Source of the DNA: a virus
Lineage: Duplodnaviria > Caudoviricetes
IMG/VR virus record: IMGVR_UViG_3300042881_004206
Strand: one strand, 5' to 3'
DNA length: 64,000 bases
Part shown: positions 1 to 64,000 of the stretch, piece by piece
Numbering within the stretch: position 1 is the first letter of the stretch
Layout of the letters: every line of letters starts with the position of its first letter
Made by a program: the position numbers and the translations under genes
Notes under the pieces: generated by a model
The model's input: the letters and a program-made list of their open reading frames with translations, nothing else
Told to the model about the DNA's origin: nothing
The model's database searches: none

Positions 1-2
1 AC

Positions 3-1442
3 TCAAAGAATGCTGATGCAAATACTTCCGTAACTAATGTACAAGTAAAAAATGAAGATGTTTTTGAGGTCTCTTATTTAAATAACACAAATTCGAACAA
101 CTATGGCGCATTCATGGCAAGATATCCAGGTGCGTTAGGAAATTCGTTAACAATTGAAGTATTTGACAGTTCAAATACCACTCTGTTCAATGCTTGGTCT
201 TATAAAAACTATTTCACAGCAGCTCCAGGCACTTCAGATTATGCATCTTCAGTAAACGGAAGCAATGATGAAATGCATATTATTGTTGTTGACACAGGTG
301 GTTTATTCACCGGTGCCGCCGGTACAGTGTTAGAAACATACCCATTTGTTTCAAAAGCTGTCGATGCAACAATCAACGGAACAACCAATTACTATAAACA
401 GTTAATATTCAATAACTCAAATTATATTTTTGCAACCGATCCAGTTGACTATGCAAACACAAACGCAACTTGGGGTCTGTCGGCGGCAAACACAACTTTT
501 GCTCGCACATCAACATCCACCGTTTCGGTAACATTATCAAACGGAACAGATGAGACACCAAGTTCATCAAACTTACATACAGCTTTTGATCTATTCAGTA
601 ACAAAGAAACTATAGATATTTCTTTGGTATTGACTGGAGATGCTCCTTATGCAACACAACAACATGTGATTGATAACATTGTTTCTGTTCGCAAAGATTG
701 TGTAGCGTTTGTTTCTCCTCCTTATTCTTCAGTTGTCAATCAAGCTGGAAACGAAACATCAAATATTCAAAGCTGGTTGAATAGTTTGAATAGATCTTCA
801 TCTTATGTTGTTGCGGATTCTGGTTGGAAATATCAGTTTGACAAATACAACAATGTGTATCGTTGGATACCGATGAACGGTGATATTGCTGGACTCTGTG
901 TGTATACCGACACAATCAAAGATCCTTGGTTCTCTCCAGCCGGTTTCAACCGTGGTGCAATCAAAAATTGCATCAAGTTGGCATGGAATCCAAACAAAAC
1001 GAGTCGGGATGTTCTATATTCAGCCGGCGTAAATCCAGTAGTTTCTTTCCCAGGCCAAGGAACAGTACTGTTTGGAGATAAGACACTGCAATCAAAACCT
1101 TCTGCTTTCGACAGAATTAATGTTCGTAGACTGTTCTTGGTATTAGAGAAGGCAATTTCAAATGCTGCTCAATACTCGTTGTTTGAATTAAACGATGAAT
1201 TCACAAGAGCTCAGTTTGTATCTTTGGTAACTCCATTCTTGCGAGATGTTCAAGGTCGCCGTGGTATTACTGATTTCAAGATTGTTTGTGACAGAACAAA
1301 TAATACCGCACAAGTTATCGACAGCAATCGTTTTGTTGGTGACATTTATATCAAGCCTGCTCGTTCAACCAACTACATTCAGCTGAACTTCGTTGCCGTT
1401 GGAACAGGTGTCGACTTCACAACAATCGTTGGTGCGGCCTAA
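3..1442 (+). CDS. gp18: Tail sheath protein (5'-truncated by window edge)
   Basis: Frame is open from nt 3. C-terminus WFSPAGFNRG...GTVLFGDKT...FDRINVRRLF is typical of T4-like sheath; directly upstream of tail tube. Confidence 0.97.
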   Translation, partial: SKNADANTSVTNVQVKNEDVFEVSYLNNTNSNNYGAFMARYPGALGNSLTIEVFDSSNTTLFNAWSYKNYFTAAPGTSDYASSVNGSNDEMHIIVVDTGGLFTGAAGTVLETYPFVSKAVDATINGTTNYYKQLIFNNSNYIFATDPVDYANTNATWGLSAANTTFARTSTSTVSVTLSNGTDETPSSSNLHTAFDLFSNKETIDISLVLTGDAPYATQQHVIDNIVSVRKDCVAFVSPPYSSVVNQAGNETSNIQSWLNSLNRSSSYVVADSGWKYQFDKYNNVYRWIPMNGDIAGLCVYTDTIKDPWFSPAGFNRGAIKNCIKLAWNPNKTSRDVLYSAGVNPVVSFPGQGTVLFGDKTLQSKPSAFDRINVRRLFLVLEKAISNAAQYSLFELNDEFTRAQFVSLVTPFLRDVQGRRGITDFKIVCDRTNNTAQVIDSNRFVGDIYIKPARSTNYIQLNFVAVGTGVDFTTIVGAA

Positions 1443-1469
1443 TAAATAAAACGATAACAGGAGAAAATA

Positions 1470-2012
1470 ATGGCATTTAACGTAGCAGAATTTAGAGCAA
1501 ATATGATTGGTGACGGTGCTCGTCCCAATCTATTCTCTGTGTCTCTAGTTTTTCCAACAGTCGCAACGAACTCAACTGCAGCCGGTCAGAAAGTAACATT
1601 CATGGCCAAAGCGGCACAGTTACCAGGTTCAACAATTGGTACTGTACCAGTCTTTTACTTTGGTCGCGAAATGAAATTTCCTGGTAACAGAAGTTTTGCT
1701 GATTGGACATTGACAATCATCAACGATGAAGACTTTGTTGTTCGCAATTCATTAGAATCTTGGTTGAATGCAATCAATAGTCACTCAACTAATGTTCGCA
1801 ATAATGTTGCACAAAATTCAACAGGTTATTCGGTTGATGCTTTGGTTACACAATATGGCAAAACTGGCGAAACATTAAAGACTTACAAGTTTGTTGGCTT
1901 ATTCCCTGTCGATGTTGCTCCAATTGATTTAGATTGGGCTTCAAATGATACAATCGAAGAATATACGGCAACCTTTGCATATCAGTGGTGGGAAACAAAT
2001 ACTACTACTTAA
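1470..2012 (+). CDS. gp19: Tail tube protein
   Basis: GARPNLF, GREMKFPGNRSFADWTLTIINDEDF and IEEYTATFAYQWW motifs; follows sheath. Late-promoter-like AATAAATA at 1441-1448. Confidence 0.96.
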   Translation: MAFNVAEFRANMIGDGARPNLFSVSLVFPTVATNSTAAGQKVTFMAKAAQLPGSTIGTVPVFYFGREMKFPGNRSFADWTLTIINDEDFVVRNSLESWLNAINSHSTNVRNNVAQNSTGYSVDALVTQYGKTGETLKTYKFVGLFPVDVAPIDLDWASNDTIEEYTATFAYQWWETNTTT

Positions 2013-2027
2013 TTGTTATATAATTCT

Positions 2028-2050
2028 GGAGGGCATTTTGCCCTCCTTTA
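2028..2050 (+). terminator. Intrinsic terminator after gp19
   Basis: GGAGGGCA-ttt-TGCCCTCC stem followed by T-rich tract. Confidence 0.75.
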
Positions 2051-2085
2051 TGTTTTTGTGATTTTGTAATTGAAAAGAAAGAAAT

Positions 2086-3777
2086 ATGGCAACAAATAAT
2101 AAATTTTCTCTGTTCGGATTCACTATATCCCGTGACAAGGATAGTGAAGAAGTACAGGCTGTTCAACAATCTTTTGCACCACCGGCTGCGGACGATGGGG
2201 CATTAACAATACAATCTGCTGCCTATTATGGTACCTATGTTGATTTAGATGGTACCGCAAAAAATGAAGTCGAGTTAATATCTCGTTATCGTGAAATGGC
2301 AATGCAACCAGAAATTGAATCGGCAATCGATGATATTGTTAATGAAGCTATCTGTCAAGACGATGATGGTAAAATTATTGATATTGTTTTAGATAATTTG
2401 AAACAACCTGATCGTATTAAGAAAGCAATCAAAGAAGAATTTCAAACCGTTTTGCGTCTTTTAAATTATAATAATATGGCGCAAGATATGTTTAGAAGAT
2501 ACTATATTGACGGTCGTATGTTTTATCATATTATTATTGATAAGACAGCACCTGATCAAGGTATCAAAGAATTGCGTTATATTGATCCACGCAAACTCCG
2601 TAAAGTGCGAGAAATCAGAAAACAAAAAGATGAACGCACCGGTGTGGAAACAATGAAAACAATTAATGAGTATTACATTTATAATGATAAAGTAGTTTCA
2701 GGTAGTTCTTCAAATTATGGACCAGTTGGTGTACGCATAACAACAGATTCTATTATTTCTGTTGTTTCTGGATTAATGGATTCACGCCGTGCAGTTGTAC
2801 TTTCTTATCTGCACAAGGCAATTAAACCATTGAACCAATTGCGCATGATTGAAGATGCTACTGTTATTTACCGTATTTCACGCGCACCGGAAAGAAGAAT
2901 ATTCTATATTGATGTAGGTAATCTGCCCAAATTAAAGGCGGAACAATATCTTCGTGACATTATGATTAAGTATAAAAATAAACTTGTATATGATGCAAAC
3001 ACCGGTGAAGTACGAGATGACCGTAAATTCCTGTCAATGATGGAAGACTTCTGGTTACCGCGCAGAGAAGGTGGCAAAGGCACAGAAATCACAACATTAC
3101 CAGGCGGTCAAAACTTGGGTGAATTGGAAGATGTTAAATATTTCGAAAAGAAACTATATAAATCATTAAATGTACCTGTATCTAGACTGGAACCAAATCA
3201 AGGTTTTTCTATTGGTCGGGTTGCCGAAGTTACAAGAGATGAACTAAAGTTTTCAAAATTTGTCGATAGATTACGCAATAAGTTTTCGGATGTATTTGAC
3301 CAAGCACTTAGAGTGCAGTGTGTTTTAAAAGGAATATGTACAGCCGAAGAATGGGATATTTTTAAAGAATACATATACTATGATTTTATTAAAGACAATA
3401 ATTTTTCTGAATTAAAAGAAGCAGAATTAATGACAAACAGATTGCAACTTTTAAGTTCAATCGATGCATATACAGGTCGTTATTTCTCTCAAAAATGGAT
3501 TCAGAGAAATGTATTGCGTTTAACTGACGATCAAATTAAAGAAATGCAATCTGAAATAGATAAAGAAAAACAAGAAGGTTTAGGTTTACCGACTGAAGTT
3601 ACTAACCAAGTCGCTCAAGCACAAATGATGGGTCAAGTAGAATTGGAACAACAAGCTCAAACGGCAGAAATTCAATCTGATACACAAAATAGACAAACAC
3701 AGCAACAAGTTCAACAAAAACCTGAAGCTGATTTGAAGCTAGAGAATACCTTTAGTAAATTGAAACGTATATTATAA
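2086..3777 (+). CDS. gp20: Portal vertex protein
   Basis: YLHKAIKPLNQLRMIEDATVIYRISRAPERRIFYIDVGNLPK and EDFWLPRREGGKGTEITTLPGGQNLG are hallmark gp20 motifs. Confidence 0.98.
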   Translation: MATNNKFSLFGFTISRDKDSEEVQAVQQSFAPPAADDGALTIQSAAYYGTYVDLDGTAKNEVELISRYREMAMQPEIESAIDDIVNEAICQDDDGKIIDIVLDNLKQPDRIKKAIKEEFQTVLRLLNYNNMAQDMFRRYYIDGRMFYHIIIDKTAPDQGIKELRYIDPRKLRKVREIRKQKDERTGVETMKTINEYYIYNDKVVSGSSSNYGPVGVRITTDSIISVVSGLMDSRRAVVLSYLHKAIKPLNQLRMIEDATVIYRISRAPERRIFYIDVGNLPKLKAEQYLRDIMIKYKNKLVYDANTGEVRDDRKFLSMMEDFWLPRREGGKGTEITTLPGGQNLGELEDVKYFEKKLYKSLNVPVSRLEPNQGFSIGRVAEVTRDELKFSKFVDRLRNKFSDVFDQALRVQCVLKGICTAEEWDIFKEYIYYDFIKDNNFSELKEAELMTNRLQLLSSIDAYTGRYFSQKWIQRNVLRLTDDQIKEMQSEIDKEKQEGLGLPTEVTNQVAQAQMMGQVELEQQAQTAEIQSDTQNRQTQQQVQQKPEADLKLENTFSKLKRIL

Positions 3778-3787
3778 GGAGTTAAAA

Positions 3788-3985
3788 ATGCCAAATACAC
3801 GAGCTATTATAGATTATGCTTTCGAAGATGATGCAAAAAATATGAGAGATGCATTTTATGCGGCTCTACAAGATAAAGTTTTGAATCATATTGAAACACA
3901 CAAAATTGAAGTTGCCAAAAATTTTTTCTCCAAGCCAGAAGAAACAATAGAAGTCGATACTGATACCAGTGGCGAACAACAATAA
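3788..3985 (+). CDS. Small acidic prohead core protein (gp67-like)
   Basis: 65 aa, acidic tail, between portal and protease; called by position. Confidence 0.6.
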   Translation: MPNTRAIIDYAFEDDAKNMRDAFYAALQDKVLNHIETHKIEVAKNFFSKPEETIEVDTDTSGEQQ

Positions 3986-3997
3986 TAGGAAATAAAA

Positions 3998-4537
3998 ATG
4001 CCAAATAGATTTTCTTATCAAGTATTAAAAGATGATACGCAATTTGCTGTTATCAAATTGACCGGAGAATTTGATGGTTCCGGTCAAGAAGATAATGTTC
4101 GTAGAATTCAAGCAAACACACTTTCTGGTGCAATGGATACATCGAAAGCGAATTTATTGTCATCGGCAGCCAACACTGGTGCATTACCATACTATGGTTT
4201 GTCTATAACTCGTTGTTGGTTTGAAACTGATACCAGTGGCGGTGATGTACAATTATATTGGGCAAATAACATAAGCGCCACGGCTGCTGATGGTGTTCCA
4301 ATCTTTTTATTGCAAGGTGGTGGCGAGTATGACATAACCGGAAGTTGGTCTTCAATGCACAATCCTACAGTAACGGCAAACAACAATGGTGATATTGCTA
4401 TTCGCACAAGAGGTCAGGTTGCCAACTCTAGTTACACTATTGTTTTAGAATTGCGCAAAGACAATGCACACTATCAGCGCGGTCAGTTCAACGATCCTGC
4501 TGCCTTCAACTACGGATCTTACGGAGTAAGGCCATGA
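3998..4537 (+). CDS. Hypothetical protein in head operon
   Basis: 179-aa ORF with AGGA RBS; ATGA overlap with gp21; beta-rich composition; no recognised motif. Confidence 0.6.
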   Translation: MPNRFSYQVLKDDTQFAVIKLTGEFDGSGQEDNVRRIQANTLSGAMDTSKANLLSSAANTGALPYYGLSITRCWFETDTSGGDVQLYWANNISATAADGVPIFLLQGGGEYDITGSWSSMHNPTVTANNNGDIAIRTRGQVANSSYTIVLELRKDNAHYQRGQFNDPAAFNYGSYGVRP

Positions 4538-5178
4538 AATTAATTAAAGAAGTTACCGAATCGGTCAATTATTTGACCGAGGAAAAAGACGGAAAAAAGT
4601 TCCTTTACATTGAAGGTCCTTTTTTGGTCTCTGAAAAAGTTAATCGTAACGGTCGCATGTATAAAGAAGAAACCATGCATAAAGAAGTAGAACGTTACAC
4701 TGAAGAATACATTAATAAAAACCGTGCCTTTGGTGAACTGGGTCATCCAGACACCCCATCTATTAATCTCGACCGTGTATCACACTTAATTGTTGGATTA
4801 CGCAAAGAGGGATCAGAGTGGATAGGCAAAGCGAAAATTCTTGAAACACCCATGGGCAATATCGCTCGTCAAATTATCGAAGGTGGTGGCCAAGTCGGCG
4901 TATCATCTAGAGGTTTGGGTTCATTAAAAACCGTTAACGGTGTTAATATAGTTCAAGATGATTTTCATCTAGCCACAGCGGCAGATATCGTAGCAGATCC
5001 TTCTGCACCCGGAGCATTCGTTCAAGGTATTATGGAAGGCAAAGAGTGGATGATGGTGAATGATGTTTGGACTGAAGTTCAGTATGAAGAAGCAAGAAAA
5101 CAAATTCGTCAAGCTTCTCGTAAAGAGATTGAACAAGTAAGTTTAAAGATATTCGAAAACTTCATCAAAAAACTCTAA
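4534..5178 (+). CDS. gp21: Prohead core protease
   Basis: NRNGRMY, AFGELGHP, GVSSRGLGS and DIVADPSAPGAFV catalytic motifs. Confidence 0.97.
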   Translation: MKLIKEVTESVNYLTEEKDGKKFLYIEGPFLVSEKVNRNGRMYKEETMHKEVERYTEEYINKNRAFGELGHPDTPSINLDRVSHLIVGLRKEGSEWIGKAKILETPMGNIARQIIEGGGQVGVSSRGLGSLKTVNGVNIVQDDFHLATAADIVADPSAPGAFVQGIMEGKEWMMVNDVWTEVQYEEARKQIRQASRKEIEQVSLKIFENFIKKL

Positions 5179-5179
5179 T

Positions 5180-5187
5180 TATAAATA
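5180..5187 (+). promoter_or_regulatory. T4-type late promoter TATAAATA
   Basis: Exact gp55 consensus upstream of gp22. Confidence 0.8.
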
Positions 5188-5216
5188 TCCAATATAAAAT
5201 TAAGGAGATTCTCAAA

Positions 5217-6491
5217 ATGGGAAAATTTAATCTGACAGATGCCGCTAAAGCAGTTTTAATCGAAGATGCAAAGTCATCATTCGATTCTAATGTTGCTTCC
5301 AAAAAAGGTGGCCAAGACAAGCCAGCCAAATTAGCAGCCGCTGTTGCATATGGCACAAAGGATGCAGGTAAGGTTGGTGATTCACCTGAGAAAGAGGATG
5401 ATGCAAATCCTGATTTCACAAAGGGCACACCTTCTGCTACCCCACCTGGTGCAACACCACCAGTAGGTGCTCAACCTATGGCAAAATTAGGTGGTCAGCC
5501 TGGTGAATCTGCAGGCGCAGAACACAAAGCTGTTCAAGAGCCTGCCACAGACTATTCTGCCATTCGTGACAGAATCAAGGCTAAATTAGCAAAGCAAACC
5601 ATGCAAGCTAATCCTGGCGCCGTAGCTCCTTATGTTCCAGAAGAAACTGAACAAGAAGGTGAATTGGTTTCGGAAGCCGAAAAAGAAAAAGAACACGAAG
5701 ATGAAGCTCAAGACAAAGCTCTCATCAAGAAAATGATGAAAAAAGAAAAGATGAAAGAGAAGATGAAAGAAGATGTTGATGCCCTTCTTTCTGGTGAAAA
5801 TCTTTCTGAAGAATTCGTTTCTAAGGCCACTACAATTTTTGAAGCTGCCGTCATTGCACGGTCACAAGCTATCGTAGAAGAAATTGAGAATGCTTTGACA
5901 GAAGAATTCGAAGTCGCTGTTGAAGAAGTCAAGAATGAGTTGGCTTCCAAACTAGACGATTATATTGGTTATATGGCGGAAGAATGGTTCAAAGAGAATC
6001 AATTGGCTATCGAGTCTGGTCTGCGTTCTGAAATCGTAGAAGACTTTATGGAAGGCCTACACAACCTGTTCAACGAACACTACATTGACATTCCAGAGGA
6101 AAAAGTTAATGTTGTTGAAGAATTGACCGACCGTGTTGTTGAATTGGAAGAATCTCTCAATCAAGAAATTCTGGCCGCAGTAGAACTACGCAAGGAATTA
6201 AACGAACACAAAAAAATTGAGGCCGTACATGCAGTATGTGAAGGCCTAACGCAGACTCAGGTAGAAAAACTAAAAGCGCTCGCAGAGGGTGTAGAGTTCA
6301 CTACTGAGGAAGAATTCATTGGCAAACTGGAAACACTAGTTGAGTCTTATTTCCAGACCCCAGTTAAAGCCGCCGAATCTTCTGCACTCAACGAGGAAGT
6401 TGAAATCGAAGAAGACAAGAAAATAAATGTTTCTGTCGATCCATCGGTTCAACATTACGCACAAATCATTTCTAAAACATTGGTAAAATAA
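5217..6491 (+). CDS. gp22: Prohead scaffold protein
   Basis: Acidic coiled coil with KATTIFEAAV, LDDYIGYMAEEWFKEN and EHYIDIPEEKV; between gp21 and gp23. Confidence 0.93.
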   Translation: MGKFNLTDAAKAVLIEDAKSSFDSNVASKKGGQDKPAKLAAAVAYGTKDAGKVGDSPEKEDDANPDFTKGTPSATPPGATPPVGAQPMAKLGGQPGESAGAEHKAVQEPATDYSAIRDRIKAKLAKQTMQANPGAVAPYVPEETEQEGELVSEAEKEKEHEDEAQDKALIKKMMKKEKMKEKMKEDVDALLSGENLSEEFVSKATTIFEAAVIARSQAIVEEIENALTEEFEVAVEEVKNELASKLDDYIGYMAEEWFKENQLAIESGLRSEIVEDFMEGLHNLFNEHYIDIPEEKVNVVEELTDRVVELEESLNQEILAAVELRKELNEHKKIEAVHAVCEGLTQTQVEKLKALAEGVEFTTEEEFIGKLETLVESYFQTPVKAAESSALNEEVEIEEDKKINVSVDPSVQHYAQIISKTLVK

Positions 6492-6532
6492 ATAAAATTT
6501 ACCATAATAGATACCTATAAGGAGATAACTAA

Positions 6533-7873
6533 ATGTATCTAACTGAAGAACTGCAAAAGAAATGGCAACCTGTTCTGGATCATCCAGAACTGGATGCTAT
6601 CAAGGATCCATACAAGAAAGCAGTTACTGCTCTTGTTCTGGAGAACCAACAGCGTGAAATGTCTGCAGCTGCACAGCAACTGAACGAAGCTACTGCTGCA
6701 GCACCAACAAACGTTGCAGGTGGTGTTTCTAACTACGATCCAATCTTAATCAGCCTGGTTCGTCGTGCTCTGCCTAACCTGATTGCTTATGACGTTGCTG
6801 GCGTTCAGCCAATGACAGGTCCTACAGGCCTGATCTTCGCAATGCGCGCTCGTTACAATGCTCAGTCCGGTGCTCCTTCGAACACCAACGAAGCTTTCTT
6901 CAACGAAGCTAATACCATTTTCTCTGGTACTGGTTCTTCTGCTAACCCATACGGCTTCCGTGGTAATAACGCTACTGACGTTGTTACTAACGCTGGTGCT
7001 GATCTGACTGCTAACAGTTATACAACTGGTATTGGTCTGCCAACATCAACTGCTGAAGGTCTGGGTGCAGATGGCAATCCTGCTTTCCAACAAATGGCAT
7101 TCAGCATTGAGAAGGTTACCGTTACCGCTCAATCACGCGCACTGAAGGCTGAGTATTCGTTAGAACTGGCACAAGACCTGAAGGCAATTCACGGTCTGGA
7201 TGCCGAGACAGAACTGTCTAACATTCTGTCTACAGAAATTCTGGCTGAAATCAACCGCGAAGTTATCCGTACAATCTATGCAACTGCTGTTGCTGGTGCT
7301 CAGTACGGTACAACAACTGCTGGTGCTTTCGACCTGGATACCGATTCTAACGGCCGTTGGTCTGTTGAGCGCTTCAAGGGTCTGATTTTCCAAATCGAGC
7401 GTGACGCTAACGTCATTGCCAAGCAGACTCGTAGAGGCAAGGGTAACGTTCTGATCGTTTCGTCAGACGTTGCTTCTGCTATGGCTATGGCTGGTGTTCT
7501 TTCTTATACACCTGCTCTGTCTGCTGACCTGCAAGTAGATGACACTGGCAATACATTTGCTGGTCTGCTGCATGGCCGCATCAAGGTTTACATCGATCCA
7601 TATTTCGGTGGTTATACATCTAATCAAGAACTGGTAACAGTTGGTTATAAGGGTACTTCTCCTTATGACGCTGGTCTGTTCTACTGCCCATACGTTCCTC
7701 TACAGATGGTTCGTGCAGTTGATCAGTTCACATTCCAGCCAAAGATTGGTTTCAAGACCCGTTATGGCATGGTTGCAAACCCATTTGCAACTGGTCTGAC
7801 AAGCGGCAACGGTGCTCTGAACGCTCGTTCGAACGTTTACTATCGCATCTTCGCTGTCAAGAACCTGATGTAA
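6533..7873 (+). CDS. gp23: Major capsid protein
   Basis: VQPMTGPTGLIFAMR, RALKAEYSLELAQDLKAIHGLDAETEL and YCPYVPLQM motifs; probable maturation site LNE/A. Confidence 0.99.
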   Translation: MYLTEELQKKWQPVLDHPELDAIKDPYKKAVTALVLENQQREMSAAAQQLNEATAAAPTNVAGGVSNYDPILISLVRRALPNLIAYDVAGVQPMTGPTGLIFAMRARYNAQSGAPSNTNEAFFNEANTIFSGTGSSANPYGFRGNNATDVVTNAGADLTANSYTTGIGLPTSTAEGLGADGNPAFQQMAFSIEKVTVTAQSRALKAEYSLELAQDLKAIHGLDAETELSNILSTEILAEINREVIRTIYATAVAGAQYGTTTAGAFDLDTDSNGRWSVERFKGLIFQIERDANVIAKQTRRGKGNVLIVSSDVASAMAMAGVLSYTPALSADLQVDDTGNTFAGLLHGRIKVYIDPYFGGYTSNQELVTVGYKGTSPYDAGLFYCPYVPLQMVRAVDQFTFQPKIGFKTRYGMVANPFATGLTSGNGALNARSNVYYRIFAVKNLM

Positions 7874-7903
7874 TTTTTGAGTCACCGCAGAGTGACACTT
7901 CAA

Positions 7904-7931
7904 AGGGGGCACTTCGGTGCCCTCTTTTTTT
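7904..7931 (+). terminator. Intrinsic terminator after gp23 (UUCG loop)
   Basis: AGGGGGCAC-TTCG-GTGCCCTCT followed by T run. Confidence 0.88.
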
Positions 7932-7961
7932 ATCTCCTAAATACCTACAAAGGAGATTCAT

Positions 7962-8471
7962 ATGACTGCTCTGAATAGAAATCCGCAGAACACCAATCCA
8001 TTACAACCAACAAAATTTCTTCTGACTTTCAGTAGAATATCCGATGTACAATATTTTTGTCAATCCGTAAACATACCAGGTGTTGGTCTAGGTGAAGTCG
8101 ATTATGTTACACCATTTTTGGATATATTTTTACCAGGCACCAAACTGAATTACGAACCATTGGAGATTGAATTTATAATAGATGAAGAACTGGCTTCATG
8201 GAAAAACCTATACAACTGGTTCACTTCCATTGCAGATCCAGATGGTTTCGAGAAGCGAGGTGTAAGTCAAGAGATTCAATATAGAAAACATTATTCTGAT
8301 GCAACCTTAACAGTATTGAGTGCATTAAATAATCCACTATTGCGTGTAGAATTCGCAAATATCTTTCCACTGACAATGAGTGATATCACTTTTGATACCA
8401 GATTATCTTCAGACACAATCATTACCGGAAGAGCAACATTTAGATACCAGTCATACAAATATTTGACATAA
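7962..8471 (+). CDS. gp3: Tail tube terminator / tail completion protein
   Basis: YFCQSVNIPG, YEPLEIEFIIDEEL..W and FANIFP; position after gp23. Confidence 0.85.
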   Translation: MTALNRNPQNTNPLQPTKFLLTFSRISDVQYFCQSVNIPGVGLGEVDYVTPFLDIFLPGTKLNYEPLEIEFIIDEELASWKNLYNWFTSIADPDGFEKRGVSQEIQYRKHYSDATLTVLSALNNPLLRVEFANIFPLTMSDITFDTRLSSDTIITGRATFRYQSYKYLT

Positions 8472-8491
8472 TTTATATTGTATGTTATAAT
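8463..8491 (+). promoter_or_regulatory. Sigma70-type promoter for uvsY-uvsW
   Basis: TTGACA-17 nt-TATAAT with extended TG. Confidence 0.75.
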
Positions 8492-8515
8492 GGAATTTTA
8501 TAATTGTAATTTATT

Positions 8516-8947
8516 ATGGAACTTGAAAAAATTCTAGAAGAATGGGAAAAAGATGCTGTAATCGATCAGACTGAACCTAGCAAGGAACTGATTCGAATTC
8601 CAATCCTACACAGCAAGTATATCAATGTTTTAGTTAAACACAAGATGGCTTCTAAAAAAGCCAACTTTGATTACCTAAAAATGCGAAAAATAAAGTGGGA
8701 ATACTACACAGGAAAGCTTTCACAAGAAGAACTCGGTGAGTATGGGTGGGAACCTTTTCCTTTTACTCTCAAATCCGACATTAATACATACTTAGAGAGT
8801 GATAAAGATTTAATTCGATTGCTCGAAAAGAAAGTTTATCATGATGAATCTGTCTCAGTAATTGAAGCAATTCTAAACGAATTGAAACAAAGAACATGGC
8901 AATTACGAGACTTTATAAGTTGGGAAAAGTTTATTAATGGCCAATGA
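8516..8947 (+). CDS. uvsY: Recombination mediator UvsY
   Basis: KWEYYTGK, PFPFTLKSDINTYLESD and RTWQLRDFISWEKF; adjacent to uvsW. Confidence 0.92.
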   Translation: MELEKILEEWEKDAVIDQTEPSKELIRIPILHSKYINVLVKHKMASKKANFDYLKMRKIKWEYYTGKLSQEELGEYGWEPFPFTLKSDINTYLESDKDLIRLLEKKVYHDESVSVIEAILNELKQRTWQLRDFISWEKFINGQ

Positions 8948-10439
8948 TATTGTTATAACTAAAAAAGATGAGGTATATGCAAAGATAACCTGTGAGAAAC
9001 ATCTCGCAAAAGAGTTGTCGGAATACTTTACTTTTTTTGTACCGGGTTATCAATTTGTTCCTGCATATAAAAATAAGATTTGGGACGGAAAAATAAGATT
9101 ATTTAACTTACAATCTTATACATTGTACTTAGGATTATTACCGTATCTCAAAGAATTTTGCGAAGAAAGAGAATACACATTTGAATTTGATGAAACGAGA
9201 GCCGATTTAGAAGACGAATTCAGTTTATATCAAGCAAAAAAATTCATAGATTCTCTACAGTTACATTCAAATAATTCACCTATTGAGGTGAGAGAACACC
9301 AACTAAATGCATTCATACATGCAATGCAAAGTCGCCGAGCACTTTTGGTGTCACCCACAGCATCAGGTAAATCACTAATCATTTATCTTTTGTTCAGACA
9401 ATTTTTAGATTATCAGAACCTTAAAGGATTAATCATAGTTCCCACAACATCTTTGGTTGAACAATTATACTCCGATTTTAAAGATTATTCAAGCCACAAT
9501 GGTTTCAATGTTTCAGAAAATGTACACAGGATTTATCAGGGTAAAGAAAAAAATTCTGAAACATCGAAACTATACATATCAACTTGGCAATCACTATATA
9601 ATTTACCTAAAGAATATTTTCAACAATTCGATTACATCATTGGTGATGAAGCACATTTGTTCAAGGCACAGTCACTGACAAACATAATGACCTCTGCAAC
9701 AAAAACAAAATATCGCATAGGTTTAACTGGTACATTAGACGGAACAAAAACACACAAGTTAGTATTAGAAGGACTTTTTGGTTCAGCAGAAAAAGTTATA
9801 TCAACAAAAGAACTTATTGACAAAAAACAACTTGCAGATTTTACAATCAAGTGTCTGATATTAAAACATCCTGACGATGTATGTGAGAAATCAAGAGACT
9901 GGTCTTATCAAGAAGAAATTGAATATCTTATCACATCTGAAAACAGAAATCGTTTTATCAGAAATCTTTCGGTAAGCTTGAATAAAAACACTCTTGTTTT
10001 GTATCAAATGGTTGAAAAACATGGAAAGATATTGTATAATCTAATCAAAGAGAAAGCAACTGATAGAAAGGTATTTTTTGTACACGGTGGTGTTGAAGCT
10101 GAAGATAGAGAAATGATCCGTTCAATTATGGAGAAAGAAAATGATGCTATCATTGTCGCATCTTTTGGTACTTTCAGCACTGGCATTAATATTCGAAATC
10201 TTCATAATATTATATTTGCTAGTCCTTCCAAGTCTAGAGTAAGAAACTTACAATCAATCGGAAGAGGCCTACGACAAAATACAGGAAAAGAAGTTGCAAC
10301 TCTATATGACATTGCTGACGATTTAAGATTTAAAAAACATATGAACTTTACACTCAGACATTTTGTTGAAAGAGTCAAAATATATACAGAGGAAAAGTTT
10401 CCCTTTAAAATTTACAACATAGGGATTAAAAATGGATAA
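8937..10439 (+). CDS. uvsW: SF2 DNA helicase UvsW
   Basis: SPTASGKS, DEAH, GLTGT, GTFSTGIN and QSIGRGLR motifs. Confidence 0.96.
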   Translation: MANDIVITKKDEVYAKITCEKHLAKELSEYFTFFVPGYQFVPAYKNKIWDGKIRLFNLQSYTLYLGLLPYLKEFCEEREYTFEFDETRADLEDEFSLYQAKKFIDSLQLHSNNSPIEVREHQLNAFIHAMQSRRALLVSPTASGKSLIIYLLFRQFLDYQNLKGLIIVPTTSLVEQLYSDFKDYSSHNGFNVSENVHRIYQGKEKNSETSKLYISTWQSLYNLPKEYFQQFDYIIGDEAHLFKAQSLTNIMTSATKTKYRIGLTGTLDGTKTHKLVLEGLFGSAEKVISTKELIDKKQLADFTIKCLILKHPDDVCEKSRDWSYQEEIEYLITSENRNRFIRNLSVSLNKNTLVLYQMVEKHGKILYNLIKEKATDRKVFFVHGGVEAEDREMIRSIMEKENDAIIVASFGTFSTGINIRNLHNIIFASPSKSRVRNLQSIGRGLRQNTGKEVATLYDIADDLRFKKHMNFTLRHFVERVKIYTEEKFPFKIYNIGIKNG

Positions 10440-10800
10440 CAATATTAAAATTTTAAGATTTAAAGATGGACTTGATGTAATCTGTAAAGTAACAGAAGAA
10501 TCTATAATTTCACTTGATATCGAAGATCCAATGATGTTCGAAGTTAGAAATTCGAATCTATTGATTCAACAATGGCTTCCTATTGCAACCACAAAAACTA
10601 ACAAGGTAAGTATTAGACAATCCGATATACTGTTCAAGATTGAACCTAATGAAAACTTCAAAGAATATTATGAAGGATTGGTTTCTAAGATAAACGATGT
10701 GGTTGAAAGTAATGATATCAGAAATGCTTCTATGGATAAAATCAAAGCTTTAATGGAAGAAATAGAATCATCCGCTAACGGTAACCAGGTGGTCCATTAA
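10432..10800 (+). CDS. Hypothetical protein (possible Sm-like fold) upstream of gp55
   Basis: IKILRFKDGLDVIC...IQQWLP pattern; overlaps uvsW stop. Confidence 0.55.
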   Translation: MDNNIKILRFKDGLDVICKVTEESIISLDIEDPMMFEVRNSNLLIQQWLPIATTKTNKVSIRQSDILFKIEPNENFKEYYEGLVSKINDVVESNDIRNASMDKIKALMEEIESSANGNQVVH

Positions 10801-10878
10801 ATTAATTATCTCTGGGCTACACCGAGAATTTAACATTCTGTCAAGCCTTTTGTCAACAACTTTTTATGGTATATTTGA

Positions 10879-11418
10879 ATGAGTAAACAAGGTCACTACA
10901 TCAACAACGAAGACTTCTTGAGGGCATTGGTTGCCTATAAAGAGGCATGTGCAACTGCCAAAGAACAAGGGTTACCTAAACCTAAGATACCAAATTATAT
11001 TGGTGAATGTTTCATGAAGATTGCCGAAGGTCTATCACATAAGCCAAACTTCATTAATTACCCACACCGAGAAGATATGATTGGTGATGGTATTGAAAAC
11101 TGTTTGATGTATTTCGAGAACTTTGATCCAGAAAAATCAAAGAATCCATTTGCATATTTTACTCAGATCATTTACTTTGCTTTTCTTAGAAGAATCCAAA
11201 AAGAAAAGAAACAGTTGTATGTGAAGTACAAATCAACCGAAATGTTTGGTATTCTAGATGAGTTCGATACTTCAGACTCCGATGAATCAGGCGGTAAACA
11301 ATTTGAATTATACGACAACATTGCCGAGTTTATAGAAAATTATGAGATATCTAGAAAAAATAAAAAAACAGAAAAGATAGTTGTAAAAAAAGGTATAGAA
11401 AAATTTATGGAAGAATAA
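10879..11418 (+). CDS. gp55: Late transcription sigma factor
   Basis: HYINNEDF, YIGECFMKIAEGLSHKPNFINY and NPFAYFTQIIYFAFLRRIQKEKKQ. Confidence 0.96.
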   Translation: MSKQGHYINNEDFLRALVAYKEACATAKEQGLPKPKIPNYIGECFMKIAEGLSHKPNFINYPHREDMIGDGIENCLMYFENFDPEKSKNPFAYFTQIIYFAFLRRIQKEKKQLYVKYKSTEMFGILDEFDTSDSDESGGKQFELYDNIAEFIENYEISRKNKKTEKIVVKKGIEKFMEE

Positions 11419-11422
11419 TATC

Positions 11423-11863
11423 ATGAAGATTGGTTTTAATTGCAGTACTTTTGATTTATTTCATGCAGGACATGTTGCGATGTTGAAGATAGAAAAACAA
11501 CATTGTGACCATCTAATTGTTGCACTACAATCAGATCCAACAATCGACAGGCCCGATACCAAAAATAAACCAGTGCAGTCATTGTATGAACGATTTGTTC
11601 AGGTTTCATCGTGTAAGTATGTCGATGAAGTCTTGGTGTATGAAACGGAAGAAGATTTGGAAAACATTTTCAAAACTCAAACCATACATGTTCGTTTTTT
11701 GGGAGAAGAATACCGAAACAAACCTTTTACCGGAAAACAATATTGCCTTGACAGGGGTATTGAAATCTTTTATCATAATCGGGATCACACTTATTCAAGT
11801 TCAAATCTTAGAAAAAGAGCTTATGAAGCCGAAAAACGGCGTTTGGAAAAAGATAACCAATGA
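11423..11863 (+). CDS. Cytidylyltransferase (TagD/RfaE-like)
   Basis: STFDLFHAGH (HxGH) motif, NKPVQSLYER and YSSSNLR. Confidence 0.88.
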   Translation: MKIGFNCSTFDLFHAGHVAMLKIEKQHCDHLIVALQSDPTIDRPDTKNKPVQSLYERFVQVSSCKYVDEVLVYETEEDLENIFKTQTIHVRFLGEEYRNKPFTGKQYCLDRGIEIFYHNRDHTYSSSNLRKRAYEAEKRRLEKDNQ

Positions 11864-12939
11864 AAGTAGCAATAATAACAGACCAACATTTTGGTGCAAG
11901 AAACGATTCGATACACTTTTTGGACTTTTATGAAAAGTTTTACCGAGATGTTTTCTTTCCGGCCTTAAAAAAGAACGACATTAAAACTCTTTTAATATTG
12001 GGTGATACATTCGATAGACGAAAATATGTAAACTTCTATTCTCTGAAAAGAACAAAAGAAATGTTTTTTGATGTTCTACACGAAATGAAAATCGAAGTTC
12101 ATATGTTGGCCGGTAATCATGATACTTATTTCAAAAACACGAACGATGTGAACTCAGTTGATCTTTTGTTAAGAGAATACGATAACATCAATGTAATTGA
12201 TTCTCCGCAAACTATACATCTGGAATATGGTAATACATCATCCGATGTGTGTATGATTCCCTGGATTTGTCCAGAAAATTATAATAATTGTATGTCTGAG
12301 ATCAATAATACATCAGCAACATTGTGCATGGGACATTTTGAAATTGCTGGTTTTGCAATGTATCGTGGTATGCCATCTGAAGAAGGATTGGAAAAAGGTT
12401 TGTTCCGAAAGTTTGATTGTACATTCAGTGGTCATTATCATCACAAGTCCAGTAGTGATGACATTTATTACTTAGGTAATCCCTATGAATTAACCTGGCA
12501 AGATTATAATGATCAACGAGGTTTTCATATTTTTGATCTCAACAATAGAGAATTAACCTTCATACCGAATCCATATAAAATGTTTCATAGAATCGTTTAT
12601 GATGACAAACAAGAAACAATCACCGAGATTACCAATAAAGATTTAACCGAATATGCAAACACTTATGTTAAGGTGGTAGTAATTAATAAAACCAATCCTT
12701 ATTTGTTTGACAAATTTATGAATAACTTGTATAATGTTAATCCTGTCGACATTACAGTTGCGGAAGACTTTACTGATTTGAATGAAGGTATCGATGACAA
12801 TATGGTTGATCAAGCCGAAGATACATTGACCATATTGAACAAGTACATTGATAATATCAAAGAAGATAGCATACAAAACGACAAACTAAAAACTTTGATG
12901 AAAGAACTCTACATAGAGGCATTGAATACTGAATCATGA
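11860..12939 (+). CDS. gp47: Recombination endonuclease subunit (Mre11-like)
   Basis: TDQHFG, LGDTFD, GNHD and SGHYH metallophosphoesterase motifs; followed by gp46. Confidence 0.96.
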   Translation: MKVAIITDQHFGARNDSIHFLDFYEKFYRDVFFPALKKNDIKTLLILGDTFDRRKYVNFYSLKRTKEMFFDVLHEMKIEVHMLAGNHDTYFKNTNDVNSVDLLLREYDNINVIDSPQTIHLEYGNTSSDVCMIPWICPENYNNCMSEINNTSATLCMGHFEIAGFAMYRGMPSEEGLEKGLFRKFDCTFSGHYHHKSSSDDIYYLGNPYELTWQDYNDQRGFHIFDLNNRELTFIPNPYKMFHRIVYDDKQETITEITNKDLTEYANTYVKVVVINKTNPYLFDKFMNNLYNVNPVDITVAEDFTDLNEGIDDNMVDQAEDTLTILNKYIDNIKEDSIQNDKLKTLMKELYIEALNTES

Positions 12940-14651
12940 TTTTATTTCAGAAAGTACGTTGGAGAAATTTTCTATCGACTGGTGCAAACTTCACCGAAGT
13001 TGTCTTAACAAAATCAACTAACACATTGATCATTGGTCAAAATGGTGCGGGAAAATCCACCATTCTGGATGCTCTGTGTTTTGGTTTATTTGGAAAACCT
13101 TTTCGTAAGATAAATAAGCCACAATTACTAAACTCAATCAACCAAAGAGAAGCTATTGTTGAAGTTGAGTTTACGATTGGTAAAAAGAATTACAAAGTTA
13201 TTCGTGGTATCAAACCAAATGTTTTTGAAATTTACTGTAATGATGTTTTGCTGAACCAGGATGCAGCTGCAAAAGATTACCAAGATGTACTAGAGAATTC
13301 AATTCTCAAACTAAACTTTAAATCTTTCACGCAAGTGGTCATCCTTGGTTCAGCATCCTTTACTCCTTTCATGCAACTATCTGCCTCCGACAGGCGTGCT
13401 CTGATAGAAGACCTTTTGGACATTCAAATATTTTCTTCGATGAACAACATCGTTAAAGAAAAAATGTCCGATATCAAAGACAAATCTTCAACCAACAACT
13501 ACAATATCAGCCTAACTGAAGAAAAAATTAATCTTCAGTTGCAAAATATTGAAGCAAACAAGAAGTTGAATGAAGAAGAAATCGAAAAGAAAAAGGTTGA
13601 AATCGAACAATCAAATCAGCAAATCAATAAGTTACAAGATGATATTGTATTGATACAAAAACATGTTGATGTTTTGATAAAGAAAATTTCCGATGAGAAT
13701 ACCATCTCATCTAAATTAAAAAAATTGTTCCAGTTGGAAGCAAAGATTGAAACTAATATTAAAAAGAATGAAAAAGATATTGAGTTTTATGAAAGTAATG
13801 ATAATTGTCCAACATGCAAACAACATATCAATGAACATCACAAGAATGAAGAAATAACCTCCAGAAAAAATAAAGTAGATGTGCAAAAAAATGGTCTAAA
13901 AGAAATAGAAGTTGAAGTGGAAAAATTAAATCTGAGAGTTTCGGAAATTGAAAAAATAAACAAACACATTGTCGCACACAACAATGAAATTGTTAGTCAC
14001 AATTCGACTCTATTATCTCTCAACAAATACATCACTAAATTGAATAAAGAAATTATAGAATTGTCAAACAAGAAAAATAATCTGGAAGAAGTCAATGAGA
14101 AATTGAAAGAACTGAAGATTGAAATGGACAATTATTTAAAAATTAAAGAAGAACTTATTGTTGAAAAACATTACTACGAATTTGCATCAACACTTTTAAA
14201 AGATACTGGAATCAAAACAAAAATTATTAAACAGTATTTACCTATTATGAATAAATTGATTAACAAATATTTGTCAGCAATGGACTTCTTTGTTAATTTT
14301 AATATCAATGAAAATTTTGAAGAAACGATTAAGAGTAGACACCGAGATGAATTTGGTTATGCAAATTTCTCAGAAGGAGAAAAAATGCGCATCGACCTTG
14401 CACTGTTGTTTACTTGGAGACAGGTAGCTAAGTTAAAGAATAGTACAAATACCAATTTGTTAATATTGGATGAAGTGTTTGATTCATCACTGGATACAGG
14501 CGGCACAGAAGAATTTTTAAAGTTGATTCAAGAAATGGGAACCGACACAAACATTTTTGTCATTTCACATAAGGGTGATCAATTATTTGATAAGTTCCGT
14601 AGTGTCATTCGTTTTGAGAAAAAAGGAAACTTTTCAAGGATTGCGAAATGA
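12936..14651 (+). CDS. gp46: Recombination ATPase (Rad50/SbcC-like)
   Basis: GQNGAGKST Walker A, CPTC zinc hook, [14 protein letters not shown] and LILDEVFD. Confidence 0.97.
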
Positions 14652-15667
14652 GAATTGAAGATGATGTTAAATTGGATTTTCAGGATGTATTAATTCGTCC
14701 CAAACGGTCAACTCTTAGTAGTCGTAAAGAAGTTAGTTTATATCGAAATTTTAAATTTAAACATAGTCAAGTGGAATGGGCCGGAATTCCTATTATGGCC
14801 TCCAATATGGACGGAGTAGGCACATTCAAAATGGCAGAGGCTTTATACAAACATGAAATGTTTACTTGTTTGGTGAAAAGTTATGATTTGGAATCATTCA
14901 TTGACAATCAAGATTCTATATTCGAAACATCTTTATCCATCAGCACAGGAACTAGTGATAGAGACTGGACTAAACTGCAACAGATTCTGAATGTTTTTCC
15001 CAATCTAAAGTTTATTTGTATTGATGTGGCGAATGGTTACAGCGAACATTTTGGTGACTTTGTTGCCAAAGTTCGCGAAAGATATCCTTCGCATACAATT
15101 ATTGCAGGTAATGTGGTTACAGCAGATATGACACAGGAGTTAATTTTACGTGGAGCAGATATTGTTAAAGTTGGTATTGGGCCCGGTTCAGTTTGTACTA
15201 CAAGGATTCAAACAGGTGTTGGATATCCTCAATTATCCGCCATTATTGAATGCGCTGATGCAGCTCACGGTCTTGGAGCGCATATTATTGCTGATGGTGG
15301 CTGTACTTGTCCTGGTGATGTTGCTAAGGCATTTGGTGCCGGTGCTGATTTTGTAATGTTGGGTGGAATGTTGGCAGGTCATGACGAAGGCGGAGGCCAA
15401 GTCGATGGAGGCAAAGTTACATTCTATGGCATGAGCAGTGATACTGCCATGAATAAACACCACGGAGGAGTTGCAGAATATCGCAGCAGCGAAGGCCGAA
15501 CAGTTGAAGTGCCATATCGTGGTGCAGTTAAAAATACTGTTCTCGATTTGTTGGGTGGTTTGCGCAGTTCTTGTACATATGTTGGTGCATCAAGTTTAAA
15601 ACAACTAAGTAAATGCACCACATTTATTCGTGTGAATAATCAATACAACAAAGTATTTTTGAAATAA
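14648..15667 (+). CDS. guaC: GMP reductase
   Basis: [42 protein letters not shown] and YRSSEGRTV; no CBS domains. Confidence 0.93.
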
Positions 15668-15678
15668 GGATTTTAAAA

Positions 15679-16284
15679 ATGTCCACTGATAATGATTTAC
15701 TAATTTATAATACAGAAGAATCTGTTATTGCATCAAATCAGAAACCAAAAATTTTAAAATTGGTTAATGAATCAGATTCTATTTTAAAAGAAGTTATGCC
15801 TAATTTTGATTTTTCAGATAAATCATTAAATGCTGTTGAGCTGGCAAATTCTTTGGTCGAATCGTGTAAGTTATATAAAGGTTATGGATTATCAGCCAAC
15901 CAATGTGGTATTAGGGCAAGAGTTTTCGTTATGGGTGCCGAGAATGAATATGTAGCATTTTTTAATCCTAAATTACTCTCATCAAAAGGAGAAATACACC
16001 TAGAAGAAGGTTGTTTATCTTTTCCACTTCTAGGATTAAGAGTTACCAGACCTAAAGAAATTGAAGTGGAATACCAAGACTACACTGGAACGACCAAGTA
16101 TATGAGATTGGATGGCATAAGTGCTAGAGTTTTTCTGCATGAGCTTGACCACATGAACGGAATAGTGTATACTGATCGCGCTAAACCATTGGCACTTGCC
16201 TCTGGTCAGAAAAAACGTCAGAAACTATTCAAGAATATTTTAAATAATGGTAAAAAAGTTCAAGAAGCCTATACCTACAGTTGA
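15679..16284 (+). CDS. def: Peptide deformylase
   Basis: GYGLSANQCG, EGCLS and HELDH motifs. Confidence 0.95.
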   Translation: MSTDNDLLIYNTEESVIASNQKPKILKLVNESDSILKEVMPNFDFSDKSLNAVELANSLVESCKLYKGYGLSANQCGIRARVFVMGAENEYVAFFNPKLLSSKGEIHLEEGCLSFPLLGLRVTRPKEIEVEYQDYTGTTKYMRLDGISARVFLHELDHMNGIVYTDRAKPLALASGQKKRQKLFKNILNNGKKVQEAYTYS

Positions 16285-17524
16285 AGAACAATGGGATCAA
16301 TGGAAAACAATAAATGATCCCGTTCGTTTTACACACATTGGAACAGATACACTAAAAGAAGTCTTGGTAAAAGACTTGACTTATGCCTCACAAATGGATG
16401 TGAGAGAATACACTTTGTATCAAAAGTGGTGTGAAGTACATGAAAAGTATCCTACTGAAGTAAGAAACACCTTTGAAGGTGAACAGCTTGTGTTGCTTGA
16501 CCATAAACAAATGCGCACAGTCAATGAAGTCAAAGGTAAATTTTGGATGCCCAAAGAACCTGATGATTATCAGAATCTAAAGCCTAAATTGGTTCTTTCC
16601 AACGAAAAAGAAACCGATACTTGGAATACTATACGTACATTTTCTTCAACAATGAAGAATAACTCCAATATCGGCCGTAACTTATACTATACAGTAGTTG
16701 ATGATGTTACTGGAAACTATCTTGGTGTTATTTGTATATCATCCGATTTCTTGGATTTGACTCCGAGAGATAATGCAATTGGTTGGTCTAGAGATGTTAA
16801 GACCAAACAAAACATGATTAACCACACAGCAATAGGTTCGACCATTGTTCCTTTACAACCACTAGGTTACAATTACATGGGTGGAAAATTACTCGCTTTG
16901 TTATGCCTGGCTGATACTGTACAGAGTGATTGGAAACAAAAATATGGTGATGTTCTGGTTGGTGTCACAACAACATCACTTTATGGAAATACTAAATCAA
17001 ATGGACTTTCACAGTATGACGGTTTAGAACATTGGAATAAGATGGGTTTCTCCAGTGGTTCAGTTGCATTCGAACCCACAAGAAAAACCATGAATATGGT
17101 CTTCGACTGGATTAAAGAGAACCATACACGTAAGTATTTCGAATGGTGGGAAGCAAAAAATCCTCAAGGATTACCACTGAAACGAGATCACAAAAACCGT
17201 TCTCTAAATTTTGCTTATTCAAAATTACAGATACCTAAGAACTTAATTCGTACCGAACATCAGAGAGGCATCTATTTTTCTCCTCTCTATGATAACACCA
17301 ATGAATTTTTGCGGAAAGAAATTGGTGAAGATAAACTGGTAAAATCATTTGATACCAGTGAAGAAACTTTGGCTAATATTTGGAAAACAAAATATGCCAA
17401 AGGTAGAATTTCAATGTTGAAAAAGAAGAACACGGTTTCCTATGAAAACCTATTCTATGATGACTTGATTTTCCTCTCTTGGGAAGAAACCAAAGAGAAA
17501 TATCTGCCACAAGTTGGCAGATAA
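16247..17524 (+). CDS. DUF4338/DruA-like protein, copy 1
   Basis: IVPLQPLGYNYMGGKLLALLC and TTTSLYG...SQYDG motifs, shared with ORF at 39.4 kb and recalled from the DruA family. Confidence 0.65.
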   Translation: MVKKFKKPIPTVEEQWDQWKTINDPVRFTHIGTDTLKEVLVKDLTYASQMDVREYTLYQKWCEVHEKYPTEVRNTFEGEQLVLLDHKQMRTVNEVKGKFWMPKEPDDYQNLKPKLVLSNEKETDTWNTIRTFSSTMKNNSNIGRNLYYTVVDDVTGNYLGVICISSDFLDLTPRDNAIGWSRDVKTKQNMINHTAIGSTIVPLQPLGYNYMGGKLLALLCLADTVQSDWKQKYGDVLVGVTTTSLYGNTKSNGLSQYDGLEHWNKMGFSSGSVAFEPTRKTMNMVFDWIKENHTRKYFEWWEAKNPQGLPLKRDHKNRSLNFAYSKLQIPKNLIRTEHQRGIYFSPLYDNTNEFLRKEIGEDKLVKSFDTSEETLANIWKTKYAKGRISMLKKKNTVSYENLFYDDLIFLSWEETKEKYLPQVGR

Positions 17525-17546
17525 AAAAAGTATACCGCAAAAAAGG

Positions 17547-17575
17547 TTGACAAGTTCACTATATAATAGTATGAT
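17547..17575 (+). promoter_or_regulatory. Sigma70-type promoter
   Basis: TTGACA-17 nt-TATGAT upstream of wHTH gene. Confidence 0.7.
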
Positions 17576-17630
17576 GTGAATTCTTGTTACAAACAAGGTT
17601 TTTTAATTTTATCATTTAGGAGTGATTATT

Positions 17631-17900
17631 ATGGCTAAACTTTCTGCTAAGCAAAAGATTCTGAACTTCCTCAGCAAGCGTGAGGGTTACAATACACTGA
17701 GCGTTGCACAAGCTCGTGCTCGTTTCGGCATTCAGAATGTTGCTGCTCGCATTGAAGAACTTCGTCAAGAAGGCAATGTTATCTACACCAACACACGCAC
17801 TCGCGGTGATGGTACTAAGGTTTCCGTTTATCGTATTGGCACACCAACCAAGTCTATGGTTCGTGCTGCTCTGCGTTCCGGTTATTCTTTTGCTGCCTAA
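17631..17900 (+). CDS. Small basic winged-HTH DNA-binding protein
   Basis: LSVAQARARFGIQNVAARIEELRQEG helix-turn-helix with wing; AGGAG RBS supports ATG 17631. Confidence 0.7.
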   Translation: MAKLSAKQKILNFLSKREGYNTLSVAQARARFGIQNVAARIEELRQEGNVIYTNTRTRGDGTKVSVYRIGTPTKSMVRAALRSGYSFAA

Positions 17901-17914
17901 ACAGCATTAAGAAA

Positions 17915-17948
17915 GGGGAAAGCCATTCGTGGCTTTCCCCATTTTTTT
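17915..17948 (+). terminator. Intrinsic terminator (UUCG loop)
   Basis: GGGGAAAGCCA-TTCG-TGGCTTTCCCC followed by T run. Confidence 0.88.
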
Positions 17949-17963
17949 ATTTTTGGAGAACAC

Positions 17964-18761
17964 ATGGAAATTTCTATTAAAAAAGAAGACCTACAAAAGA
18001 AAAGCATCTTTGTTGCAACTCCGATGTATGGTGGTATGAATCATGGCCTTTATGCTAAAGCTTGTCTCGACTTACAAGCTATCTGTGTTCAGTATGGCGT
18101 TACTGTAAAGTTCTCTTTTCTTTTCAATGAATCATTGATTACAAGAGCACGAAATTATCTTGTAGATGAATTTCTAAATCGTTCGGAATGCACACATCTT
18201 TTGTTTCTTGATTCCGACATTCACTTTGATCCTAGAGATGTTATTGCGATGTTGGCTCTAGATAAAGAAGTTATTGGTGGACCTTATCCCAAGAAAGCTA
18301 TTAAGTGGCGTTCTGTAAAGAAAGCTATCGAAAAGAATCCTGATATCGATCCACAACTATTGGAAAAAGTTACTGGTGACTATGTTTTTAATCCTGTTCG
18401 TGGTACTGCACAATTTTCTGTAACTGAACCACTAGAAGTTCTGGAAATTGGAACAGGTTTTATGATGGTTCAACGAGAAGTATTTCCAAAGTTTGCAGAA
18501 GCTTATCCACAATTAAAGTATAAACCTGATCATGTTGGTCAAGCACACTTTGATGGAAGTCGGTATATTCATGCATATTTTGACACAGTAATTGATAAAG
18601 AATCTGAAAGATATTTGTCAGAAGATTATATGTTCTGTCAGTGGTGGAGAAACATTGGTGGAAAAATTTACCTCTGCCCTTGGATGAGAACTGACCACAT
18701 CGGCACATATCACTTCAAGGGAGACATGCCTGCTGTTGCTAACTATGTAGGAGAAATGTAA
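17964..18761 (+). CDS. GT-A fold glycosyltransferase-like protein
   Basis: IFVATPMYGG, ESLITRARN, HLLFLDSDI (DxD), GTGFMMV and YLSEDYMFC. Confidence 0.75.
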   Translation: MEISIKKEDLQKKSIFVATPMYGGMNHGLYAKACLDLQAICVQYGVTVKFSFLFNESLITRARNYLVDEFLNRSECTHLLFLDSDIHFDPRDVIAMLALDKEVIGGPYPKKAIKWRSVKKAIEKNPDIDPQLLEKVTGDYVFNPVRGTAQFSVTEPLEVLEIGTGFMMVQREVFPKFAEAYPQLKYKPDHVGQAHFDGSRYIHAYFDTVIDKESERYLSEDYMFCQWWRNIGGKIYLCPWMRTDHIGTYHFKGDMPAVANYVGEM

Positions 18762-19189
18762 TGAAATCTGAAGATTTTTCTCCGTCAGCACCAACGATTA
18801 CTATTGGTGGTGCCGCTGCTGAACCAATAATTGAAACAATTAATCTAGATGATATTTCAATTACTTTGAGTGATGATATCATCAAATTTCATGATATAGA
18901 TGGACGCAAGTTTGATGACGGTAAACTTGAATATGGTTTGTTGCCTCCTTTGGCACTTAAAGCTACAGTTGATGTTCTAACTTTTGGTGCACAAAAATAT
19001 GAACGAGACAACTGGAAGTTTGTGGATGATTCGAAAAGGCGTTATTTCGATGCATTACAAAGGCATTTGTGGGCTTGGAAAGAAGGAGAAGAAAATGATC
19101 CGGAATCCGGTAAACACCATTTAGCTCATGCAATGTGTTGCCTAATGTTTCTTTATGAACACGATGTGAAATATTCCACGACAGAATGA
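18761..19189 (+). CDS. dATP/dGTP diphosphohydrolase domain protein (DUF5664-like)
   Basis: GRKFDDGKLEYGLLPP, VLTFGAQKYERDNW, YFDALQRHL and DPESGKHHLAHAMCCLMFL. Confidence 0.8.
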   Translation: MKSEDFSPSAPTITIGGAAAEPIIETINLDDISITLSDDIIKFHDIDGRKFDDGKLEYGLLPPLALKATVDVLTFGAQKYERDNWKFVDDSKRRYFDALQRHLWAWKEGEENDPESGKHHLAHAMCCLMFLYEHDVKYSTTE

Positions 19190-19236
19190 AAATAATGTTG
19201 TATAATGATATGAATTTTTATTATGGAGATTGAAAA

Positions 19237-19908
19237 ATGAAATTGTCAGCCGACACACTAACTGTTCTCAAAAATTTTGCCAGTATCAATCCTGGTTTGG
19301 AATTTAAACAAGGTAATCAACTTTCTACAATGTCACCCACCAAGACTGTGCTCGCAAAAGCTACAGTTGGTGATAGCTTTCCAGAAGACTTCTGTATCTA
19401 TGACTTGAACCAATTCTTATCGGTTCATTCTTTGTTCAAAGATGCTGATGTGGATTTTGAAGATGCCAATGTTATTTTCAAGAGTGGCAGAAGCAAGACG
19501 AAGTATCGCAAGACTTCAAAAACAATGATTGTTACAGTACCCGAAAAAGAACTGAACTTGCCCAGCGTGGAAATTTCTTTCACATTTAATGATGAAGATT
19601 TTGCCTCTGTTATGAAGTCTGCAAGCGTACTACAATCACCTAATGTCTCCATCGAATCCGATGGTGAAAAGATTTATGTGACTTGTTTCAATGCAGCAGA
19701 TGATTCTTCGCACACAAATCTGATTGAAGTTGCTGATGGAAACGGAAGTAAGTTCAAATCCGTATTCAGTACTGATAATCTGAAGATGATTCCTGGCACA
19801 TATGATGTTCAGATTTCATCAAAAGGTATTTCTTTGTTTAAGAATACAAATGGTAATCTAAGTTATTGGATTGCAATTGAATCTAAGTACTCAAAGTTTG
19901 AGGCTTGA
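19237..19908 (+). CDS. gp45: Sliding clamp
   Basis: MKLSADTLTVLKNFASINPGL, FCIYDLNQFL and YWIAIE; sigma70-like ACGACA-17-TATAAT at 19178-19206. Confidence 0.94.
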   Translation: MKLSADTLTVLKNFASINPGLEFKQGNQLSTMSPTKTVLAKATVGDSFPEDFCIYDLNQFLSVHSLFKDADVDFEDANVIFKSGRSKTKYRKTSKTMIVTVPEKELNLPSVEISFTFNDEDFASVMKSASVLQSPNVSIESDGEKIYVTCFNAADDSSHTNLIEVADGNGSKFKSVFSTDNLKMIPGTYDVQISSKGISLFKNTNGNLSYWIAIESKYSKFEA

Positions 19909-19910
19909 TT

Positions 19911-20183
19911 ATGAAAGTAAATACAATTTTTGGTTCGTTTGATGATGAACAGTTGTCCAAACTGAAAGGTTATATTGGAGAAGCAGTTCAAGTGATGGAC
20001 AAAATGGATGTAAAGAAGATTGAATTGCGTGATATCATTGATGCTGCTTATGATGATTTCAAAATTCCTAAAAAGATTTTGCGTAGAATGATCAAGGTAC
20101 AACGTAATCAGTCCTTTCAAAGTGAGGTTGCAGAGTATAAAGAATTTGAAGCCTTGTTTGAGGGCATGAACGAGGTCAAGTGA
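19911..20183 (+). CDS. DsbA-like dsDNA-binding / transcription protein
   Basis: ~90 aa helical protein with IIDAAYDDFKIPKKILRRMIK..FQSEVAEYKEFEALFE, resembling T4 DsbA. Confidence 0.55.
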   Translation: MKVNTIFGSFDDEQLSKLKGYIGEAVQVMDKMDVKKIELRDIIDAAYDDFKIPKKILRRMIKVQRNQSFQSEVAEYKEFEALFEGMNEVK

Positions 20184-20512
20184 TGAATGGTCGCAGAAAC
20201 TTTGCAAAAGGCCTGGGTTTAGCAGGCCTTTTTTTGGCTGGTGTTGCAGGTTATAGAGAAGTTAAAGAAAGAATTGTTTATAAACAAGATGAACTTCCAA
20301 CATCAGAATTGGAAAAACAACTTGAAGGTAAACCAGTTCTTCAATTAAGTGCAACATACGGGGAATTAAAACCTCTGCCACCAAATTCATTTTATATTTC
20401 TGGTTATGAAAATTATGTTGAAGGTACAAAAAAAGAAGTTTCGGTAAATATTGTGCCTGGTCCTGATGGTAAACTGTACGTCAAAGAGAATGACACTTGG
20501 CGTAAAATTTGA
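20180..20512 (+). CDS. Hypothetical protein with twin-arginine-like N-terminus
   Basis: GRRNFAKGLGLAGLFLAGVAG N-terminus. Confidence 0.6.
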   Translation: MMNGRRNFAKGLGLAGLFLAGVAGYREVKERIVYKQDELPTSELEKQLEGKPVLQLSATYGELKPLPPNSFYISGYENYVEGTKKEVSVNIVPGPDGKLYVKENDTWRKI

Positions 20513-20544
20513 TATAATGTTTTTTTATACTATGGAGAATGTGA

Positions 20545-21483
20545 ATGAACGAACAACATGTGTTGTGGGTCGAGAAGTATCGCCCACAGAAAGTGGAAGA
20601 TTGTATTCTGCCTGATAATATCAAGGCAACTTTTCAAGAATATGTAAACAGAAAAGAAATTCCGAATCTTCTCCTTTCGGGAACAGCTGGTGTCGGCAAG
20701 ACAACCATTGCAAAAGCTCTGTGTAATGAGATTGGTTGTGATTATATTGTAATTAATGGTTCCGATGAGTCAGGAATCGATGTTCTTCGGAACAAGATTA
20801 AGAACTATGCATCTTCTGTTAGTTTATCTGGTGGTCGTAAGGTCATTATTATCGATGAGGCAGATTATCTAAATCCAAATTCAACTCAACCTGCACTTCG
20901 TGGTGCAATTGAGGAGTTCGCCTCCAACTGTTCGTTTATCTTCACCTGTAATTTTAAGAATAGAATTATTGATCCTATTCACTCTAGGTGTACAGTTATT
21001 GATTTTAAAGTAAACGGCAATAAAGCTAAACTAGCTACACAATTCTTTAAGCGTGTCGAATGGATTCTTGAAGAAGAAAATGTTCAGTATGAAAAAGAAG
21101 TTGTTGCTGCCGTCATCACGAAACATTTTCCCGACAATCGGCGAATTCTAAACGAACTGCAACGATACTCTGTTTCCGGTCGTATCGATAAAGGTATTCT
21201 AAGCTCAGTTAGTGATGTTCTAATTAATGAACTGATCAAATCACTAAAAGAAAAAGATTTTTCTTCTGCTCGTAAGTGGGCGACCAATAATCTAGATAAT
21301 GATCCTTCTCGGATTTTTCGCAAACTCTATGATAGCTTAAACGAATCTCTTAAACCCAATTCTATACCACAGTTGGTTTTGATTTTAGCTAAGTATCAAT
21401 ATCAAGCTGCGTTTGTCGCTGACCATGAAATTAATATGGTTGCTTGTCTCACAGAAATAATGGTAGATTGTGAGTTCAAATAA
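20545..21483 (+). CDS. gp44: Clamp loader large subunit
   Basis: LWVEKYRP, GTAGVGKTT, IIDEADYL and CSFIFTCN; ATGACA-17-TATAAT at 20490-20518. Confidence 0.97.
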   Translation: MNEQHVLWVEKYRPQKVEDCILPDNIKATFQEYVNRKEIPNLLLSGTAGVGKTTIAKALCNEIGCDYIVINGSDESGIDVLRNKIKNYASSVSLSGGRKVIIIDEADYLNPNSTQPALRGAIEEFASNCSFIFTCNFKNRIIDPIHSRCTVIDFKVNGNKAKLATQFFKRVEWILEEENVQYEKEVVAAVITKHFPDNRRILNELQRYSVSGRIDKGILSSVSDVLINELIKSLKEKDFSSARKWATNNLDNDPSRIFRKLYDSLNESLKPNSIPQLVLILAKYQYQAAFVADHEINMVACLTEIMVDCEFK

Positions 21484-21869
21484 TGCCAGATATTTTTAAA
21501 GAAATAATCCCATCTATTCTGGAAACCAAAAAATCTGTTATAAATGACGATATTGATGCAAAGTCTTATGCGCCTTATATAGTCAACCGGGCCTTGTCCT
21601 ATCACTTGGATTGCGTTGCTTTCGTAAATGAAATGAACATGTATCCAGAAATCGATAAAGACATGCAATATCAGTATTATCTAAATAGTATTAGATCAAT
21701 GAAACGGAAATTTAAACCGTGGCAGAAATCTAATAAAGTTGAGAATATTGAGTGTGTGAAAGCCTTTTTTGGTTATTCGGACAACAGAGCCAAGGAAGCC
21801 CTCCTTATTCTCACCGAAGAACAAATCGCTGAGATAAAAATAATAACAGATAAGGGCGGAATGAAATGA
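21483..21869 (+). CDS. gp62: Clamp loader small subunit
   Basis: YAPYIVNRALSYHLD and QYQYYLNSIRSMKRKFKPW; follows gp44. Confidence 0.9.
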   Translation: MPDIFKEIIPSILETKKSVINDDIDAKSYAPYIVNRALSYHLDCVAFVNEMNMYPEIDKDMQYQYYLNSIRSMKRKFKPWQKSNKVENIECVKAFFGYSDNRAKEALLILTEEQIAEIKIITDKGGMK

Positions 21870-22273
21870 TTAATGTAGAAGATTTAGTTGAAGTGACACT
21901 AAATGAACAGGATGATTTTCTAAAAGTACGAGAAACCTTAACACGGATTGGTGTTGCTTCCAAGAAAGAAAAAATTTTATACCAATCTTGCCACATCCTC
22001 CACAAAAGAGGGCAATATTACGTGGTGCATTTTAAGGAATTGTTTGCATTAGACGGAAAACCAACAGATATTACTGAAAGTGATCTTTCTCGCAGAAATG
22101 CAATTGTAAATTTATTGGAAGATTGGGGACTGGTAAAAATTGTCAAAAAAGAAAAGACACAAACACCAGAACCAATTTTTCTCTCACAGATTAAAATCAT
22201 TTCACATAAAGAGAAAAAAGATTGGCAATTAGTACCAAAATATAGTATTGGTAAAAAAGCACAAAAAGATTGA
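21866..22273 (+). CDS. regA: Translational repressor RegA
   Basis: DDFLKVRETLTRIGVAS, LYQSCHILHKRGQYYVVHFKELF. Confidence 0.96.
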   Translation: MINVEDLVEVTLNEQDDFLKVRETLTRIGVASKKEKILYQSCHILHKRGQYYVVHFKELFALDGKPTDITESDLSRRNAIVNLLEDWGLVKIVKKEKTQTPEPIFLSQIKIISHKEKKDWQLVPKYSIGKKAQKD

Positions 22274-22299
22274 CAAATTAATATAAATACTTATATAAT
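22270..22299 (+). promoter_or_regulatory. Nested sigma70 and late promoters for hsp20
   Basis: TTGACA (22270)-18 nt-TATAAT (22294), with TATAAATA at 22282-22289 in the spacer. Confidence 0.7.
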
Positions 22300-22303
22300 C
22301 CTA

Positions 22304-22410
22304 GTCCCATCGGGATGGGAGCAGCAGTCCGAGGTCAGGCTGCATATAAATTCCTCGGGCCAACGCCTTTTGGGTTGGCATTATTAACTCGCTTATTTAA
22401 GGAGATTTAA
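22304..22410 (+). promoter_or_regulatory. Structured 5' leader with ROSE-like thermometer hairpin
   Basis: Three hairpins, a possible pseudoknot, and CTCGCTT/AAGGAG pairing over the SD with a bulged G. Confidence 0.6.
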
Positions 22411-22854
22411 ATGACCTCTATTCATAATCTTTTCGATTTTCACAAGTTTGATCCTTTTGCTGTCGGATTCAATGATGTTTTCAAGGACCTACAAGAAATG
22501 TCCAAGAATCTAAAGGCAGTTAGTTATCCTCCATACAATATCAAACAAGTCAAAGAAAACAAGTATGTTATCGAAATGGCTGTTGCTGGTTTTAGCAAGT
22601 CTGATATTGAAATTACTTTGGAAGGTAATAAACTTATCGTTAAGGGTAATACTCAAGAAAATGAAACCGACGACAATTTCATTTTCAAAGGTATTGCAAA
22701 TCGTAATTTTTCCCGTGAATTCAAAATCAATGACAAGATTGAAATTGAAAATGCAGAATTGGCTAACGGTATGTTGAAGATTTGGTTGCAGAATATGATT
22801 AAGGCACAAGACCTAGTGAAAAAGATTCCTTTGGTTTCCAAAGAAGAAAAATAA
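22411..22854 (+). CDS. hsp20: Small heat-shock protein Hsp20 (IbpA-like)
   Basis: SYPPYNI, IEMAVAGF, KGIANRNFSREF and AELANGMLKI. Confidence 0.95.
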   Translation: MTSIHNLFDFHKFDPFAVGFNDVFKDLQEMSKNLKAVSYPPYNIKQVKENKYVIEMAVAGFSKSDIEITLEGNKLIVKGNTQENETDDNFIFKGIANRNFSREFKINDKIEIENAELANGMLKIWLQNMIKAQDLVKKIPLVSKEEK

Positions 22855-22881
22855 ATCGGTTATCTTTTAGGTAAATAACCG

Positions 22882-22920
22882 AAAGGGGCTCTTGACAGAG
22901 CCCTTTATTTTTTGTATAAT
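22882..22920 (+). terminator. Intrinsic terminator overlapping a sigma70 promoter
   Basis: GGGCTC-TTGACA-GAGCCC followed by T run; loop is the -35, with TATAAT 17 nt downstream. Confidence 0.75.
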
Positions 22921-22926
22921 ACTATG

Positions 22927-23112
22927 ATGAAAAAACAAAACATTACATTCCGTAAAGTTCGTCCTCGTAATGGTACAGACATTTACTACACCTCACCTTC
23001 TTGGGAAACCAAAGAGGTTGATGGTATAGTTTTTGTCTATGTGATTAAAAATCCTGCCGTGAGAGAAACACCTAAACTCATGCGCAAGGATTCTTTGGAG
23101 AATATTAAATGA
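22927..23112 (+). CDS. Hypothetical protein (possibly leaderless)
   Basis: ATG 7 nt after the -10 box (alternative ATG 22924); no SD. Confidence 0.5.
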   Translation: MKKQNITFRKVRPRNGTDIYYTSPSWETKEVDGIVFVYVIKNPAVRETPKLMRKDSLENIK

Positions 23113-23321
23113 TTTTGAATAAACTGAATGAACAGCTGGCCAATCGCAAAATTTTTGATCCATCAAATAGTGAACATTTAAAATTAGTTCGCATTTTTAT
23201 GCAAGAGAACGCATGGAAAAATACAAGTGCTATGGGCACATGTCCATTTCTACTGGAATGGCCATATTTGTCTGTTCCTGATATGATTAAAGATAAAATT
23301 GTTCGCAATCTTCTCGATTAA
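23109..23321 (+). CDS. Hypothetical protein
   Basis: 70-aa ORF overlapping upstream stop; CPFLLEWPYLSVPDMI. Confidence 0.55.
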   Translation: MILNKLNEQLANRKIFDPSNSEHLKLVRIFMQENAWKNTSAMGTCPFLLEWPYLSVPDMIKDKIVRNLLD

Positions 23322-23384
23322 TTTACAAACTATCGTTGTGATTAAAAAATACAATTAGACTTTCTTCATTAATAGTGTTATACT
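23319..23384 (+). promoter_or_regulatory. Sigma70 promoter with candidate OxyR-like operator
   Basis: TAGACT-17-TATACT; TAAT-N7-CTAT-N7-ATTA-N7-CAAT ends at the -35. Confidence 0.4.
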
Positions 23385-23429
23385 ATTATAAGTAATCATT
23401 GGAGTTACTTAACTTTTGAAAGGAAAATC

Positions 23430-23879
23430 ATGTCACTCACGATTAAAAACCTAGAAAGTGCATTGGCTGGAGAGTCAATGGCACATATCAAATATCGTTA
23501 TTTTGCAAAGATTGCTCGTGAAGAAGGATTCGAAGATGTTGCAAAACATTTTGAACATACAGCAGATCAAGAAATTAAACACGCTTGGGGTCATCTGGAG
23601 TTGTTGATTGGTAAACCTTCTACGAAAGAATGTCTTGAAAAAGCAATTGAAGGTGAAACATACGAATTTACGGAGATGTATCCTAAGTTTCATGCTGAAG
23701 CGGTTGCTGAGGGTGATCTAAAAAGTGCCGAAGAAGCAAAAGAACAATTATTCGAATCGCGCCGTCACGCCAAAGAATTCATTGAAATTTTAGAATTGGC
23801 GGAAAAGCGTTTTGCAGCACTCAAGAAAGTGGAAGAAAGACACGCCAATGCTTACAAAAATGTACTAGGAGGTCTATAA
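23430..23879 (+). CDS. rbr: Rubrerythrin (ferritin-like diiron domain)
   Basis: NLESALAGESMAHIKYRYFA, TADQEIKHA, AIEGETYEFTEMYP and VEERHA. Confidence 0.92.
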   Translation: MSLTIKNLESALAGESMAHIKYRYFAKIAREEGFEDVAKHFEHTADQEIKHAWGHLELLIGKPSTKECLEKAIEGETYEFTEMYPKFHAEAVAEGDLKSAEEAKEQLFESRRHAKEFIEILELAEKRFAALKKVEERHANAYKNVLGGL

Positions 23880-24019
23880 TGTCTGAACAAAAAGAAAGAA
23901 TCTATGTTTGTATTGTTTGTGGCCACACATTGTCTGAATCTGATTGGTTGAGTTTGCCTGACGAAGTTAATTGTCCAGAATGCGGCGTTTCAAAACAGGA
24001 TTATGTTTTGATGGAGTGA
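23879..24019 (+). CDS. Rubredoxin (46 aa; absent from supplied ORF track)
   Basis: Translated by hand: MSEQKERIYVCIVCGHTLSESDWLSLPDEVNCPECGVSKQDYVLME, with two CxxC motifs; TAATG coupling to rbr. Confidence 0.9.
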   Translation: MSEQKERIYVCIVCGHTLSESDWLSLPDEVNCPECGVSKQDYVLME

Positions 24020-24020
24020 T

Positions 24021-24449
24021 ATGAAACAAAAATTTCGTGATGCGTATATGAAAACGGCCGAGGTGTTTGCTGAACTATCCTCGGCTCGCAGACTTCATGT
24101 TGGTGCGATTATTGTTAAAGATGATCGCATCATTTCTATTGGTTATAACGGCATGCCATCTGGTTGGGATAATAATTGTGAAACAGAAGAATTTGGATTA
24201 CATGAAGGATATTATTTAAAAACAAAACCGGAGGTATTACATGCTGAAACTAATGCAATTGCTAAACTGGCAAAATCTAATGAATCTGGTAACCAGGCTA
24301 CTATGTTTATCACTCATTCCCCATGCTTGGAATGCGGTAAACTTATTTACCAAAGTGGTATTAACAGTGTTTATTATCGTAACTCTTATCGTAACGATGA
24401 TGGAATTAATTTCCTGGAGAAAGCAGGAGTGAAAGTAGAAAAACTGTAA
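24021..24449 (+). CDS. cd: dCMP deaminase
   Basis: IGYNGMPSG, VLHAETNAI and SPCLECGK zinc motifs. Confidence 0.93.
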   Translation: MKQKFRDAYMKTAEVFAELSSARRLHVGAIIVKDDRIISIGYNGMPSGWDNNCETEEFGLHEGYYLKTKPEVLHAETNAIAKLAKSNESGNQATMFITHSPCLECGKLIYQSGINSVYYRNSYRNDDGINFLEKAGVKVEKL

Positions 24450-24481
24450 GGCAATAAATATAATCTGGATGGGAGGATTTT

Positions 24482-24988
24482 ATGAGAATAAAGGTGTTCA
24501 ATTGTCCAGACAAAGAATTTAAACCTTATATTGAGGATGCAGCACTCTTTTATGCTCAGGAATTAATAACCAATACTAGAATTCGAAATAATTGTTACAC
24601 AACAATACGATTTGATGCTTCATTAAAAGAATATGGTTATGCTTCAATCGAAGAATATAATACTCAGAAGAATCCCAGACAATTTTTAATTGAAATACAT
24701 CCTGGTATAGGTGTAAAAAATATATTATCGACACTTGCTCATGAAATGGTTCATGTGAAACAATATATAAATGGTGAAACTGATGACAAACTATCTATTT
24801 GGAGAGGCAAAAAAATAAATTCCGATGAAGTTGATTATTGGGATCATCCATGGGAATTAGATGCACATGGTCGAGAAGTCGGTTTATTCTACAAATATAG
24901 TGTTAAAAATTGTTTGTGGGAAGTATTTGAAGAATTTAAAAATCCAAACTTACCTATAGTTTCTACACCTATTAAGTGGAAGAAATAA
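24482..24988 (+). CDS. Putative zinc metallopeptidase (HExxH)
   Basis: LAHEMVHVKQY and PWELDAH. Confidence 0.7.
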   Translation: MRIKVFNCPDKEFKPYIEDAALFYAQELITNTRIRNNCYTTIRFDASLKEYGYASIEEYNTQKNPRQFLIEIHPGIGVKNILSTLAHEMVHVKQYINGETDDKLSIWRGKKINSDEVDYWDHPWELDAHGREVGLFYKYSVKNCLWEVFEEFKNPNLPIVSTPIKWKK

Positions 24989-25009
24989 AAAATACCTATA
25001 TAATATACT

Positions 25010-25044
25010 AAAACCCCTAGTACCGAAAGGTCTAGGGGTTTTTT
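25010..25044 (+). terminator. Intrinsic (possibly bidirectional) terminator
   Basis: AAAA-CCCCTAG...CTAGGGG-TTTTTT with GAAA tetraloop. Confidence 0.85.
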
Positions 25045-25065
25045 GTTGTATTTTTACAACACCAG

Positions 25066-25094
25066 TTGACAACACACAAAACCCGTTGTATACT
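25066..25094 (+). promoter_or_regulatory. Sigma70 promoter of tRNA array
   Basis: TTGACA-17 nt-TATACT with TG extension. Confidence 0.75.
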
Positions 25095-25128
25095 GCGTTT
25101 TGTTCTTTAAAAATTTGTAGAGTCTTTT

Positions 25129-25218
25129 GGAAACGTGTCCGAGCGGTTTATGGAACTGGTCTTGAAAACCAGCGTGTCAGAAATGGCACCGTGAGTTCGA
25201 ATCTCACCGTTTCCGCCA
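25129..25218 (+). tRNA. tRNA-Ser(UGA)
   Basis: Cloverleaf; CTGGT-CT TGA AA-ACCAG; long V arm; CCA end. Confidence 0.93.
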
Positions 25219-25223
25219 TTAAA

Positions 25224-25315
25224 GGTGAGTTGGCTGAGTGGTCGAAAGCAGCAGTTTGCTAAACTGTCCTCCTCTTTAAACGGGAGCATAGGTTCGAATC
25301 CTATACTCACCGCCA
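25224..25315 (+). tRNA. tRNA-Ser(GCU)
   Basis: GCAGT-TT GCT AA-ACTGT; long V arm; CCA. Confidence 0.93.
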
Positions 25316-25322
25316 AATCATC

Positions 25323-25412
25323 CCCGCCATAGCTCATGGAGAGCAGGAGCGCTTATAACGCTTTCGTCCAGATAAGACCCAGGATGTGGTTCGATTCCAC
25401 ATGGCGGGACCA
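25323..25412 (+). tRNA. Atypical tRNA with UAU anticodon (Ile) and long variable region
   Basis: Acceptor CCCGCCA/TGGCGGG; GAGCG-CT TAT AA-CGCTT; 21-nt V region; TTCGATT T-loop; ACCA. Confidence 0.75.
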
Positions 25413-25418
25413 AACAAA

Positions 25419-25496
25419 GGGCCGGTAGCTCATGCTGGTTAGAGCAGTGGACTCATAATCCATTGGTGGTCAGTTCGACTCTGACCCGGCCTACCA
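25419..25496 (+). tRNA. tRNA-CAU (Ile2-like or Met)
   Basis: GTGGA-CT CAT AA-TCCAT; C4:G69 and C5:G68 pairs as in lysidine-modified Ile2 tRNAs. Confidence 0.85.
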
Positions 25497-25502
25497 AATT
25501 TT

Positions 25503-25578
25503 GTATGCGTGACCCGAACGGTTAGGGAGCGGATTGCAAATCCGTTTTATGCAGGTTCGATTCCTGTCGCATACTCCA
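25503..25578 (+). tRNA. tRNA-Cys(GCA)
   Basis: GCGGA-TT GCA AA-TCCGT; U73; CCA. Confidence 0.92.
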
Positions 25579-25581
25579 ATT

Positions 25582-25657
25582 GCTCGGTTCGTCTATCGGT
25601 TTAGGACGCTAGCCTTTCACGCTGGAAAGACGGGTTCGATTCCCGTACCGAGTGCCA
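25582..25657 (+). tRNA. tRNA-Glu(UUC)
   Basis: CT TTC AC loop; cloverleaf; CCA. Confidence 0.92.
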
Positions 25658-25659
25658 TT

Positions 25660-25773
25660 TGTTTTGCTGATTGTAAGCCATGGGCTTGATCATGCCCGAG
25701 TAACTGTGTACATAATTGCGGTAATTCTAGACTATCCCGCATGAGCACAGCAAATAGTGCAGTCAGCAAAACA
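25660..25773 (+). ncRNA. Unassigned structured RNA in tRNA array
   Basis: Closed by perfect 11-bp TGTTTTGCTGA/TCAGCAAAACA helix; internal stems; no tRNA signature. Confidence 0.65.
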
Positions 25774-25776
25774 AAT

Positions 25777-25852
25777 GGGACGTTAGCTCAGTTGGTAGAG
25801 CAGTAGACTTTTAATCTATTGGTCGTGGGTTCGAACCCCGCACGTCCTACCA
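25777..25852 (+). tRNA. tRNA-Lys(UUU)
   Basis: GTAGA-CT TTT AA-TCTAT; CCA. Confidence 0.94.
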
Positions 25853-25857
25853 AATAA

Positions 25858-25942
25858 GGAGAACGAGAAGCATTGGTGACTTCAGCAGACTGTAAATCTG
25901 TCGCCTCAGGCATACGGGGTTCGAATCCCTGGTTCTCCACCA
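25858..25942 (+). tRNA. tRNA-Tyr(GUA)
   Basis: GCAGA-CT GTA AA-TCTGT; long V arm; CCA. Confidence 0.92.
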
Positions 25943-25978
25943 TGGCCTCATTGAGGCCGCCATATATAATGGTTCAAT

Positions 25979-26053
25979 TCCCTAGTAGCTCAGCGGTAGA
26001 GCAGCAGACTGTTAATCTGTTGGTCCGTGGTTCGATCCCACGCTGGGGAGCCA
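25979..26053 (+). tRNA. tRNA-Asn(GUU)
   Basis: GCAGA-CT GTT AA-TCTGT; G73; CCA. Confidence 0.94.
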
Positions 26054-26060
26054 GTTTTTT

Positions 26061-26138
26061 CGGGGTGTAGCACAGCCTGGTTAGTGCGCCTGCTTTGGGA
26101 GCAGGAGGTCGTGAGTTCGAATCCCACCACCCCGACCA
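26061..26138 (+). tRNA. tRNA-Pro(UGG)
   Basis: CCTGC-TT TGG GA-GCAGG; CCA. Confidence 0.94.
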
Positions 26139-26147
26139 TATTAAAAA

Positions 26148-26221
26148 GCCCCTGTAGCATGAAGGTCGTGCAGTTGCCTTGTAAGCATCAGGTCCGTGTT
26201 CGATTCACGGTGGGGGCACCA
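26148..26221 (+). tRNA. tRNA-Thr(UGU)
   Basis: CT TGT AA loop; cloverleaf; CCA. Confidence 0.9.
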
Positions 26222-26227
26222 GACTTT

Positions 26228-26302
26228 GGGCTGCTAGTGATAATGGGAGCACGCCGCCTTTGCACGGCGGAGGTTGGAGTTCGATCCTCCAGCGGTCCAC
26301 CA
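26228..26302 (+). tRNA. tRNA-Ala(UGC)
   Basis: CCGCC-TT TGC AC-GGCGG; G3:U70 present; CCA. Confidence 0.93.
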
Positions 26303-26306
26303 AGAA

Positions 26307-26495
26307 CGTGCCGTTTCGTCAACGGCTAGTCTGACCCGGACGATGAGAAGGTAGATGACGTCTACAGGGTGGTTCTGGTCCTACCGAACCAGCGCTGGCA
26401 ATGCGAGAACGGGACCTGTTGGGAAGCGGGTGGAAGGTGCAAGTGATGGCCTGCAGGCTTGATGCACTATAATTACCGCCAGGGTCCGTCAGAGC
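26307..26495 (+). ncRNA. ~190-nt multi-stem structured RNA (candidate manA-RNA-like motif)
   Basis: GC-rich non-coding stretch between tRNAs with at least six stems and long-range TCTGAC/GTCAGA pairing; family assignment is tentative. Confidence 0.65.
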
Positions 26496-26499
26496 ATAT

Positions 26500-26575
26500 G
26501 GTGATATAGCTCAACTGGTAGAGCACCTCCTTCATACGGAGACGGTTGTAGGCTCGGATCCTACTATCACCACCA
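26500..26575 (+). tRNA. tRNA-Met(CAU), elongator type
   Basis: TT CAT AC loop; paired G1:C72; non-canonical T-loop CTCGGAT; CCA. Confidence 0.85.
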
Positions 26576-26583
26576 AATTTCAC

Positions 26584-26658
26584 ACCGACATAGCTCAGCG
26601 GTAGAGCAGCGTCTTGATAAGGCGTTGGTCGGTGGTTCAATCCCACCTGTCGGTACCA
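26584..26658 (+). tRNA. tRNA-Ile(GAU)
   Basis: GCGTC-TT GAT AA-GGCGT; CCA. Confidence 0.93.
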
Positions 26659-26682
26659 TCGATTAAATATAAGGAGAATAAT

Positions 26683-26859
26683 ATGTCGGATGGAGGTAAA
26701 GGTTCTTCACCGAGACCGTATAGTGTCTCACATGAAGAATTTTCAAAAAATTGGGACAATATCTTTAAGAAAGATAAAGAACCAAAAAACGAAGAAGTAG
26801 AAGATAAATTAACTAGAAACAATGAAGAAACTCAATATATAAAGAGTATATCTCGCTAG
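26683..26859 (+). CDS. Small hypothetical protein
   Basis: AAGGAG RBS; MSDGGKGSSPRPYSVSHEEFSKNWDNIF; stop lies inside tRNA-Trp 5' end. Confidence 0.65.
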   Translation: MSDGGKGSSPRPYSVSHEEFSKNWDNIFKKDKEPKNEEVEDKLTRNNEETQYIKSISR

Positions 26860-26923
26860 TGTAACGGCAGCATACCGGTCTCCAAAACCGTTGGTCGGGG
26901 TTCGAATCCCTGGCGAGGTGCCA
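26850..26923 (+). tRNA. tRNA-Trp(CCA)
   Basis: CT CCA AA loop; acceptor ATCTCGC/GCGAGGT; GCCA. Confidence 0.9.
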
Positions 26924-26938
26924 ATAGAAAGGTTTATT

Positions 26939-27421
26939 ATGTTAAAACTCAACATTCAAGAGGTTAAGGATTTTATTCAATCACAAAGTCCGGATACTAA
27001 AATTTACCTTGGTGCAGACTCGGAAAGATTTCATATGAATGGTAAATGGTATGCTGATTACACTCTTGCTGTTGTAGTTCATATTGATGGTCGACATGGA
27101 TGTAAGATATTTGGTGAAGTTCATCGTGAGTTGGATTATGATCACAAGAAAAGCAAACCTGCTATGCGATTGATGAATGAAGTTTATAAAGTAGCAGATT
27201 TGTTTCACCAATTAATTGATGTGTTGGAAGATAGACATGTAGAAGTTCACCTGGATATTAATCCAGATGAGCACTATGGTTCTTCTTGCGTGGTGCAACA
27301 AGCAATAGGTTATATCAAAGGTACATGTGATGTTGTACCAATGGTGAAACCAAAAGCATTTGCTGCTTCATATGCAGCAGATAGACTGAAACATGTGATG
27401 GCTATGGCAAAAGTTGTTTAA
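26939..27421 (+). CDS. RNase H-like protein (YkuK/DUF458 family)
   Basis: IYLGADSE, YTLAVVVH, RLMNEV, EVHLDIN and FAASYAAD; ATG 26939 after GAAAGG. Confidence 0.75.
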   Translation: MLKLNIQEVKDFIQSQSPDTKIYLGADSERFHMNGKWYADYTLAVVVHIDGRHGCKIFGEVHRELDYDHKKSKPAMRLMNEVYKVADLFHQLIDVLEDRHVEVHLDINPDEHYGSSCVVQQAIGYIKGTCDVVPMVKPKAFAASYAADRLKHVMAMAKVV

Positions 27422-27422
27422 T

Positions 27423-27497
27423 GGTGTCTATGGTGTAGTGGAAGCATTGCTCTCTGTGAAAGAGTAGGTACGAGGTCGGTACTCGTTAGACACCCCA
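27423..27497 (+). tRNA. tRNA-His(GUG)
   Basis: 8-bp acceptor with G-1:C73; CT GTG AA loop; non-canonical T-loop GTCGGTA. Confidence 0.88.
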
Positions 27498-27512
27498 AAA
27501 TAAGGATTAATT

Positions 27513-27752
27513 ATGAAACCACTAGGTAATAATGTTATTGTGAAACGTGCAGAAAAAAATCTGACAACAGGTTCAGGTATTATTTTGCAAAGAAGTGATG
27601 AAGCCGATTATGGTGTCGTAGTGAATATTGGACCTGATGTTGTTGATGTGTCGATTTCAGACAAGGTACTGTTGGATTGGAATAAAGCACTTCAAATCGA
27701 TAAAGAAAATTATAAAATTTCAATTGATAGTATTATTGCTATCATTGAGTAA
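27513..27752 (+). CDS. Co-chaperonin GroES/gp31-like
   Basis: MKPLGNNVIVKR, TTGSGIIL and GVVVNIGPDV. Confidence 0.88.
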   Translation: MKPLGNNVIVKRAEKNLTTGSGIILQRSDEADYGVVVNIGPDVVDVSISDKVLLDWNKALQIDKENYKISIDSIIAIIE

Positions 27753-27759
27753 ATTTTAA

Positions 27760-27833
27760 GCCTCTTTAGTTTAATGGTAAAACTCCGCCCTTACAAGACG
27801 GTTACGGCAGTTCGATTCTGTCAAGAGGCACCA
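27760..27833 (+). tRNA. tRNA-Val(UAC)
   Basis: CT TAC AA loop (one C-A mismatch in stem); CCA. Confidence 0.9.
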
Positions 27834-27844
27834 GGAGAGATAAA

Positions 27845-28036
27845 ATGTACATAGAAAGCATCCAAAAACTTTTTACCATTTGGCCTGTTTATACTAAAGA
27901 AACGGTATACAAAACATTGGTGGATCCTGTGACGGATAAAAAAGTTGTTGACATTGTGACTTATTATGTGTATAATGACAAAGCAAAAATTGATACGAAT
28001 GAAAACAACAAAACAAACATTGATGTAAAAGTTTAG
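27845..28036 (+). CDS. Small hypothetical protein
   Basis: AGGAG RBS; 63 aa; stop overlaps first base of tRNA-Leu. Confidence 0.55.
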   Translation: MYIESIQKLFTIWPVYTKETVYKTLVDPVTDKKVVDIVTYYVYNDKAKIDTNENNKTNIDVKV

Positions 28037-28112
28037 CCCCGGTGACGGAATTGGTATACGTGTTGGTCTTAGAAGCCAAATTTTAGGAGTTCGACTCTCC
28101 TCTGGGGCACCA
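28036..28112 (+). tRNA. tRNA-Leu(UAG) lacking long variable arm
   Basis: TTGGT-CT TAG AA-GCCAA; V region only ATTTT; A73; CCA. Confidence 0.85.
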
Positions 28113-28118
28113 AATAAA

Positions 28119-28193
28119 CTGGCCGTAGTATAATGGAGAATACAGTTGCCTTCTAAGCAATCAATCCAGGTTCGATTCCTGGCGGCCGGACCA
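28119..28193 (+). tRNA. tRNA-Arg(UCU)
   Basis: GTTGC-CT TCT AA-GCAAT; CCA. Confidence 0.92.
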
Positions 28194-28198
28194 GATAT

Positions 28199-28283
28199 GC
28201 GACTGTGGTGAAATAGGTAGACACAAGAGACTTAAAATCTCTCGACTTCGGTCGTGCCGGTTCGATTCCGGCCAGTCGCACCA
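28199..28283 (+). tRNA. tRNA-Leu(UAA)
   Basis: AGAGA-CT TAA AA-TCTCT; V arm CGAC-TTCG-GTCG; CCA. Confidence 0.94.
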
Positions 28284-28296
28284 TATATAGTAGTAT

Positions 28297-28370
28297 GCGG
28301 GATTAGTTTATCGGTAAAACGAAACCTTGCCAAGGTTTAGTGACCAGTTCGACTCTGGTATCCCGCTCCA
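28297..28370 (+). tRNA. tRNA-Gly(GCC)
   Basis: AAACC-TT GCC AA-GGTTT; U73; CCA. Confidence 0.93.
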
Positions 28371-28388
28371 AATATACCATAATAATTC

Positions 28389-28416
28389 TTGACTCTACAA
28401 ATTTTTCTGTTATAAT
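28389..28416 (+). promoter_or_regulatory. Internal sigma70 promoter in tRNA array
   Basis: TTGACT-16 nt-TATAAT with TG extension. Confidence 0.6.
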
Positions 28417-28428
28417 TAATTCATAAAT

Positions 28429-28496
28429 GCGGTGTGTTGTAGAACAGAGTGGATGTCCAATTCACTTGCTTGGTGCAAACCCAAGACGCCGCTCCA
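28429..28496 (+). tRNA. Degenerate 68-nt tRNA-Gly(UCC)-like RNA
   Basis: Acceptor GCGGTGT/ACGCCGC plus TCCA; tiny D arm; 6-bp anticodon stem with loop TG TCC AA; T-loop TGCAAAC. Confidence 0.7.
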
Positions 28497-28500
28497 AATG

Positions 28501-28575
28501 CGCGGGATGGAGAAGTGGCAACTCGCCAGCCTCATAAGCTGGAGATCGCAGGTTCAAATCCTGCTCCCGCAACCA
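28501..28575 (+). tRNA. Initiator-type tRNA-fMet(CAU)
   Basis: C1xA72 mismatch, CGCGGG 5' end and TTCAAAT T-loop; lacks the three anticodon-stem G:C pairs. Confidence 0.85.
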
Positions 28576-29304
28576 CTAAGAATGCAATTTAAATAAACTG
28601 AGTGCTTCCGGTATTCTTGTTTTTGTGTTCTGGCTTCCCAACAATATAACAATTCGTTGACTGATTCCATTTGTCAACATCATAGCAATACATCCACCAG
28701 ATGCTGTTATGAATCCAGTTTTACTTACAATAAATTCATATTGTTGAACCAACGGATTTGTATTGTTGTAGGTTAAAAATTTATTTTTTGTTGTTTGTAT
28801 TTTTATTGATGGCATTTTACTACTTTCAACAATTTCAGGATAATCTTTTGCCATCATTACAATTTTAATCAGTTCTTCAGCTGTACTGATATTCATTATA
28901 CTTAAACCTGTTGGTTCCACGAATCTGGTCTGTTCCAGGCCATGCATACGCATTTTTAGATTCATACTATAGATACACGCAGAAGTTCCACCAGGATAGT
29001 TCTCACATAATGTTACGGCCGCGGAATTACTTGAATTCACCATTGCCAATTGTATCAATTCTTTCCTTGTCAACTTACCTATTTTTTCATTTAGGTCTTG
29101 TTGTGCATCTAAAACAACCATCGATGTGACCAATTTTGTAATACTGGCAATCGACCTCACATCAGTTGTATTTTTACCTTCAATTATTTTGCCATTTTCG
29201 TCTGACACAATCCAGGCTTTTGCGGTAATAGGCTGTGTTGCGTTAACTGGTTCAGTATAAAATGCGGCGAAAACCAACAATAAAGAAATAATTTTGTATA
29301 GCAA
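28576..29304 (-). CDS. Serine D-Ala-D-Ala carboxy/endopeptidase (peptidase S11, PBP5/PBP7-like), exported
   Basis: Signal peptide; SITK (SxxK), SSN (SxN) and KTG motifs. Confidence 0.9.
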   Translation of the reverse strand: MLYKIISLLLVFAAFYTEPVNATQPITAKAWIVSDENGKIIEGKNTTDVRSIASITKLVTSMVVLDAQQDLNEKIGKLTRKELIQLAMVNSSNSAAVTLCENYPGGTSACIYSMNLKMRMHGLEQTRFVEPTGLSIMNISTAEELIKIVMMAKDYPEIVESSKMPSIKIQTTKNKFLTYNNTNPLVQQYEFIVSKTGFITASGGCIAMMLTNGISQRIVILLGSQNTKTRIPEALSLFKLHS

Positions 29305-29336
29305 TTTAAAATCTCCATAGTGTATACTCTACTTAG

Positions 29337-29519
29337 TCACTGTTTTTTTGTGCCCACCAAACATTCATTCCTAAACTTTTCATTAGCTGAAGCGGCTTTT
29401 CCATAATCAGCCTTTGGATTATTTTCTCTCCAATTCTTTTGTTTTTTTTCGACGCATTTTTCTACCGGATCCGTGCAAGCAACAAGTGTAAATGAAAGTA
29501 ATAAGATTAAATATTTCAT
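29337..29519 (-). CDS. Small lipoprotein
   Basis: MKYLILLLSFTLVAC lipobox; start reassigned to 29519; second Cys pair. Confidence 0.7.
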   Translation of the reverse strand: MKYLILLLSFTLVACTDPVEKCVEKKQKNWRENNPKADYGKAASANEKFRNECLVGTKKQ

Positions 29520-29523
29520 AGAT

Positions 29524-30021
29524 TTATCTCCCGCAACTTCCTGTATTATTACAATATTGGATGAGTTCGTAACCACCCCAAAAAAGTCCAACAAGAAATA
29601 AAAGAATTATAGTTATAGAAATAGACATTTCTATTGCTTCTAAAATTTGTCTTTTTCTTTTGGCTGCAAATTCTTTTGCCCTTCTAGCTTCATGTGCAGC
29701 TTCTATGTCCATTGCTGCAGCTCTTGCTTTTATTTTATTCCAAACATCAATTTTTCCAGCTTGCATAAAAAGAAGTTGCAATTCATTTTCAAATTGTTTA
29801 GCTTGATCTAAGGCCATTTCAATTTGAATGGCTGCACCCATACTGGAACTAGTCCCACTTCTCTTAGCTTCTACTGCGGCTTTTGTTGCGGTGCTTTTGG
29901 CATCAAAATATTTACCCAAAACTGGCCCTAACGATGAAACATCGTCTACCGTTTTTGATATTTTTTTGACCAGCGCTACTGCCGACTGAATGCCGGCTAA
30001 TGCTGTAATTGGATCAATCAT
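29524..30021 (-). CDS. Membrane protein, unknown function
   Basis: Helical N-terminus MIDPITALAG; C-terminal TM ISITIILLFLVGLFWGGY. Confidence 0.7.
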   Translation of the reverse strand: MIDPITALAGIQSAVALVKKISKTVDDVSSLGPVLGKYFDAKSTATKAAVEAKRSGTSSSMGAAIQIEMALDQAKQFENELQLLFMQAGKIDVWNKIKARAAAMDIEAAHEARRAKEFAAKRKRQILEAIEMSISITIILLFLVGLFWGGYELIQYCNNTGSCGR

Positions 30022-30638
30022 TTGTTTGCCAATGGATTATCCATCGCCTTTTGAATCTTACTGTCAACATCTTTCTTCAATGTTTCAACTTCTCTGTTGA
30101 TTTCACGACGAGCTGCGGTAAATTCACTATTGATTTCTTTGCGTGTTTGTTCCATATCCCTACGGATATTGTTTGCTTCTGTTCTAGCCTTCTCCAAATC
30201 CTCACGAACAGCCTTACGCATTTCACGCATTTCAGATTCGGTTTCTCTTTGAGCTTGTTTAACTGAGCGCTCAACTTGTTCAGTAACAGATTCATTTCTA
30301 CGAATATCACTCTTTAAATCATTTTTAATATCTCTAGTGTAATCACTGGTCTTTTGACTGTTTTCTTCAATAACAGCAAGTCGTTTGTCGAAATCCGACA
30401 AATCTGGTGAAACATATTCGGCAATTTTCTTTTTCATTCCCATATAATCTTTGTAGGCTTCAAAAACACCATAAAGACCACCCAATAAAGATGAGACAAG
30501 AGTAAATGCAATCATAAGTTTTGCCGGTGTAAATTCGTAACCACCAACACTGATGACAGTATCTTTGCTGGCATATTTTTTGACAGCAGCTTCCGCTTCA
30601 TCAATTTTTTTGTTTACGTCTTTAATTTCTTCTCCCAT
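30018..30638 (-). CDS. Single-TM coiled-coil protein
   Basis: TM LMIAFTLVSSLLGGLYGVF followed by ~130-aa heptad-rich coiled coil. Confidence 0.72.
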   Translation of the reverse strand: MGEEIKDVNKKIDEAEAAVKKYASKDTVISVGGYEFTPAKLMIAFTLVSSLLGGLYGVFEAYKDYMGMKKKIAEYVSPDLSDFDKRLAVIEENSQKTSDYTRDIKNDLKSDIRRNESVTEQVERSVKQAQRETESEMREMRKAVREDLEKARTEANNIRRDMEQTRKEINSEFTAARREINREVETLKKDVDSKIQKAMDNPLANK

Positions 30639-30639
30639 T

Positions 30640-32430
30640 TTAATTCCTTTTATATTGTTGGTTGACCATTTCTTGATGTAATCTATCCGAACTCATTTGT
30701 CTTAATGCTCGAACATTGTCAACATTTTTCTGTCCTTTATAAATTTCTTTCGGTGCATAAAAAGCCGCATCTGCAATGACAAGATTCAAATACTGATTAT
30801 AACCAACAGGTGTTGTTGCCATTCTAGAAATGTTGACACCACCAGCAATTTCATTATCAGACACATTTGTGTTTACGCTTGTTTTTGGTTGTACAGATGT
30901 TGTTGTTTGTAAGTCAACACCGCGACCTTCTATTATTTGATTAATCGGATTTGTTCTATCGGTCAAAAATCTTTGAGATTCAGACATAGACATTTCGAAA
31001 GATGAAGTAGTTGATTGTTGATTTGTTGAAAACGAAGTTTGAGAAACTTGTGTTGTTTCGGTTGATATTGGAACAAAATTTTGTGTAGTTGCATTTTGTA
31101 ACTGTTGTTGTGGTGGCAATAACGAATATATTATTTGTGTTTGTGCATTTTGAGTTTGTTCTTGGAACAAATTTGTTGTAACCGTGGATTGTACAATCGA
31201 ATTATCTGGAGAAACACTATTTGTTGAACCAAAACGATTTGTATCATTTGCTCTTGTGGTAGAAGTTTGTATGTTAGGCTGAGTAAATGTTGAAACAGAA
31301 GAAGATTGTGTAGTTTGTATTTGATTACTTGACTGATCACTTCTTTGTGCAACTGGACTAATTCTTAAAGAAGAACCAATAAGACTTTGACTACTTGCTA
31401 AACTTGAAGATTGAGCAATATTTACCGCTTCTTGCTGCGCTTGCTGTGCAGTTTGTTCGGCAGCAGCAACAGCATTCTGTGCAGCCTGCATTGCAATAGA
31501 TTGTTCTCTTTGTTGATTTCTAGCAACAACACTCAAACCAATTGAAACGCCATTAGAATTAACAGTTGTTTCTTTATTATTTACAGTTGATGTTAATGTT
31601 ACAGATGGTGTAGCGACTGTAGTTAAGCTCGATTCGGTTACCGGAGATTGTGTTACTGTGGTCGTTGGAGCCTGAGGCATTGTACTTGTGGTGTTTGTGT
31701 TTGTTACAATCTCTGTCGTACTTGTTGGCAAAGGCGGCGTCAGCTTTGCTAGAGCATCAGCAAAACCAGGACAAGTTGGACTATACAATGGATTGTTGAA
31801 ACACGGATCAACCGAATACTTTAAACTGAAACTCACATTGTAAACCTCAGGTCCATAAGGCCCTGCCCAAAAATTATTGTCTCGGCCAACAAAACCATAT
31901 TGCACACTTCCTAAATCTTTTGTAGCAAATGGTGTTGTGAAGTTTTCCGAAAAATTAAAATTGGTCCAATCAAACTTATATGTTAAATCATAGTTTCGAT
32001 TGAAAACAGTTGATCCTTTTGAATCGTAAAAACTCACATAAGCGTTAAGATAGTCAATTCGACCATCGTCCCAACCATTACCGTTTTTCGCTGTGAAACT
32101 AAAATTATAACCATTTACACGCAATCCTGTTCCTGAATTTGGAAGAAGACTGGATATAAGTTGCATCTGATATAAATTTGTAGTACCATATGAAAAATTT
32201 ATATTATTGCCTGGTCGGACAATAGCATTTGGACCACAATATCCGGGATCACCCGAAGCCCAACAAGTCAAACTATCCTGATAAACACCATTGACCCATG
32301 GTGTTGTGTTTGTACCAGAAACAGTCGGTTGCACCACATTTCCTGTGGTGTAAACTTGAGTTGGATCAAGTGTTTGAGCGGTTGCAATTGATGATAAAAA
32401 AACCATCAAAGCAAAAAAGAGATTTTTCAT
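30640..32430 (-). CDS. Exported protein with beta-rich N-domain, Cys motif and Thr/Ser/Gln-rich linker
   Basis: Signal MKNLFFALMVFLSSIATA; DPCFNNPLYSPTCPGF; long low-complexity region. Confidence 0.75.
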   Translation of the reverse strand: MKNLFFALMVFLSSIATAQTLDPTQVYTTGNVVQPTVSGTNTTPWVNGVYQDSLTCWASGDPGYCGPNAIVRPGNNINFSYGTTNLYQMQLISSLLPNSGTGLRVNGYNFSFTAKNGNGWDDGRIDYLNAYVSFYDSKGSTVFNRNYDLTYKFDWTNFNFSENFTTPFATKDLGSVQYGFVGRDNNFWAGPYGPEVYNVSFSLKYSVDPCFNNPLYSPTCPGFADALAKLTPPLPTSTTEIVTNTNTTSTMPQAPTTTVTQSPVTESSLTTVATPSVTLTSTVNNKETTVNSNGVSIGLSVVARNQQREQSIAMQAAQNAVAAAEQTAQQAQQEAVNIAQSSSLASSQSLIGSSLRISPVAQRSDQSSNQIQTTQSSSVSTFTQPNIQTSTTRANDTNRFGSTNSVSPDNSIVQSTVTTNLFQEQTQNAQTQIIYSLLPPQQQLQNATTQNFVPISTETTQVSQTSFSTNQQSTTSSFEMSMSESQRFLTDRTNPINQIIEGRGVDLQTTTSVQPKTSVNTNVSDNEIAGGVNISRMATTPVGYNQYLNLVIADAAFYAPKEIYKGQKNVDNVRALRQMSSDRLHQEMVNQQYKRN

Positions 32431-33689
32431 TCTCTTATAGCTTTAGGAATTTTGTCCGGATTTGCAGCCCAAGCGACTTTAGCTTGTTCACCAATCAAAC
32501 CTTCATATGGGCAAGGTGTACCGGCTGCCATCATGGCATCAAATACTCTACGATCCTGACACATCGTGGCAACTGCGGCAACTTTCATACCCATGTCAAA
32601 TAGTGTTTTGGAAAGTTTTAATCTTTCGCAATTTTGGTCACGCATTGTACCACCAAAACTTAAACCAAAAACTTGAGTTTGTGTAGCACCAGAAACACCA
32701 GTCACGCAAAGGTCTGAGCCCATACTCATCATTGCAGGTGCGATTGCTGTTGGTGGAGGTTGAACAACTTTTTGTGTGACGGTACTTTCATTGATATTGC
32801 GATTGGTCATTTCACCTGACTGAATGTTTTGATTAACATTTGTTGCAGTTGATGTGTTATTATTTTGGTTTACATTTGTACTTGTTGTTTGATTTACATT
32901 ATTATTGTTATAAGTCATTGTTCCAGAATTGATATTCTGATTGACATTTGTACTTTGACTATTGTTTACATTTAAATTTGTATTTCTACTTGTGCTTGTT
33001 GAAGTATTAACATTATTATTGTTATTTGTCATTGTACCAGTATTTTCATTTCTATTAATGTTGGTGCTTGTGCTGACATTATTGTTGTTATATGTCATTG
33101 TACCAGAATTAATGTTATGGTTCGTATTTGTTGAAGTGCTGGTACTTACATTGTTGTTATTGAATGTTTGTGTGCCACTATTAATATTATAATTTGTATT
33201 TGAATTTGTTGATGAGGATGTATTGGTGTTTACATTGTTGTTATTGTTTGTAACTGTTCCACTTTGTACATTATTGTTTGTGTAAGTAACAGAACCGCTC
33301 ATCACATTGTTGTTATTGTTTGTGATAGTGCCATTTGTGGTATTTTGATTGATGTTTGTAACTGTTCCACTTTGCACATTGTTATTATTGTTATTGTAAG
33401 TCACAGTACCGCTGTTCACATTATTGTTTGTGTTGACATTGGTGCTGTTGACGGTACTTGTACTGGTGGTCGTGCTTGTACTGGTACTATTATTGTTTGT
33501 GGTAACGGTACTTGTGCTATTTGAAGTGGAGTTGGTATCCACTAATGTCTTTGAATCATAACTACCTTGATTAATAGGTGTAGTTGTGCTTGTTGTTGTT
33601 CCACCGGTTGTACTCTGCGTACTTGTTGTTTGCGCAAATGCTGTACCCATAACAAAAAGTAAGGCTAAAGCCAACTTTTTGAAGTTCAT
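32427..33689 (-). CDS. Exported Asn/Thr-rich repeat protein with Cys-rich C-terminal domain
   Basis: AAGGAAA RBS before ATG 33689; signal MNFKKLALALLFVMGTAFA; repeats N(V/I)(N/Q)SGT(V/M)T(Y/N)NNNN; C-terminal DLCVTG..QNCERLK..TMCQD..TPCP. Confidence 0.8.
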   Translation of the reverse strand: MNFKKLALALLFVMGTAFAQTTSTQSTTGGTTTSTTTPINQGSYDSKTLVDTNSTSNSTSTVTTNNNSTSTSTTTSTSTVNSTNVNTNNNVNSGTVTYNNNNNNVQSGTVTNINQNTTNGTITNNNNNVMSGSVTYTNNNVQSGTVTNNNNNVNTNTSSSTNSNTNYNINSGTQTFNNNNVSTSTSTNTNHNINSGTMTYNNNNVSTSTNINRNENTGTMTNNNNNVNTSTSTSRNTNLNVNNSQSTNVNQNINSGTMTYNNNNVNQTTSTNVNQNNNTSTATNVNQNIQSGEMTNRNINESTVTQKVVQPPPTAIAPAMMSMGSDLCVTGVSGATQTQVFGLSFGGTMRDQNCERLKLSKTLFDMGMKVAAVATMCQDRRVFDAMMAAGTPCPYEGLIGEQAKVAWAANPDKIPKAIRE

Positions 33690-33747
33690 TTGATTTCCTT
33701 TTAATTTTGTTATGAAAAAAAACATTGGTAAATGTTTCAGGGACATA

Positions 33748-33795
33748 TTGCATGTCCGAACAAAATCATATATAATTGTATCACTCTTATTTATG
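33748..33795. promoter_or_regulatory. Face-to-face promoters: + strand sigma70 and - strand late-type
   Basis: TTGCAT-17-TATAAT (33748-33776, +); CATAAATA on - strand (33788-33795). Confidence 0.5.
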
Positions 33796-33872
33796 CGGGT
33801 AGACAGGTGAAGGGGCCACCAACAGCCTTCCAAGCTGAAGATCGCGGAGTTCGACTCTCCCTACCCGCTCCA
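33795..33872 (+). tRNA. tRNA-Gly(UCC) with irregular D arm
   Basis: Acceptor GCGGGTA/TACCCGC plus TCCA; CAGC-CT TCC AA-GCTG; TTCGACT T-loop. Confidence 0.8.
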
Positions 33873-33893
33873 CTTTTATTGGGAATTTAAATT

Positions 33894-34199
33894 ATGGATA
33901 TAATTGTATTGAAATTAATTACCGGCGAAGAAATCCTAGGTGAAATAGAATCCGAATCGGAAACCGAATTTGTCTTAGTCAATCCAGTAGGAATTGCAGT
34001 TGTTCGTGGCCAGGACGGTGCTCCCAATGTAGGTTTTGCACCATTTCCTATTCATGCCGAACAAAAAAGAGGTTCGACTATTGCCTTGGTGAAGAAACAT
34101 ATTGTATACTCATATGTTCCTGCCGAAGATTTTATCAATAATTATAATCAAATATTCGGTTCTGGAATTATTGTTCCCAACAAACAGCTTATTACATGA
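33894..34199 (+). CDS. Conserved hypothetical protein (Sm-like) upstream of DNA polymerase
   Basis: VLKLITGEEILG...YNQIFGSGIIVP pattern; ATGA coupling to gp43. Confidence 0.6.
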   Translation: MDIIVLKLITGEEILGEIESESETEFVLVNPVGIAVVRGQDGAPNVGFAPFPIHAEQKRGSTIALVKKHIVYSYVPAEDFINNYNQIFGSGIIVPNKQLIT

Positions 34200-36742
34200 G
34201 TTTTTATACAAACGTACAATCTATCGGTGGTAAAATCCTTTACCGTGGTGTAATCGGCGGTAAAAGAGTCAAACAAAAAATTGATTATACACCATCACTT
34301 TACATTCCCTCCAAGAAAGTAACCAATTACAAAACACTGGATGGAAAATATCTCGACAAAAAAGTTTTCGATAGTATTCATGAAGCGAGAGAATACACCA
34401 AACAATTTGATGGTTTAGTGAATGCCACCAAAATCTATGGTAATACCAGATATGAATATGCTTTCATAGCAGATCAACACCCCGAAATGGTCGAGTGGGA
34501 CCAAGATTTGATTTCTATTGCCGTAGTTGATATTGAAGTTGGTTCCGAAAATGGTTTTCCAGATCCTTACGAAGCAAACGAACCAATCACCGCAATCACC
34601 ATAACCTATCTGAATGGGTATACTTATGTCTATGGATGTGGTGATTACAACAACTATGATGATAATGTTTCTTATGTGAAATGTAAGGACGAATGGACAC
34701 TTTGCAAGAGATTCCTTGAAGATTGGATGAACAAATGTCCAGATGTTATCACCGGTTGGAACACCAAGTTTTTTGATATTCCATATCTAATTAATCGATT
34801 CAACCGCATTCTCGGTGAAGATTATGCAAAGAAACTTTCTCCTTGGAATATGATCTCTGAGAGAAATACTGTAATCAATGGTCGACAAATGAAAGCATAT
34901 GAAATTGTCGGTGTTGGTTCTCTTGATTACATTGAACTCTACAAATGGTATGCGCCAGGTGGTAAATCACAAGAATCTTATCGATTGGATAATATTGCAA
35001 ATGTCGAGCTCGGTGAAGGTAAGATTTCGTATGATGAATATGACAACCTGCATCAACTTTACAAACTGAACTATCAGAAATTTATTGAGTATAACATCAA
35101 AGACGTACAACTGATTCTAAAACTTGAAGATAAACTGAAGTTGTTAGAGTTGGCCTTAACTCTTGCGTATGATACCAAGTCAAATTATGAAGACGTTTTT
35201 GCGCAAACAAGAATGTGGGATTCTCTTACATATTCCTATTTGTTGCAACAAAATATTGTTGTTCCTCCGAAAGAAGTAAAAGAGAAAGACTCTGCTTTTG
35301 AAGGTGCTTATGTTAAAGTACCACAAGTTGGAATGCATGAATGGGTGGCCTCTTTCGATCTGAACAGTCTGTATCCGCATCTCATGATGCAGTATAATAT
35401 TTCTCCAGAAACTCTGATCGAACCGGAAAATTATACAGAAGAAATGCGAAATATCATTTCTCAAGGTATCAGTGTTGATAAGTTGTTGGCCAAAAAAGCT
35501 GATTTGTCAAAATTGACTGGTGCAACAATTACACCAAATGGACAATTCTTTCGCACAGATATTCAAGGTTTCTTACCCAAGATGTTGGAAGAAATGTATG
35601 AAGATCGCAAGAAATTCAAGAAGATGATGATTTCTGCAAAACAGGAATATCAGAAAGAAAAAGATCCAAAAGTAAGAAATGAACTTGAAAAGAAGATTGC
35701 ACGATATAATAATCTTCAGTTAGCAAAAAAAGTTTCATTGAACTCTGCTTATGGTGCTCTTGGTTCACAGTATTTCCGATTTTATGATTTGCGAATGGCT
35801 CTTGGTGTAACAACTGCTGGTCAATTGTCAATTCGTTGGATTGAAGCGAAGATTAATGATTATATGAACAAACTTCTGAAGACGGAAGCTGATTATGTTA
35901 TTGCATCGGACACCGATTCAATTTATCTCCGTTTGGGTGATCTGGTCAACAAAGTTTACGGATCAGATGGAAAAGTTTCGATGCCCAAACAAAAAGTTAT
36001 TGACTTCATGGATCGTGTTTGTGAGGACAAGATTCAACCATATATCGATAATTCATACGAAGAATTGGCAAATTATGTTAATGCATATGACCAGAAGATG
36101 CAAATGAAACGAGAAGCCCTGGCCGACAAAGGAGTTTGGACAGCCAAGAAAAGATATATTCTGAATGTATACAACAATGAAGGTGTCGCATACGATGAAC
36201 CATACATGAAAGTTATGGGTCTAGAAATGATTAAGTCTTCCACACCTTCTGCAATTCGCGAAAAAATGAGTCAAACAATTGAATTGATGATGCGTGGTAC
36301 CGAATCTGAAGTACAAGACTTTATTCAGAAATTCAAGGAAGAATTTAAAAGATTACCACCAGAAGAAATTTCTTTTCCTCGTGGTTTGAATGGACTCAAA
36401 ACTTATTCAGATTCGGTAAATCTATACACCAAAGGAACACCGATTCATGTGAAGGGTGCAATTCTATATAATCATTATCTGAAAGAGATGAAATTAACAA
36501 AGAAATATCCTCTCATTCAAGAAGGTGAAAAAATCAAATTCACATATCTAAAAATGCCCAATCATTTCAAAGATATGGTAATTTCTTATCCTGGTAGATT
36601 ACCAAAAGAATTTGGTCTTGACAAATATATTGATTATGATGTACAATTTGAAAAATCGTTTTTGGAACCGATTAGAGTAATTCTTGATTGTATGAATTGG
36701 TCTGCGGAGAAAACAAATTCGATTGAAGATTTCTTTTCATAA
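34196..36742 (+). CDS. gp43: Family B DNA polymerase (unsplit)
   Basis: DIEV exonuclease I, SFDLNSLYPH, KVSLNSAYGALG and ASDTDSIY. Confidence 0.98.
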   Translation: MSFYTNVQSIGGKILYRGVIGGKRVKQKIDYTPSLYIPSKKVTNYKTLDGKYLDKKVFDSIHEAREYTKQFDGLVNATKIYGNTRYEYAFIADQHPEMVEWDQDLISIAVVDIEVGSENGFPDPYEANEPITAITITYLNGYTYVYGCGDYNNYDDNVSYVKCKDEWTLCKRFLEDWMNKCPDVITGWNTKFFDIPYLINRFNRILGEDYAKKLSPWNMISERNTVINGRQMKAYEIVGVGSLDYIELYKWYAPGGKSQESYRLDNIANVELGEGKISYDEYDNLHQLYKLNYQKFIEYNIKDVQLILKLEDKLKLLELALTLAYDTKSNYEDVFAQTRMWDSLTYSYLLQQNIVVPPKEVKEKDSAFEGAYVKVPQVGMHEWVASFDLNSLYPHLMMQYNISPETLIEPENYTEEMRNIISQGISVDKLLAKKADLSKLTGATITPNGQFFRTDIQGFLPKMLEEMYEDRKKFKKMMISAKQEYQKEKDPKVRNELEKKIARYNNLQLAKKVSLNSAYGALGSQYFRFYDLRMALGVTTAGQLSIRWIEAKINDYMNKLLKTEADYVIASDTDSIYLRLGDLVNKVYGSDGKVSMPKQKVIDFMDRVCEDKIQPYIDNSYEELANYVNAYDQKMQMKREALADKGVWTAKKRYILNVYNNEGVAYDEPYMKVMGLEMIKSSTPSAIREKMSQTIELMMRGTESEVQDFIQKFKEEFKRLPPEEISFPRGLNGLKTYSDSVNLYTKGTPIHVKGAILYNHYLKEMKLTKKYPLIQEGEKIKFTYLKMPNHFKDMVISYPGRLPKEFGLDKYIDYDVQFEKSFLEPIRVILDCMNWSAEKTNSIEDFFS

Positions 36743-36751
36743 GGATTAAAC

Positions 36752-37801
36752 ATGAGCATTCTAGATAAAATTAAAAAGAATAGTAGTATCAAAGATTCAG
36801 CTATTCTGTCTCAATCGAAGTTTTTCAATGAGAAAGATATGATTCCTACTCCTGTGCCCATTGTAAATGTGGCACTTTCTGGTCGATTGAGTGGTGGATT
36901 GACACCAGGACTGACCATGTGGGCGGGACCATCAAAGCACTTCAAGACTGCATTTAGTCTGTTGATGGCAAAATCTTACTTGGAGAAATATGATGATGCC
37001 GCTCTACTATTTTATGATAGTGAATTTGGTACTCCTCAGTCTTACTTTGATTCATTTGGTATCGATACCAATCGTGTTTTGCATACACCAATCACCGATA
37101 TAGAACAACTGAAGTTTGATATTATGAATCAATTAACAAACCTAGAACGGGGAGACAGGTTAATTATTGTTGTGGATTCTATTGGTAATCTTGCATCAAA
37201 GAAAGAAGTCGAAGATGCTTTGGAACAAAAATCTGTTGCGGATATGTCTAGAGCAAAACAAGTTAAAAGTTTATTCCGTATGGTAACACCACACCTTTCT
37301 TTAAAGGATATTCCAATGATTGTTGTGAACCATACATACAAAGAAATCGGTATGTTTCCGAAAGATATTGTCGGTGGTGGAACAGGTTCTTACTATTCTG
37401 CTGATAATATTTTTATTATTGGTCGACAACAAGAAAAAGAAGGTACAGAAATTACCGGTTACAACTTTATTATCAATGTAGAAAAATCACGTTATGTAAA
37501 AGAGAAATCAAAGATACCTGTTTCTGTCTCATTTGAGGGTGGTATTAGTAAATGGTCCGGTTTACTTGACCTCGCACTTGAATCTGGTCATGTCGTAAAA
37601 CCAACCAATGGTTGGTATGCAAAAGTTAATCAAGAGACCGGAGAAGTTGGTGAAAAACACCGAATTAAAGATACTGAAACTAAAGAATTTTGGTTGCCAG
37701 TACTAAGTGATAAATCCTTCCACGAATTTGTAGAAAGTAAATATCGAGTCGCTTCCACAGATATTCTGCGACCAGAAGAAGTGGAGGAAGAAAATGATTG
37801 A
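36752..37801 (+). CDS. uvsX: RecA-like recombinase UvsX
   Basis: AGPSKHFKT, FYDSEFG, VVDSIGNLASKKE and IVGGGTG. Confidence 0.96.
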   Translation: MSILDKIKKNSSIKDSAILSQSKFFNEKDMIPTPVPIVNVALSGRLSGGLTPGLTMWAGPSKHFKTAFSLLMAKSYLEKYDDAALLFYDSEFGTPQSYFDSFGIDTNRVLHTPITDIEQLKFDIMNQLTNLERGDRLIIVVDSIGNLASKKEVEDALEQKSVADMSRAKQVKSLFRMVTPHLSLKDIPMIVVNHTYKEIGMFPKDIVGGGTGSYYSADNIFIIGRQQEKEGTEITGYNFIINVEKSRYVKEKSKIPVSVSFEGGISKWSGLLDLALESGHVVKPTNGWYAKVNQETGEVGEKHRIKDTETKEFWLPVLSDKSFHEFVESKYRVASTDILRPEEVEEEND

Positions 37802-38117
37802 AGGTATAGACTACTGTTTCATTTATCCGAAAAATGATAGTTCGTTGGTACACATAAAGCTACTGGAAGGTCCTTATAAAGATACTGTTTTTAAATACGG
37901 TAAAGTTAAATTTAAGGAAGAAAACGATTCCGTATATTTACTTTTCGCGTATGATGTGATAGAATCAACAAACGCGAAACCATCAAAGATGGAAAAAGAT
38001 GAGAAGTTCAAAAACTACATAGGCGACCTTCTCGTAGAGCTCATGTCATCCAATATTGAACAGGAAATTATTGATGAAACTGGAACAGACGATACTGAAA
38101 AACCTAGTTTACAATGA
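37794..38117 (+). CDS. Hypothetical protein between uvsX and gp41
   Basis: GPYKDTVFKYGKVKF...FKNYIGDLL; overlaps both neighbours. Confidence 0.6.
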   Translation: MIEGIDYCFIYPKNDSSLVHIKLLEGPYKDTVFKYGKVKFKEENDSVYLLFAYDVIESTNAKPSKMEKDEKFKNYIGDLLVELMSSNIEQEIIDETGTDDTEKPSLQ

Positions 38118-39471
38118 AGAATATTTACGGAAAGTCCTACCTTTTCTAAAAGAAGAATATTTTACCGATAGAACAGATAAAACTATATTCAATGAAATTT
38201 CATCGTTCGTACAGACTTACAATAACACGCCATCGATTGAAGCAATTGAATTGGCCGTCAAAGAGAGGCGTAATCTCACAAATGATGAAGTGGAGAGATG
38301 TGAATCTTATCTTAAAGAAATTGAAAAGACTGCATCAGAAAAATCCCAGGTTCAATGGCTTGTTGACAAGACAGAAAAGTTTTGTCAGGAAAAAGCTATC
38401 TACAATGCAGTATTGGGGTCTATTTCTATTCTCGATGGAAAAGACAAAACAAACGACAAAGGTTCGATTCCCAAGATACTATCGGACGCCTTAGCAGTAA
38501 GTTTCGACAATTCAGTTGGCCACGATTATTTGGAGAATTCAGATGAACGATATGACTTCTACCACAGAAAAGAAGAAAGAATCCCATTTGACCTGGAATA
38601 CTTCAACAAGATTACAAAAGGTGGTCTTCCTGCCAAAACTCTTAATGTTGCTCTTGCTGGTACCGGTGTGGGCAAGTCTCTCTTTATGTGTCATGTTGCC
38701 GCTTCGTGTCTATCTTTGGGTAAAAATGTACTTTATATCACCCTTGAGATGGCTGAAGAAAAAATTGCAGAACGTATTGACGCGAATCTTTTGAATGTCA
38801 CAGTTGATGAATTGATTGAACTACCAAAAGATTTATATGATAAAAAAATTAATCGAATCAAAGATAAAGTTGTTGGTAAATTAATCATCAAAGAGTACCC
38901 AACAGCATCAGCATCAGTTACACACTTCAGAACACTTTTGAATGAACTTAATCTAAAAAAGTCTTTTGTACCAGATATTATCTTTGTCGATTATCTTAAC
39001 ATCTGTTGTTCTTCCCGTATTAAACCAGGTTCAAATATTAATTCATACACATATGTTAAATCGATTGCTGAAGAACTTAGAGGTCTAGCAGTTGAGTTCA
39101 ATGTTCCTATTGTATCTGCTACACAAACTACACGATCAGGATTTACAAGTAGTGATCCTGGTTTGGAAGATACATCAGAATCGTTTGGTCTTCCAGCAAC
39201 TGCTGATATGATGTTTGCTTTAGTTTCGTCAGAGGAATTGGAAGAACTTGGGCAAATTATGGTCAAACAATTGAAGAATCGTTATTCAGATCCAACACAA
39301 TTCAAAAGATTTGCTCTAGGTATTGACAGGTCTAAAATGAGATTATATGATGTTGAACAATCAGCACAAAATGGTTTGGCGGATGCTGGAATTACCGATA
39401 AACCATTAAACACATTTGGTGACCGAGAAAGAAACACAAAGAAGGACAAGTTCAGTGCATTTAAAGTTTGA
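38074..39471 (+). CDS. gp41: Replicative helicase
   Basis: MKLEQTILKNL start; AGTGVGKS, ITLEMAEE, IFVDYL, SATQTTR and ESFGLPATAD. Confidence 0.96.
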   Translation: MKLEQTILKNLVYNEEYLRKVLPFLKEEYFTDRTDKTIFNEISSFVQTYNNTPSIEAIELAVKERRNLTNDEVERCESYLKEIEKTASEKSQVQWLVDKTEKFCQEKAIYNAVLGSISILDGKDKTNDKGSIPKILSDALAVSFDNSVGHDYLENSDERYDFYHRKEERIPFDLEYFNKITKGGLPAKTLNVALAGTGVGKSLFMCHVAASCLSLGKNVLYITLEMAEEKIAERIDANLLNVTVDELIELPKDLYDKKINRIKDKVVGKLIIKEYPTASASVTHFRTLLNELNLKKSFVPDIIFVDYLNICCSSRIKPGSNINSYTYVKSIAEELRGLAVEFNVPIVSATQTTRSGFTSSDPGLEDTSESFGLPATADMMFALVSSEELEELGQIMVKQLKNRYSDPTQFKRFALGIDRSKMRLYDVEQSAQNGLADAGITDKPLNTFGDRERNTKKDKFSAFKV

Positions 39472-40561
39472 TGACGCTTTATATTGTGCCAAAGTTTTTG
39501 AAAATTATTTTGGTAATTTTAATCGCATCGATGAATACATGAAGGATCAAAAGTTGGCATCTCTATCGGAGATACCGACTAATCCACTTTTTCCGATTGA
39601 AGATGATTTGTTTTCAAATTTTGCGATTCATCCATCAGATATGAATTTTGAAGTGTGTGAAATTGCACAAGATACATGGGAAACATTACTCAATATCACA
39701 TCATCACATATTAATGTTGCGCCAGTTGGTCGACAGATTCGTTTGGCTGTCAGAGAAACAAATACAAATAAATTTGTTGGTTTTCTTCGACTCGGTTCAC
39801 CCGTTATTAACATGAAGCCGAGAAACGAAATGCTCGGTCAGGTTTTTACACAACAACCAGAATGGGCAAAACAATTCAATGATTCTGCCATGATGGGTTT
39901 TGTAATTGTTCCTTCACAACCATTCGGTTATAATTATCTTGGTGGTAAACTTCTTGCACTTATTTGCACTTCACATGAAGTACGCGAAATCATTAACAAG
40001 AAGTATGGAATGAATTTTTGTTTGTTTGAAACCACAAGTCTCTATGGTAGTTCTAAGACAGTATCACAATATGATGGTTTGAAACCATATATTCGTTATA
40101 AAGGATTGACTGATTCAGATTTTGTGCCGTTGATGCACGGAAAGCCATACGAAGATTTGAGAAATTTTGTGGAAGACAAGATTGGTGATATTGTGGATCC
40201 GGATGCTTCCAGTAAGAAGCTAAAAACTACCATGAGAATTATTGCTCTCACCAAATCAGCACTCAAAGGTACTTCTGAAGGCGGCTCATTCCAAGCAACG
40301 ATTGAGAAGGCTAAGGGGTTGACAGAACAGAAAAGATATTATATCAGTGACTATGGTTATAAAAATATGGTGGATTATGTTAACTGTAAGTCGGACATGC
40401 TTATTCCTGGCGAAAACTATGAAAAACATCATTTGGTAAATTTGATTGGATGGTGGCGAAATAAAGCATCGAATCGATACGACACATTGAAATCGGAAGG
40501 CCGTTTACGCAATGAACTTGAAGTGTGGACCTCAGGAAAAGATATTCAGATAATTAGATAA
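39416..40561 (+). CDS. DUF4338/DruA-like protein, copy 2 (start possibly GTG 39455)
   Basis: VIVPSQPFGYNYLGGKLLALIC and FETTSLYG..SQYDG, shared with ORF 16247. Confidence 0.65.
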   Translation: MVTEKETQRRTSSVHLKFDDALYCAKVFENYFGNFNRIDEYMKDQKLASLSEIPTNPLFPIEDDLFSNFAIHPSDMNFEVCEIAQDTWETLLNITSSHINVAPVGRQIRLAVRETNTNKFVGFLRLGSPVINMKPRNEMLGQVFTQQPEWAKQFNDSAMMGFVIVPSQPFGYNYLGGKLLALICTSHEVREIINKKYGMNFCLFETTSLYGSSKTVSQYDGLKPYIRYKGLTDSDFVPLMHGKPYEDLRNFVEDKIGDIVDPDASSKKLKTTMRIIALTKSALKGTSEGGSFQATIEKAKGLTEQKRYYISDYGYKNMVDYVNCKSDMLIPGENYEKHHLVNLIGWWRNKASNRYDTLKSEGRLRNELEVWTSGKDIQIIR

Positions 40562-40564
40562 ATA
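40557..40564 (+). promoter_or_regulatory. Late-promoter-like GATAAATA
   Basis: 7/8 match to TATAAATA directly upstream of nuclease and glycan cluster. Confidence 0.45.
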
Positions 40565-40582
40565 TTTTTATTTGGGGTTCAA

Positions 40583-41332
40583 ATGGCTGCACAACAAGGT
40601 TTTCAATATGAAATTAATGCTGCAAATGTTCTAAAGCCTTTGGGTTTAGTGCCTAAATCTTTTGTTCCTGCTGGAGCTGGTCATGATCAACCAGATTTAA
40701 TGTTAGAACATAAAAAGGTAAAAGCTGGTTGTGAGTTAAAAATAACAGCAGCATCAGCTGGTTCTTTGGTTTTAAAATATGATACCGGCGATAAACGAAA
40801 TCCATGGAAGTTTGGTGATATCGGTGAAGATGATGCTGAAAAAACATTTATCAAAGACTTAGCAGAAGAAGTTGGATTATTCGATATTATCAAAAAAGAG
40901 TGGAAAGAAATGCCTTTCAAACGAGAGAAAGATGATCTCTGGAAAGCTACGGCAGGTAAATTAACAAAAAAACAACAATACGAAAGAGACAGAGATACAT
41001 TTCCTGATATACGAGGAGAAATCCCTGCTTCAAAAATAGAACAATACTATAATAGAAAAAATACTTACTATGTAAATGTGGGCACTCATGGTTTTTTTCT
41101 AATGGGAAAGAAAAATCCATTGAAACTAAAAGGAGTACCCCTTTTTGGACAATCAGCTAAAGCTACTTACAGAGCAAGAGTTCAATATAAAGGAAGTGAT
41201 AATTATCAATTCACTTTTGAAATGCAATTTTCAATACCAGCAAGTAAGAAGTCACCATTCAATATTGCTCCAGTCGATGGAAAAACTGTTGCAATAAAAA
41301 AAGAACTTTTAAACTTAAATTGCTTCATGTAA
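40583..41332 (+). CDS. PD-(D/E)XK nuclease-like protein
   Basis: GFQYE...QPDL-x10-CELK active-site pattern. Confidence 0.6.
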   Translation: MAAQQGFQYEINAANVLKPLGLVPKSFVPAGAGHDQPDLMLEHKKVKAGCELKITAASAGSLVLKYDTGDKRNPWKFGDIGEDDAEKTFIKDLAEEVGLFDIIKKEWKEMPFKREKDDLWKATAGKLTKKQQYERDRDTFPDIRGEIPASKIEQYYNRKNTYYVNVGTHGFFLMGKKNPLKLKGVPLFGQSAKATYRARVQYKGSDNYQFTFEMQFSIPASKKSPFNIAPVDGKTVAIKKELLNLNCFM

Positions 41333-41333
41333 T

Positions 41334-41615
41334 ATGACACCAAGTAATATAGATAAAATACTAGAAGAATTCGGCGACTTCGAAGATGATTTTGGATTCT
41401 CGGCTGTTTCTGAGGAAGAATACAATAAAGTAATTTCCGATACCACAGAGACTGCGGAAAATTTGAAGGATAGATTAGAAGAAATTGAAAAGTTGGTGAT
41501 ACCATTTTTGAAAAAACTTCATACCACTGGCGATAAAGAATATATCTACTGGCCAAACAGAAAACCAATCATAGAAAAACAAATTGAAAAAATATTGAAA
41601 CTGACAAGAGGTTAA
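41334..41615 (+). CDS. Hypothetical protein
   Basis: FEDDFGFSAVSEEE...PFLKKL..DKEYIYWPNR; tightly packed in operon. Confidence 0.6.
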   Translation: MTPSNIDKILEEFGDFEDDFGFSAVSEEEYNKVISDTTETAENLKDRLEEIEKLVIPFLKKLHTTGDKEYIYWPNRKPIIEKQIEKILKLTRG

Positions 41616-41617
41616 TT

Positions 41618-42331
41618 ATGAAAGCTACTGTGATTATACCGACCACTGGTTCACCAGAAGTTCGGAATGCTATAGAATCTGTACTAAAACAAACTATGGA
41701 AACTCAATGTTATGTTGTATGTGATGGTGAACAATATGGCGGTAAATCTGATGTTATAATTTCCGATTTTGGTGGTTGCAAAAATGTAAAATACACCAAA
41801 CTACCAATTAATGTTGGTGCAAATGGTTTCTATGGACACAGAATATATGCCGCTTTTACACACTTAATTGATACTCAATACGTTCTTTACCTGGATCAGG
41901 ACTGTTGGTTTGAACCAAATCATGTAGAAGAATGTATCAAGTCTATCGAAAGAAACGACCTGGATTGGTCCTATTCACTCCGTAAAATATGCAATAAAGA
42001 GGGCAAGTACCTTTGCAATGACGATTGTGAATCTCTCGGTGCATGGAAAACTTATCACGGAGTAAATCATATAGATACTAATTGTTATTGCATTAAAACT
42101 GAAGTTGCGATAAAATTGGCACAGGTTTGGCATGGAGGTTGGGGTCAAGACAGAGTTTGGCTTCAAGTTTTATCGCAACATTTTCCGAAATATGATTGCA
42201 CAGGCCTTTACACATTAAATTATAGAGTTGATGGAAATGCTGGTTCAGTAACCGCCGACTTCTTTTATAATGGTAATGAAGTTATGAATAGACGTTATGA
42301 TGGAGATTTCCCATGGAGAAAAAGAATTTAA
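41618..42331 (+). CDS. Glycosyltransferase family 2
   Basis: ATVIIPT, VVCDG, YVLYLDQDCW (DxD). Confidence 0.85.
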   Translation: MKATVIIPTTGSPEVRNAIESVLKQTMETQCYVVCDGEQYGGKSDVIISDFGGCKNVKYTKLPINVGANGFYGHRIYAAFTHLIDTQYVLYLDQDCWFEPNHVEECIKSIERNDLDWSYSLRKICNKEGKYLCNDDCESLGAWKTYHGVNHIDTNCYCIKTEVAIKLAQVWHGGWGQDRVWLQVLSQHFPKYDCTGLYTLNYRVDGNAGSVTADFFYNGNEVMNRRYDGDFPWRKRI

Positions 42332-43194
42332 TTATTGGAGGTTTCACCAATTACAATTATAGTCAGTTGAAACCTTGGGTCGAATCAATTGATGAATGTG
42401 GTTTTAGTGGTGATAAAGTGATGGTTGTTGGCAACGCATCACAGGAAACAAAAAATAAGTTACAAGAAAAAGGATTCGTATTGGTCGATATGCCACAGAT
42501 GAATGTGCCCATTCATGTTGCTCGATTTTTATCAATATACGAATATCTTAGAAATAACTGGCAAAATTATAATTATGTTGTGACAACAGATGTTAAAGAT
42601 GTTTATTTTCAAATTGATCCGTGTGAGTGGTTAGATTTTCATATAAACACTAAGTATAAGTTAGTTGCTGGTTCTGAAAGTATGAGATATAAAGATGAAC
42701 CTTGGGGAAATGAAAATTTGATGCAAGCATATGGTCCTTATATACACAACTTGTTTAAAGACACTGTAATATACAATGTGGGTACCATCGGTGGTAAATC
42801 AGAATATGTGAAAGACCTGGTCTTCAACATTTTCACAAATGCTATTAATAGACCTATTCCAATAGTTGATCAAGCGGTGTATAATGTTCTATTGAATACA
42901 CAACCATATAAAGATGTTACATTTTTTGCATCACAGTCCGATGGATGGGCTTGTCAAGCCGGCACCACAGTTGATCGATCAAAAATAGAAAAATTCAGAC
43001 CTTTCTTAACTGAAGCCGAACCTTTGTGGGAAAACGGTAAAGTTTTAACTGGTCAAGATTCGTCACATTGTAAAAAAGGAACTCCATTTTGCATCGTGCA
43101 TCAGTACGACCGAGTTCCTGAATGGAAAAAGTTTATACAAGAAAAATATGATCAAGACGATCCCAATCAACATTTTGTTTACAGGACAGTATAA
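42313..43194 (+). CDS. GT-A-like glycosyltransferase
   Basis: VVTTDVKDVYFQ, YNVGTIGG, DQAVYN and IVHQYDR. Confidence 0.7.
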   Translation: MEKKNLIIGGFTNYNYSQLKPWVESIDECGFSGDKVMVVGNASQETKNKLQEKGFVLVDMPQMNVPIHVARFLSIYEYLRNNWQNYNYVVTTDVKDVYFQIDPCEWLDFHINTKYKLVAGSESMRYKDEPWGNENLMQAYGPYIHNLFKDTVIYNVGTIGGKSEYVKDLVFNIFTNAINRPIPIVDQAVYNVLLNTQPYKDVTFFASQSDGWACQAGTTVDRSKIEKFRPFLTEAEPLWENGKVLTGQDSSHCKKGTPFCIVHQYDRVPEWKKFIQEKYDQDDPNQHFVYRTV

Positions 43195-43769
43195 TGAGTG
43201 ACCTTATAAAATTCAATACTTTTCAACAAGCTTTTGGAACACAAACACCAAAAAATATTTTCAAGTGTTCTGGATATGGTCTATCCGAACTGATAAAAGA
43301 TTTTAATAATCCTATTGGATTAGAAATTGGATGTGATATCGGTGACACAACAGAATTTTTGTTAAGTTCAAAAGAAGATTTAAATCTAATTTCGATTGAT
43401 CCGTATGAGAACTATGTTGATTGGAATGGTCGACCACTAAATGAACGAGAAGAAGTTTTCAATCGAATGATGGAAAGAATGAAAATTTTTAACAATCGTT
43501 TCACGCTTATCAGAAAAACTTCTGATGATGCGGTAGTTGATTTTCACGAAGAACAATTTGATTTTATTTTTATTGATGGTTTACATACTTATGATCAATT
43601 ATCTAAAGACTGTGAAAACTATTATAAATTCTTAAAACCTGGAGGCATATTCTCGGGACATGATTTTACAGCAATTGAAGGTGTCAATCGTGCAGCGAAT
43701 GAATTTGCAACAAAGGTCAACAAAGAAATAATGACAACCGAATGTGATGTTTGGTATTGGTACAAATGA
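43194..43769 (+). CDS. Class I SAM-dependent methyltransferase (Methyltransf_24-like)
   Basis: GLEIGC, ISIDPY, DFIFIDGLHTY and GGIFSGHD. Confidence 0.88.
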   Translation: MSDLIKFNTFQQAFGTQTPKNIFKCSGYGLSELIKDFNNPIGLEIGCDIGDTTEFLLSSKEDLNLISIDPYENYVDWNGRPLNEREEVFNRMMERMKIFNNRFTLIRKTSDDAVVDFHEEQFDFIFIDGLHTYDQLSKDCENYYKFLKPGGIFSGHDFTAIEGVNRAANEFATKVNKEIMTTECDVWYWYK

Positions 43770-44452
43770 AAAAGTGTATAATATTATCAGGTCAATACAG
43801 AACATTTGAAAAGACCAAAGAGAATATCAAAAAATTCATTGATATTAATGATATGGATGTTTATTGCCATATCTGGTCGATGGATGCGAGAGAAATAGAT
43901 GATGTCAAACATACTCTTGTTCCCAGAGCTATTCTCTGTGAAGATTTTAAAAAATACGAGGATCAATTCAACAAAATTGAATCTAGAATACGATCAACGA
44001 ATCCGAAAAATGCTCCAGACGATAAAGTTGCTGGAAATGCATCAATGAATTTTAGTCGAAAGAGAGCCTTTGATCTGATAGAAGAAAAATATGACATACT
44101 AGTTTATTGCAGATATGATATTGCATTCAAGTATCCTTTTCAATTTGAAAATGTCGATAAAATTTATACTCCCTTAGAAGAATCATACAATCTGATATCG
44201 GATATTTTTGCAATAATGCCGTTTGACTATGCAAAAAATTATTTTATATATGACAATTATGAAAAATTACACTCAACACAATTTGAAAAAGATTTTGAAG
44301 ATTATTTGAGATATAAAAAAGTTTACGGTGAAGAAAATATTAGAATTCATAAACATGAACGTTATTGCCCACATATGATGTTACTTAGAAATTTGGTAAT
44401 GACTAATACACCATTTGAAACATTCAATTTGCCAGTGGGTCTACAGAGATGA
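43766..44452 (+). CDS. Putative glycan-modifying protein (SGQxR family), paralog 1
   Basis: IILSGQYRT, DVYCHIW, YCRYD and ISDIFA; ATGA overlap start. Confidence 0.55.
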   Translation: MKKCIILSGQYRTFEKTKENIKKFIDINDMDVYCHIWSMDAREIDDVKHTLVPRAILCEDFKKYEDQFNKIESRIRSTNPKNAPDDKVAGNASMNFSRKRAFDLIEEKYDILVYCRYDIAFKYPFQFENVDKIYTPLEESYNLISDIFAIMPFDYAKNYFIYDNYEKLHSTQFEKDFEDYLRYKKVYGEENIRIHKHERYCPHMMLLRNLVMTNTPFETFNLPVGLQR

Positions 44453-45126
44453 AAATAGCACTATGTTTTTCTGGCCAGGCCAGATCCTTTGAAAAAGGTT
44501 TCGAATTTTATAAGAAAAATCTTTTGGATCACTATGATGTGGATGTTTATGTGCATTCTTGGAAATTCGAAAACGAAAGAAAACTGTTAGAATTATACCG
44601 ACCAAAAAATTATGAATTCGAAACTCCCCCTCTTGGTGATTTTGATAATCGTTACACTAATACTCCTAATCCCCAAAAGCATCCACCAAAATTTACATAC
44701 CGAATGTTATATTCCATGTATAGGTGCAGCCAAATTATATTAGGAGAATACGATTGGATTATCAAGTCTCGTACAGATTATGCGTTGAATGTGAAGATAC
44801 CCTTTGAAAAACTTGATAGTCGAATACTTTATATACCAAATTGTAGAATGGTACCTGAAAGAAATTTTGGTAATGATCAGTTTGCTTTTAGTTCGCATGA
44901 AAATATGTTGAAGTACATGTCGACCTACAATAACATTGATAAGTATTATAATGCAGGAAATCAATTCATAGGTGAAGATATGATGCGAGCAAATCTACAT
45001 GAACACAATTTACACGGAGAAAAACTTGTTTATGTTAACATGAACAATCCTTTTCCTCCAGGTCCGCACAATGGAACATGGCATTCTTTGATTCGTGATG
45101 ATTATGACCAATGGATAAAATCGTAA
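44449..45126 (+). CDS. Putative glycan-modifying protein (SGQxR family), paralog 2
   Basis: ALCFSGQARS, DVYVHSW, KSRTD and NDQFAF. Confidence 0.55.
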   Translation: MKIALCFSGQARSFEKGFEFYKKNLLDHYDVDVYVHSWKFENERKLLELYRPKNYEFETPPLGDFDNRYTNTPNPQKHPPKFTYRMLYSMYRCSQIILGEYDWIIKSRTDYALNVKIPFEKLDSRILYIPNCRMVPERNFGNDQFAFSSHENMLKYMSTYNNIDKYYNAGNQFIGEDMMRANLHEHNLHGEKLVYVNMNNPFPPGPHNGTWHSLIRDDYDQWIKS

Positions 45127-45866
45127 AAGAATTTCATGGCCATTCTGGTAGCCAAGTTTATTTGATGGAGAATGAACACGGACTATATGTTAAGAAAAAT
45201 GGTAATGTGTTAAGAAACATCGAAAGGATGCAGGCATTATTGAATGCTGGTTTTCCCGTGCCAAAAATTTATATTTGTGACTCGCAAACAATGAATATGC
45301 AATATATTCATGGTCTCGACATGAAAAATTATTTAATTCATTCCGACACAGATCCTTTGATTAATTTTATCAAGGAAACAATAGATAAATTTAAGTCTAA
45401 TACAAAAGAAAAAGACTACACGGAAATATACAATCAGAAGTTAATGTGGATGAATCAAGATAGTAATCTACCATTTACAAAAGATGAACTAATAGAATTA
45501 TTACCTAAAAAATTACCACAATCATTATATCACGGCGATATGACATTAGAAAATATTATGCATACAAAAAAAGGTTTCTATTTTATTGATCCCGTGACAA
45601 TCGAATATGACTCATACATATTTGATATAGCTAAATTGAGACAAGATTTGGAATGTAAATGGTTTCTGAGAAATGAAAATCTAAAATTGGATGTTAAGTT
45701 ACAGAATATTAAAGATGAATTAAAATATTTTTATCCACAAGCTTTCAATGATTCATTATTAATACTGATGTTACTCAGAGTTTATGTACATTGCAAAAAA
45801 GATGATTTCAATTATAATTTTGTGAAAAGAAATATAGAACAATTGTGGAATTATTTAAAAACATAA
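45111..45866 (+). CDS. APH/choline-kinase-like phosphotransferase
   Basis: GHSGS, YHGDMTLENI and FIDP...FDIAKLRQDL. Confidence 0.8.
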   Translation: MDKIVKEFHGHSGSQVYLMENEHGLYVKKNGNVLRNIERMQALLNAGFPVPKIYICDSQTMNMQYIHGLDMKNYLIHSDTDPLINFIKETIDKFKSNTKEKDYTEIYNQKLMWMNQDSNLPFTKDELIELLPKKLPQSLYHGDMTLENIMHTKKGFYFIDPVTIEYDSYIFDIAKLRQDLECKWFLRNENLKLDVKLQNIKDELKYFYPQAFNDSLLILMLLRVYVHCKKDDFNYNFVKRNIEQLWNYLKT

Positions 45867-45882
45867 GTGAAATGGAATAACT

Positions 45883-46914
45883 ATGGAAATTATTGTGCCT
45901 GCGGCTGGATTATCAACTCGTTTTCCAGATATGAAACCAAAATATCTTCTTTTTGACTACAAACACGATATGATGCTCTCAAATTCTGTTTACAGATATA
46001 AGGAGATGGGACACAATATCACTATTGGTATCTTAAAGGAACATGATGAAAAATACAACGCAAAAGATTTTATACATCATGAATTGGGAGAAGATGTGCG
46101 AGTTGTAATTTTAGAAAAGCCAACGAGAGGTCCTGCTGAAACCGTCTATGAAATCCTAAAGATAGCAAATATTGTCGATGACGAAATCTTTATCAAAGAT
46201 TGTGACAGTTTCTTTGATCATGAAATAGAATCTGGAAATTATATTTGTGTTTCAGACATTACAAAGCACGAAGTGTTGAAAAAACTCTCATCAAAAAGCT
46301 TTGTTATTGCAAATGAACAGATGATCATTACGAACATAATTGAAAAGCGGGTTGTTTCTAATACATTTTGTGTTGGTGGTTATAAATTCAGCAGAGCAAA
46401 AGATTATATCGAATCGTATGAAGAAATATGCAAATATACAGGAGAAATATTTGTATCTGATGTAATTGGAAGGATGATTGACAAAAATCATGTTTTCATC
46501 AAAAAAGATGTGACGAATTATTTTGATGTTGGTACTGCACAAGATTGGTTTGAATATAATGATAAACCTGTATTCTTCTGTGATATTGACGGCACACTCA
46601 TAAAATCACAAACAAGAGTTGGATCAAACACATATTATGATCCACCAATTGTTTTAGAGAACAATGTAAAAATTATGTTGGAATATCAAAGTAAAGGCGC
46701 ACAAATTATTTTTACCACTTCTCGACCTAAATCTGTTGATCACATTACACGGTCCATGTTAGAATCTTTAGGTTTCAAAAACATTCAATTGATTTCCGGA
46801 TTACTTAATTCCAAACGAATACTGATAAATGATTTTAATGCTGGAAATCCTTTTCCGAGGGCCGAGGCTATAAATTTATTCAGAGATGATGATTTATTGA
46901 AAAATTTTCTATGA
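45883..46914 (+). CDS. Nucleotidyltransferase fused to HAD phosphatase
   Basis: IVPAAGLSTRF N-terminus; FCDIDGTL, FTTSRP and LINDF HAD motifs. Confidence 0.82.
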   Translation: MEIIVPAAGLSTRFPDMKPKYLLFDYKHDMMLSNSVYRYKEMGHNITIGILKEHDEKYNAKDFIHHELGEDVRVVILEKPTRGPAETVYEILKIANIVDDEIFIKDCDSFFDHEIESGNYICVSDITKHEVLKKLSSKSFVIANEQMIITNIIEKRVVSNTFCVGGYKFSRAKDYIESYEEICKYTGEIFVSDVIGRMIDKNHVFIKKDVTNYFDVGTAQDWFEYNDKPVFFCDIDGTLIKSQTRVGSNTYYDPPIVLENNVKIMLEYQSKGAQIIFTTSRPKSVDHITRSMLESLGFKNIQLISGLLNSKRILINDFNAGNPFPRAEAINLFRDDDLLKNFL

Positions 46915-47606
46915 TTCCAGATAAAAATTTATTTATTGTAACATCTTGTATAAAACCCGTAATTGGTGTTTTTTCAGAAGAAGTTAGATTTTTGCAAACA
47001 ATCGATTCACTAATATCAATTAGAGAAAAAGATCCTGATGCGATTATATTTTTGTGTGATGCATCTGTAAATAAACTCACCGAAAAAGAATTAGATAAAC
47101 TAAATCGATATTGCAATTTGTTTATTGACATGAATAATTTTCCTCATGTCAGAGAACTTTCATCTAAAGGTCTAAAAAGTCATGCCGAAAATGCTCTAAT
47201 GTTTGGAGTATTGGCATCACTAAAACAAGGTGTAAATTCACAGAAAATGATGTATTCTGTGAAAAGAATATTCAAATATTCTGCACGAACAAACTTAAAT
47301 GAAAACTTTAGATTAGAAGATTATGATAATCTTTTCGGCAAGTTTGTTTTCAAGAAAAGAATACCAACTTGGATGCAAAATGTACAAAATGATGCAACGA
47401 ATCTTTTAATAACAAGACTGTTTTCTTTTTGTCCCTCGTTGATTGATGTATACTTGAATGTCATCAATGAGAATTTCAGATTATTGAATTATATGGACAC
47501 CGAACATGCACACTTTGTAAACATACCAAAAAAATACTTAGTGGAGTTCGATAATATAGGTTGCGTGGGTTTTTTGGCAGGAAATGGTGCGACCGAGGTA
47601 TATTAA
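46911..47606 (+). CDS. Hypothetical protein (possible glycosyltransferase-associated)
   Basis: FIVTSCI...RFLQTIDSLISIR...IFKYSAR; last gene of cluster. Confidence 0.5.
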   Translation: MIPDKNLFIVTSCIKPVIGVFSEEVRFLQTIDSLISIREKDPDAIIFLCDASVNKLTEKELDKLNRYCNLFIDMNNFPHVRELSSKGLKSHAENALMFGVLASLKQGVNSQKMMYSVKRIFKYSARTNLNENFRLEDYDNLFGKFVFKKRIPTWMQNVQNDATNLLITRLFSFCPSLIDVYLNVINENFRLLNYMDTEHAHFVNIPKKYLVEFDNIGCVGFLAGNGATEVY

Positions 47607-47643
47607 TTCCAAGGTTTTGACTTTTATATATCAAATACAAGAT

Positions 47644-47684
47644 TTGACTTTTTAAACCTCTTATGATATAATTCGTTATAAATA
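47644..47684 (+). promoter_or_regulatory. Tandem sigma70 and late promoters
   Basis: TTGACT-17-TATAAT (47644-47672) with TG, then TATAAATA (47677-47684). Confidence 0.72.
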
Positions 47685-47729
47685 ACTCCACGGGCAACCA
47701 AAGTGTGTTGCATATCTAGAGGTAAATTA

Positions 47730-48923
47730 ATGAAATCTTTCGTTTCGTTTCTCCGTGAAGAATCAGAACAGCCGGAAGGCGAAAAACTCAAACATATTGA
47801 GCACCTAGAAGACCATCCTATTAACGATGGTAAAAGGGGATTTGAACACGCCGTTGGTGCATTAGATCAGGCACACAAACACATCATTGCTGGTAGTCAC
47901 GATTCAACTTTGACTATGAAACACGATGGATCACCTTCTATTGTATTTGGTCATCATCCTGAAACTGGCAAGTTTTTTGTGGCATCAAAATCGGCTTTCA
48001 ATAAGAATCCAAAAATCAACTACACACCAGAAGATATTAAAAATAACCATGGCCATGCACCAGGTCTAGTAGAAAAATTAACTCACGCACTACAACACCT
48101 ACCTAAAATTACACCAAAACAGGGTGTTTTTCAAGGTGATGTTCTTTTCTCCGGCAAAGACAAGACTACTTCCGGCGGTGTAACAAAGTTTACTCCCAAC
48201 ACAATCACTTATTCCGCAGACAATCCGGAAGAAGAAAAAAAGATCCGTAAGGCCAAATTCGGCATCTATAATCATACAGAGTATGTTGGTAAGTCTGCCA
48301 AGGCAATGACTGCAAACTACAGTCCCAACTTTGAAAATTTCAAAGAACATCCCGAGGTATATCACCGAATGGGTGGTCATGATACATCTAAGGTCAAAAT
48401 GACTGGCAATCAACATGTTGAATATGCGCAACATCTGAAAGCTGCAAATAAAGTGCATAATGCACACGGCAACTACATGTATGATGCGCTGGAAAACCCT
48501 GGATCCTATGGATCACTTCGTGATCATGTGAAAACATACATTAATTCAACTGTGGATACACAAGAAAAACCATCTGTTCCGGGTTTACAGAAACATTTGG
48601 AAAACAAATACAACAAACAGATCGACAAAGTTAAAACTGATGCTGCCAAGAAAAAGTATCAGGATGAAGTTGCGAGTCACATTAAACATACCAATTTACA
48701 CAAACAAAACTTAGAAAATGTATTCTCTGTACACCATCACTTGCAGAAAGCTAAAGATGTTCTCGTACATGCACTCTCAACACATACTGGTGGTCTCAAA
48801 CATGAATATAAAGGACAACCAGTGAAACCTGAGGGATTTGTAATTAACCATGAAGGTCAACTATCAAAATTCAATGACCGCAATGAATTCAATAGACTCA
48901 ACAGACTAGCAAGATCAAAATGA
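47730..48923 (+). CDS. Ligase-like nucleotidyltransferase-fold protein with capsid-targeting-like N-terminus
   Basis: MKSFVSFLREE; KHDG (motif I KxDG), QGD, EGFVI and K in motif order. Confidence 0.6.
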   Translation: MKSFVSFLREESEQPEGEKLKHIEHLEDHPINDGKRGFEHAVGALDQAHKHIIAGSHDSTLTMKHDGSPSIVFGHHPETGKFFVASKSAFNKNPKINYTPEDIKNNHGHAPGLVEKLTHALQHLPKITPKQGVFQGDVLFSGKDKTTSGGVTKFTPNTITYSADNPEEEKKIRKAKFGIYNHTEYVGKSAKAMTANYSPNFENFKEHPEVYHRMGGHDTSKVKMTGNQHVEYAQHLKAANKVHNAHGNYMYDALENPGSYGSLRDHVKTYINSTVDTQEKPSVPGLQKHLENKYNKQIDKVKTDAAKKKYQDEVASHIKHTNLHKQNLENVFSVHHHLQKAKDVLVHALSTHTGGLKHEYKGQPVKPEGFVINHEGQLSKFNDRNEFNRLNRLARSK

Positions 48924-50734
48924 AGAAATTTTCAGAATTAGTAGAAGAAAAAAACAAACATCTCGTGATGTTGTTTGGACGCATGAATCCACCAACTAAA
49001 GGTCACGAAGAAAACGTCGAGGGAATGAAAAAAATGGCCCAACGAAATGGTGCCGACCATCTTGTTGTTGCTTCACATTCACAAGATGCAAAGAAAAATC
49101 CACTTTCTCCTGATGTTAAATTGAAGCATCTAAAACGTTCATTTCCAGATACGAATGTCATTACATCCAGTAAAGAGAAACCATCAATCATGCATCATGC
49201 TGCAGATGCATATAAAAAAGGTTATAGTCATTTGACGGTTGTTGCTGGTGCAGACCGCGTACCTGAATATGAAAGATTATTGAATCACTACAATGGCAAA
49301 TTCAAAGATGAAGCTGGAACACCAGTTGGCCATGGTGGTTATAATTTCAAGAGCATCAAAGTTGTTTCGACTGGTGAAAGAAAAAAAGGTATTTCTGGCA
49401 CCGATATGCGCAATCATGCACAGAACAACGATTTCAAATCTTTTCATGCAAATCTATCCTCGTCAATGAGGAAAAATCCAAATCATGCTAAAGAGTTATT
49501 TCATGATGTTAGAAAAGGTATGGGTTTAAATGAAGACACAAATCGTGGTATTTTCAAAGCCATCTTTGTGACGGGTGGGCCAGGTTCCGGAAAAGATATT
49601 GTTATCCGAGAAGCAATTTCTGAACAAAAAGCCGTTGAAATTAATATCACTCAAGCATATGATTTTCTCTGTGATAAACATAAACTGGCAGAAAAAACAA
49701 ATGATTATCGCAGAGAATCGATCCGTCTTCGTGGCCCATTAATTATCAATGGACCGGCCGATTCAGGAAAAGAAATGATTTGGGTGAAAGAAGAACTGGA
49801 AGAACTCGGTTACCAGACAATGATGGTGTTTGTTGATACGACAAATGAAGTTTCAAAACAAAGAAACATGAAATTGTCGAAAATGATATCGGAATCGATG
49901 CGCCAAGAAAAATGGATGGAAGCACAAAAATGCAAGGAATCTTATCAAAATTGTTTCGATGAATTCATCTATATCAATAACAGTGGATCCTATCAAGAAA
50001 TAGAAGATGATATTACTGATACCTATAAAGAAATAAATACATTTATTGAGGGCAAGAACTATAATGAGATTGCTTCTTATTGTATGGAAAACCGTGGTAA
50101 AAATGAAACCACATCTACTTTGAAGGAAAATGACTATGTTAAGAAAAATTCTAGATTTTTTGAGAATTACAAAACCAGCCGTGCAGGAAAAACACCCACT
50201 GGATATAGCAAAATATCAACCGGTGGTCCAAGAGCAGAAGGTCCAGGAGACATTACCCCAGACAACAGAGCCAGTGACACCAACACAGACAACATCAAGT
50301 GGGACGCACCAAAAAGAACAAAAACCTACACCTTCAGAACCTACAGTGAAGCCAAAGGCACCCCGCAAATCAAGGTCTACCCACAACCAAAAGAAACCAA
50401 CTTCAGTAAAGACAAAGAAAAAGTAAAGAAAAGGGGTATAGTTGATGCACCAACAGTCAGTCAAAGAATGAGAAATGTGACGAGTTTAGGTCCAGAGTTT
50501 GATACTAGACAACAAGGAACTGTGTACCCAATGTCTGGTTTAGGAGATGTGACATATAGAGAAGAAAAGAATTTTAGAAATTTTAAAAAATTCTTAGAAT
50601 CTCACATGGATCCGGGCGACAATGAAATGGGTGTTGGTGGCGTATTAGGTGGATCAACAAACAAAGAACCGATGGAAAACCCAAAGGATAAATTAGGTCA
50701 AACTTACACAATAAAAAAGAATAAAAAGAAATGA
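48920..50734 (+). CDS. Nucleotidyltransferase (HxGH-type) plus P-loop kinase fusion, putative head-internal protein
   Basis: MKKFSELVEE; FGRMNPPTKGH, VVAGADRV, ISGTDMR; then GGPGSGKD and GYQTMMVFVDT..SKQRN. Confidence 0.75.
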   Translation: MKKFSELVEEKNKHLVMLFGRMNPPTKGHEENVEGMKKMAQRNGADHLVVASHSQDAKKNPLSPDVKLKHLKRSFPDTNVITSSKEKPSIMHHAADAYKKGYSHLTVVAGADRVPEYERLLNHYNGKFKDEAGTPVGHGGYNFKSIKVVSTGERKKGISGTDMRNHAQNNDFKSFHANLSSSMRKNPNHAKELFHDVRKGMGLNEDTNRGIFKAIFVTGGPGSGKDIVIREAISEQKAVEINITQAYDFLCDKHKLAEKTNDYRRESIRLRGPLIINGPADSGKEMIWVKEELEELGYQTMMVFVDTTNEVSKQRNMKLSKMISESMRQEKWMEAQKCKESYQNCFDEFIYINNSGSYQEIEDDITDTYKEINTFIEGKNYNEIASYCMENRGKNETTSTLKENDYVKKNSRFFENYKTSRAGKTPTGYSKISTGGPRAEGPGDITPDNRASDTNTDNIKWDAPKRTKTYTFRTYSEAKGTPQIKVYPQPKETNFSKDKEKVKKRGIVDAPTVSQRMRNVTSLGPEFDTRQQGTVYPMSGLGDVTYREEKNFRNFKKFLESHMDPGDNEMGVGGVLGGSTNKEPMENPKDKLGQTYTIKKNKKK

Positions 50735-51846
50735 AAACATTCCTACAACACAGCAAAGATTATGAAAAGTCTGAGATAGAAAGACAACTTGCACATTTTA
50801 GGGATATGGCCGAAAAGAGTAAACTGTCGGCTGAAACCTCTTTGATGCGAGGTGACCTCGATGGTCATGTAACATTCATGGCAAAACATGCTCATTTCAT
50901 GAAGCAATATGATCACTTAAACTCCATAAAGGAAGGTGTTGAAAGGATTGAAGAAGGCGAAAGCATTGTAACACCTAGAAAAACACTTCATGGTGAACCA
51001 CCAAAAGGAACTTACGCATACGAAAGAAAATATGGTGCCTATACTGCCAAGGGTGAGCTTCGAAAGAAACCAAACCCAAATAAACCACCCGTTAAAGAAA
51101 GCATTGATGAAAGCCATGTTGCAATTGCAATGGGTAAAGAAATGGATGATGAAGGAAGTATGATCATGAATCAGCTGGATCAAATTCAGCGTTCATGTGA
51201 AATGCTTCGTAAAGAAATCAAAGATCCAGAAATGCAATTACCTGCATGGGTACAATCCAAAGTAACTTTGGCTGCTGATTATATGGAAACAGTTGCTGGT
51301 TATATGGCAAGCAAGAATGAAAAAGTTAACGAAGAAGTCGAAGAAATTTATGAAGGTGATTATTCGGTAACTGTTAAACACACCAAAGATGGTCAAACGG
51401 TTGATCATGAATATATTGTGAAAAACGCTCAGAGTCCGAGACACGCCAAACATATTGCAATGAACCGACATGAAAATAAAGTTGGTAGATTGCAACCAGG
51501 CGAACAATATAGTGCCAGCAACAACACGGTTAGAGAACTCAATAAAGAAGAAGTTGAAAATATTGAGGAAGCCACACCAGCCTGGCAACGCAAAGAAGGC
51601 AAGTCTGAATCTGGTGGCTTAAATAGAAAAGGTATTGCAAGTTACAGACGCCAAAATCCTGGTTCCAAGTTATCAATGGCTGTTACAACTAAACCATCAA
51701 AATTAAAACCAGGTTCTAAGGCAGCTAATCGCCGCAAATCTTTTTGTGCCAGAATGACAGGAATGAAAAAGAGATTGACTTCTGCCAAGACAGCAAAAGA
51801 TCCAAATTCTAGAATCAACAAATCACTACGCAAGTGGAACTGCTAA
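50731..51846 (+). CDS. Modular putative capsid-internal polyprotein 1
   Basis: MKTFLQH start; modules separated by IDE/IYE/IEE; basic C-module ATPAWQRKEGK..RRKSFCARM. Confidence 0.65.
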   Translation: MKTFLQHSKDYEKSEIERQLAHFRDMAEKSKLSAETSLMRGDLDGHVTFMAKHAHFMKQYDHLNSIKEGVERIEEGESIVTPRKTLHGEPPKGTYAYERKYGAYTAKGELRKKPNPNKPPVKESIDESHVAIAMGKEMDDEGSMIMNQLDQIQRSCEMLRKEIKDPEMQLPAWVQSKVTLAADYMETVAGYMASKNEKVNEEVEEIYEGDYSVTVKHTKDGQTVDHEYIVKNAQSPRHAKHIAMNRHENKVGRLQPGEQYSASNNTVRELNKEEVENIEEATPAWQRKEGKSESGGLNRKGIASYRRQNPGSKLSMAVTTKPSKLKPGSKAANRRKSFCARMTGMKKRLTSAKTAKDPNSRINKSLRKWNC

Positions 51847-51860
51847 ACGGAGAACAATAA

Positions 51861-53060
51861 ATGAACGACCTAAGAAAAAAAGATTCAGTTGCCGATTCAA
51901 TCCAATCAATTTTGGAAAAAGAATTGTCCACAAAACAAAAGAAAATTGCAAAAATGTCTCCACCAGAAGACAAGATTGACGCTGGTGATTTGGCTAAGTT
52001 GAGAGCTGGTCATAAACCAACTAGTGAAGAAATCGATCCTAATAACACAACAACAGATACATTAAAAGGTCGCGAGAAAAAAAGTGATAATCGGTTCCTC
52101 TCAAAGAAAGTTTTGATGGATGTTCCAGGAAATGTTAAAGAAGAATCGGAACAACTGGATGAACTGAAAAAGTCAACTGTAAAATCTTATATTGGCAAGA
52201 AAATGGATTCACTTCCGGGCAAAGATCCGAAGAAGGATCAAGAAAGTCTGATGAGAGCTCACCATCGTGTAACTGGTGTTAAGCCAACATCTGAATCAGT
52301 TAAAACATTAAAATCGTTTAGAGAAGAAATAGAAGAACCTATTTTGGACGAACTGATCAATGAAGTCTTGGGTAAAGACGCATCCGCTGGTGATTGGATT
52401 CACGATTTCGTTCATTCTGATAATCCAAAATTCAAGGGCAAGTCTAAAGCTAAACGCAAAGAAATGGCTTTGGCTGCCTATTATGCAAAACAACGTAATG
52501 AAGAAGTTGAACAATTGGATGAAGGTAAGATGAAAGAACTTTCTATTGATTTGAAAGATATGTCGCATGACGAATTTCAGAAACAATATGGCAAATCAAA
52601 AAGTCATTTCACTTCGAATCCAAAAGAAACTGGCGCAACCGTTTCGAGCATTCGTGCTAAATTAGCAGATAAGAAAATGGCAAAAGAAGAAATTGAAGTT
52701 GAAGAATCTGCTAATCCATTCAGTCCCGACTATAAAAGTCAAATGAAAACCAAACCAGGTGAAAAAGCTGGATTTGACTCCAAGAAAATTTCGACCGGCA
52801 CTGTTTATTCTAAAAAACATAAAGCAGAACCGGAAGATGATAAAAAAAAAGTAAATGAAATGAAAAGACCCGAGAGTGACACTGTTCCTTTTGTGAGTGA
52901 TGTGCCATTTGAGGGTCCTTATAAAAAATCTAGTTCAGCTTCTGTGGTCGACAAATCTGGAGCAAAACATACTCCTATGTCGAGAGTCAAACACTTAGCT
53001 AAACAATCAATGAAAAAAGTTAAAGCAGAAATGATGGGAAAAACAGGCACTTCTGAATAA
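51861..53060 (+). CDS. Modular putative capsid-internal polyprotein 2
   Basis: Repeated EQLDE/LINE/VEE linkers between basic modules such as DWIHDFVHSDNPKFKGKS. Confidence 0.65.
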   Translation: MNDLRKKDSVADSIQSILEKELSTKQKKIAKMSPPEDKIDAGDLAKLRAGHKPTSEEIDPNNTTTDTLKGREKKSDNRFLSKKVLMDVPGNVKEESEQLDELKKSTVKSYIGKKMDSLPGKDPKKDQESLMRAHHRVTGVKPTSESVKTLKSFREEIEEPILDELINEVLGKDASAGDWIHDFVHSDNPKFKGKSKAKRKEMALAAYYAKQRNEEVEQLDEGKMKELSIDLKDMSHDEFQKQYGKSKSHFTSNPKETGATVSSIRAKLADKKMAKEEIEVEESANPFSPDYKSQMKTKPGEKAGFDSKKISTGTVYSKKHKAEPEDDKKKVNEMKRPESDTVPFVSDVPFEGPYKKSSSASVVDKSGAKHTPMSRVKHLAKQSMKKVKAEMMGKTGTSE

Positions 53061-53068
53061 GGTCTAAG

Positions 53069-54403
53069 ATGAATAAATCACAAATTATCAAATCAGTTGT
53101 GAAGAAAAAGGGTCCTCCTACCACATTCGGTACGGACCCACAAAATCCATGGGCAACAAAATCAAATGTGACTGAATCTTCCATCAACGAATGGAAACAA
53201 AGCTCTGCTTTGGTTCGTTTCTTGAAATCAAAAGGTGTTGATCCGCGATATGTCACAAAAGACACAATGATCAGTCATTCGAAATCTGGAGAATTTTCTA
53301 AATGGAAGTCTGACCATAATATATCGGAAGAAGCTGATAAAAAAGATACAATCACTTTCGACATACCATTGATAATTCGCATGTTGGAGTTAGCCAGAGA
53401 AGATTTGAAGTCGGACGCTGATTTGCATCGTGTTGTTGAAAAATTAATTGAAATACGCAACAAAGGCGTATTGACTATGGACGATTATGATTATGTTGCC
53501 AACATTAAAGAAGGTTTTGAAGTTACGGATGAAATGCATGACATGTTGGATGAAGACCTGAGAAAATGGTTTAAACAAAAGTGGGTGCGTATGGATACCA
53601 AAGGTAACATAAAAGGTGATTGTGCTCGTGAACCGGGTGAAGGAAAACCAAAGTGTCTGCCTATGGCTAGAGCGCATGCTTTAGGAAAAGAAGGTCGCGC
53701 ATCTGCGGCTAAACGCAAGCGCAGAGAAGATCCTAATCCCGAAAGAAGAGGAAGTCCAATTAATGTGCGTACAGAAGAAGTTGAAGAATTGAACGAAAAA
53801 AATAAACCAACAAGTCCAGAAAAGTGGGCTCGTGCAAAGGCGGCTGCAAAATCCAAATTTGCAGTTTATCCTTCCGCATATGCAAATGCTTGGGCAGCCA
53901 AGAAATACAAATCCATGGGTGGTGGTTGGAGAAGTACGAACGAAGAATCGGAACAAGTTGACGAGAGATGCTGGCCTGGTTACAGACCAGTTAAAGGTAA
54001 AAAAGCTTATGATAAAGGATCTTGTGTGAAAGAAGACAAGTTTCAAGATCCTTATGCTGCCACACAGACAGTCGGTATGGAAATTGATACAGATTCTGTT
54101 CCAAGTAGAAAAAAAGAATTATCTAAATCTGCAAGAATCATAAAATCGATTTATAAAAAAAAGAACGTGAAAGAGGAATTATATGATCATGAAAAGGAAA
54201 AGAAAGTTCCTTCTTTAGGTAAAAAACCTAAAGTGTCTGAAATAGCTGGCGAAATCGGAAAAATGCCTGCGGCTGCTGCAGTCATGTCTGGTGGAACCAC
54301 CATGACTGGTGAAAAAAGAGATACAGTAGAAATTGACCCAATGATGAAATTCAAAGTTGGAGTTTCCGATAAGTCGGGTCAAGTAGATCCAACAAAAAGA
54401 TAA
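53069..54403 (+). CDS. Modular putative capsid-internal polyprotein 3
   Basis: INE/ISEE/LDE/LNE/VDE linkers; modules LRKWFKQKWV, YPSAYAN and CWPGY..C. Confidence 0.65.
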   Translation: MNKSQIIKSVVKKKGPPTTFGTDPQNPWATKSNVTESSINEWKQSSALVRFLKSKGVDPRYVTKDTMISHSKSGEFSKWKSDHNISEEADKKDTITFDIPLIIRMLELAREDLKSDADLHRVVEKLIEIRNKGVLTMDDYDYVANIKEGFEVTDEMHDMLDEDLRKWFKQKWVRMDTKGNIKGDCAREPGEGKPKCLPMARAHALGKEGRASAAKRKRREDPNPERRGSPINVRTEEVEELNEKNKPTSPEKWARAKAAAKSKFAVYPSAYANAWAAKKYKSMGGGWRSTNEESEQVDERCWPGYRPVKGKKAYDKGSCVKEDKFQDPYAATQTVGMEIDTDSVPSRKKELSKSARIIKSIYKKKNVKEELYDHEKEKKVPSLGKKPKVSEIAGEIGKMPAAAAVMSGGTTMTGEKRDTVEIDPMMKFKVGVSDKSGQVDPTKR

Positions 54404-54439
54404 ATAGTAACATAACCCTCGGTTAAAAGGAGAATAACA

Positions 54440-55123
54440 ATGTCATCTTGGGGAAATAACGACAATGCTGCCAATGCTCCATATTGGGCAGTCAATTCTA
54501 CAATCGTAAATGCAGCTGGAGTAAAGGCTTCCGCTGCAGCACCTACGGCCGCAAACGTTGCTTTATTATATGGCAACACAACCGCTGATGTATACACATC
54601 AGGTGAAACCATCGGTCTGTTTGGTGTTGATGCACAAGAAGCTACAGTTACTCATGCTCAACACACCGGATGGGTGTTGAGAACTACAGGTTCTGGTGGC
54701 CGTGCTAACAGAGTACAACATGAAGTGCTTGTTGCTTTAAGTGAAATGAAAGGACCTGACGGTGATGCGCAGCAGTATCCTAATGTGTCTATCACTTTAG
54801 TCAGCCCATCCGGTGCAACAGTAACTTCCAATACATCCAACGCCAACTTTGCGACATTTACCGTTGGAACATCATTGGTTGGAAACACAAGTGCAACACT
54901 GTCTTACCAGTGGCAAATTAATAGCAATACAGGTTCCCTTGGTTGGACAAATGTTGCAAACAATACACCAACCGCAACTGGTTACCTGGACGGAACAACC
55001 AATACACTCAAGGTTTACCCATACAACGCAACCGCAAACCAGTATGTTGTTCGCGCAATTGTTACGGCAGCCGATCAGGGTGTATCAGCAACATCCGCCA
55101 ACGCAATCGTTACAATTATGTAA
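54440..55123 (+). CDS. Virion structural protein with C-terminal Ig-like domain (head decoration-like)
   Basis: GATAAATA at 54399; Ala/Thr-rich; LSYQWQ...YVVRAIVT Ig pattern; own terminator. Confidence 0.65.
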   Translation: MSSWGNNDNAANAPYWAVNSTIVNAAGVKASAAAPTAANVALLYGNTTADVYTSGETIGLFGVDAQEATVTHAQHTGWVLRTTGSGGRANRVQHEVLVALSEMKGPDGDAQQYPNVSITLVSPSGATVTSNTSNANFATFTVGTSLVGNTSATLSYQWQINSNTGSLGWTNVANNTPTATGYLDGTTNTLKVYPYNATANQYVVRAIVTAADQGVSATSANAIVTIM

Positions 55124-55132
55124 TTTTAGAAC

Positions 55133-55155
55133 GGGGCAGTTCGCTGCCCCTTTTT
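55133..55155 (+). terminator. Intrinsic terminator (UUCG loop)
   Basis: GGGGCAG-TTCG-CTGCCCC followed by TTTTT. Confidence 0.88.
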
Positions 55156-55159
55156 AATT

Positions 55160-55546
55160 ATGTTTGATAATTTGAATGAAGATAATTTTATCATCTACGC
55201 AATGAAGTGTTATACTTCTCCGCATTGTATTATGTCGGAATTTGAAGGTGATATAAAAAGAACAAAATATCTAAAAAGATTGTTTCGAAGATATAAAATT
55301 ACTAAGTCATTAAAAGAACGTTTAATATTGAACCATATTATTCTGTTAAATAATGTATTTGGTAATGAAGCAACAACAAGAATTTTGTTTTACAAAACAG
55401 ATGAACGCGATTATGATGTTTTAAAGACATTTTTAATGTACTTAAATATTATGCCTGATGTGGTGTGTGGCATCAAAGGTAAAAACATACACATAGAAGA
55501 CATTCCTATTGATTCGAATATTGCAGAAATATTAAGTAAAATATGA
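55160..55546 (+). CDS. Conserved T4-like hypothetical protein
   Basis: NFIIYAMKCY..P.C..EFEGDIKRTKYLKRL...RLILNHIILLNNVFG. Confidence 0.65.
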   Translation: MFDNLNEDNFIIYAMKCYTSPHCIMSEFEGDIKRTKYLKRLFRRYKITKSLKERLILNHIILLNNVFGNEATTRILFYKTDERDYDVLKTFLMYLNIMPDVVCGIKGKNIHIEDIPIDSNIAEILSKI

Positions 55547-55734
55547 AAAATTTCAAAAAATTCGTATACGAAGATGGTGTCGGCGCAGTAGCTGCCGCAC
55601 CCACAAATACAACAGGATCCGGTCAAGTAGCTGGTATGGGTCAACCACCTGGTAGCAAATCTGGTGAACCAGGAGTCAGCAAAAAAAGAAATCCAATGAT
55701 GGGATTTTTTAAAAGAAAACAACCGAAAATGTAG
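55543..55734 (+). CDS. Small basic peptide with capsid-targeting-like N-terminus
   Basis: MKNFKKFVYE followed by Gly/Ala/Pro-rich and basic tail. Confidence 0.55.
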   Translation: MKNFKKFVYEDGVGAVAAAPTNTTGSGQVAGMGQPPGSKSGEPGVSKKRNPMMGFFKRKQPKM

Positions 55735-55743
55735 GATATTAAA

Positions 55744-56199
55744 ATGTGGATTTTAGAATGGTTGCCTTTTTGGATATTTTATGTTATACTTCTGATAGGT
55801 GTATTGGGACTGGCTGCAACCTTTCTGATGCGTTTTTTACCTATTCCTGGTCTATATCTTTATAAAACTGCAATACAACTAGTATCGATTGTTCTAGTCG
55901 TTATAGGCACCTATATGTCTGGTGCAATATCAAACGAAGAATCCTGGTTGGCAAAAGTCAAAGAACTTGAAACTAAAGTATCTGAATCCGAAAAAAAGGC
56001 AGCCGAAAAAAATACCGAAATTGTTGAAAAAGTAGTCACGAAGACTCAAGTTATAAAAGAAAAGGGTGATGATATCATTAAGTATGTGGACAGAGAAGTG
56101 GTAAAAAAAGAAGAAGTTGTCAAATTTGTTGAAAACTGTCCTATACCAAATGACATCATTAACGCTCACAATGCAGCTGCAAGCCTAAATAAAAAATGA
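55744..56199 (+). CDS. Putative i-spanin
   Basis: N-terminal TM segments, coiled coil, C-terminal Cys; overlaps lipoprotein gene. Confidence 0.6.
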   Translation: MWILEWLPFWIFYVILLIGVLGLAATFLMRFLPIPGLYLYKTAIQLVSIVLVVIGTYMSGAISNEESWLAKVKELETKVSESEKKAAEKNTEIVEKVVTKTQVIKEKGDDIIKYVDREVVKKEEVVKFVENCPIPNDIINAHNAAASLNKK

Positions 56200-56507
56200 G
56201 ATTAGTTTTACTTATTTTACCATTTTTATTATCGGCTTGCGCAATGTTTAAAACCGTTGTGCCCGTTGAAAGACATTTCCCCGAAGTGCCCAAAACATTA
56301 CAGGAAAAATGTAATGAATTAAAAACTTTACAGGGAGACAAGGTTTCAATTACAGATATGTTAAAAGTTGTGGTTGAAAATTATAGAATGTACTATGAGT
56401 GTTCAACAAAAGTTGAAGGTTGGCAAGAATGGTATGATGAACAACGGAAAATATTTGATGGTGTGGATAAAAAACAAAAATCTTGGTACAATATTTGGAG
56501 TAAATAA
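56196..56507 (+). CDS. Putative o-spanin lipoprotein
   Basis: LLSAC lipobox; FPEVP..C..L...YYEC pattern. Confidence 0.65.
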   Translation: MRLVLLILPFLLSACAMFKTVVPVERHFPEVPKTLQEKCNELKTLQGDKVSITDMLKVVVENYRMYYECSTKVEGWQEWYDEQRKIFDGVDKKQKSWYNIWSK

Positions 56508-56767
56508 TGAAATATTTAATTCTAGCACTCACTTGTCTCTCACTCACTGGCTGTGCAACAGCTAGTAAAGACCAATTATATTACGATACAGCTAAGTCAA
56601 TTAGTAAAGATAATACAATGTCACAAACAGCATGTTGGTCTGCTGTCACCGAAATAGCAAAAGGTGGCGACAACTCAGCTAAAGTTGGTGCAATTGCACT
56701 TGCTGATAGATGCAAAAATGAAACAGTTAAAATTGAAGCTCCAAAAAGAAATTGGATGGGATTTTAA
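56507..56767 (+). CDS. Lipoprotein
   Basis: MKYLILALTCLSLTGC lipobox. Confidence 0.7.
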   Translation: MKYLILALTCLSLTGCATASKDQLYYDTAKSISKDNTMSQTACWSAVTEIAKGGDNSAKVGAIALADRCKNETVKIEAPKRNWMGF

Positions 56768-56777
56768 AGGATAAAAA

Positions 56778-57404
56778 ATGGAATTAACATTAGAACAATT
56801 AAAACAATTACTTCCAAAAAATCCTTATGTAACTCATTGGCATAATGCTCTGGTGCAATTATTTCCTGACTATGAAATAAACACATCTAGAAGAATGGCA
56901 GCATTCATTGCTCAATGTGCTCATGAGTCTGGTGGATTCATGATTCTCACAGAGAATTTAAATTACAAATGGCAAACACTTAGAAAATTATTTCCAAAGT
57001 ATTTTCCTGATGATGCAACCGCACAAAGATACGCATCAATGCCGAACAAACAAGAGGCAATTGCAAATAGAATTTATGCAAGCCGGATGGGTAATGGACC
57101 CGAAGAATCTGGTGACGGATTCAAGTATCGTGGCCGTGGTTTGATTCAACTTACCGGTCGCGATAACTATTCTTGGTTTGCAGCTTCACTAGAAATTTCT
57201 GCCGAAGAAGCAACAGAATACCTAGGCACATTTGAAGGTGCTGCACAGTCCGCGTGTTGGTTCTGGGAAACAAATAAACTCAATCAATGGGCAGATAACG
57301 GCGACATTGTAACTTTGACAAAGCGAATCAATGGTGGAACCATAGGGCTTGATGATCGCATTAAACATTATGAACATGCGCTTCACGTTCTAGGGGGTCA
57401 CTGA
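56778..57404 (+). CDS. Glycoside hydrolase family 19 endolysin
   Basis: FIAQCAHESGGF, YRGRGLIQLTGRDNY, SACWFW and RINGGTIGLDDR. Confidence 0.92.
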   Translation: MELTLEQLKQLLPKNPYVTHWHNALVQLFPDYEINTSRRMAAFIAQCAHESGGFMILTENLNYKWQTLRKLFPKYFPDDATAQRYASMPNKQEAIANRIYASRMGNGPEESGDGFKYRGRGLIQLTGRDNYSWFAASLEISAEEATEYLGTFEGAAQSACWFWETNKLNQWADNGDIVTLTKRINGGTIGLDDRIKHYEHALHVLGGH

Positions 57405-57682
57405 TGAATGATAAAAAATTATTTAAATACCTACTCTTTCTTCTAGTTCTTCCAATTGGACTGGCAATTTTTGGTGGTGACAGATTTCGTTATCCATGTC
57501 AAGATCCAAAAAATTGGGACAAAGAGATGTGTCAAAAGCCACTGTGTGATGTGACAAGAACCTGTCCAGAACACGTATTTAAGGGTCAACGTGATCCTAG
57601 ATTAGGACCTCCAAATGATGCAATCAATAACCAACCTTCTCAACAAATTTGTGTTCCGCAAGGAGTCAGCTGTGGAAAATAA
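57404..57682 (+). CDS. Small membrane-anchored Cys-rich protein
   Basis: N-terminal TM; RYPCQDP..MCQKPLCDVTRTCP. Confidence 0.6.
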   Translation: MNDKKLFKYLLFLLVLPIGLAIFGGDRFRYPCQDPKNWDKEMCQKPLCDVTRTCPEHVFKGQRDPRLGPPNDAINNQPSQQICVPQGVSCGK

Positions 57683-58157
57683 ACCAGAATTTGTATACAC
57701 AGAAGAGCAATTAATGGCTCGTCTGAAATTCTTTATTGGTGTGTGTCTTGCATTAACTCTCACTGGTATTGTGTTCGTTGTTTTATATTCTTTAATTTTC
57801 GTCACACAGCCACTCAATGCAATTTCACCAATCGACCAAAAATTCTTTGAATTAATTGTTCCTATTGCCACATTCTTGACAGGTACACTTTCGGGCATCA
57901 TGTTATCTGGTGCTAAGAAAGAGGATCAAGAAGCCATGTTGGCCGCACAAAAATTGGCTAACGAAAACTTCGAAGCTACTAAGAAGGCAATGGTCGCACC
58001 ACCTCCGCCACCATCGATGCCAACAGTTACAGTAACTGACAAGGGCATAACAATTGGTGCCGGTGCGTCTAACGCTCCCACTCAATCTCCAGGACAAGTC
58101 GTTGTGGGATACGGAGGAAAACTAGCACCTCCACAGTCGCCACATCCTGAGATTTGA
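57672..58157 (+). CDS. Two-TM membrane protein (holin candidate)
   Basis: AGGAG RBS before GTG 57672; two hydrophobic helices; Pro-rich tail. Confidence 0.55.
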   Translation: MENKPEFVYTEEQLMARLKFFIGVCLALTLTGIVFVVLYSLIFVTQPLNAISPIDQKFFELIVPIATFLTGTLSGIMLSGAKKEDQEAMLAAQKLANENFEATKKAMVAPPPPPSMPTVTVTDKGITIGAGASNAPTQSPGQVVVGYGGKLAPPQSPHPEI

Positions 58158-58160
58158 TGA

Positions 58161-58469
58161 ATGCAAATCAAAAGTTTGCTCCAAGATGGTGTTGATGGGT
58201 CTTTAAGTAGTAGGCGCGTCATCACCTTCTTGGCGTTTGTATTTTGTAGTATTGCCTTTTTTGCCAATTTATTTTGGGGTAAAAAAGTAGATTCATTTAT
58301 GTTTGAAGGCATGATGTATATTGCGATAGCTGGATTGGGAGTAACTGTAGCCGAAAAATTTTCAAATAGAAATGCACCGATTATAAACTCACCATATCAC
58401 ACAGAAACAATAAATAGAAAACCAATTTACGGTACACCTTTACCTAAAATACAGGAGAGAGAAATATGA
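58161..58469 (+). CDS. Two-TM membrane protein (holin candidate)
   Basis: SSRRVITFLAFVFCSIAF and YIAIAGLGVTVAEKF. Confidence 0.55.
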   Translation: MQIKSLLQDGVDGSLSSRRVITFLAFVFCSIAFFANLFWGKKVDSFMFEGMMYIAIAGLGVTVAEKFSNRNAPIINSPYHTETINRKPIYGTPLPKIQEREI

Positions 58470-58699
58470 AAGCTATTGCCATCGTAACTCTAATTGCTTC
58501 TTCGCTTTTTTTAAATACATCATTTGCAAATGCACCTAAAGCTGAAGATAAACCGGCCGAAGTTAAAAAAGTTTGCATTGATAAAGTCACAAAAGACGGA
58601 AAGCCAGTTCTCGATAAAGCCGGCAAACAAGTGCAAGAATGTAAAGAAATGAAGGTTCATAAAAAATTAGAAGGAACAAAAGTTCCTGAAAAGAAATAA
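58466..58699 (+). CDS. Small exported protein
   Basis: Signal peptide ending SFA; Lys-rich with two Cys. Confidence 0.6.
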   Translation: MKAIAIVTLIASSLFLNTSFANAPKAEDKPAEVKKVCIDKVTKDGKPVLDKAGKQVQECKEMKVHKKLEGTKVPEKK

Positions 58700-59160
58700 T
58701 GTCTGTAAATACAAAAGGTGAAATTGATATACGGGTCGATGTGGTCGACCTGCAGGTTGATGTTGGTGTGATGAAACAGCAAATCACTAACATCACCTCA
58801 TTATGTGGAAAAATGGATTCACTGATAGAAAAAATGATGGAAAAACAAGATAAAATCGAATCTGAGATTTATAATCATGTTGAAAAGAAACAGGAAGAAA
58901 CAACTTCCGATGTGAAGGAATTACATTCCAGAATTACCACTGTTGATAGAAATCTTTCGGATAAGTTGGAACTTACCGAAAGAAGAATTATGGACGAAAT
59001 TAAATCGTTGAGACAGGAAATCAACGCACACAATCAAAGAGAAGACGACCAAATAGAAAAAATATTGGAGTGGAAATGGATGGCAGCCGGTGGCATTATT
59101 GTAATCGCATGGTTGCTTTCACACGTTAAATTTGATATAATTTCGAAATTATTCGGTTAA
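58699..59160 (+). CDS. Coiled-coil protein with C-terminal TM
   Basis: Heptad region followed by WKWMAAGGIIVIAWLL. Confidence 0.6.
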   Translation: MSVNTKGEIDIRVDVVDLQVDVGVMKQQITNITSLCGKMDSLIEKMMEKQDKIESEIYNHVEKKQEETTSDVKELHSRITTVDRNLSDKLELTERRIMDEIKSLRQEINAHNQREDDQIEKILEWKWMAAGGIIVIAWLLSHVKFDIISKLFG

Positions 59161-59184
59161 CTTTTTCTTTCCTTTAATTTTGTT

Positions 59185-60192
59185 ATGAGCGTTTTCATTG
59201 ATCGTACCTTTTTGCTACGGGTTTCTCCGAAGCTTCAAAAATTCACACAGAAAAAAGAGGATCTCTATAATTTTAGGTGTCCTCTCTGTGGCGATTCTTC
59301 AAAAAATAAAACCAAAGCTCGCGGTTATGTCTACCGCAAAAAGAATGATTATTTCTACATGTGCCATAATTGTGGTGCATCCACCAATTTTTATAATTTT
59401 CTCGATAAGGTGGATTCAAGCCTTGTCAAAGAATATGCTCTAGAGCGTTATAAAAATGAAACCGGTGCCAACAACTATAAGAAGCCAGATTTCGACGAAT
59501 TCAAAACCAAAACTACTTTTAAACAGAAACTTGATTTGCCTTCGATATCCGATTTACCCGATGAACATTATGCAAAAACATATGTTTTGTCCAGAGGTAT
59601 TCCAGAAGAACACCATTTAAATCTTTATTATGCAGAAGATTTTAAAAAGTTTGTTGAATCATTGGATGTGGAGAAAGATGGTTTAAAAGATAATGATCCC
59701 AGACTTATTATTCCCTTTTATGATGAAGAAAAAAATCTAGTTGCATTTCAAGGTCGTTCACTAGGTGAGTCTAAATTAAGGTACATAACAATCAAATTGG
59801 ACCAAGACAACTATAAAGTTTTTGGTCTCGACAGGATCGACCAGGATGAAATGATTTATGTAGTCGAAGGCCCTATCGATTCTTTATTTTTAAAAAATGC
59901 TGTGGCTACGGCCGATTCGAATTTGATGGCTGTTTCTAAGATATTTGATCGTTCAAAAGTAACTCTTGTGTATGATAACGAACCGAGAAATAAAGAATTA
60001 CACAAACAAATGGAAAGAGCAATTGAAGAACATTATAATGTGGTAATATGGCCGGAGATGATTGACAAAAAAGATATCAATGATATGATACTCGATGGTT
60101 TCTCATCGGATGAAATTCAAGATATCATAAGTAAAAATACATTTGTAAATCTTAGAGCGAAGATGGAATTCATAAATTGGAAAAAGACTTAA
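59185..60192 (+). CDS. gp61: DNA primase
   Basis: FRCPLCGDS..CHNC zinc finger, RLIIPF, YVVEGPIDSLF and YDNEPRN. Confidence 0.95.
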   Translation: MSVFIDRTFLLRVSPKLQKFTQKKEDLYNFRCPLCGDSSKNKTKARGYVYRKKNDYFYMCHNCGASTNFYNFLDKVDSSLVKEYALERYKNETGANNYKKPDFDEFKTKTTFKQKLDLPSISDLPDEHYAKTYVLSRGIPEEHHLNLYYAEDFKKFVESLDVEKDGLKDNDPRLIIPFYDEEKNLVAFQGRSLGESKLRYITIKLDQDNYKVFGLDRIDQDEMIYVVEGPIDSLFLKNAVATADSNLMAVSKIFDRSKVTLVYDNEPRNKELHKQMERAIEEHYNVVIWPEMIDKKDINDMILDGFSSDEIQDIISKNTFVNLRAKMEFINWKKT

Positions 60193-60202
60193 TGGAGAAT
60201 AA

Positions 60203-60859
60203 ATGAAAGTTAAATTAATTTCTTATACAAAAGATACTGAAAATAGATCGTTGATTGAACAAATTGCATATGTCGCTCGTGTATCAAACCCATCAAATCA
60301 AAATAATAATGATAATGCGGAAAAACTAGTTCGATATTTGATTAAACATAAACATTGGTCTCCTCTCGAAATGGTTAATGTGTGTTTAGAAATTCAAACC
60401 ACTCGCGATATTGCAAGACAAATAATTCGTCACCGTTCTTTTTCTTTTCAAGAATTTTCACAACGATATGCGGACCCAACTAAAGATTTAGATTTTGTGC
60501 AGAGAGAAGCGAGATTACAAGACCTGAAGAATAGACAGAATAGCATTCCTACTGATAATCAACAGCTTATGGCATTTTGGGAAGAAAGGCAGAAACGTGT
60601 CATCCGAGAATCAAAAGAAGCTTATGCGTGGGCTGTTGAAAATGGAATTGCTAAAGAACAAGCACGAGCAGTTTTGCCTGAAGGATTGATGGAATCTAGA
60701 ATTTATATGAACGGCACTTTGCGTTCTTGGGTTCACTATATACAACTCCGATGTGCAAATGGAACACAAAAAGAACACCAAGAAATTGCTATAAAATGTG
60801 CAGAAGAAATTCAAAGTATATTCCCAATGATTATGGAGTTTATCAATGAACAGTCGTGA
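60203..60859 (+). CDS. thyX: Flavin-dependent thymidylate synthase
   Basis: ARVSNP, RHRSFSFQEFSQRY and ARAVLP. Confidence 0.95.
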   Translation: MKVKLISYTKDTENRSLIEQIAYVARVSNPSNQNNNDNAEKLVRYLIKHKHWSPLEMVNVCLEIQTTRDIARQIIRHRSFSFQEFSQRYADPTKDLDFVQREARLQDLKNRQNSIPTDNQQLMAFWEERQKRVIRESKEAYAWAVENGIAKEQARAVLPEGLMESRIYMNGTLRSWVHYIQLRCANGTQKEHQEIAIKCAEEIQSIFPMIMEFINEQS

Positions 60860-61214
60860 TGATGTAAAAAAATTTATGGTTGCGTGTGATCAGAATGAAA
60901 TTGGTTTTGGTCCTCAATCTTCACTCTATTTCAATTTAATTGTTGAAGAATTTTGGGAACTAAAGAATGCTGTGCAGAAACGAGATATGATTGAAATTGC
61001 TGATGCTTGTGCAGATTTAAAATGGGTTATTGAAGGTTTAGAAAACTCTTTAAATATTCCCCAACAAGAAGTTTGGGACGAAGTTTCAAGAAGCAATCTC
61101 AGTAAGATTAGTTCCAATGGCAAAGTTATCAAAAGAGAAGATGGAAAGGTTTTAAAGCCAGATACATATTCTCCTCCTGACATTAAAAAAATTCTAGACA
61201 ATAATAAGGCATAA
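60846..61214 (+). CDS. MazG-like nucleotide pyrophosphohydrolase
   Basis: IVEEFWE, EIADACADL, EVSRSNLSK and REDGKVLKP. Confidence 0.82.
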   Translation: MNSRDDVKKFMVACDQNEIGFGPQSSLYFNLIVEEFWELKNAVQKRDMIEIADACADLKWVIEGLENSLNIPQQEVWDEVSRSNLSKISSNGKVIKREDGKVLKPDTYSPPDIKKILDNNKA

Positions 61215-61218
61215 ACAC

Positions 61219-63009
61219 ATGAAATATCTCGGCATCAATATAGACTTAGAAAGAGATAAATTATTCGACCAGTTAGGTATTAAAAGACTCCAAGAATCTT
61301 ACATGCGTGAAGACGAAACTTCACCACAACATAGATTTGCATATGTTTCAAAATCATTTGGTTCTAATCCGGAACATGCTCAGAGGTTGTATGACTACTC
61401 AAGTAAACATTGGCTTTCATATTCAACACCAATACTTTCTTTCGGCCGATCTAAAAGAGGAATGCCCATATCATGTTTTCTAAATTATATCGAAGATACA
61501 GCAGAGGGTCTAGTTGATAATCTGTCCGAGACTAATTGGCTCTCTATGTTGGGTGGAGGCGTGGGCATTGGTTTCGGTATTCGGAGCGCTGATGATAAGT
61601 CTACTGGTGTTATGCCTCACCTTAAAATCTACGATGCATCCTCTCTCGCCTACCGCCAGGGTCGTACTCGTCGCGGCTCTTATGCTGCATATCTTGATGT
61701 TTCACATCCTGATATTATTCCCTTTTTAGAAATGCGAAAACCAACCGGTGATCCAAATGTGCGTTGTTTGAATCTGCATCATGGTATTAACATCACAGAT
61801 GATTTCATGCAAGTAATCGAAAAGTGCATGGTTGATCCTGGTGCAAATGATAATTGGGAGCTTAAAGATCCACACACCGGCGAAGTGCGTGAAGTTGTTT
61901 CCGCAAAGATGTTATGGCAAATGATTCTAGAGTTGCGTATGCATACAGGTGAGCCGTATATTCATTATATTGATACGAGCAATCGTATGATGCCACAATG
62001 GCTCAAAGACAAAGGATTACGAATCAATCAATCCAATTTATGTTCAGAAATTATTCTGCCAACAAATGAAGAAAGAACTGCTGTATGCTGTTTATCAAGT
62101 TTGAATCTAGAGTATTACGATGATTGGAAAAATGATAAACTATTTTTGCGAGATGTTGCTGAGATGCTGGATAATGTGCTTCAGTATTTTATTGATAATG
62201 CTCCTGATTCCATTTCTAGGGCTAAGTATTCTGCTAGTCGCGAGCGTTCAATTGGTATTGGCGCTCTTGGTTTTCATGCCTACCTGCAATGCAATAACAT
62301 TGCTTTTGAAGGAGTGATGGCAAAGGTAACAAATAACAAAATATTCAAACATATTAGGAAGGAATTAGATGAAGCTAATAAGGTTTTGGGAGCAGAACGA
62401 GGTGAAGCTCCAGATGCTAGTGGGACTGGTCTGCGTTTTAGTCATCTTATGGCTGTTGCTCCAAATGCTTCTTCGTCTATCATTATGGGAAACACTAGCC
62501 CTAGTATCGAGCCTTATCGCGCTAACGCTTATCGTCAGGACACGTTATCTGGCTCATCACTAAACAAAAATAAGTATTTCGATAGAATTATTCAAAAACA
62601 TTCAAAAGGCCATGCAGAGGGATGGTCTGAAGAGGTCTGGTCTTCTATTATTGCTAATGATGGTTCGGTGCAACATCTTGAATGGCTTGATGAAAACGAA
62701 AAAGCTGTATTCAAAACTTCCATGGAAATTGATCAGAGATGGGTCATAGAACATGCTGCCGATAGACAACAGTATATTGATCAAGCACAATCATTGAATG
62801 TATTTTTCCGTCCCGATTCGAACATTAAATATGTTCATGCTATACACTTTATGGCATGGAAAAAAGGAGTAAAAACGTTATATTATTGTAGATCCGAAAA
62901 AATTGGAAAAGCAGATAAAGTTTCGAAGAAAATTGAAAGACAGGTAATCAAAGAACTTGACATGACACAAATTGCTCAAGGAAACGATTGTATAGCTTGC
63001 GAAGGATAA
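61219..63009 (+). CDS. nrdA: Ribonucleotide reductase class Ia alpha subunit (short, no ATP cone)
   Basis: PISCF, QSNLCSEI, AVCCLSS, APNASSS, TLYYCR and C-terminal CIACEG. Confidence 0.95.
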   Translation: MKYLGINIDLERDKLFDQLGIKRLQESYMREDETSPQHRFAYVSKSFGSNPEHAQRLYDYSSKHWLSYSTPILSFGRSKRGMPISCFLNYIEDTAEGLVDNLSETNWLSMLGGGVGIGFGIRSADDKSTGVMPHLKIYDASSLAYRQGRTRRGSYAAYLDVSHPDIIPFLEMRKPTGDPNVRCLNLHHGINITDDFMQVIEKCMVDPGANDNWELKDPHTGEVREVVSAKMLWQMILELRMHTGEPYIHYIDTSNRMMPQWLKDKGLRINQSNLCSEIILPTNEERTAVCCLSSLNLEYYDDWKNDKLFLRDVAEMLDNVLQYFIDNAPDSISRAKYSASRERSIGIGALGFHAYLQCNNIAFEGVMAKVTNNKIFKHIRKELDEANKVLGAERGEAPDASGTGLRFSHLMAVAPNASSSIIMGNTSPSIEPYRANAYRQDTLSGSSLNKNKYFDRIIQKHSKGHAEGWSEEVWSSIIANDGSVQHLEWLDENEKAVFKTSMEIDQRWVIEHAADRQQYIDQAQSLNVFFRPDSNIKYVHAIHFMAWKKGVKTLYYCRSEKIGKADKVSKKIERQVIKELDMTQIAQGNDCIACEG

Positions 63010-63012
63010 AAA

Positions 63013-63252
63013 ATGAAAATACTTAGATTCACAGCATCTTGGTGTCAGCCTTGTAACTCGTTAGCCAAAAATTTGGAAGAAGCAAAATTAAACATACCAG
63101 TAGAAGTTATTGATATTGATGTTCACAATGATTTGGCGATTGAATACGGAATTAGATCGGTTCCAACATTAGTCCTTATTGATGAAAATATTGAAGTCAA
63201 AAGATCTATAGGCACAAAAACAATCGAACAATTAAAGGAATGGGCAAGATGA
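63013..63252 (+). CDS. trx: Thioredoxin
   Basis: WCQPC active site; IRSVPT. Confidence 0.92.
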   Translation: MKILRFTASWCQPCNSLAKNLEEAKLNIPVEVIDIDVHNDLAIEYGIRSVPTLVLIDENIEVKRSIGTKTIEQLKEWAR

Positions 63253-64000
63253 TTAAAAAAGTTTCAGAACAAAAACTTACGGATGAAAGAAATCATTTTA
63301 AACCTTTCAATTATCCTTGGGCTTACGATGCATGGTTAAAGCATGAACAAAGTCATTGGTTGCATACAGAAGTTCCGATGTTGGAAGATGTTAAAGATTG
63401 GAAGAAAAGATTAACGAATGAAGAAAAACAATTTCTAACTCATATTTTTCGTTTTTTCACTCAAGGAGACATTGATGTTGCTGGTGGGTATGTTCGCAAT
63501 TATTTGCCATATTTTCCTCAACCTGAAGTCCGAATGATGTTGTTGGGTTTCTCTGCTAGAGAAGCACTACACATTGCAGCTTATTCTCATTTAATTGAAA
63601 CTCTCGGTATGCCAGAGAGCACATATAATCAATTTTTAGCATACGAAGAAATGAGAGATAAACATGAGTATATCACCGAAATTTCTTCTAAGAATGGAAC
63701 GGCCGAATCAACTGCAACACATATTGCTGCTTTTAGTGCATTCACAGAAGGTATGCAACTATTCAGTTCATTCATCATGTTATTAAATTTTCCAAGACAC
63801 GGAAAAATGAAGGGCATGGGACAAATTGTAACATGGTCAATTGTTGACGAGACACAACATGCAGAAAATATGATCAAGTTATTCAGAGCTTATGTTGAAG
63901 AAAATAAGGAAATCTGGAATGACGAACTTAAAGGAAAAATATATTCAATTGCTGAGAGAATGGTTGCTCTCGAAGACAGGTTTATTGATTTGGCATTCGG
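63249..64000 (+). CDS. nrdB: Ribonucleotide reductase beta subunit (3'-truncated; absent from ORF track)
   Basis: Translated by hand: MIKKVSEQKLTDERNHFKPFNYPWAY...FFTQGDIDV...AREALH...VDETQH. Confidence 0.93.
   Translation, partial: MIKKVSEQKLTDERNHFKPFNYPWAYDAWLKHEQSHWLHTEVPMLEDVKDWKKRLTNEEKQFLTHIFRFFTQGDIDVAGGYVRNYLPYFPQPEVRMMLLGFSAREALHIAAYSHLIETLGMPESTYNQFLAYEEMRDKHEYITEISSKNGTAESTATHIAAFSAFTEGMQLFSSFIMLLNFPRHGKMKGMGQIVTWSIVDETQHAENMIKLFRAYVEENKEIWNDELKGKIYSIAERMVALEDRFIDLAF

Follow-up and report, generated by a model that had tools for sequence, protein, structure and literature searches.

Introduction

To our knowledge, RNA thermometers have been described almost exclusively in bacteria, and a full-text literature search returned no account of ROSE-type elements on phage chaperone genes. 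In the ibpA thermometers of Pseudomonas (ROSE_3, RF02523; Krajewski et al. 2013, PMC3669281), a stable G+C-rich hairpin I with the core (A/C)UGCC...GGGU stands first. A single-stranded A/U spacer separates it from a short hairpin II, where the SD is base-paired to U(U/C)GCU and one G is bulged out, and the element is placed before an IbpA-type sHsp gene. Hairpin II alone senses temperature in these leaders; for hairpin I, a contribution to folding or to the stability of the transcript has been proposed (PMC3669281). The enterobacterial ibpA leader (ROSE_2, RF01832) has the anti-SD/SD core CUCGCU...AGGAG, and in E. coli the ROSE-type 5′ UTR is bound by the very IbpA that it precedes; binding depends on R93, on R97/K98 and on an aromatic side chain at position 34 (PMC10474464). 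In T4, T2 and RB69, the gene 32 leader bears an H-type pseudoknot at its 5′-end, tens of nucleotides before the ribosome-binding site, with a very short first loop over a second stem of 7-8 bp (PMC3014915; Holland et al. 1999).

The hsp20 leader of a T4-like phage from lake water, analyzed here, resembles the Pseudomonas thermometers in each of these structural features and in its place before an sHsp gene, and cmscan aligns it to the whole ROSE_3 model. Unlike them, it is phage-encoded, stands behind phage early and late promoters, carries an extra 5′ hairpin and pseudoknot, and has a weaker hairpin II (predicted -2.8 kcal/mol at 37°C versus -4.1 to -7.6 kcal/mol for the Pseudomonas sensor hairpins; PMC3669281). 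With the enterobacterial leader it shares the anti-SD/SD core, but the upstream structures differ in number and kind. When compared with Salmonella IbpA, the Hsp20 of this phage keeps the equivalents of R93, R97 and Y34 (motifs ANRNF and SYPPYN), residues that IbpA requires for binding to its leader (PMC10474464, PMC10410725); the equivalent of K98, by contrast, is not cationic. The pseudoknot is like that of gene 32 in its position and in its short first loop over a long second stem, but it precedes another gene, shows no sequence similarity, and has a junction loop of 3-5 nt and an A-rich third loop. Its H-type topology and A-rich third loop are also those of the preQ1-I and SAM-II riboswitches, from which it differs in lacking conserved ligand-pocket nucleotides, an Rfam match and an overlap with the ribosome-binding site. 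Finally, the stable hairpin a few nucleotides from the transcript start recalls the E. coli 5′-terminal stem-loops that stabilize mRNAs (ref. 45 in PMC3669281); the 17-nt sequence of the phage hairpin is unusually invariant.

Genomic Setting of the hsp20 Leader

The stretch of DNA that was analyzed (64 kb, hereafter the window) belongs to an IMG/VR virus record from lake water that comprises 156,624 bp and is 92% complete. According to the ORF and Pfam annotation of the window, the gene order around the leader is that of the T4-type replication cluster, and a comparison of gp44 placed Methylophilales phage Melnitz, pelagimyophages and cyanomyophages nearest among cultured phages (about 61-63% identity). 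The features of the region are as follows.

19237-19908: gp45
20545-21483: gp44
21483-21869: gp62
21866-22273: regA, ending just ahead of the hsp20 leader
22270-22299, plus strand: sigma-70-type promoter, TTGACA (22270-22275), 18-nt spacer, TATAAT (22294-22299), 12/12 consensus
22282-22289, plus strand: T4-type late-promoter-like TATAAATA, inside the sigma-70-type promoter, read from sequence
22411-22854, plus strand: hsp20, IbpA-like small heat-shock protein of 147 aa (Pfam HSP20, E 3e-17)
22883-22906 plus T-run, plus strand: intrinsic terminator, which shares sequence with the -35 of the promoter listed next
22892-22920, plus strand: next perfect sigma-70-type promoter 3′ of hsp20
25129-28572: tRNA array

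The gene hsp20 is its own transcription unit; the terminator and the next promoter (22883-22920) are a PeSL-like cassette that closes this monocistronic unit. The dual arrangement of a sigma-70-type promoter and TATAAATA recurs at the hsp20 loci of relatives. The region between the 12/12 promoter and hsp20 (22305-22410), that is, the 5′ UTR of an sHsp gene, contains the following elements.

22305-22320, plus strand: 5′-terminal hairpin, UCCCAU (22305-22310) with AUGGGA (22315-22320), 6 bp, loop CGGG
22321-22343, plus strand: pseudoknot stem 1, GCAGC (22321-22325) with GCUGC (22339-22343), the 13-nt loop holding the 5′ strand of stem 2
22327-22360, plus strand: pseudoknot stem 2, GUCCGAGG (22327-22334) with CCUCGGGC (22353-22360), 8 bp
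22344-22352, plus strand: A-rich linker spanned by stem 2, AUAUAAAUU
22359-22379, plus strand: ROSE-like hairpin I, GCCAAC (22359-22364) with GUUGGC (22374-22379), inner CC/GG, loop UUUU
22388-22404, plus strand: ROSE-like hairpin II, the presumed thermosensor, anti-SD CUCGCUU (22388-22394), loop AUUU, SD AAGGAG (22399-22404)
22393-22414, plus strand: alternative A/U-rich hairpin of 9 bp (22393-22401 with 22406-22414), covering the AUG and half of the SD

The preliminary description, made from the letters of the window, had listed the hairpin TCCCAT/ATGGGA, the stem GCAGC/GCTGC with its loop CCGAGG complementary to CCTCGG across an A-rich linker, the hairpin GCCAAC/GTTGGC, and the pairing of CTCGCTT (22388-22394) with AAGGAG (22399-22404) around a bulged G; all four were found at these places, the bulged nucleotide being G22391. 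The 5′-terminal hairpin starts about 5 nt past the -10 box and has a predicted energy of -7.1 kcal/mol at 37°C. Hairpin I (predicted -12.6 kcal/mol) shares its first 2 nt with stem 2 of the pseudoknot and contains, at 22365, the second bulged G of the leader. In hairpin II, the 3′-most of the two ROSE-like hairpins, UCGCU (22389-22393) pairs with AGGAG (22400-22404) and G22391 is bulged opposite the SD; hairpin I is the stable 5′ hairpin that precedes it.

The ROSE-Like Core

When positions 22200-22500 were scanned by E-value against the 4227 Rfam families, the only meaningful matches were ROSE_3 (24.6 bits, E 0.0037) and ROSE_2 (22.7 bits), and no further ROSE model appeared at E<=10. Both alignments extend from hairpin I through the ACUCGCU...AGGAG hairpin to the AUG. 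The cmscan comparison foreseen in the preliminary description supported a likeness to both models but not membership of either family; both scores fall well short of the gathering thresholds (43 for ROSE_3 and 65 for ROSE_2), and for this reason the leader is classed as a ROSE-like variant. Scans at the gathering thresholds returned tRNAs only, both in the whole window and in 14 related loci, and the ROSE_3 scores of relatives are likewise below threshold (27.6 bits in L012 and 19.8 bits in L010).

The pattern TCGCT-N3-12-AGGAG-N3-10-ATG occurs once in the 64 kb, against 0.08 expected occurrences. Relatives were collected from 80 IMG/VR hsp20 loci, whose Hsp20 proteins are 58-83% identical and which provide 55 distinct leaders; the YYGCU/AGGAG geometry is kept in 54 of them, and both hairpins are also present in the cultured phages HTVC008M, Mosig and Melnitz, where a TATAAATA late promoter precedes them. 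In an alignment of 47 sequences, the eight pairs of hairpin I are 95.5% paired, with changes to both partners in six of them. Hairpin II is 93% paired, and all its changes are one-sided (C to U), as expected where a fixed SD keeps one strand from covarying. Pairing fell to 45-55% in a slide control in which the 3′ partners were shifted. The bulged G22391 is invariant in the alignment of the core. A covariance model built from this alignment found the hsp20 leader (63.9 bits) as its only real match in the 156.6-kb genome; a second match (window 7895-7967, 21.9 bits) was rejected as ROSE, since it consists of the terminator after the major capsid gene and the next SD.

Together, these comparative data indicate that 22359-22404 is, in structural terms, a short two-hairpin ROSE-like element. 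The claim that a hairpin masking the SD through U(C)GCU, with one G bulged, precedes the phage hsp20 is borne out: hairpin II by the near-complete retention of its geometry among the distinct leaders and by one-sided changes, and hairpin I by covariation.

A role of hairpin I as terminator or attenuator was also considered and discarded: the window has AUUAUUAA after this hairpin, and the terminator scan made no call there. A U-rich run lies 3′ of hairpin I in many relatives.

The Pseudoknot and Its Variants

The core of stem 2 is formed by CCGAGG (22329-22334) and the complementary CCUCGG (22353-22358) and can be extended to the 8 bp given above. In an alignment of 12 sequences, the eight pairs of stem 2 are 100% paired and five of them have changed on both sides, and 94% of the cells of stem 1 are paired, with two pairs changed on both sides; the unpaired cells of stem 1 trace to one misaligned column. 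In the slide controls, 30-46% were paired. A search for arms in the leaders yielded about 20 distinct arm sets that follow one plan (L1 of 0-3 nt, L2 of 1-5 nt and an A-rich L3 of 4-9 nt), most of which have scores reached by only 0-3 of 300 shuffles. The group with stem 1 ACCGU/ACGGU lies outside the 12-sequence alignment, owing to the MAFFT register, and is covered by the arm search only. Representative arm sets are the following.

Window: stem 1 GCAGC/GCUGC, stem 2 GUCCGAGG/CCUCGGGC
L133: stem 1 ACCAGC/GCUGGU, stem 2 same as window (GUCCGAGG/CCUCGGGC)
L103: stem 1 GCAAGGU/ACCUUGU, stem 2 GGUGGU/ACCAUC
L090: stem 1 same as L103 (GCAAGGU/ACCUUGU), stem 2 CGGUGG/CCACUG
L099: stem 1 ACUACC/GGUAGU, stem 2 UGCCGCUG/CAGCGGUG
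L091: stem 1 GCUAGC/GCUAGU, stem 2 GUACCUGUG/CACAGGUGC
L101: stem 1 ACCGU/ACGGU, stem 2 UGGCUGU/ACAGCCA
L127: stem 1 GUAGU/ACUAU, stem 2 UAGUCGGU/GCCGACUA

The variants thus share an architecture and have unrelated sequences, with no stem or loop sequence conserved, and no Rfam family matches the pseudoknot at E<=10. Stems 1 and 2 have no nucleotides in common and the loop lengths permit their coexistence; because both stems can coexist and are paired and covarying in the alignment, the pseudoknot reading is well supported. The 3′ end of the pseudoknot, at 22360, is 28 nt short of the anti-SD, and there is no overlap with either the SD or the anti-SD. Judged from these alignments, the pseudoknot is real, evolutionarily conserved and uncatalogued. 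The proposal that an H-type pseudoknot accompanies the leader, outside the canonical ROSE element, has accordingly held up, with covariation in both helices and with the many arm sets, and the conservation of its pairing, on which that proposal was to be judged, was observed.

Modular Architecture of the Leaders in Relatives

From 5′ to 3′, the modules are the 5′ hairpin, the pseudoknot, a longer uncatalogued module and the ROSE core. Of the 55 distinct leaders, 30 consist of the ROSE core alone and 23 have the long module as well; the 5′ hairpin is present in 20, and the arrangement of the window (5′ hairpin, no long module) in only two. The pseudoknot is an optional module that is absent from most relatives. 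The long module comprises roughly 75-130 nt and has the motifs ACCUU(A/G)GG and GUAA. In the long-module leaders L010 and L012, Rfam gave nothing at E<=10 except the sub-threshold ROSE_3, and RNAalifold applied to the long-module leaders recovered only the last hairpin of that module and hairpin I. A loop-loop pairing ACCUUA/UAAGGU within the long module was set aside, being perfect only in some variants. In every leader architecture, a stable hairpin stands about 5 nt after the -10 box, and all leaders stand either before hsp20 or before a 74-aa gene followed by hsp20; no Pfam match was obtained for the 74-aa gene that precedes hsp20 in some relatives.

The 17-mer of the 5′ hairpin is a single-copy sequence in the 156.6-kb genome. 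It heads 77 distinct IMG/VR stretches, 74 of which lead into the ROSE core, and many of the stretches headed by it have an H-type pseudoknot between the 5′ hairpin and hairpin I. In prokaryote genomes, 54 matches to the 17-mer were found in 596 Gb, compared with about 69 expected by chance, and none is followed by a ROSE core. Since the matches are at chance level and lack the core, the 17-mer points to no host copy and gives no clue to the host. The invariance of the 5′-hairpin sequence hints at a sequence-specific partner and is left unexplained by a purely structural role.

In leaders with the pseudoknot only, stem 1 begins 0-2 nt after the 5′ hairpin, and stem 2 abuts hairpin I or overlaps it by 2-3 nt in 13 of 15. 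Because the junctions measure 0-2 nt or consist of shared nucleotides, the four helices can stack into one rod.

Folding Energies and Competing Folds

Folding of the leader as a single sequence gave an energy no better than that of shuffles (z = -0.93), and the minimum-energy fold consists of pairings other than the proposed helices. As folding of the lone sequence gives no support, the case rests on the comparative data. Of 102 related cores, only 69 adopt the ROSE hairpin as the fold of lowest predicted energy at 37°C. The predicted energy of hairpin II is -7.2 kcal/mol at 5°C and -5.2 kcal/mol at 20°C, and falls in strength to the -2.8 kcal/mol given above at 37°C; on these predicted energies, the phage hairpin reaches the Pseudomonas-like range only at lake temperatures.

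Hairpin II and the alternative A/U hairpin are mutually exclusive. For the latter (-3.6 kcal/mol at 37°C), an advantage in stability of about 0.8-1 kcal/mol over hairpin II is predicted; it is specific to the window and is not kept in relatives, whose SD-AUG spacers differ. The minimum-energy fold also proposes a long-range pairing of AGCAGU with the anti-SD. This candidate switch was rejected, as the complementary hexamer is limited to the subgroup of the window itself, in which all members have an identical stem 2 sequence.

Proposed Mechanism and Alternative Readings

The favored reading, to which a probability of roughly 0.6 is assigned, is that the leader acts as a ROSE-like temperature gate on translation and that its 5′ domain is a structural accessory rather than a ligand sensor. 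By analogy with ibpA of Pseudomonas and E. coli, hairpin II would sequester AAGGAG through UCGCU, with G22391 bulged, and would thereby block 30S binding in the cold; rising temperature would open the hairpin and permit translation of hsp20. The low stability of hairpin II (predicted -5 to -7 kcal/mol at 5-20°C) would suit lake temperatures. The 5′ hairpin, the pseudoknot and hairpin I are most likely stacked into a single compact 5′ domain, which may protect the 5′ end of the transcript against decay and may also insulate the weak sensor hairpin, such that its folding would be independent of which of the two alternative transcript starts is used. The pseudoknot would thus have a stabilizing or insulating role, and the role of the 5′ domain as a whole would be an extension of that proposed for hairpin I in Pseudomonas.

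The main alternative, conceivable but doubtful, is that the leader is an operator for the phage Hsp20 on the model of E. coli IbpA, free oligomers of which would bind the 5′ UTR and repress until aggregates titrate them away; the 5′ pseudoknot, or the long module in relatives, would then be a nucleation platform, as the T4 gene 32 pseudoknot is for gp32. The pseudoknot in the gene 32 operator is a precedent (PMC3014915), the leader modules occur only with hsp20, hairpin II is weak by itself, and all 86 distinct phage Hsp20s examined have R at the equivalent of position 93, Y, W or F at 34 and R or H at 97. However, the equivalent of position 98 in the same 86 proteins is E, T, S, A or Q and never cationic, whereas K98A abolished repression in E. 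coli; the arginine and the aromatic residue of self-repressing IbpA are thus present, but the cationic pair at 97 and 98 is not. The presence of R93 is not specific, as this residue is general in alpha- and gamma-proteobacterial IbpAs. The absence of the pseudoknot from most relatives also weighs against such an operator, and the free variation of its sequence runs counter to sequence-specific recognition. Two conserved hairpins follow the pseudoknot, in place of the unstructured A/U-rich tract that extends to the ribosome-binding site in a gene 32-type operator. A two-input switch, in which heat would open the ROSE hairpin and Hsp20 or a trans factor on the pseudoknot or long module would report the unfolded-protein load, is considered unlikely; if it exists, it would be the phage counterpart of IbpA self-repression joined to the gene 32 pseudoknot operator. 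It is also rather improbable that the SD-masking hairpin is a constitutive throttle giving a fixed low output from an early/late gene, or a shield of GGAG against a RegB-like or host endonuclease. RNA structure does protect GGAG sites from T4 RegB (PMC3014915), and both hairpin II and the window-specific alternative hairpin mask the initiation region, but a generic mask would need none of the exact U(C)GCU and bulged-G geometry of proven thermometers that is kept across these phages, and the gene with which the element is associated encodes a heat-shock protein. No Pfam match to RegB was obtained in the 92%-complete genome, in which the control queries likewise went without a match.

The preliminary description had suggested that the pseudoknot might sense a ligand or be linked to RegA, and neither suggestion was sustained. 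A small-molecule aptamer, as a new riboswitch of the preQ1-I/SAM-II type acting with the thermometer, would be in keeping with the topology of the pseudoknot (H-type, L3 rich in A) and with its place in a 5′ UTR. This is very unlikely, because the module has no conserved unpaired nucleotides, its stem 2 and loop sequences being wholly different between variants, matches no Rfam model at E<=10, is optional and dispensable in most relatives, and makes no contact with the SD or anti-SD. Neither a conserved ligand pocket nor an overlap with the SD or a terminator was found; only the 2 nt in common with hairpin I connect the pseudoknot to the ROSE core, and the sole possible cross-talk, between AGCAGU and the anti-SD, is limited to the window's own subgroup. 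Repression of hsp20 by RegA, acting through the pseudoknot or the ribosome-binding site, is hardly credible. The gene regA ends at 22273, immediately before the leader, and an A/U-rich stretch lies between SD and AUG; however, all T4-type genomes have regA after gene 62, which makes the adjacency uninformative, and the sites that RegA recognizes vary and lack RNA structure (PMC3014915). In addition, hsp20 lies away from regA in HTVC008M, Mosig and Melnitz, in which the ROSE-like leader is still kept.

Implications

The ROSE-like hsp20 leader is conserved across many T4-like phages of aquatic origin, a large family to which cultured Pelagibacter and Methylophilales phages belong. As far as can be judged from sequence, this conservation implies post-transcriptional tuning of a viral chaperone by abundant viruses themselves, apart from the heat-shock sigma factor of the host. 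The covarying pseudoknot and the interchangeable modules represent uncatalogued RNA motifs tied to one gene. They also offer a compact natural system in which to probe the role of the accessory structures 5′ of ROSE elements, a question that has likewise been raised for bacterial elements (PMC3669281).

Leader Sequences in Lake Metatranscriptomes

Contigs from lake metatranscriptomes of two studies span 22265-22818 and 22312-22580 and thus contain leader and hsp20 sequence. They are compatible with an hsp20 transcript that carries its leader, for which they are weak evidence, as an origin from DNA is possible. The RNA contig of run X15 begins 5′ of the two predicted transcript starts and may represent read-through or DNA.

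Transcription signals around hsp20

A T4-late-type promoter box, TATAAATA, occupies the spacer of the early σ70-type promoter that precedes hsp20, and the same nesting of a late box in an early promoter recurs at most related hsp20 loci. This recurrent arrangement suggests that hsp20 has an early and a late transcript, whose starts would lie approximately 8–10 nt from each other. Downstream of the gene, the loop of a terminator stem-loop contains the hexamer TTGACA, which is the −35 element of the next, perfect σ70-type promoter; this overlap corresponds to the layout of the promoter-early stem-loop (PeSL) cassettes of T4-type phages.

22270–22299, early σ70-type promoter
22282–22289, T4-late-type TATAAATA box
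22883–22920, terminator stem-loop with the next promoter, −35 hexamer within the loop

Leader modules of related loci

The 17-nt 5′ hairpin of the leader (GUCCCAUCGGGAUGGGA, window 22304–22320) is identical in 74 IMG/VR leaders, which were gathered by an exact-match search. The leaders sharing it differ completely in their other modules, and one related locus (L078) carries a variant, GUUCCCAGGGAUGGGAA. The sequence identity of this hairpin is not accounted for by a role in structure alone.

Many related leaders contain a conserved, structured module of ~75–130 nt, absent from the window, that lies 3′ of the 5′ hairpin or pseudoknot and 5′ of the ROSE core; about 60 further related leaders carry it in addition to the following examples.

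L010, 2369–2484
L034, 2341–2486
L048, 2349–2484

Its first hairpin has the loop ACCUU(A/G)GG, GGCGUCCG or AAAGCGG, its middle hairpin is variable, and its last hairpin has the form CUGG-N5–7-GUAA-CCAG. RNAalifold recovered the last hairpin alone, in which covariation was seen, and the module had no match in Rfam at E ≤ 10.

Genes flanking hsp20

Between the leader and hsp20, some relatives carry a 74-aa gene (MLSAINTSIDT...; no Pfam match for its protein), which is driven by the leader (L121, 7630–7851; L083, 7723–7944; and L003). A second UUUGCU...AAGGAG arrangement lies within the 3′ end of its coding region, immediately before hsp20.

23430–24019, stretch with a rubrerythrin gene (Pfam Rubrerythrin, E = 4e-14)

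In the window, this rubrerythrin gene, two genes downstream of hsp20, is followed by a 46-aa Cys-rich ORF and then a dCMP-deaminase-like ORF, and the three constitute a small stress/nucleotide block behind the replication cluster.

Follow-up and report, generated by a model that had tools for sequence, protein, structure and literature searches.

A conserved small RNA of phage tRNA arrays folds as a three-way junction and carries a strain-variable palindromic loop predicted to pair between copies

The 114-nt element at positions 25660–25773 of a 64,000-nt stretch of phage DNA (hereafter the window) is, with near certainty, a real RNA structure, and it belongs to an RNA family that is uncatalogued as judged against Rfam 15 and an incomplete literature. 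Its conserved core of 88 nt (25673–25760) is a three-way junction, and the apical loop of the longer arm, L3, very probably pairs over 6–8 bp with the L3 loop of a second copy, as covariation and a palindrome that differs between strains suggest. The element is enclosed by a helix that starts in the CCA end of the preceding tRNA and that also carries many unrelated RNAs in the tRNA arrays of related phages.

The window is part of a viral record of 156.6 kb (92% complete) whose polymerase and major head genes are T4-like. Among cultured phages, the closest capsid proteins are those of Melnitz, Mosig and DLP_6, at an identity of only ~65%. Twenty-two tRNA genes occupy positions 25129–28575 of the window, and the operon is headed by a sigma-70-like promoter (25066–25094; plus strand, as are all features described below unless stated otherwise) that is assigned by consensus match only, with 11 of 12 matching positions. 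As the initial annotation had reported, the 114-nt element sits between tRNA-Glu(UUC) (25582–25657) and tRNA-Lys(UUU) (25777–25852), with spacers of 2 and 3 nt, and possesses neither a T-loop nor an anticodon arm nor a CCA of its own; neither ARAGORN nor Rfam calls it. A protein-coding role was rejected, since no reading frame that extends across the element has a plausible start. The same array contains a TAT-anticodon tRNA of 90 nt with a long variable arm (25323–25412), which ARAGORN calls and Rfam does not, and DLP_6 likewise has an annotated tRNA-Ile(TAT) of 92 nt. tRNAs for Gln, Asp and Phe are missing from the calls in the 92%-complete record, while relatives carry them. A second conserved non-coding RNA of ~197 nt lies between tRNA-Ala and tRNA-Met (26303–26499); it has 58 matches including itself, is present also in arrays lacking the 114-nt RNA, and found no match in Rfam or cultured phages. 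Outside the window, the parent record holds a permuted two-piece tmRNA (G000:C1:48402–48775, minus strand), the tag of which, ANDEKFALAA, is a possible clue to the phage host.

Pattern scans of viral sequences returned at least 163 matches to the 114-nt RNA, representing at least 109 distinct cores. The first scan, based on the helix ends, returned many matches of 107–112 nt inside tRNA arrays; scans with inner motifs added more, and a relaxed viral scan gave mostly noise and two new members. The initial annotation had named a lack of conserved homologs as an argument against the element, and such homologs were found in many phages. Together with covariation in every helix, they bear out its central proposal of a conserved structured non-tRNA RNA within a phage tRNA cluster, for which co-transcription is presumed. 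The carriers are mostly uncultured T4-like and jumbo phages with sizes from ~150 kb to 525 kb, and the RNA lies mostly within their tRNA arrays: 134 of 144 loci examined had a tRNA within 300 nt, in every case on the same strand as the RNA, and none of the 144 contained two copies. The Rfam comparison that had been proposed for the 114-nt RNA matched no family, either at the element, elsewhere in the window with respect to the element, or in other members, at both gathering and E-value thresholds. BLASTN of two members against cultured phages gave no match, a model search of DLP_6, BUCT-ZZ01, BUDD, Melnitz and T4 found no member, and no cultured carrier is known. A scan of bacterial genomes also found none with a narrow pattern that would recover just 18 of the 109 known cores. 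No description of the RNA family or of its enclosing stem was found in the literature searched, which was incomplete.

When folded, the 114-nt RNA was clearly distinguished from shuffled sequences (z −4.15; none of 200 as good). The closing helix had originally been described as a perfect helix of 11 bp. The ends do pair perfectly over 11 bp, but the true helix is longer and runs from 25655 to 25778, with 21 pairs including wobbles, 16 of them Watson-Crick (z −7.35). The 5′ arm of this helix, which we refer to as the carrier stem, spans 25655–25672 and begins with the CCA of tRNA-Glu (25655–25657), while its 3′ arm (25761–25778) ends in G1–G2 of tRNA-Lys; both-side changes were seen in 13 of the 18 pairs of this outer part of P1. 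At two loci (L259 and L273) the same core is placed directly inside a carrier stem of the canonical type, which sets the core boundaries at 25673 and 25760.

In an alignment of 79 sequences, 93.4% of the cells of the three-way junction were paired and 28 of its 38 pairs showed both-side changes, with compensatory changes in every helix. The covariation in this alignment amounted to 0.433, as compared with 0.164 after shuffling and at most 0.083 after sliding. The 88-nt core alone folded no better than its shuffles (z −0.69), and its fold therefore rests on covariation. Nineteen columns are invariant, nearly all of them in or beside the junction, and in the window they fall into blocks at 25673–25677, 25701–25705 and 25749–25758. 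The P2 arm (25679–25700) consists of the pair 25679–25700 and a stem of 25682–25685 with 25694–25697 that is capped by loop L2 (25686–25693); its closing pair switches between C-G, G-C and U-G, and all three inner pairs covary. This stem takes the place of the AAGCC/GGCTT stem of the initial annotation, which the homologs did not support: 61.7% of its cells were paired, against 60.3% after shuffling, and both-side changes occurred in one of five pairs. The two other stems proposed there, CTGTG/CACAG and GCGG/CCGC, are backed by the homologs and correspond to P3a (25704–25709 with 25745–25750) and P3b (25717–25721 with 25737–25741) of the P3 arm (25704–25750). P3a and P3b are separated by an asymmetric internal loop (25710–25716 with 25742–25744) in which a 3-nt bulge is followed by an A·G and N·A tandem. 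In kink-turn numbering, position 2b is an A in 107 of 109 cores and a GA is present on the opposite strand in 108 of 109, whereas position 1b is mostly not the standard G (U in 87, G in 8, C in 8 and A in 6). Since most members lack this G, the loop is kink-turn-like or loop-E-like rather than a standard kink-turn.

The palindromes in both hairpin loops had escaped the earlier reading. In the window, the 15-nt loop L3 (25722–25736) bears the central palindrome UCUAGA (25726–25731), the predicted intermolecular kissing site. Across the family, L3 measures 10–18 nt, and 59 of 60 distinct L3 loops, delimited from the stems alone, had a palindrome of 6 nt or more (6–8 nt) at their centre, against a mean of 4.7 in shuffled controls that ignore kinship (standard deviation 2.1, maximum 16); the sole exception has an off-centre 8-mer. 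The palindromes comprise 12 different hexamers. Furthermore, the strongest covarying column pair of the entire alignment, 85–88, lies inside L3 and combines UA (33 sequences), GC (29), AU (12) and CG (3). As these columns are only two bases apart, they cannot pair within one molecule, and in combination with the palindrome their covariation points to a homodimer formed by kissing loops, as in the HIV-1 dimerization initiation site (DIS). Complementarity outward from the centre was found in 59 of 59 loops at each of the first three positions and in 44 of 59 (75%) at the fourth, and then fell to near background (10 of 55), a profile that fits a loop-loop helix, also in the length such a helix can reach, rather than the mutational perfecting of a hairpin. 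The calculated duplex energies averaged −13.0 kcal/mol for self-pairing and −4.6 for pairing between types.

The L3 palindrome also evolves faster than the rest of the molecule: 29 pairs of members with no more than one backbone difference carry different hexamers, and a tree built from the RNA minus its loops, though poorly resolved, called for 45 palindrome switches. Identical L3 loops occur on different backbones, so that recombination accounts for part, and probably for many, of these switches; the 12 hexamers nonetheless set a safe minimum of 11 inventions. A loop with a variable palindrome was sought in three further families of inserts from these arrays and was found in none. A reading of the palindrome at the DNA level, as a protein site or a restriction decoy, was rejected since its sequence is free to vary; 6-bp palindromes were not enriched genome-wide (2423 seen, 2534 expected).

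The smaller loop L2 carries the palindrome UGAUCA in the window (25687–25692), which may be a second self-pairing contact or a GNRA-like docking loop. A palindrome of 4 nt or longer occupied the centre of 25 of 34 distinct L2 loops, against 6.1 expected, with five different tetramers. In several lineages, however, L2 lacks a palindrome and is GNRA-like instead, and for this reason a second kiss through L2 is as easily doubted as believed. L2 and L3 are not complementary to each other and their types combine freely, which led us to reject a pseudoknot between L2 and L3 or an interlock of the type seen in packaging RNA. The two commonest L2 palindromes across the family are ACGT and GATC, despite the fact that the parent record is depleted in both tetramers (ACGT, 79 seen and 203 expected; GATC, 402 seen and 577 expected).

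As judged by comparing loci, core and carrier stem are independent of each other. In relatives, tRNA-Glu is followed by a CCA-started helix of 17–21 bp around the 114-nt RNA, around unrelated RNAs of ~80–255 nt, or around a bare 4-nt loop. Over all loci, CCA-started helices of at least 15 bp were present at 190 of 2657 distinct tRNA ends versus 7 in the control. In a set not chosen for the RNA, they followed tRNA-Glu in 17 of 22 cases, tRNA-Gln in 10 of 26 and tRNA-Lys in 10 of 23, and other tRNAs in at most four each; the Glu, Gln and Lys slots may share a common ancestry, so that they should not be read as three independent events per genome. These are the three tRNAs with a thiolated U34. 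On the sense strand of the carrier helices, G-U oppositions outnumbered A-C oppositions by 230 to 94, which favours pairing as RNA over inverted repeats of the DNA. The canonical 17-bp stem held ~110 distinct inserts of 4 to more than 200 nt, falling into ~77 clusters (219 and 154, respectively, with both strands counted). Carrier stems can be inspected in the arrays L002–L081 and at L118, L205, L044 (empty), L037:2201–2353, L007, L026, L143 and L100. A third insert family of ~175–220 nt resides in the carrier stem just after tRNA-Glu (L042, L130, L143 and L100); 31 of its 34 sequences are in loci that also bear the 114-nt RNA.

The carrier stem is probably a processing signal. Long helices made by the flanks of a stable RNA within a polycistronic transcript are known from the 16S and 23S rRNAs, which are enclosed by RNase III processing stems. 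The carrier stem resembles these in being a helix of about two turns around a cargo RNA on which it does not depend, and it differs in its length of only 17–21 bp, its start within the CCA of a tRNA, and its small, exchangeable inserts. By this analogy RNase III would be the likeliest enzyme to cut it, with the product of a PF04308 RNase H-like gene as the alternative. This gene lies within the tRNA array (26939–27421) and is conserved, with occurrences in at least 375 viral stretches as well as the array of DLP_6; its product is a candidate tRNA-precursor nuclease.

The RNA is an accessory gene. It was present in 7 of 50 related records, picked by a neighbouring protein, and in only one of four near-complete ones. 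One member (L387:730–844) is located between convergent protein genes, on a GC-rich contig that lacks tRNAs and has helicase and primase-like genes. Its closing stem is fully rewritten and GC-rich, while the core is near-identical to that of members of the L084 type. This suggests transfer of the RNA between unrelated phages, although it concerns a single contig that could be a chimera.

Taken together, these findings suggest the following course of events. Transcription would start at the 25066 promoter and cover the RNA together with the tRNA operon. A double-strand nuclease, likeliest the host RNase III or else the PF04308 protein, would cut the carrier stem of ~20 bp, and RNase P would free tRNA-Lys, thereby releasing an RNA of ~90–120 nt; release as a discrete species is likely. 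The core would adopt the three-way junction with its invariant centre and bent P3 arm, as the covariation demonstrates, and L3–L3 pairing over 6–8 bp, which covariation strongly indicates, would yield a symmetric dimer to which L2 may add a 4-bp contact. As a joint proposal, these four steps are on balance probable. Beyond this point we can only guess: the role we favour is that the dimer would present two invariant junctions and, being two-headed, act as a decoy for, or an inhibitor of, an RNA-binding protein or a defence nuclease of the host. Such a role would fit with the RNA being accessory, its junction invariant and its dimer symmetric, and we put it forward tentatively. A co-travelling partner ORF was sought and none was found, and the 92%-complete phage record contains no genes for TROVE (Ro60), L7Ae or RNase III proteins. 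The role as an antitoxin mimic or anticodon decoy that was suggested initially finds no support, given that the loops are variable and of 10–18 nt, that a tRNA-like domain is absent and that the Rfam antitoxin families were unmatched.

Several other readings deserve consideration. Conceivably, the RNA has no protein target at all and builds rings, cages or filaments in which phage tRNAs or other cargo are stored or shielded. Two independent palindromic loops and a kink would be apt for this purpose, RNAs of less than 200 nt can build cages and filaments by means of kissing loops and k-turns (10.64898/2026.07.01.735769), and one member (L130) shares its tRNA array with the large phage RNA GOLLD. 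However, with a plain GNRA-like L2, as in several lineages, there would be a single contact and a dimer only; the cages that have been described bridge several loops to different loops, and GOLLD was present in just one of 41 records. We consider such a scaffold unlikely. A comparably speculative idea, to which we also give rather little credence, is that diversifying selection acts on the palindrome as on a barcode of the strain, such that upon co-infection the RNA of each phage assembles only with its own kind, and that the carrier is a general cassette. If this were true, an RNA in which both loops kissed would be bivalent by nature and suited to assembling rings or filaments, and the carrier stem would let these phages attach dozens of interchangeable small RNAs to the CCA termini of tRNA-Glu, -Gln and -Lys.

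It is less probable that the RNA acts within the uncut tRNA precursor, where the kiss would join two primary transcripts and the stem would hold the tRNA ends, thus timing tRNA release. The stem does take in the CCA of tRNA-Glu and G1–G2 of tRNA-Lys, 56 members begin directly at tRNA-Glu, and carrier stems without an insert exist. Nevertheless, the upstream tRNA is otherwise variable (Glu, Ala, Asn or Leu), and members also occur away from tRNAs, as exemplified by L387 with its rewritten stem between protein genes. Rather improbable, too, is the notion that the junction is the core of a small-molecule aptamer or a ribozyme, with dimer formation merely assisting. The 19 invariant columns concentrated at the junction are reminiscent of riboswitch and ribozyme cores, and the RNA lies immediately 3′ of a tRNA, as do the theta ribozymes, which act directly 3′ of tRNAs. 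This notion is contradicted by the absence of Rfam riboswitch or ribozyme matches (E ≤10 in the window and E ≤5 in five other members), by the absence of an expression platform and a downstream gene, and by a motif order that, upon inspection, was unlike that of hammerhead, twister, pistol, hairpin and HDV-like cores.

Slightly fainter still is the prospect of a selfish or neutral cassette that spreads when carrier stems recombine with one another and whose palindrome is kept by template-switch mutation instead of selection. While this would account for the patchy presence in 7 of 50 related records, the hypervariable inserts and the sharing of loops between backbones, a decayed palindrome was seen in none of the 60 loops, complementarity ends sharply after 4 bp from the centre without spreading to the flanks, and the helices covary around an invariant junction. 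Finally, a prohead RNA of the phi29 type, which assembles into a ring at the portal to package DNA, can practically be dismissed despite the size of ~115 nt, the three-way junction, the long closing helix and the two loops for intermolecular pairing, since an RNA missing from three of four near-complete relatives is not pRNA-like, L2 and L3 vary independently and are not complementary, Rfam returned no pRNA match, and the phage is T4-like, a group that packages its DNA with gp17 and without RNA.

The homodimer reading can be set beside several known RNAs. The 114-nt RNA had initially been likened to RNA C and RNA D of phage T4. This analogy holds for position and size, as these RNAs of 139 and 119 nt, respectively, are likewise encoded in a T4-like tRNA cluster and have no known function. 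It does not extend to homology: the covariance model scored at most 6.4 bits over rnaC with filters off and nothing over rnaD, and the predicted folds differ, although by eye RNA D does have a few short words in common with the 114-nt RNA. Furthermore, the 114-nt RNA is without the T-arm-like hairpin at the end of RNA C and without the terminal CCA of RNA D. The pRNA of phi29, of ~115–120 nt, combines a three-way junction with a long closing helix and is essential; its left loop locks into the right loop of a neighbour. The architecture with two loops is shared, whereas the loops of the 114-nt RNA are self-complementary and independent of each other, and its gene is accessory. A relation to the bacterial Y RNA YrlA was rejected, as there was no tRNA-like domain, no match to RF02553 and no Ro60 (TROVE) gene in the phage record.

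The closest mechanical parallel is the HIV-1 DIS, in which a 6-nt loop palindrome pairs two RNA copies; the palindromes differ between strains, and discordant ones pair less well and reduce co-packaging 2.3-fold (PMC3605237). L3 shares with it a self-complementary 6-mer that is centred in a hairpin loop and flanked by unpaired bases. The DIS, however, belongs to a genomic RNA and has its role in packaging, whereas here we are dealing with a small RNA of a DNA phage; L3 is larger (10–18 nt), would pair over 6–8 bp and comes with at least 12 hexamers. The analogy is purely mechanical. In the literature we searched, which was incomplete, no small RNA of a DNA phage was reported to kiss through a palindrome that differs between strains. 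In its predicted mode of action the 114-nt RNA most resembles GOLLD (RF02032), ROOL and manA (RF01745), which are phage-encoded structured non-coding RNAs with kissing loops seen as covariation. GOLLD and ROOL, moreover, lie near tRNA islands (PMC12286853). A GOLLD RNA (189 bits) was detected at L130:311–775 on the minus strand, in an array shared with a member, and a tRNA call at 642–712 overlaps it. GOLLD, ROOL and manA form RNA-only oligomers. The 114-nt RNA, whose predicted kissing loops are likewise supported by covariation, matches none of them in sequence or covariance model, and has a much smaller core of 88 nt. The contacts of manA join different loops, L5 to L7′ and L8 to L9′ (10.64898/2026.07.01.735769), whereas in the 114-nt RNA each loop would pair with itself through a strain-variable palindrome. 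It is thus a member of none of these families, although it works most like GOLLD, ROOL and manA and mechanically like the HIV-1 DIS.

Few families of natural RNA-only oligomers have been described, the field being young, and no function is known for the ones found in phage tRNA islands. The present family is small (88-nt core) and easily transcribed, its intermolecular contact is legible from sequence alone, and its carrier stem suggests a release route for non-tRNA RNAs from phage tRNA arrays and leads to ~100 further uncharacterised inserts. With 12 interchangeable palindromes on near-identical natural backbones, it offers ready-made swaps for studying dimer specificity and oligomer geometry.

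Follow-up and report, generated by a model that had tools for sequence, protein, structure and literature searches.

What is encoded in the gap between the tRNA-Ala and tRNA-Met genes of a T4-like phage, and how might an element that lies flush against a tRNA gene on either side act? We approached this locus in a window of 64,000 nucleotides (the whole stretch of DNA that was analysed) from IMG/VR virus record IMGVR_UViG_3300042881_004206 (Duplodnaviria; Caudoviricetes). The original prediction, made from the letters of the window alone, described a structured RNA of ~190 nt in a GC-rich island, lacking tRNA or tmRNA signatures and built of seven stems and a pseudoknot, and took it for a manA-like or new non-coding RNA released by tRNA processing. 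Part of this stands: the real RNA, the GC island and five of the stems; two stems and the pseudoknot do not. The reading that we favour, at a probability of roughly 0.6, is that of an RNA of ~200 nt that would be cut from a tRNA precursor, be stable and act in trans.

The host record is an IMG/VR virus genome of 156.6 kb, estimated to be 92% complete, which carries T4-type genes for a clamp loader, a dCMP deaminase and a GroES-like protein; among Kyanoviridae-type phages infecting Prochlorococcus, Synechococcus and Methylophilales, the clamp loaders have 61-64% identity to this one. Near-identical copies of the element's surroundings are found in lake and freshwater metagenomes from many studies. 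The tRNA array runs from 25129 to 28575 and comprises 22 genes, each of them on the + strand, and the element occupies the tRNA-Ala/tRNA-Met gap exactly, with no spare bases (ARAGORN). With 56% G+C it stands out from the 32-45% of 2-kb windows across the window, and it has one copy in the window's own genome. Neither ARAGORN nor the Rfam tRNA model finds a cloverleaf or a tRNA-like domain within 26303-26499, and ARAGORN likewise reports no tRNA or tmRNA there. A consensus scan detects a single promoter-like site ahead of the element, before the first tRNA (Table 1), and no further + strand match between that site and the element. There is no terminator-like site inside or adjoining the element, the nearest on the same strand being at 26042, 260 nt upstream. 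Further sigma-70-type promoter matches lie inside the array at 27948-27976 (12/12) and 28389-28416 (11/12, with TG); hence, the array may consist of several transcription units.

The extent of the family was established by starting from the neighbouring ORF 26891-27421, through which 80 related IMG/VR loci were collected. In 29 of these the element is detected by nhmmer, and the same 29 were re-found by a covariance model, R1, built from 22 non-redundant copies and a structure read by hand. A 19-nt pattern taken from the most conserved strand matched at least 120 further viral stretches, 109 of which R1 confirmed, bringing the family to ~140 confirmed IMG/VR phage loci (nhmmer and R1), among them contigs of phages of 260-347 kb. 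R1 itself recovers the element of the window at 193.4 bits (cmsearch, E 6e-61, model positions 1-205). The 19-nt pattern also has at least 120 matches in bacteria, against ~140 that we estimate to be expected by chance; here only the pattern itself matches by nhmmer and R1, and among the matches listed the bacterial loci L228 and L308 score 9-10 bits. A weak match at L059 (14.6 bits) is a tRNA. Alignment of 99 distinct full-length members to R1 (alignment A5) gives lengths of 176-283 nt and identities of 53-99% over matched columns.

Searches for known families were run with the 4227 models of Rfam 15, complemented by a permissive run at E<=10 on 26200-26600. At the gathering score these returned tRNAs and no match in the element, and at E<=10 they added to the tRNAs four chance-level matches (E 1.6-4.1): snoZ17, Prion_pknot, Plastid-ycf2 and mascRNA-menRNA, of which snoZ17 alone lies inside the element. 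The T-box leader model RF00230, the bacterial A/B and archaeal RNase P RNA models, the HDV-family models and the models of other self-cleavers give nothing at E<=10; moreover, the downstream neighbour is a tRNA rather than an aminoacyl-tRNA-related gene, and a long-range P4-type helix is absent from the covariation map. The GOLLD and ROOL models are likewise unmatched, these RNAs being over 500 nt in length as opposed to the 176-283 nt of the family.

Could the element nevertheless be an overlooked member of manA, the T4 rnaC/rnaD RNAs, a 5S rRNA-like RNA or a fragment of RNase P? Its size and context had suggested an analogy with manA, and short ordered words shared with 5S rRNA can be picked out by eye. 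The manA RNAs, a riboswitch candidate, lie in 5' UTRs of mannose/fructose, nucleotide, chaperone and photosynthesis genes, and the motif occurs in T4-like phages whose hosts are aquatic bacteria, its pseudoknot being drawn tentatively (PMC2864571). While the element shares the T4-like phage home and a pseudoknot with these, it lies between tRNAs or after ORFs and not in metabolic 5' UTRs, and the manA model RF01745, which was among those scanned, does not match even at E<=10; the manA-like half of the earlier proposal thus falls away. The rnaC/rnaD region of T4 (NC_000866, 68000-76000) yields at best 5.1 bits with R1 with filters off. There is no RF00001 match, and the local alignment with E. 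coli 5S rRNA scores 16-17, which equals the shuffle mean. Membership in any of these families is close to negligible in probability. The other half, a new non-coding RNA, agrees with the size of the family, its strong covariation and the absence of a matching Rfam model. Predictions from IMG/VR have yielded 8,495 candidates without names (PMC10690425), and the family may be one of them.

The fold is supported chiefly by comparison. In A5, which leans towards structure because it was fitted to R1, standard pairs fill 95.9% of the pair cells, and 37 of the 44 pairs have changed in a compensatory way, values reached by none of 500 shuffles; sliding the 3' partners by 1-3 columns lowers the pairing to only 33-51%. 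An unfitted MAFFT alignment of 22 sequences still gives 89% pairing and 31 covarying pairs, and an unsupervised mutual-information ranking places the same helices on top. The minimum free energy of the single sequence is not significant against shuffles (z -0.09 and -0.61 for the two strands), and the case rests, therefore, on sequence comparison and not on thermodynamics. The RNA is, on this comparative evidence, genuine, strongly structured and a member of a large phage family without an entry in Rfam 15. The predicted fold has eight helices, one pseudoknot that we count as proven, a second that is probable, a loop-loop contact and an optional kink-turn (Table 1).

Table 1. Features of the RNA element and its immediate setting in the window
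Feature	Position	Strand	Support or remark
Sigma-70-like promoter match TTGACA-17-TATACT, before first tRNA	25066-25094	+	11/12; consensus scan only
tRNA-Ala(UGC), encoded CCA, abuts element upstream	26228-26302	+	ARAGORN and Rfam tRNA model
Structured RNA gene, 197 nt	26303-26499	+	matches model R1 end to end
5' single-stranded leader AGAACGU	26303-26309	+	conserved (N)AACGU directly after tRNA-Ala CCA (99 members)
H1 hairpin GCCGUU/AACGGC	26310-26315 with 26321-26326	+	6/6 pairs compensatory
H1 loop GUC, contacts H3 loop	26318-26320	+	covariation
H2 hairpin, loop GACCC (26333-26337)	26329-26332 with 26338-26341	+	100% paired, 3/4 compensatory
PK1, H2 loop ACCC/GGGU	26334-26337 with 26367-26370	+	99% paired, covarying
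Purine-rich joiner GAUGAGAAG, H2 to H3	26342-26350	+	GA, GAAGU >=90% conserved (n=99)
H3 hairpin GUAGA/UCUAC	26351-26355 with 26361-26365	+	5/5 pairs compensatory
PK2 (probable), GGU with H4 loop ACC	26371-26373 with 26383-26385	+	98% paired
H4 hairpin	26375-26379 with 26388-26392	+	5/6 pairs compensatory, 92% paired
H5 hairpin CGC/GCG	26393-26395 with 26403-26405	+	100% paired; C-G to U-A in 26 members
Lone tertiary pair U-A (model U100-A107)	26402 with 26409	+	U-A in 87, C-G in 11; 100% paired
H6	26412-26417 with 26482-26487	+	100% paired, 6/6 compensatory
H7a	26420-26421 with 26480-26481	+	100% paired; C-G to U-A in 1 member (window itself)
GGAA bulge of 3' arm	26422-26425	+	splits H7a from H7b
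H7b	26426-26429 with 26476-26479	+	100% paired; C-G to U-A in 12 members
Near-invariant internal loop GUGGAAG opposite UAUAAUUA	26430-26436 opposite 26468-26475	+	borders H8
H8 C-stem	26437-26441 with 26463-26467	+	99% paired, 5/5 compensatory
H8 3-nt bulge	26442-26444	+	3 nt in 93/99 members
H8 tandem G.A/A.G	26445-26446 with 26461-26462	+	
H8 distal stem	26448-26451 with 26456-26459	+	tip variable
Single-stranded 3' tail G(U)CAGAGCAUAU, ends at tRNA-Met first base	26488-26499	+	AGAGCA >=90% conserved
tRNA-Met(CAU), abuts element downstream	26500-26575	+	ARAGORN and Rfam

The 5' domain would consist of five hairpins, knotted together by the contact between H1 and H3 and by two pseudoknots that share one GGGUGGU strand. 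Position C5 of the leader that precedes them is conserved in at least 90% of the 99 members and invariant in the 22-sequence alignment, and a possible 3-bp pairing of the leader with 26343-26345 is paired in only 86%. The H3 loop, UGAC, is U-turn-like, and its bases 26357-26359 pair with the three bases of the H1 loop: the loop-loop pair 16-57 is G-C in 50 and A-U in 26 of the 99 members, and the pair with the highest mutual information in the entire alignment is found at the H3 hairpin/H1 contact. PK1 has changed in compensatory fashion in independent events: to A-U in L145, to U-A in L136 and L124, and to GGUCC/GGACC in L008, L086 and L083. A second copy of GGGUGG (26428-26433) is unaltered in L145, L136, L124 and L086; since it does not follow the changes in PK1, the copy at 26367-26370 is settled as the partner. 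An arrangement in which the two GGGUGG copies pair alternatively with ACCGCC or with the H2 loop is contradicted by L145, L136 and L086. PK2 is graded as probable rather than proven because its bases show little variation. A structured insert of 40-70 nt lies between the GGGUGGU strand and H4 in L142, L172, L139, L149, L140, L180, L200 and L044, and other members have inserts at the tip of H8, so that expansion is tolerated at both places.

The long 3' arm is predicted to be formed by H6, H7 and H8, interrupted by the GGAA bulge and by the near-invariant internal loop, which we read as a putative UAA/GAN-type module, with a kink-turn in most members. The signature of the latter, a 3-nt bulge followed by tandem G.A/A.G, is present in 70 of the 99 members, including the window (26437-26467), and the others have a plain hairpin. 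Kink-turns occur in box C/D RNAs, U4 snRNA and several riboswitches. H8 would resemble them in its C-stem, 3-nt bulge, tandem G.A/A.G and non-canonical stem; the motif is a local module only, dispensable in 29 members.

Five of the stems first drawn for the element map onto this fold: GCCGTT/AACGGC is H1, GTAGA/TCTAC is H3 and GCGG(G)T/ACCGC is H7b, all conserved with compensatory changes, while GTGCA/TGCAC and GCC/GGC are parts of H8, where compensatory changes are also present. The stems TCTGAC/GTCAGA and GGTTC/GAACC and the pseudoknot GGTCC/GGACC are jointly paired at 48%, no better than shuffles, and the pseudoknot (26377-26381 with 26412-26416) at 21% when taken alone. The true partner of GGACC at 26412-26416 is the GGTCC at 26483-26487, within H6, and TCTGAC is half of the H2 hairpin together with its pseudoknot-forming loop.

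Conservation is by no means limited to the helices: identity reaches 97% or more in 51 of 200 columns (n=99), and many of these are unpaired, including the GA..GAAGU of the joiner, the 7-nt H5 loop UGGCAAU, a GUCGGG stretch, GUGGAAG opposite UAUAAUUA, and CAGAGCA of the tail. That about a quarter of the columns are near-invariant, many of them unpaired, points to a surface made for precise binding or for catalysis and not to a spacer. One specific form that such a surface could take is a binder of tRNA 3' ends, in which conserved UGGN motifs pair with NCCA ends, so that tRNAs of the phage or the host are held or sensed. The near-invariant UGGC of the H5 loop and the GUGGAAG strand by H8 are unpaired in the covariation model, the GGU-ACC pairing of PK2 uses the same chemistry internally, and the element resides among tRNA genes. 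These UGGN motifs resemble the T-box bulge and the L15 loop of RNase P, both of which we take to pair with tRNA NCCA ends. However, the T-box and RNase P models found nothing at E<=10, the motifs, being invariant, do not change along with the discriminator bases of the adjoining tRNAs, which vary, and GUGGAAG is equally readable as one side of a purely structural internal loop; we hold this proposal to be rather unlikely.

The genomic habit of the family was read from 83 distinct loci. In all of them, every tRNA within 3 kb is co-oriented with the element, and in most the 5' end of the element falls within 2 nt (-2 to +2) of a tRNA 3' end. At the junctions of 99 members the upstream tRNAs carry an encoded CCA, which is followed directly by (N)AACGU. 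Across the 83 loci, the upstream tRNAs are of Tyr, Ser, Asp, Asn, Arg, Pro, Ala, Gly, Met and Glu identity, and those downstream of Cys, Thr, Asn, Met, Ile, Ala and Leu identity. At about half of the loci no more than 7 nt separate the element from the next tRNA; at the others it is succeeded by an ORF or by hairpin modules of other kinds. Five of the 83 loci lack a tRNA inside the 3-kb range, and there the element begins directly behind the stop codon of a co-directional ORF; hence, processing of tRNAs cannot be the sole route of maturation.

The close fit to tRNA 3' ends raises the alternative of a self-cleaving ribozyme that acts in cis, cutting at its own 5' end and so making the 3' end of the upstream tRNA. 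A precedent is offered by theta ribozymes, HDV-like RNAs of gut phages for which this task has been proposed and whose own 5' end, the cleavage site, coincides with the 3' end of a phage tRNA; CCA is encoded in just 4.5% of the tRNAs associated with them (PMC10879173). The conservation of unpaired bases in our family is also of ribozyme grade. On the other hand, theta ribozymes have the minimal HDV fold, while the element has five serial hairpins and a 3' arm instead of a nested double pseudoknot (P1, P1.1, P2, P3, P4) that starts at the cleavage site, and no Rfam self-cleaver matched at E<=10. The element, unlike theta ribozymes, follows CCA-encoding tRNAs, at which cleavage would put a cyclic phosphate on A76, and it occurs once per genome, as a single copy per array of 22-28 tRNAs. 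Further, ~200 nt is far beyond what the task needs, and some members stand behind ORFs without a tRNA nearby. We therefore consider self-cleavage unlikely.

The varied downstream neighbours bear on another alternative, a cis control element (riboswitch-like, or a processing checkpoint) governing the transcription or maturation of the downstream tRNAs. Although the conservation is of aptamer grade and the position is fixed inside a transcription unit, there is no expression platform, and the element, whose tail leads straight on to the tRNA behind it, has no terminator-like hairpin within or beside it; the covariation contradicts a switch of pairing between the two GGGUGG copies; and what follows ranges from tRNAs of many identities to ORFs and hairpin modules. 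Such a role appears very improbable.

The favoured reading, an RNA released from the tRNA precursor to act in trans, would accommodate this habit by the following steps. The element would be transcribed within the phage's polycistronic tRNA precursor; an RNase P cut at the next tRNA (here tRNA-Met) would free its 3' end, and an endonucleolytic cut after the CCA of the upstream tRNA its 5' end; and the product, as a stable folded RNA, would act in trans during infection. We infer release by tRNA processing from the common strand, the abutting tRNAs, the one promoter-like site ahead and the RNA contigs that cover the element. These contigs come from four lake or freshwater RNA libraries and were mapped on 25000-28700; being assembled, they do not make visible the ends, strand or abundance of the RNA. 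With 0-1 mismatches, X15 contigs cover 26279-26380 and 26382-26488, and X18 contigs, from the same study, 26318-26411 and 26382-26482. In a third run, from another study, the depth is 10-16 over the element. The ORF stretches of the array at 26984-27355, 27480-27727 and 27852-27975 have a depth of 0-2.6. The X15 record 5 spans the tRNA/element junction with 24 nt of tRNA, too short to serve as a bridge. This coverage pattern is as expected of a stable RNA and unlike that of contaminating DNA, which we regard as a weak hint.

The carriers are freshwater T4-like phages (157-175 kb) and T4-related giants (331-347 kb), and each of the five near-complete carrier genomes has one copy. R1 finds no element in four near-complete related T4-like genomes, nor is there a divergent copy in the gaps of their tRNA arrays; hence, the element is dispensable for this type of phage. 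Five cultured Kyanoviridae-type genomes gave no match to R1, with a working positive control, and blastn with three members of the family as queries matched none of 50,697 phage records, so far confining the family to uncultured phages. Two of the five carriers, the giants G008 and G009 (the records of L089 and L151; 331 and 347 kb; 95-100% complete), share T4-type genes with the 157-kb phage of the window at protein identities of up to 78%.

Across nine genomes, no ORF of at least 45 codons from the window's genome occurs in all four other carriers and is absent from the four non-carriers; in this small sample, gene content speaks against a phage protein that serves as a dedicated partner. 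Two reverse-strand ORFs of a nearby envelope cassette have counterparts in carriers: 30018-30638 (-), with 68-78% identity, in all four other carriers, and 32427-33833 (-), with 56-63% identity, full-length in three carriers and partial in G006. In the giant phages both lie 120-216 kb away from the RNA. As the cassette ORFs are also found in the non-carrier G001, we read their presence as shared ancestry and not as partnership.

The lack of a co-occurring phage protein is consistent with a further alternative, in which the element is the building block of an RNA-only assembly that forms homo-oligomers through its loops, as ROOL and GOLLD do. These RNAs of phages and prophages often neighbour tRNA islands and have ornate folds backed by covariation (10.1101/2024.12.08.627333). 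The element is like them in being phage-encoded and in its tRNA-island habit, a likeness of context only and not of membership, and the covarying loop-loop contact could in principle be intermolecular. Yet an intramolecular H1-H3 contact accounts for the covariation equally well; and GOLLD and ROOL, which are shown to form nanocages, are ~3-4 times larger than the element and have no similarity to it in sequence or model. An assembly of this kind seems distinctly unlikely.

Close parallels in habit to a stable RNA of this sort are the species 1 and 2 RNAs of T4 (rnaC and rnaD), which are small stable RNAs that lie in the tRNA cluster on the tRNA strand and abut a tRNA (NC_000866). They differ from the element in being shorter (119 and 139 nt) and show no homology to it. 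We know of no comparable pseudoknotted fold for either of them. If the favoured trans-acting RNA has a target, its home among tRNA genes would lead us to guess at tRNA or the translation machinery. A further proposal is that large freshwater phages bring, along with their tRNA sets, a natural RNA that would be a ribozyme or a binder of tRNA, a new class that would act on tRNA ends or the translation apparatus with no phage protein needed; we consider it rather unlikely.

The arrays that house the element contain non-tRNA RNAs of several kinds. The 119-nt spacer between tRNA-Glu and tRNA-Lys of the window (25658-25776) recurs with 75-77% identity in the arrays of G002, G004 and G006, and is kept also in genomes without the 200-nt RNA; it is likely to be a second, separate small RNA. 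In many relatives, an additional long hairpin takes the tail AGCAUAU as its 5' strand: UGAAGCACAUU is paired with AGUGUGUUUCAA, the UAUGCU following AGUGUGUUUCAA pairs back to the tail, and the hairpin encloses a variable insert of 50-70 nt. Examples are L087:1431-1540, L091, L095, L120, L123, L139, L149, L157, L158, L187, L191 and L062, and the hairpin has the look either of a further domain that some members add or of a module in its own right. A module of ~130 nt closed by UAUAGUCAAGCA/UGCUUGACUAUA lies directly after the element in L087:1545-1680, L089, L125, L173 and L190, and recurs in tRNA arrays of giant phages. Long closing stems are seen in other array gaps as well (G001 85858-86055; G008 222031-222235). 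The array of G003 (the record of L061; 65366-74046) has a tRNA with the anticodon CUA, labelled Pyl by ARAGORN, which is possibly an amber suppressor.

To our knowledge, few natural RNAs of this size unite two pseudoknots and a loop-loop contact with eight helices and with unpaired bases that are near-invariant by the dozen. Those with such a profile have usually been recognised in the end as ribozymes, as sensors of ligands or as partners in precise binding. The reason why phages carry tRNA genes is itself debated. The family described here extends over abundant T4-like phages of fresh water and the giants related to them, and makes a compact, tractable addition to the few unexplained RNAs of phage tRNA islands, such as T4 species 1 and 2, GOLLD and ROOL; at ~200 nt, it is easily transcribed, probed and imaged.

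What the first reader, a model, noticed from the sequence alone, without database searches (positions are those of the whole stretch)
28389..28496. Miniaturised 68-nt tRNA-Gly(UCC)-like RNA behind its own promoter
Seen: Gly identity elements kept (G1:C72, C2:G71, U73, CC anticodon bases, CCA). But the D arm is reduced to about TGT-AGA-ACA, the anticodon stem has 6 bp, G replaces U33, the V loop is 2 nt and the T-loop is TGCAAAC. All stems remain paired, which argues against simple decay. Known: non-ribosomal tRNA-Gly species lacking D/T-loop consensus donate glycine to cell-wall or lipid synthesis in some bacteria. Inference: a non-translational glycyl donor or a decoy; it sits 80 nt from the peptidoglycan peptidase gene.
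Basis: partly seen in the sequence, partly recalled or inferred. Interest (0 to 1): 0.62.

Follow-up and report, generated by a model that had tools for sequence, protein, structure and literature searches.

The report
Phage glycine-donor tRNA for Mom-like enzymes
This lake phage keeps a shrunken glycine tRNA that standard tools miss. It seems built to be loaded with glycine but kept off the ribosome, and across many phages such RNAs travel with relatives of an enzyme that attaches glycine to DNA, so it probably supplies DNA modification rather than cell-wall synthesis.

Summary
The 68-nt RNA (28429-28496) is real and conserved. I found 63 distinct homologues in freshwater T4-like phages, with stems 98-100% paired and many compensatory changes. 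In a search that left both loops free, C35-C36 and the UGCRAAY T-loop held in 80/80 loci and G33 in 76/80. The peptidase link fails (11/196 loci), and no Fem/MprF enzyme was found in the genome.

The likelier partner is a DUF4338/DruA GNAT. This genome has three; two were folded, and both rank phage Mu Mom first (tied with other GNATs). Mom uses Gly-tRNAGly to modify adenine. 61/196 copies lie directly behind the DUF4338 gene (one enzyme clade), and 21/23 RNA-bearing contigs carry it. More broadly, 74/89 phage Gly-tRNA look-alikes with a UGCAA T-loop lie within 300 nt of a mom-type gene, against 0/27 canonical ones.

Best reading: a non-ribosomal glycyl donor for phage DNA modification. Charging, EF-Tu escape and the acceptor are untested. 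I found no paper on it; this scan noted similar pairs on other genomes.

The parts
28389..28416 (+). Sigma-70-type promoter with extended -10; probably drives the mini tRNA-Gly and the following initiator tRNA-Met
   Evidence: 11/12 consensus match; promoter-like site upstream of 91/196 homologues, -10 to G1 spacing most often 8-9 nt. Activity not shown.
28429..28496 (+). 68-nt miniaturised tRNA-Gly(UCC): 7-bp acceptor, no linker, 3-bp D hairpin (28436-28445), AG linker, 6-bp anticodon stem with G33 (28448-28466), 2-nt V loop, T arm with UGCAAAC loop (28469-28485), U73, CCA
   Evidence: Sequence; covariation in 63 distinct homologues; missed by ARAGORN and Rfam
16247..17524 (+). DUF4338/DruA-family GNAT, 425 aa; the orthologue that tracks with the RNA and lies directly upstream of it in a sister clade. 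Candidate glycyl transferase.
   Evidence: PF14236 E 7e-21; model pLDDT 95; top VIA hit Mom 8bv8 Z 10.6, rmsd 4.0, 171 aligned, tied with other GNATs; adjacency in 61/196 loci
39416..40561 (+). Second DUF4338 paralogue, 381 aa, after the DnaB-like helicase. A third, 191-aa, most Mom-like paralogue lies outside the window at L603:3907-4482(-) (G000 about 61906-62481).
   Evidence: PF14236 E 3e-12; third paralogue:
28501..28575 (+). tRNA-Met(CAU), initiator type, 4 nt downstream; probably co-transcribed
   Evidence: ARAGORN; C1:A72 mismatch seen in the Rfam alignment
33795..33872 (+). Second tRNA-Gly(UCC), also missed by ARAGORN. It has U33 and a TTC T-loop but an irregular D linker; likely the decoding copy, which would make the mini RNA redundant for translation.
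28297..28370 (+). Canonical tRNA-Gly(GCC), the in-genome comparison
   Evidence: 60.7 bits

Best explanation
The RNA is a phage-encoded, non-ribosomal tRNA-Gly that supplies activated glycine to the phage's own Mom-like (DUF4338) GNAT enzymes, most likely to modify a DNA base against host restriction. (1) It is transcribed from the upstream promoter and matured with its encoded CCA (inferred). (2) Host GlyRS charges it through G1:C72, C2:G71, U73, C35 and C36 (elements present: shown; charging: inferred). (3) It escapes EF-Tu and the ribosome because it lacks the D-loop GG and T-loop TTC, has G33 and always has an A-U or U-A pair at 51-63 (features shown; escape inferred from the S. aureus NP tRNAs, PMC7826273). 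(4) A DUF4338 GNAT transfers the glycyl group, by analogy with Mu Mom, which glycylates N6-adenine in dsDNA from Gly-tRNAGly (PMC13219725). GNAT fold and co-occurrence are shown; transfer and the DNA target are inferred.
For: Structure under selection. Loop-free search of 80 loci: C35C36 80/80, UGCRAAY 80/80, G33 76/80; the wobble base varies (UCC, CCC, ACC). Pair 51-63 is U-A or A-U in 63/63. Linkage: 61/196 copies lie <300 nt behind the DUF4338 stop, often as tandem pairs of different mini tRNA-Gly; 21/23 RNA-bearing contigs carry PF14236, the two without being 6.5-7.9 kb fragments; 16/19 contigs chosen only for DUF4338 carry a 65-70-nt mini tRNA-Gly, 12 of them directly beside a canonical Gly(UCC). 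Cultured pelagiphages Mosig and HTVC008M have the orthologue plus an atypical tRNA-Gly(ACC); four T4-like phages without DUF4338 show no such RNA. Independent parallel: 74/89 phage Gly look-alikes found by the UGCAA T-loop alone lie within 300 nt of a Mom (73) or DUF4338 (1) gene, all on the same strand, against 0/27 canonical tRNA-Gly (also 1/46). Enzyme: Mom 8bv8 ranks first for both folded paralogues (Z 10.6; Z 14.0, rmsd 3.3, 156 aligned). The 191-aa paralogue aligns H24-S-Y26, R89, S101, G136 and Y139 with Mom H58-Y59, R111, S124, G156 and Y159 and joins DUF4338 at 96.6% probability.
Against: Nothing biochemical was tested. Mom is only tied for first among GNATs in both fold searches; Foldseek ranks it 24th and 11th. 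A direct profile comparison of the 425-aa family with Mom gives no signal. By transitive alignment the 425-aa protein has Thr and Gly where Mom has essential R111 and S124, so its chemistry or target may differ. RNA-gene adjacency maps to a single clade of the enzyme, that is one event; in this window the two lie 11 kb apart. DUF4338 is near-universal in this phage group, so co-presence is partly kinship. A close relative (G020, 57% complete, tRNA array present) showed no mini RNA. Mu Mom works with ordinary host tRNA-Gly, so a dedicated RNA is not required. A related RNA type with G73 in 42-47 kb prophages has no Mom or DUF4338.
Confidence: 0.62

Rival explanations
1. It is a glycyl donor for the same DUF4338 GNATs, but the acceptor is not DNA: a host or phage protein, an RNA, or a virion or cell-surface glycan.
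For: The 425-aa orthologue that tracks with the RNA lacks the R111/S124 equivalents. The 381-aa paralogue lies upstream of glycosyltransferase and methyltransferase genes. GNATs that use aminoacyl-tRNA act on many kinds of substrate (PMC13219725, Fig. 5).
Against: The 425-aa gene sits among DNA-metabolism genes (recombination nuclease subunits, dATP/dGTP diphosphohydrolase, sliding clamp). Its best structural match and the parallel RNA family both point to Mom.
Confidence: 0.16
2. It is a decoy: it binds or inhibits GlyRS, or absorbs anticodon nucleases or Gly-tRNA-acetylating toxins (TacT type) that would otherwise hit the glycine tRNAs.
For: The tRNA shape and Gly identity are retained, and the RNA often lies beside the canonical Gly(UCC) gene. 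The G73 type persists without a Mom-like gene.
Against: A decoy role does not explain the placement behind DUF4338 or inside the 3' end of mom genes. The anticodon loop departs from the natural nuclease target (G33, variable base 34).
Confidence: 0.1
3. It is a compact but translational tRNA-Gly, like mitochondrial tRNA-Ser(UCN) with a 6-bp anticodon stem, that reads GGA/GGG and resists host anticodon nucleases.
For: It has a 7-nt anticodon loop with UCC and mostly A37, and lies inside the tRNA array. GGA makes up 2% of codons in long ORFs.
Against: G33, no D-loop GG, no TTC, a weak 51-63 pair, and anticodon drift to ACC and CCC. A canonical or near-canonical Gly(UCC) is present in the same genomes.
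Confidence: 0.07
4. One reading: a glycine donor for peptidoglycan or lipid synthesis, linked to the adjacent S11 peptidase.
For: The features resemble staphylococcal NP tRNA-Gly (PMC7826273). Gly tRNAs with a UGCAA T-loop also occur in many Streptomyces chromosomes without Mom.
Against: The S11 gene occurs in 11/196 loci; it is convergent and separated by tRNA-Met. No PF02388, PF13480 or PF09924 match in G000.
Confidence: 0.04
5. It is a decaying pseudogene of tRNA-Gly.
For: It falls below ARAGORN and Rfam thresholds.
Against: 98-100% pairing with 96 cells changed on both sides and invariant loops.
Confidence: 0.01

Closest known systems
Non-proteogenic tRNA-Gly NP1-NP3 of Staphylococcus aureus (donors for FmhB/FemA/FemB; PMC7826273)
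   Same: GlyRS identity set kept (G1-C72, C2 pair, U73, C35, C36); weak A-U type pair at 51-63; altered D and T loops; coexists with proteogenic tRNA-Gly.
   Different: Phage-encoded; 67-70 nt with a 3-bp D hairpin, no 8-9 linker, 6-bp anticodon stem and G33. No Fem enzyme in the genome. The paper describes the NP tRNAs as a staphylococcal lineage, and no homology to them is claimed.
Phage Mu Mom (PF25680, PDB 8bv8), Gly-tRNAGly-dependent N6-adenine modification of dsDNA (PMC13219725)
   Same: GNAT fold, ranked first for both folded paralogues; the HY, R111, S124 and G..Y positions are kept in the 191-aa paralogue; Gly-tRNA is the inferred co-substrate.
   Different: Mu uses host tRNA-Gly, and I found no mention in the paper of a dedicated tRNA. 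None of this genome's proteins matches PF25680; they are PF14236. The 425-aa one lacks the R111/S124 equivalents.
DUF4338 / DruA (PF14236), named after Druantia type I
   Same: Pfam match above cut-off for two paralogues, just below for the third. Called a GNAT in PMC10853773.
   Different: Stand-alone genes in a lytic T4-like phage. Other Druantia genes were not searched for. Function uncharacterised; no link to a tRNA found in the literature searched.
Mammalian mitochondrial tRNA-Ser(UCN) architecture (from my own knowledge, not tested)
   Same: Short D loop, shortened acceptor-D linker, 6-bp anticodon stem, short V loop.
   Different: That tRNA is translational and keeps U33; the likeness is convergent and no homology is implied.

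Membership tests
Canonical bacterial tRNA (RF00005) | Reaches the Rfam or ARAGORN threshold; U8, D-loop G18G19, U33, T-loop TTC | tested here: not met
   No hit; all four features absent
GlyRS substrate | G1:C72, C2:G71, U73, C35, C36 | tested here: met
   Present in the window; C35C36 in 80/80 with the loop left free. The acceptor bases were fixed by my patterns, so their invariance in homologues is not a test.
GlyRS substrate | Aminoacylated with glycine | not testable with these tools
   Needs an assay
Non-proteogenic tRNA-Gly (NP type) | Weak EF-Tu pairs in the T stem (A51-U63 rather than G51-C63) | tested here: met
   51-63 is U-A in 35 and A-U in 28 of 63, never G-C; 49-65 is mostly C-G, unlike the NP A49-U65
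Non-proteogenic tRNA-Gly (NP type) | Poor EF-Tu binding measured | not testable with these tools
   Needs an assay
Non-proteogenic tRNA-Gly (NP type) | Fem-family partner for peptidoglycan bridges | tested here: not met
   No PF02388 or PF13480 in the 92%-complete phage genome; host unknown and not searched
Mom family (PF25680), for the candidate partner enzymes | Profile match to PF25680 | tested here: not met
   0 matches in G000; 425-aa family vs Mom profile probability 1.6%
Mom family (PF25680), for the candidate partner enzymes | GNAT fold closest to 8bv8 | tested here: inconclusive
   Ranked first but within 1 Z of other GNATs: 10.6 vs 10.0, 14.0 vs 13.1
Mom family (PF25680), for the candidate partner enzymes | Catalytic R111 and S124, plus H58-Y59 and Y159 | tested here: inconclusive
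   Aligned and kept in the 191-aa paralogue (probability 44%, E 2e-4); replaced by Thr and Gly in the 425-aa family by transitive alignment; D149/R151 not clearly kept in either
Mom family (PF25680), for the candidate partner enzymes | Forms 6-NcmdA in dsDNA from Gly-tRNA | not testable with these tools
   Needs nucleoside LC-MS
DUF4338/DruA (PF14236) | Pfam score above the cut-off of 27 bits | tested here: met
   75.1 and 46.6 bits; third paralogue 25.4 bits, just under, but profile match 96.6%
Druantia type I defence system | DruA within a DruA-E operon | not tested
   The flanking genes annotated here are phage replication and metabolism genes; PADLOC was not run

The most novel reading that the evidence does not exclude
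Phages carry a widespread, unannotated class of ribosome-excluded tRNA-Gly that forms two-part DNA-hypermodification modules with GNAT enzymes: inside or behind mom in terminase operons, and with DUF4338 in aquatic T4-like phages including SAR11 phages. DUF4338/DruA would then be a second family of aminoacyl-tRNA-dependent DNA-modifying enzymes, and the 425-aa branch, which lacks Mom's catalytic residues, would make a base modification not yet described.
Probability: 0.4. Interest if true: 0.88.

Novelty: new variant of a known kind. Interest (0 to 1): 0.74.

Why it matters
If true, phages do not merely scavenge host Gly-tRNA for DNA modification, as described for Mu; many bring their own donor RNA shielded from translation. 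That gives a direct substrate hypothesis for DUF4338/DruA, an uncharacterised domain in abundant lake and ocean phages and in the Druantia defence system. It also predicts a modified base in cultured SAR11 phages (Mosig, HTVC008M) that can be checked by mass spectrometry. Annotation tools miss most of these RNAs; in Mosig the RNA lies under a called 'hypothetical protein'. A natural orthogonal glycyl carrier could also be a useful tool for enzymatic DNA labelling.

Tried and rejected
- The S11 peptidase as query found no related viral loci, and its adjacency is rare.
- blastn of the RNA against cultured phages gave only chance hits.
- The MFE fold does not recover the cloverleaf (z -2.35).
- Two patterns were mis-spaced by me. 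One search returned longer tRNAs and chance hits, and I reused it as the canonical control. One search returned nothing and is no evidence.
- No PDB sequence hit for the 425-aa protein; direct profile comparison with Mom was blank.
- No PurZ/PurA or QueC in the genome, so no sign of 2-aminoadenine or 7-deazaguanine pathways.
- Expression is unresolved. One low-depth contig from an RNA library spans 28377-28544 (depth 3.4), but it starts upstream of the promoter and could be DNA. Not counted as evidence.
- Four cyanophages with only the distant, shorter DUF4338 show no such RNA. The pattern needs an encoded CCA, so absence is weak; the same limit applies to the four negative controls.
- Literature searches found no report of a dedicated phage tRNA-Gly for Mom or DUF4338. 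Subscription journals are not covered, and one comparative-genomics paper on DNA base modification could not be fetched.

Full report
Setting. The window belongs to a 156.6-kb T4-like phage record, 92% complete, with 22 ARAGORN tRNAs and a tmRNA. Near-identical DNA is held in lake and freshwater metagenomes of several studies. The finding lies near the end of the tRNA array.

The observation. A 68-nt sequence at 28429-28496 folds as a compact tRNA with G1:C72, C2:G71, U73, CCA, anticodon UCC, G33 and T-loop TGCAAAC. ARAGORN and Rfam miss it. An 11/12 promoter match ends 12 nt upstream; the initiator-type tRNA-Met starts 4 nt downstream, so the promoter is probably shared.

Family and structure. 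Pattern scans of viral and metagenome contigs gave 63 distinct sequences of 67-70 nt. Parsed by anchors, the anticodon, T and D stems are 99, 100 and 98% paired, against 82, 69 and 80% after shuffling partners. The tool's own count on 39 sequences gives 98.8% against 73.6%, with 96 cells changed on both sides; slid registers reach at most 54%. These sequences are related, so the shuffle figures are not probabilities, but the number of swapped pair types rules out decay. My first patterns fixed the loops, so I repeated the search with both loops free. In 80 loci, C35C36 and UGCRAAY were invariant and G33 held in 76, while base 34 varies among U, C and A. GlyRS reads C35 and C36 but not base 34 (PMC7826273), so this is the pattern expected of a charged but non-decoding RNA. 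Pair 51-63 is always A-U or U-A, as in the staphylococcal non-proteogenic tRNAs that bind EF-Tu weakly.

Redundancy for translation. The genome has a canonical Gly(GCC) and a second, near-canonical Gly(UCC) at 33795-33872. In relatives the mini RNA usually lies directly beside a canonical Gly(UCC).

The cell-wall idea. The S11 peptidase is convergent, is separated from the RNA by tRNA-Met, and occurs in 11 of 196 loci. No FemAB, FemX-type or MprF-type gene was found in the genome.

The partner. In several phages the RNA follows a 425-aa gene whose orthologue is window 16247-17524, Pfam DUF4338/DruA. A second paralogue is at 39416-40561 and a third, of 191 aa, lies outside the window. Of 196 RNA copies, 61 lie within 300 nt of the DUF4338 stop, often as tandem pairs of different mini tRNA-Gly. 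A tree shows this adjacency is one deep clade of the enzyme, so it counts as one event; the window's phage is in the clade where the RNA sits in the array, 7-12 kb away. The closest copy to the window's RNA (61/68 identical) is in the adjacent clade. Across whole contigs, 21 of 23 with the RNA carry DUF4338. Of 19 chosen only for DUF4338, 16 carry a mini tRNA-Gly of this or a related design; one exception is a close relative with its tRNA array present. The two cultured pelagiphages with the orthologue each keep an atypical tRNA-Gly(ACC) lacking the D-loop GG and TTC. Four T4-like phages without DUF4338 and four with only a distant paralogue show none, with the caveat that the pattern needs an encoded CCA.

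What the enzyme is. The 425-aa model (pLDDT 95) is a GNAT. Mu Mom ranks first by VIA-align (Z 10.6) but is tied with other GNATs, and Foldseek and profile comparison do not single it out. The 191-aa paralogue bridges the two families. It matches the DUF4338 profile at 96.6%, aligns with Mom over 132 columns with the HY, R111, S124 and G..Y positions kept (probability 44%), and again ranks Mom first (Z 14.0 against 13.1; Foldseek rank 11). The 425-aa branch has other residues at the R111 and S124 positions. Mom transfers glycine from Gly-tRNAGly to N6 of adenine in dsDNA and accepts all E. coli isoacceptors (PMC13219725).

An independent parallel. A scan using only the T-loop and acceptor end returned unrelated phages of 28-70% GC. 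Of 89 Gly-anticodon RNAs (80 distinct), 74 lie within 300 nt of a Mom-family gene (73) or DUF4338 (1), all on the same strand. Most sit in a ParB-mom-terminase operon, many inside the 3' end of the mom reading frame; anticodons are UCC 56, ACC 28 and CCC 5, and 73 lack the D-loop GG. Canonical tRNA-Gly controls score 0/27 and 1/46. These RNAs differ in D-arm design from the window's RNA, so this shows that UGCAA-loop glycine tRNAs accompany a proven Gly-tRNA-using enzyme family; it does not prove the same for DUF4338. The same T-loop also marks Streptomyces chromosomal tRNA-Gly without Mom, so it looks like a general sign of non-ribosomal use rather than of DNA modification as such.

Mechanism and confidence. 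Most likely, host GlyRS charges the RNA, EF-Tu ignores it, and a phage DUF4338 GNAT moves the glycine to DNA (0.62). A non-DNA acceptor (0.16), a decoy (0.10), a translational role (0.07), cell-wall use (0.04) and decay (0.01) remain. Shown: structure, conservation, identity elements, linkage and GNAT fold. Inferred: expression, charging, EF-Tu escape, transfer and target.

Novelty. Non-ribosomal tRNA-Gly and tRNA-dependent DNA modification are each known. A phage-encoded dedicated donor paired with Mom or DUF4338 was not found in the literature searched. My reading was recorded before I looked up earlier notes. Those notes reach the same idea on other genomes; they are unchecked and are not counted as support. 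This report adds the corrected architecture of this RNA type, the loop-free test, the controls, the single-clade caveat, the bridging paralogue and two cultured phages in which to test it.

Noticed in passing
window 33795-33872 (+): A second tRNA-Gly(UCC) missed by ARAGORN, alone between genes behind a TATAAT-like box, with a 4-nt acceptor-D linker and a bulged T stem.
   Followed up: partly
L603:3907-4482 (-), G000 about 61906-62481: 191-aa DUF4338-related GNAT that keeps Mom's HY, R111 and S124 positions; 763 homologues found; bridges DUF4338 and Mom.
   Followed up: yes
window 25660-25776 (+): Strongly structured non-tRNA element inside the tRNA array, between tRNA-Glu and tRNA-Lys (z -4.9, 0/200 shuffles); no Rfam match.
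   Followed up: partly
window 26305-26499 (+): About 195 nt of GC-rich non-coding sequence in the tRNA array with no ARAGORN or Rfam match; candidate ncRNA.
   Followed up: no
window 25323-25412 (+): tRNA with a UAU anticodon, a long variable arm (90 nt), a 6-bp anticodon stem and an 8-bp acceptor with a 4-bp T stem in the MFE fold; allo-tRNA-like, identity unclear. A 92-nt Ile(UAU) also occurs in L770.
   Followed up: partly
L001:2701-2770, L004, L006, L010, L021, L023, L033, L037, L041: A second 70-nt RNA type in 42-47 kb, about 55% GC prophages, just upstream of the HNH and small terminase genes. Same anticodon loop and UGCAAAU T-loop but G73 and an imperfect acceptor stem; no Mom or DUF4338 in nine genomes. 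Unexplained.
   Followed up: partly
L064, L072, L077, L078, L083, L092 and others: In many temperate-type phages the Gly tRNA-like RNA overlaps the last codons of the mom reading frame, in a ParB-mom-terS-terL operon.
   Followed up: partly
L742:1428-1501 (Mosig 7779-7852, -) and L787:1501-1574 (HTVC008M 91140-91213, +): Atypical tRNA-Gly(ACC) in two cultured SAR11 phages, not annotated as RNA; in Mosig it lies under a called hypothetical CDS.
   Followed up: partly
L623, L625, L627, L694 and about 40 other Streptomyces loci: Chromosomal tRNA-Gly-like genes with a UGCAAG T-loop and anticodons UCC, ACC, GCC or CCC, no Mom nearby; possible non-ribosomal donors for cell-wall or natural-product enzymes.
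   Followed up: no
L022:412-479, L277, L281, L164, L604: Further mini tRNA-Gly designs in tandem behind DUF4338, some with C-rich anticodon loops and a UUUAACA T-loop.
   Followed up: partly
window 28576-29304 (-): S11 D-Ala-D-Ala peptidase whose stop codon abuts the CCA of tRNA-Met; sporadic among relatives.
   Followed up: yes
window 18761-19189 (+) and 17964-18761 (+): A dATP/dGTP diphosphohydrolase (PF18909) and a weak glycosyltransferase-like gene just downstream of DUF4338, without PurZ or QueC in the genome; may point to altered nucleotide pools.
   Followed up: partly
G000 48402-48775 (-), outside the window: Phage-encoded permuted tmRNA, tag ANDEKFALAA.
   Followed up: no
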